In this document: piece by piece, positions 1-5,636 of the stretch | Numbering within the stretch: position 1 is the stretch's first letter | How the letters are laid out: every line of letters begins with the position of its first letter | From: Candidatus Heimdallarchaeota archaeon | GTDB lineage: Archaea > Asgardarchaeota > Heimdallarchaeia > JABLTI01 | Assembly (NCBI GenBank): GCA_030614005.1 | Contig: JAUWKS010000111.1 | Location: 1 to 5,636 of the forward strand | Length of the DNA: 5,636 bases | Direction: 5' to 3' | Notes under the pieces: generated by a model | The model's input: the letters and a program-made list of their open reading frames with translations, nothing else | What the model was told of the DNA's origin: nothing | Database searches by the model: none | Translations under genes and position numbers: made by a program

Positions 1-28
1 CATAGAATTGGTATGCTGGAAGGATCAT
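1..28 (-). CDS. Possible 5' end of a downstream gene (MILPAYQFY..., runs off the window edge)
   Basis: The ATG at 28-26 overlaps the TatD TGA (ATGA overlap). AGGAG at 39-35 precedes it with a 6-nt spacer. Only 9 codons are visible, so no product can be assigned. Confidence 0.3.
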
Positions 29-612
29 TTTTTTCTCCTTTTATTAATGAATGAAACATACCATGATAATCTTGATATCTCCTTTGCTTGTTCTTCAGTA
101 CCTCCAAAACAATGCATCAAAACCTCTTCTACTCCCAATTCTTTTAAGATATTAATTGCTTTTTCTTCTGCTGAGCGTGAATGTATTACTAATGGTTTGT
201 CCAATTCAATTGCGAAACCTATTAATTCTCTGAAAAATTCTTCTTGTTCCTTACGCTTTTTATCTTCCTTAACCCAATGAAAATCAAGACCAATCTCTCC
301 GATTGCAACTGTATTATCAATATTCTCTAGATGGAACGTCTTAAGCTCTTCAACGCTTTTCTTTGTTACTCTGGATGTATCTAATCCAACAGAGAGATGA
401 ACGCCTGGTAAATCCCTCGTTTTGAGACCAAAATCATAATATTTTGATTCAATTGCACTATTGATAATATATTTTACACCACTTGCAACTGCTTTTCCAA
501 CAAGTTTAACTACTTCGTCATATTCGAACCATTCTGGGACTAAGTGACAATGTCCATCCGCGTAAACAATCTCCGAGGTTCTTTTAATGTTAATAGTAGC
601 ATCTGACTGCAT
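25..612 (-). CDS. tatD: TatD-family metal-dependent DNase, apparently C-terminally truncated (195 aa; possible pseudogene or junction)
   Basis: Motifs DGHCHL (DxHxH), GEIGLDF, LVIHSR, LMHCF and YVSF occur in TatD order. The ORF stops just after YVSF and lacks the usual final part containing the ETD motif. A GGGGA SD-like element lies at 621-617. Confidence 0.85.
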   Translation of the reverse strand: MQSDATINIKRTSEIVYADGHCHLVPEWFEYDEVVKLVGKAVASGVKYIINSAIESKYYDFGLKTRDLPGVHLSVGLDTSRVTKKSVEELKTFHLENIDNTVAIGEIGLDFHWVKEDKKRKEQEEFFRELIGFAIELDKPLVIHSRSAEEKAINILKELGVEEVLMHCFGGTEEQAKEISRLSWYVSFINKRRKK

Positions 613-643
613 TAAATCCCCAAAATAGTAGTAGATTTTTTCC

Positions 644-651
644 TTTATAAG
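644..651 (-). promoter_or_regulatory. Candidate TATA box (CTTATAAA) for tatD
   Basis: It lies at -39..-32 from the tatD ATG and would give a leader of about 10 nt containing GGGGA. AT-rich context makes a chance match possible. Confidence 0.3.
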
Positions 652-652
652 A

Positions 653-1627
653 TTATAGAAGTTTGTCGGCGAAAAACTTTAACATTTTGATTCCTCGAAT
701 CTCTCTATCAAAAGCGTCAACAGAAGTAATATTATCCTTCCCAAAAACTGATTCAATATATTTTATGTTTTTCAAATGCTCTTTGTGTCTATGAGAACAG
801 TATTGGCAATCAGGATTATCAGGGTTTATCATATTTACTACAACGAATTCATGTGCAATCGAATGAGAATCTAGTTCTTCAACTAGTCTTTCAGTTTCAA
901 AGATACTCATCATTGTTGGGATCATAACTTTAACGAACTGCGTTCTGTCTTGATCCATAAGCTGATCTCTTGCTATGAGTACTTTTTCTTTCATAATCTC
1001 TAAATTCTCAATAGTATTATCCTTTTCTCCCTTTGCACCAAAAAGAGACTTCATCATGGTCATTGCATTAGATAGAAAAGAACGCATTTTCAACATTCTC
1101 CCAAGGAATGAATCAAGGAATTCGGGAATGTTTAGAAGTCTTAGAGTATGCCCAGTAGGTGCTGTATCGAGAATAATTGTATCATATGAATCATCATCGG
1201 CGTACTCAAGAATTTTCGCAAAAGATAAAGCTTCATCCATACCTGGTTGTGGCAGGGATTGCATATCTTGACCCAATCCCTGTAATTCAGATAATCCAGG
1301 AATATTTGTTAAATTTGAGAAATCACTAGAATCCATTGGTTTACCTATAACTTTTGAGATCTCATCTCCTGCTTTTTCAGGGTTAATTTCCAAAGCATAT
1401 AGTTCACCCTTTACTCCTTTAACTTTCTCAATTTCTCCGCTTGAGAAATCTAAATCGAATGAATCGGAGACACTATGAGCTGGATCTGTAGAGATGATTA
1501 GAACTCTTTTACCATTTTTTGCTAGAGAAATTGCTAATGATGAAGCAACGCTTGTTTTCCCCACTCCTCCTTTCCCTCCAACTAAAATAAATTTAAGATC
1601 CATCTCTAAAAGTTCAGTAAGTGTCAT
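653..1627 (-). CDS. get3: ArsA/Get3(TRC40)-family ATPase, single-domain Get3-type (324 aa)
   Basis: It has the deviant Walker A GGKGGVGKT, switch I STDPAHS, PGMDEALSF, switch II DTAPTGHTLR and a Met-rich helix LGRMLKMRSFLSNAMTMMKSLFG. FETERL, CQYC (its only two Cys) and a C-terminal EIRG follow. Confidence 0.88.
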   Translation of the reverse strand: MTLTELLEMDLKFILVGGKGGVGKTSVASSLAISLAKNGKRVLIISTDPAHSVSDSFDLDFSSGEIEKVKGVKGELYALEINPEKAGDEISKVIGKPMDSSDFSNLTNIPGLSELQGLGQDMQSLPQPGMDEALSFAKILEYADDDSYDTIILDTAPTGHTLRLLNIPEFLDSFLGRMLKMRSFLSNAMTMMKSLFGAKGEKDNTIENLEIMKEKVLIARDQLMDQDRTQFVKVMIPTMMSIFETERLVEELDSHSIAHEFVVVNMINPDNPDCQYCSHRHKEHLKNIKYIESVFGKDNITSVDAFDREIRGIKMLKFFADKLL

Positions 1628-1649
1628 AATATTTTTTAAATAACAGCTA

Positions 1650-1657
1650 TATATAAA
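1650..1657 (-). promoter_or_regulatory. Archaeal TATA box (TTTATATA) for get3, leaderless spacing
   Basis: Consensus archaeal TATA at -30..-23 from the A of the get3 ATG (1627). Confidence 0.65.
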
Positions 1658-1667
1658 GAATAAGATT

Positions 1668-1694
1668 CAGAAAAAATAATTAGGGAAGAAATGA
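1668..1694 (-). terminator. Candidate archaeal oligo-T terminator after the TRAP-beta-like gene
   Basis: The minus strand reads TCATTTCTTCCCTAATTATTTTTTCTG immediately after the stop. It is pyrimidine-rich with a T6 run. Confidence 0.35.
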
Positions 1695-2459
1695 TTATCT
1701 TCTTTTCTCAATTTTTCTTTTTTCTCCTTTCTTACTTTTATGTTTTTCAGCCATGGTAAATTTGCGTCTTCTGGATTTACCTTTGTGTACTTTTTGAATA
1801 GCAAATCTATCTACCAAAACCACAGTTCCGAGTACTCCTACTACACCTAAACAGAAATACAAAATGTTCAACCATAAATCAGCTTCAAGAACATATTCCT
1901 CTTCAATATCTTCAACGAATAAGCTAAATCTCTGAGAACTGGAGAAATATTCAATTCCTGTCCCATTTACGTAAGTTACAGTAGTAGCCTCTAAAGTGAA
2001 ATTGCCTTCTATTTTCGGTTGGAAGAAGTAAAAATAGAAAATTGTTGCATTAACATCAACTTGAATATATCTTTGAGTTGTCAAGTTAAGATTTCCTACT
2101 GCCCATTCCTCGAAACTTGGATCAACTGTGGTTAGATTATAAGCAGATGCGTTACCCACGTTAGTGATAGTCAAATTAACTCTTATCCACTCGTTTGGCC
2201 TAATTAGGTGTGAACTTATCTCTTGATTTTCATCCTGGATTGGAGTTGCATTGATTGACTTTTCAACAATCAAAATTGGACGATTTCTTAGAGTCTCATT
2301 TTCTTGGTCTAAATTAGGATTAATTACTGTTTGTTGAAAATCTTCAACTCTTATTAAGTTCCCAGTTATGGGAGCTGCGTTAAGCGACCTTGATACAGGA
2401 AGTCCAATGAATAGTAGCGAGATGAACAAGGCTAAACTGATCGTGAATTTCTTTTGCAT
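1695..2459 (-). CDS. Type I single-pass membrane glycoprotein resembling translocon-associated protein beta (TRAP-beta/SSR2) (254 aa)
   Basis: It has an N-terminal signal peptide (about aa 1-28, LNA|AP) and one Ig-like domain with ILIVEKSI, VNLTITNVGNASAYNLTTVDPSF and QPKIEGNFTLEATTVTY. These parallel the recalled eukaryotic SSR2 segments [28 protein letters not shown] and RPLKAGYFNFTSATITY. A C-terminal TM (about aa 195-216) and a basic tail follow. An in-frame TAG at 2483-2481 fixes the start. Confidence 0.6.
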   Translation of the reverse strand: MQKKFTISLALFISLLFIGLPVSRSLNAAPITGNLIRVEDFQQTVINPNLDQENETLRNRPILIVEKSINATPIQDENQEISSHLIRPNEWIRVNLTITNVGNASAYNLTTVDPSFEEWAVGNLNLTTQRYIQVDVNATIFYFYFFQPKIEGNFTLEATTVTYVNGTGIEYFSSSQRFSLFVEDIEEEYVLEADLWLNILYFCLGVVGVLGTVVLVDRFAIQKVHKGKSRRRKFTMAEKHKSKKGEKRKIEKRR

Positions 2460-2670
2460 TAGATTCTTTCCGTTTAACTTCTAAACATGCTTCAAACAGC
2501 CAACTTAAATATTTTGCTCTTTGGTATTTTTCTTTAAGAAAGTGAAAAGAGATTTGTTTTATCTTATCACATCGAAGAGAAAGAAATACCTTCTTGATAG
2601 CAACGATAAAAAACTGAAGGTTCCTAAGCTCCTTCAATCCCATTTTTCTATTGCATATTCAATTGTTATA

Positions 2671-2687
2671 TGGTGAGATAATCACCA
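2671..2687. promoter_or_regulatory. Inverted repeat TGGTGA-N5-TCACCA, candidate transcription-factor operator
   Basis: Perfect 6-bp arms that are GC-richer than the flanks, ending 4 nt upstream of the degV1 TATA box and overlapping the expected BRE position. Confidence 0.4.
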
Positions 2688-2691
2688 AATG

Positions 2692-2699
2692 TTTAATAA
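2692..2699 (+). promoter_or_regulatory. Archaeal TATA box (TTTAATAA) for degV1, leaderless spacing
   Basis: It lies at -30..-23 from the ATG at 2722, the same spacing as the get3 promoter. Confidence 0.55.
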
Positions 2700-2721
2700 A
2701 AACCTCATTCTTTTGCACTTT

Positions 2722-3609
2722 ATGACCGTTAAAATTATCTGTGACACTAGTGCAGACTTGAATTTGCCTAATGATACTACTCTATATGAAAAATACGACA
2801 TTGAATGGGTACCAATGAATGTAATGTTTGGAACTACTGAGTATAAAGAGCTTATTGATTTGAAACCATCTGGTTTTTACAAACTTGTTCATGAAACTAC
2901 CGAACACCCTACAACATCACAATCTACTCAACACGATCTACTTACTGCTTATGAGAAACATGGTACCAAATATGATGAAATCATATCAATACATATTTCT
3001 AGTGCATTAAGTGGAGCTTATGCCAATGCTATGATGGCAAAAAAAATGTACAAAAGAAAGAATCCTGATGGCGCTGTAATACACGTGTTTGATTCCAAAC
3101 AAGCAAGTGTTCCATTTGGTTTGATTGCAATTAAAGCTGCACAACTTGCAAAACAAGGTTTGAATGCTGAAGCCATTATTGAGAAACTTACCTATTTCTT
3201 TGAAAATGATGATGTAATGTACTTTACTGTTAAAGACATTAAATGGTTATTTGAAGGTGGCAGACTAAGCCGAGCTAAGTATGTTCTTGGAAAGATGTTG
3301 AATGTAAATCCTATTCTTACTTTAATTGATGGAAAAATAGAATCAGTTGGGAAAGGATCAGGACTTGTTAAAACTCTCGACACAATGCTAGAAATGGCTC
3401 TAGACAACTTGGATAGGGATGTTGATAATATCACTATTCACTTCATTGAGGCTGAAACAAGAGCTGAAATTGAAGAGTATATTGGACGTTTGAAAGAAAA
3501 TTATCCTTCAATTAAGATAGGAGAAATATTCACTCTAGGTGGAACAATCTGTGCTCACACTGGTCCAGGTACTATAGTACTAATGGCTACAAGGAATTTT
3601 GAGTATTAA
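2722..3609 (+). CDS. degV: DegV/FakB-family fatty-acid-binding protein (paralog 1, 295 aa)
   Basis: Motifs VKIICDTSAD, PTTSQ, ISSALSGAY, DSKQAS, EGGRL and AHTGPG are present. The start is moved from the ORF-track 2689 to ATG 2722, because DegV proteins begin at MxxKIxxD, the paralog begins MTVKI, and the TATA spacing fits 2722. Confidence 0.93.
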   Translation: MTVKIICDTSADLNLPNDTTLYEKYDIEWVPMNVMFGTTEYKELIDLKPSGFYKLVHETTEHPTTSQSTQHDLLTAYEKHGTKYDEIISIHISSALSGAYANAMMAKKMYKRKNPDGAVIHVFDSKQASVPFGLIAIKAAQLAKQGLNAEAIIEKLTYFFENDDVMYFTVKDIKWLFEGGRLSRAKYVLGKMLNVNPILTLIDGKIESVGKGSGLVKTLDTMLEMALDNLDRDVDNITIHFIEAETRAEIEEYIGRLKENYPSIKIGEIFTLGGTICAHTGPGTIVLMATRNFEY

Positions 3610-3632
3610 TCAAAATGAGTAAGGTTTAAAAC

Positions 3633-3651
3633 TTTCTCTTTTTTTTCTTTT
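3633..3651 (+). terminator. Oligo-T (pyrimidine) terminator candidate after degV1
   Basis: TTTCTCTTTTTTTTCTTTT starts 24 nt after the stop. This is typical of archaeal intrinsic terminators. Confidence 0.5.
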
Positions 3652-3668
3652 AATCGTAGGTTGTTTAT

Positions 3669-4547
3669 TTGACTGTAAAAATAATGACAGATAGTGCTGC
3701 AGATATTCCGAAAAAATATCTCGAGAAATATGATATAAGAACTGTTCCAACTGTAATTCGTTTTGGAGATGAAATTTATTACGAAAATGAAGATATAAAT
3801 CTTGAACAGTTTTATGAAAAATTCTTTAATTCAGAAACATATCCTCAGACTGCAAACCCAACGTTACATCATCAATTTTCTTTATACGAGGAATTAGGGA
3901 AACAGTCAGATGATATATTGAACATTGTGATATCTTCTGGTATTTCAGGATCCTATAATACTGCTCAGATTGCTCATCGGAATTATAAACGTAGAGTTGA
4001 AAATCCATCTGATATACACATTTATGATTCTAAGTTTGCCACATTTGGAATAGGGATTCTAGCCATAAGAGCAGCAGAGATGGCTAAAAAAGGACACAGT
4101 GTTGAAGAGATTTTATCTATGTTAGATGATTTTCAATCTTCATTGCAGATAGGTTTCACAGTTGAGAATCTCAAGTATCTTCATCGAGGTGGGAGATTAA
4201 GTTTATCCAAATATTGGGTAGCTAAAATCTCAGACATGAAGCCTGTGATCAATTTTATTGATGGAAAAATGGAAGTTATCAAAACAGTGAGAGGGCATGC
4301 TCCTGCAGTTATCGAATCATTCAATTCAGTTTATGATAAAATAGGAAGACCTAGTAAATTCAATGCATATGTAATGCATGCAAGAAATGAAGAGTCAGCT
4401 CAATTAATTAAGGAGCATATCGAAAATCAAATTCAACCTGATGATTGGAATATATCTATTAGAGAAGTAGGAATGGCAATCGCAACACATGCTGGACCTG
4501 GATGTATTGGAATATGCATAGATGCAAAATACAAGTTTTTAGAATAG
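3669..4547 (+). CDS. degV: DegV/FakB-family fatty-acid-binding protein (paralog 2, 292 aa, TTG start)
   Basis: Motifs VKIMTDSAAD, PQTANP, ISSGISGSY, DSKFAT, LKYLHRGGRL, KPVI and THAGPG are present. An AGGT SD-like element lies upstream of the TTG. Confidence 0.93.
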   Translation: MTVKIMTDSAADIPKKYLEKYDIRTVPTVIRFGDEIYYENEDINLEQFYEKFFNSETYPQTANPTLHHQFSLYEELGKQSDDILNIVISSGISGSYNTAQIAHRNYKRRVENPSDIHIYDSKFATFGIGILAIRAAEMAKKGHSVEEILSMLDDFQSSLQIGFTVENLKYLHRGGRLSLSKYWVAKISDMKPVINFIDGKMEVIKTVRGHAPAVIESFNSVYDKIGRPSKFNAYVMHARNEESAQLIKEHIENQIQPDDWNISIREVGMAIATHAGPGCIGICIDAKYKFLE

Positions 4548-4558
4548 ATTGAGGATAG

Positions 4559-5281
4559 ATGAAAATGAAATACAAATACCTGCTTTTTGACTTAGATGGA
4601 ACTTTATTACACTTTGAACCAGAGGCTTTTATTAGAACATATCTTGGTGCAGCTTCAAAGTATTTTATAGACTTGATTCCCGATCCAAAGAAATTCGTGA
4701 AAGAAATACTTAGTTCAACAGATGCTATGGAAAAAGGAGACGATGAGACTACAAACACTTTGGAGGAATTTCTGAATGATTTTTGCCCTAAATTTGAGGC
4801 GAATTGTGATGATATTAGACAAAGATTTTTAGATTTTTATCAAACAGAATTTAAGGTTATTAAACCTTTAATAACCAAAATGAAGGGTGCGGTGGATTTA
4901 CTAGAAATGTTAAAGAAGGAACATCCAAAGATAAAAATTATTCTGGCAACTAATCCTGTTTTTCCCTTTGTTTCAATTAAAAAGCGAATGGAATGGGGTG
5001 AAATTTCTCAAGATTATTTCGATTTAATAACTCATGCTGAAAACAGTACATACTGTAAAGGAAATGGCAAATATTGGAATGAAATACTTGAAAAAATAAA
5101 CGGAACTGCAGAAGAATCTCTTGTCATTGGGAATGATGGTTATAGAGACATGGGGGCCAAAGCTTATGGTTTTAGTACATTCCTGATTGAAGAAAATCTT
5201 GAAAACGAGGAACTAATGACTAGTGATATACAACCAGACTATCGAGGTACTTTAGAGGATTTATATCATCTACTTAAATGA
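4559..5281 (+). CDS. HAD-superfamily hydrolase (phosphatase-type, C1 cap)
   Basis: Motif I FDLDGT, motif II LATN, motif III Lys (YCKG) and motif IV IGNDGYRD are present. It starts 11 nt after degV2 with GAGGA at 4551-4555. The true start may be ATG 4565. Confidence 0.9.
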   Translation: MKMKYKYLLFDLDGTLLHFEPEAFIRTYLGAASKYFIDLIPDPKKFVKEILSSTDAMEKGDDETTNTLEEFLNDFCPKFEANCDDIRQRFLDFYQTEFKVIKPLITKMKGAVDLLEMLKKEHPKIKIILATNPVFPFVSIKKRMEWGEISQDYFDLITHAENSTYCKGNGKYWNEILEKINGTAEESLVIGNDGYRDMGAKAYGFSTFLIEENLENEELMTSDIQPDYRGTLEDLYHLLK

Positions 5282-5307
5282 ATTTGTTAAACGAAAATGG
5301 TAAGACA

Positions 5308-5315
5308 TTTAAAAG
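5308..5315 (+). promoter_or_regulatory. Candidate TATA box (TTTAAAAG) for the terminal membrane-protein gene
   Basis: It lies at -34..-27 from ATG 5342. Confidence 0.4.
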
Positions 5316-5341
5316 CTTCAACAGTTGTAATTTGAAGATAA

Positions 5342-5636
5342 ATGGCATTAGTTAATCCTGAAACATCTATCATCTTTGTTTATATATCATTCTTCTACAA
5401 TTCTTTACTAGCTATCAAACTAATATATGATACATTTGCAGGAAAGGTTGAAAAAAACAAAATCGCGTGGAATCTAATATCTGCTTGCTTAATTTTTGCT
5501 GGTACTATTCTCATGTTTATTTGGTTCCCTCGTGCGTTTACTCCTGATATTGGATGGGATGCATTCATTGGAATTATCTTACTATTCGTGAATAATCTTG
5601 TTGCAACGATTTTAGCTTTTATGAATCGAATCGAGG
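5342..5636 (+). CDS. Multi-pass membrane protein of unknown function, 3'-partial (98 codons visible; not in the ORF track)
   Basis: The frame is open to the window end: MALVNPETSIIFVYISFFYNSLLAIKLIYDTFAGKVEKNKIAWNLISACLIFAGTILMFIWFPRAFTPDIGWDAFIGIILLFVNNLVATILAFMNRIE. It has three hydrophobic helices with short loops and an upstream TATA-like box. Confidence 0.75.
   Translation, partial: MALVNPETSIIFVYISFFYNSLLAIKLIYDTFAGKVEKNKIAWNLISACLIFAGTILMFIWFPRAFTPDIGWDAFIGIILLFVNNLVATILAFMNRIE

Follow-up and report, generated by a model that had tools for sequence, protein, structure and literature searches.

In Heimdall-related Asgard archaea the gene for a TRAP-beta-like membrane protein lies beside the gene for a Get3-type ATPase, and this adjacency is conserved far beyond chance. 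The two families have been on record for Asgard archaea before; their conserved adjacency is what our literature search did not turn up in print. It is a genuine and robust feature and gives experiments a good starting point. We consider it reasonably probable that the pair described below is, in its Heimdallarchaeaceae form, a gene pair that selection has kept together, in which an Asgard TRAP-beta homolog and the single Get3 of the lineage belong to one membrane-protein-biogenesis process and are co-regulated. Adjacency alone is no demonstration of shared function or of a joint machine.

Layout of the locus

The window, that is, the whole stretch of DNA analysed, is a complete contig of 5,636 nt (C32). 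Its minus strand carries a truncated TatD-like gene (25-612), the gene of a single-domain Get3/TRC40-type ATPase of 324 aa (653-1627, recognized by PF02374 and TIGR00345) and the gene of a TRAP-beta-like protein of 254 aa (1695-2459, recognized by PF05753, PDB profile search and Foldseek). The plus strand has two DegV genes, one gene for a HAD hydrolase and the beginning of a gene for a membrane protein. The original prediction of two adjacent, co-oriented genes 67 nt apart agrees with the ORF list: the TRAP-beta-like gene lies upstream of get3 on the minus strand, and the 67-nt spacer between them covers positions 1628-1694. The window gave no RNA gene in Rfam or tRNA scans. The GC content of the contig is 0.333 (0.335 for the bin) and its tetranucleotide distance is typical of random windows, and neither of these values decides bin membership.

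Genes for Get1/Get2, Get4/5 or Sgt2 were not found near get3 of the window. The original prediction had advised a look at the surroundings for Get1/EMC3/Oxa1-like insertases, SecY and other TRAP subunits, and no Get1/EMC3-like, SecY or other TRAP gene was detected near the pair. An EMC3/Get1-like gene lies more than 1 Mb from the pair in complete relatives. In the bin of the window itself such a gene is placed 15 kb from the other TRAP-beta/Get3 pair, on contig C82. Searches of the same genome with the Pfam models TRAP_alpha and TRAP-gamma gave no match, but the controls were equally silent everywhere, so that this result carries no weight.

The spacer contains a T6 tract (1671-1676), a putative terminator, and a TATA-like box TTTATATATA (1648-1657) located about 25 nt ahead of the start codon of get3 (ATG, 1627-1625), where it may act as a promoter. 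T-tracts together with a TTTATATAT or TTTAAATAT element precede get3 in eight further Heimdallarchaeaceae loci. A TATA box of its own and a preceding T-tract had been noted for get3 as a caveat to the original prediction, and this caveat gains weight, as both features are conserved in the family. Because a conserved TATA-like box follows the T-tracts, co-transcription in Heimdallarchaeaceae is doubtful; get3 in this family probably has its own promoter, and the two transcripts are probably separate.

Assignment of the two proteins

Pfam, a PDB profile search and a fold search all mark the membrane protein as TRAP-beta-like. It matches PF05753 (TRAP_beta) with 41.7 bits at a cut-off of 22.4 (E 1.1e-10, profile positions 26-161 of 178), and a match to BatD (20.1 bits) stays under the cut-off of 24.1. 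Of the 50 listed relatives, 48 carry a precomputed PF05753 match. When the PDB was searched with a profile of 45 relatives, only the TRAP-beta chains 8b6l_F, 8b5l_v and 8bf9_B were significant (E ~3e-7), and the next match (E 0.084) was five orders of magnitude weaker. Foldseek gave TRAP-beta chains at ranks 1-5 (E 9e-9 to 5e-8, target TM-score 0.62-0.69), followed by TRAP-alpha chains at ~1.6e-5 and then by C3 MG and CARDB domains at 4e-5 or weaker, which puts the TRAP-beta chains about three orders of magnitude ahead of generic Ig domains. The TRAP-beta-like assignment made in the original prediction is thus upheld by sequence and by fold. Generic S-layer, DUF11 or BatD domains had been named there as the structural matches that would speak against it, and they are not the best ones; TRAP-beta chains lead.

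The protein has type I topology, with a signal peptide (residues ~1-28), an Ig-like ectodomain (residues ~60-185) that bears nine N-x-S/T sequons, one C-terminal TM helix and a basic tail. The AF2 model (mean pLDDT 74, mostly >90 in the Ig core) places helices at residues 2-25 and 193-225, with a beta-sandwich between them at 63-182. The TM helix, residues 197-216 (codons 1812-1871, minus strand), is the hydrophobic stretch after a nearly invariant W196 and is covered by the AF2 helix 193-225. The cytosolic tail comprises the 38 strongly basic residues 217-254 (codons 1698-1811, minus strand). We also considered this protein as a client of Get3 and rejected the idea, since a protein with an N-terminal signal peptide is not tail-anchored.

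Close relatives of the protein belong to Candidatus Heimdallarchaeaceae. In the alignment, a long Lys/Arg-rich tail is found only in the window protein and its Heimdallarchaeaceae orthologs. Tail length in the other families is 3-16 residues, with 3-9 residues in family f4 and about 10 in Hodarchaeales.

Eukaryotic TRAP-beta/SSR2 (PF05753; 8B5L chain v, 8B6L chain F, 8BTK chain TB) shares with the window protein the signal peptide, the Ig-like beta-sandwich on the non-cytosolic side, the single C-terminal TM helix and the basic cytosolic tail. Identity to the solved TRAP-beta chains is ~14-15%. The archaeal protein is longer (254 versus 183 aa), its N-terminal linker is more extended and its tail has 38 residues, and its membrane is the plasma membrane, whereas that of eukaryotic TRAP-beta is the ER. 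Eukaryotic TRAP-beta has TRAP-alpha, TRAP-gamma and Sec61 as partners; any such partners of the archaeal protein are putative. We know of no eukaryotic counterpart to the placement of get3 beside a TRAP-beta gene. The family model has a wider range than the short protein: PF05753 also matches multidomain proteins of 460-1300 aa, annotated as BatD family by NCBI, and it matches in Methanosarcina, so a Pfam match alone is no proof of orthology. It is the short single-pass form that matches TRAP-beta best.

The second protein is, judged by its sequence, an ATPase of Get3 type, for which delivery of tail-anchored proteins is the predicted role. It matches PF02374 with 276.5 bits over residues 12-323 and TIGR00345 (GET3/ArsA/TRC40) with 270 bits at a cut-off of 135. 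Among solved structures its nearest relatives are Chlamydomonas ArsA1, Get3 from M. thermautotrophicus, M. jannaschii and S. pombe, and human ASNA1. The P-loop GGKGGVGKT (residues 17-25; 1553-1579, minus strand) is invariant in 30 Get3 sequences. The same is true of C274 and C277 in the CxxC motif (residues 274-277; 797-808, minus strand), which aligns with the CxxC in both S. pombe Get3 and human ASNA1. A Met-rich TRC40 insert, the helical part that forms the client groove in this family, lies at residues ~175-205; it (beginning RMLKMRSFLSNAMTMMKSLF) aligns without gaps to the same two proteins. The single domain, the TIGR00345 score and the invariant CxxC confirm the Get3-type claim of the original prediction.

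Archaeal Get3 is well known. Get3/TRC40 proteins (ASNA1; 3ZQ6 and 3UG6 from archaea, 2WOO and 6SO5 from eukaryotes) share with the window ATPase a single deviant-Walker-A domain, the CxxC dimer motif and the Met-rich insert. The acidic ELYEDF stretch of eukaryotic Get3, in contrast, is absent from the window protein, which reads IESVFGKD against EELYEDF in S. pombe and EDLYEDF in human. We take this stretch to be the Get1/Get2 contact site, as in the yeast structures. Presumably it marks the use of eukaryotic receptors and not the Get3 family as such; archaeal Get3 structures, as we understand them, are also without it. Acidic forms of the pattern D/E-L/Y-Y-x-D/E-F, for example KDLYDEF and EEYYDDF, are kept in Get3 of Hodarchaeales, Wukong and the families f15 and f22.

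An arsenic-resistance ArsA was considered for the same gene and rejected. The score for the arsenical-pump equivalog TIGR04291 (124.9 bits) is far below its cut-off of 650, and among the PDB profile scores the E. coli ArsA match (110 bits) is weaker than those of single-domain Get3-type proteins (181-221 bits). E. coli ArsA (1F48) has in common with the window ATPase the P-loop superfamily and PF02374, but it consists of two fused domains and belongs to an ars operon, whereas the window ATPase has a single domain, its neighbours are TatD, DegV and HAD genes, and the window contains no ars genes.

Conservation of the adjacency

How far does this gene pair extend among the relatives of its host? 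Of 41 class-level relatives, 35 genomes match the membrane protein, and 29 loci were fetched. In 27 of these loci Get3 adjoins the TRAP-beta-like gene, and the other two loci are too short to judge. Every Heimdallarchaeia family with a judgeable locus has the two genes side by side. Outside the class the pair occurs in tandem in three families, f9 (Wukongarchaeia, labelled Wukongarchaeota), f15 and f22, the last with a 15-nt gap. The synteny survey proposed with the original prediction, in which absence from relatives would have counted against the pair, therefore found it both within the class and beyond it. Chance adjacency would be expected at about 1 in 1,500 per genome, at roughly 3,000 genes per genome.

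Spacing and orientation of the pair vary between families. In Heimdallarchaeaceae (f2) the whole tatD-get3-trapB-degV block is present and the pair stands in tandem with a gap of 46-114 nt. Family f4 also has the tandem form, with a 4-nt overlap in two loci and an 8-nt gap in another, and in f6 the tandem genes overlap. In Hodarchaeales (f3, which holds B3_Heim) the genes are divergent and separated by 83-248 nt, and in f1 and f7 they are convergent. The 4-nt overlaps look operon-like, while in lineages with convergent or divergent genes the pair cannot share a transcript.

Clustering of the flanking ORFs from 17 loci showed that only the TRAP-beta-like gene and get3 are common to all of them; no other neighbour reaches beyond four families. 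The neighbours that do recur (beta-CASP nuclease, pilins, MCP, tRNA endonuclease) have no connection with membrane-protein biogenesis. Complete genomes have a single copy of Get3 and a single copy of the short TRAP-beta-like gene, and complete or near-complete genomes of the Heimdall class have one full-length Get3 each, which is the copy beside the TRAP-beta-like gene.

The pair has boundaries as well. No Get3 was found within ~6 kb of the short TRAP-beta-like genes of Njordarchaeales (f24), Borrarchaeum (f20), f21 and f26, nor within ~6 kb of the PF05753 proteins of 460-1300 aa in f17, Thor (f11) and Loki (f14, f27). A search from the Get3 side gave the same picture, with no PF05753 match close to Get3 in the genomes that represented Loki, Thor and Njord.

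Possible meaning of the pairing

According to the reading that we favour, a pair kept by selection within one membrane-protein-biogenesis process, the TRAP-beta-like protein would be exported via its signal peptide and probably N-glycosylated. Its C-terminal helix would hold it in the membrane, with the Ig-like domain facing the cell exterior, and it would presumably lie beside the SecY/Sec61 channel by analogy with its eukaryotic homolog. Get3 would act as a zinc-linked (CxxC) dimeric ATPase that captures tail-anchored proteins in the cytosol and may hand these clients to an EMC3/Get1-like membrane insertase encoded elsewhere. The pairing would then reflect co-regulation or cooperation of the two proteins in membrane-protein biogenesis.

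The original prediction went further and suggested that the locus joins the two insertion routes and that the single-pass protein could be a membrane partner of Get3; the adjacency by itself demonstrates neither. In such a more intimate relation the TRAP-beta-like protein would serve Get3 as docking partner or co-receptor at the membrane and tie tail-anchor delivery to the site of the Sec translocon. To our knowledge no membrane receptor is established for archaeal Get3. Contact could be made, for example, through the basic cytosolic tail, in the way that a basic Get2/CAML motif tethers Get3. The tight and long-lived pairing, 4-nt overlaps included, fits such a contact, as do the single copies of both genes in complete genomes, the strongly basic tail in Heimdallarchaeaceae and the acidic E-L/Y-Y-x-D-F at the ELYEDF position of Get3 in Hodarchaeales, Wukong, f15 and f22. 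However, the restriction of the long tail to Heimdallarchaeaceae and the very short tails of f4 speak against a universal tail-mediated contact, the tails of Hodarchaeales have about 10 residues, the window Get3 has ESVFGKD at the ELYEDF position, and tail length and the ELYEDF-type motif do not co-vary. Eukaryotic TRAP, moreover, is not known to bind Get3/TRC40, and our literature search found no link of this kind. A co-fold of the Get3 dimer with tail residues 215-254 returned a score of 0.00, which counts neither for nor against binding. On balance we regard direct partnership as unlikely. It is improbable, too, that a TRAP-beta homolog acting as a physical partner of Get3 represents an ancestral arrangement that was later divided, at the ER, into a TRAP route and a GET route.

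It is also unlikely that the pair is no more than inherited synteny, with the two genes being neighbours since one event in a Heimdall-related ancestor and having no functional link. Kin share gene order by descent, and the pair is absent from the Loki, Thor, Njord and Borr loci that were checked. The convergent and divergent forms, which rule out a shared transcript, and the promoter-like element that get3 has of its own in Heimdallarchaeaceae also fit this reading. What makes neutral inheritance doubtful is that the other neighbours have all been reshuffled between families, whereas the pair outlived at least three orientation changes and was tightened in several lineages to overlapping genes. 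Shared descent explains the origin of the pair; it does not explain its survival amid reshuffled surroundings. We think it very unlikely that the membrane protein is a generic Ig-like surface protein of BatD/DUF11/CARDB type and no translocon component, in which case the framing of the locus as a meeting of two ER routes would be misplaced. The weak BatD match, the name 'BatD family protein' given by NCBI to relatives, the PF05753 matches to large Loki and Thor multidomain proteins and in Methanosarcina, and the CARDB and C3 MG domains lower in the Foldseek list would all suit a generic protein. Yet TRAP-beta is the best match both by sequence profile and by fold, with the wide margins given above, and size and topology are those of TRAP-beta. 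The same TRAP-beta assignment was also obtained independently by published reciprocal HHpred (PMC11186639).

The two protein families have a published record. Homologs of TRAP-alpha, TRAP-beta and TRAP-gamma have been described in Asgard archaea, and the same TRAP-beta family, in the same archaeal group, counts in print among the eukaryotic-signature proteins (Eme et al. 2023, PMC10307638; Lewis and Hegde 2024, PMC11186639; Carilo et al. 2024, PMC11417166). Get3/ArsA is among the published structural clusters common to Asgard archaea and eukaryotes. The original prediction was right that Asgard homologs of both families are on record, since both have been published as Asgard eukaryotic-signature proteins. 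Text searches of PMC10307638, PMC11186639 and PMC11417166 turned up no mention of gene neighbourhood or of Get3/ArsA beside TRAP-beta. Our literature search found no paper connecting TRAP-beta with Get3, whether through gene neighbourhood or through binding.

The preservation of the pair through repeated rearrangement leads us to the hypothesis that Get3 works with, or is co-regulated with, an accessory protein of the translocon. The function of TRAP is poorly understood even in eukaryotes, and Heimdall-related Asgard archaea include the closest known relatives of eukaryotes. If the two genes are unlinked in function, the pair is still useful as a synteny marker for Heimdall-related lineages. 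If the TRAP-beta-like protein is a true partner of Get3, post-translational delivery of tail-anchored proteins would be coupled to the site of the Sec translocon. A link between Get3 and the translocon, if true, would bear on the origin of the protein-insertion routes of the ER.

Two TRAP-beta-like/Get3 pairs in one bin

The bin contains two pairs of TRAP-beta-like and Get3 genes, one on the window contig (C32, 1-5636; membrane-protein gene 1695-2459 and Get3 gene 653-1627, both on the minus strand) and one on another contig, C82, at 43767-46800. Orthologs of the C32 pair were detected only in another family, the Heimdallarchaeaceae (38-48% for the membrane protein and 64-78% for Get3). The bin's own genus has a different pair, that of C82, and complete relatives have only one Get3. 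Therefore contig C32 was probably mis-binned and comes from a co-occurring Heimdallarchaeaceae population, a question on which sequence composition does not discriminate between C32 inside and outside the bin.

In the genus form of the pair, found in C82 locus L079 (C82:39300-51700; pair and intervening ORF at 4456-7505) and in locus L074, the TRAP_beta domain is only the C-terminal portion (residues ~353-499) of a 507-aa protein. Its gene is convergent with the Get3 gene (Get3 40% identical), and the two genes are separated by a conserved ORF of 91 aa.

Breadth of the TRAP_beta domain and the Get3 acidic stretch

Across the phylum, the top scores for Pfam TRAP_beta (PF05753) belonged to multidomain proteins of 460-1300 aa from the Thor and Loki lineages (loci L054-L070, from Thor, Loki and f17), annotated by NCBI as BatD family. 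The same domain also matches in Methanosarcina acetivorans, so that it is wider than TRAP-beta proper.

At the position of eukaryotic ELYEDF, taken in the Get3 alignment as the columns matching residues 291-298 of the window protein, the acidic stretch D/E-L/Y-Y-x-D/E-F is kept in Get3 of Hodarchaeales, Wukongarchaeia and families f15 and f22; Get3 of Heimdallarchaeaceae and f4 is without it.

Neighboring genes

A small soluble protein of ~90 aa recurs close to the pair in four families (L079:5585-5860, L036:2546-2812, L050:8935-9207 and L034:11145-11402), and a beta-CASP nuclease gene often adjoins its gene. It has the conserved C-terminal motif G-I-S/A-D-N-S/T-I-A-T-I/L-R and no match in a Pfam search. 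Its language-model look-alikes were CDC48 N-terminal-like proteins, a resemblance which we treat as a lead only.

In the window, the TatD-like ORF (25-612) codes 195 aa versus ~267 aa in relatives. Its alignment to them holds until residue 187; past that point the sequence departs from theirs and runs to a stop codon 24 nt short of the end of the contig. The gene is probably not truly truncated, its short form being an artefact of the assembly end. Two DegV/FakB-type genes lie in tandem at 2689-4547 (PF02645, 229 and 248 bits). The bin has at least 15 further DegV loci. The size of this family in the bin is unusually large for an archaeon.
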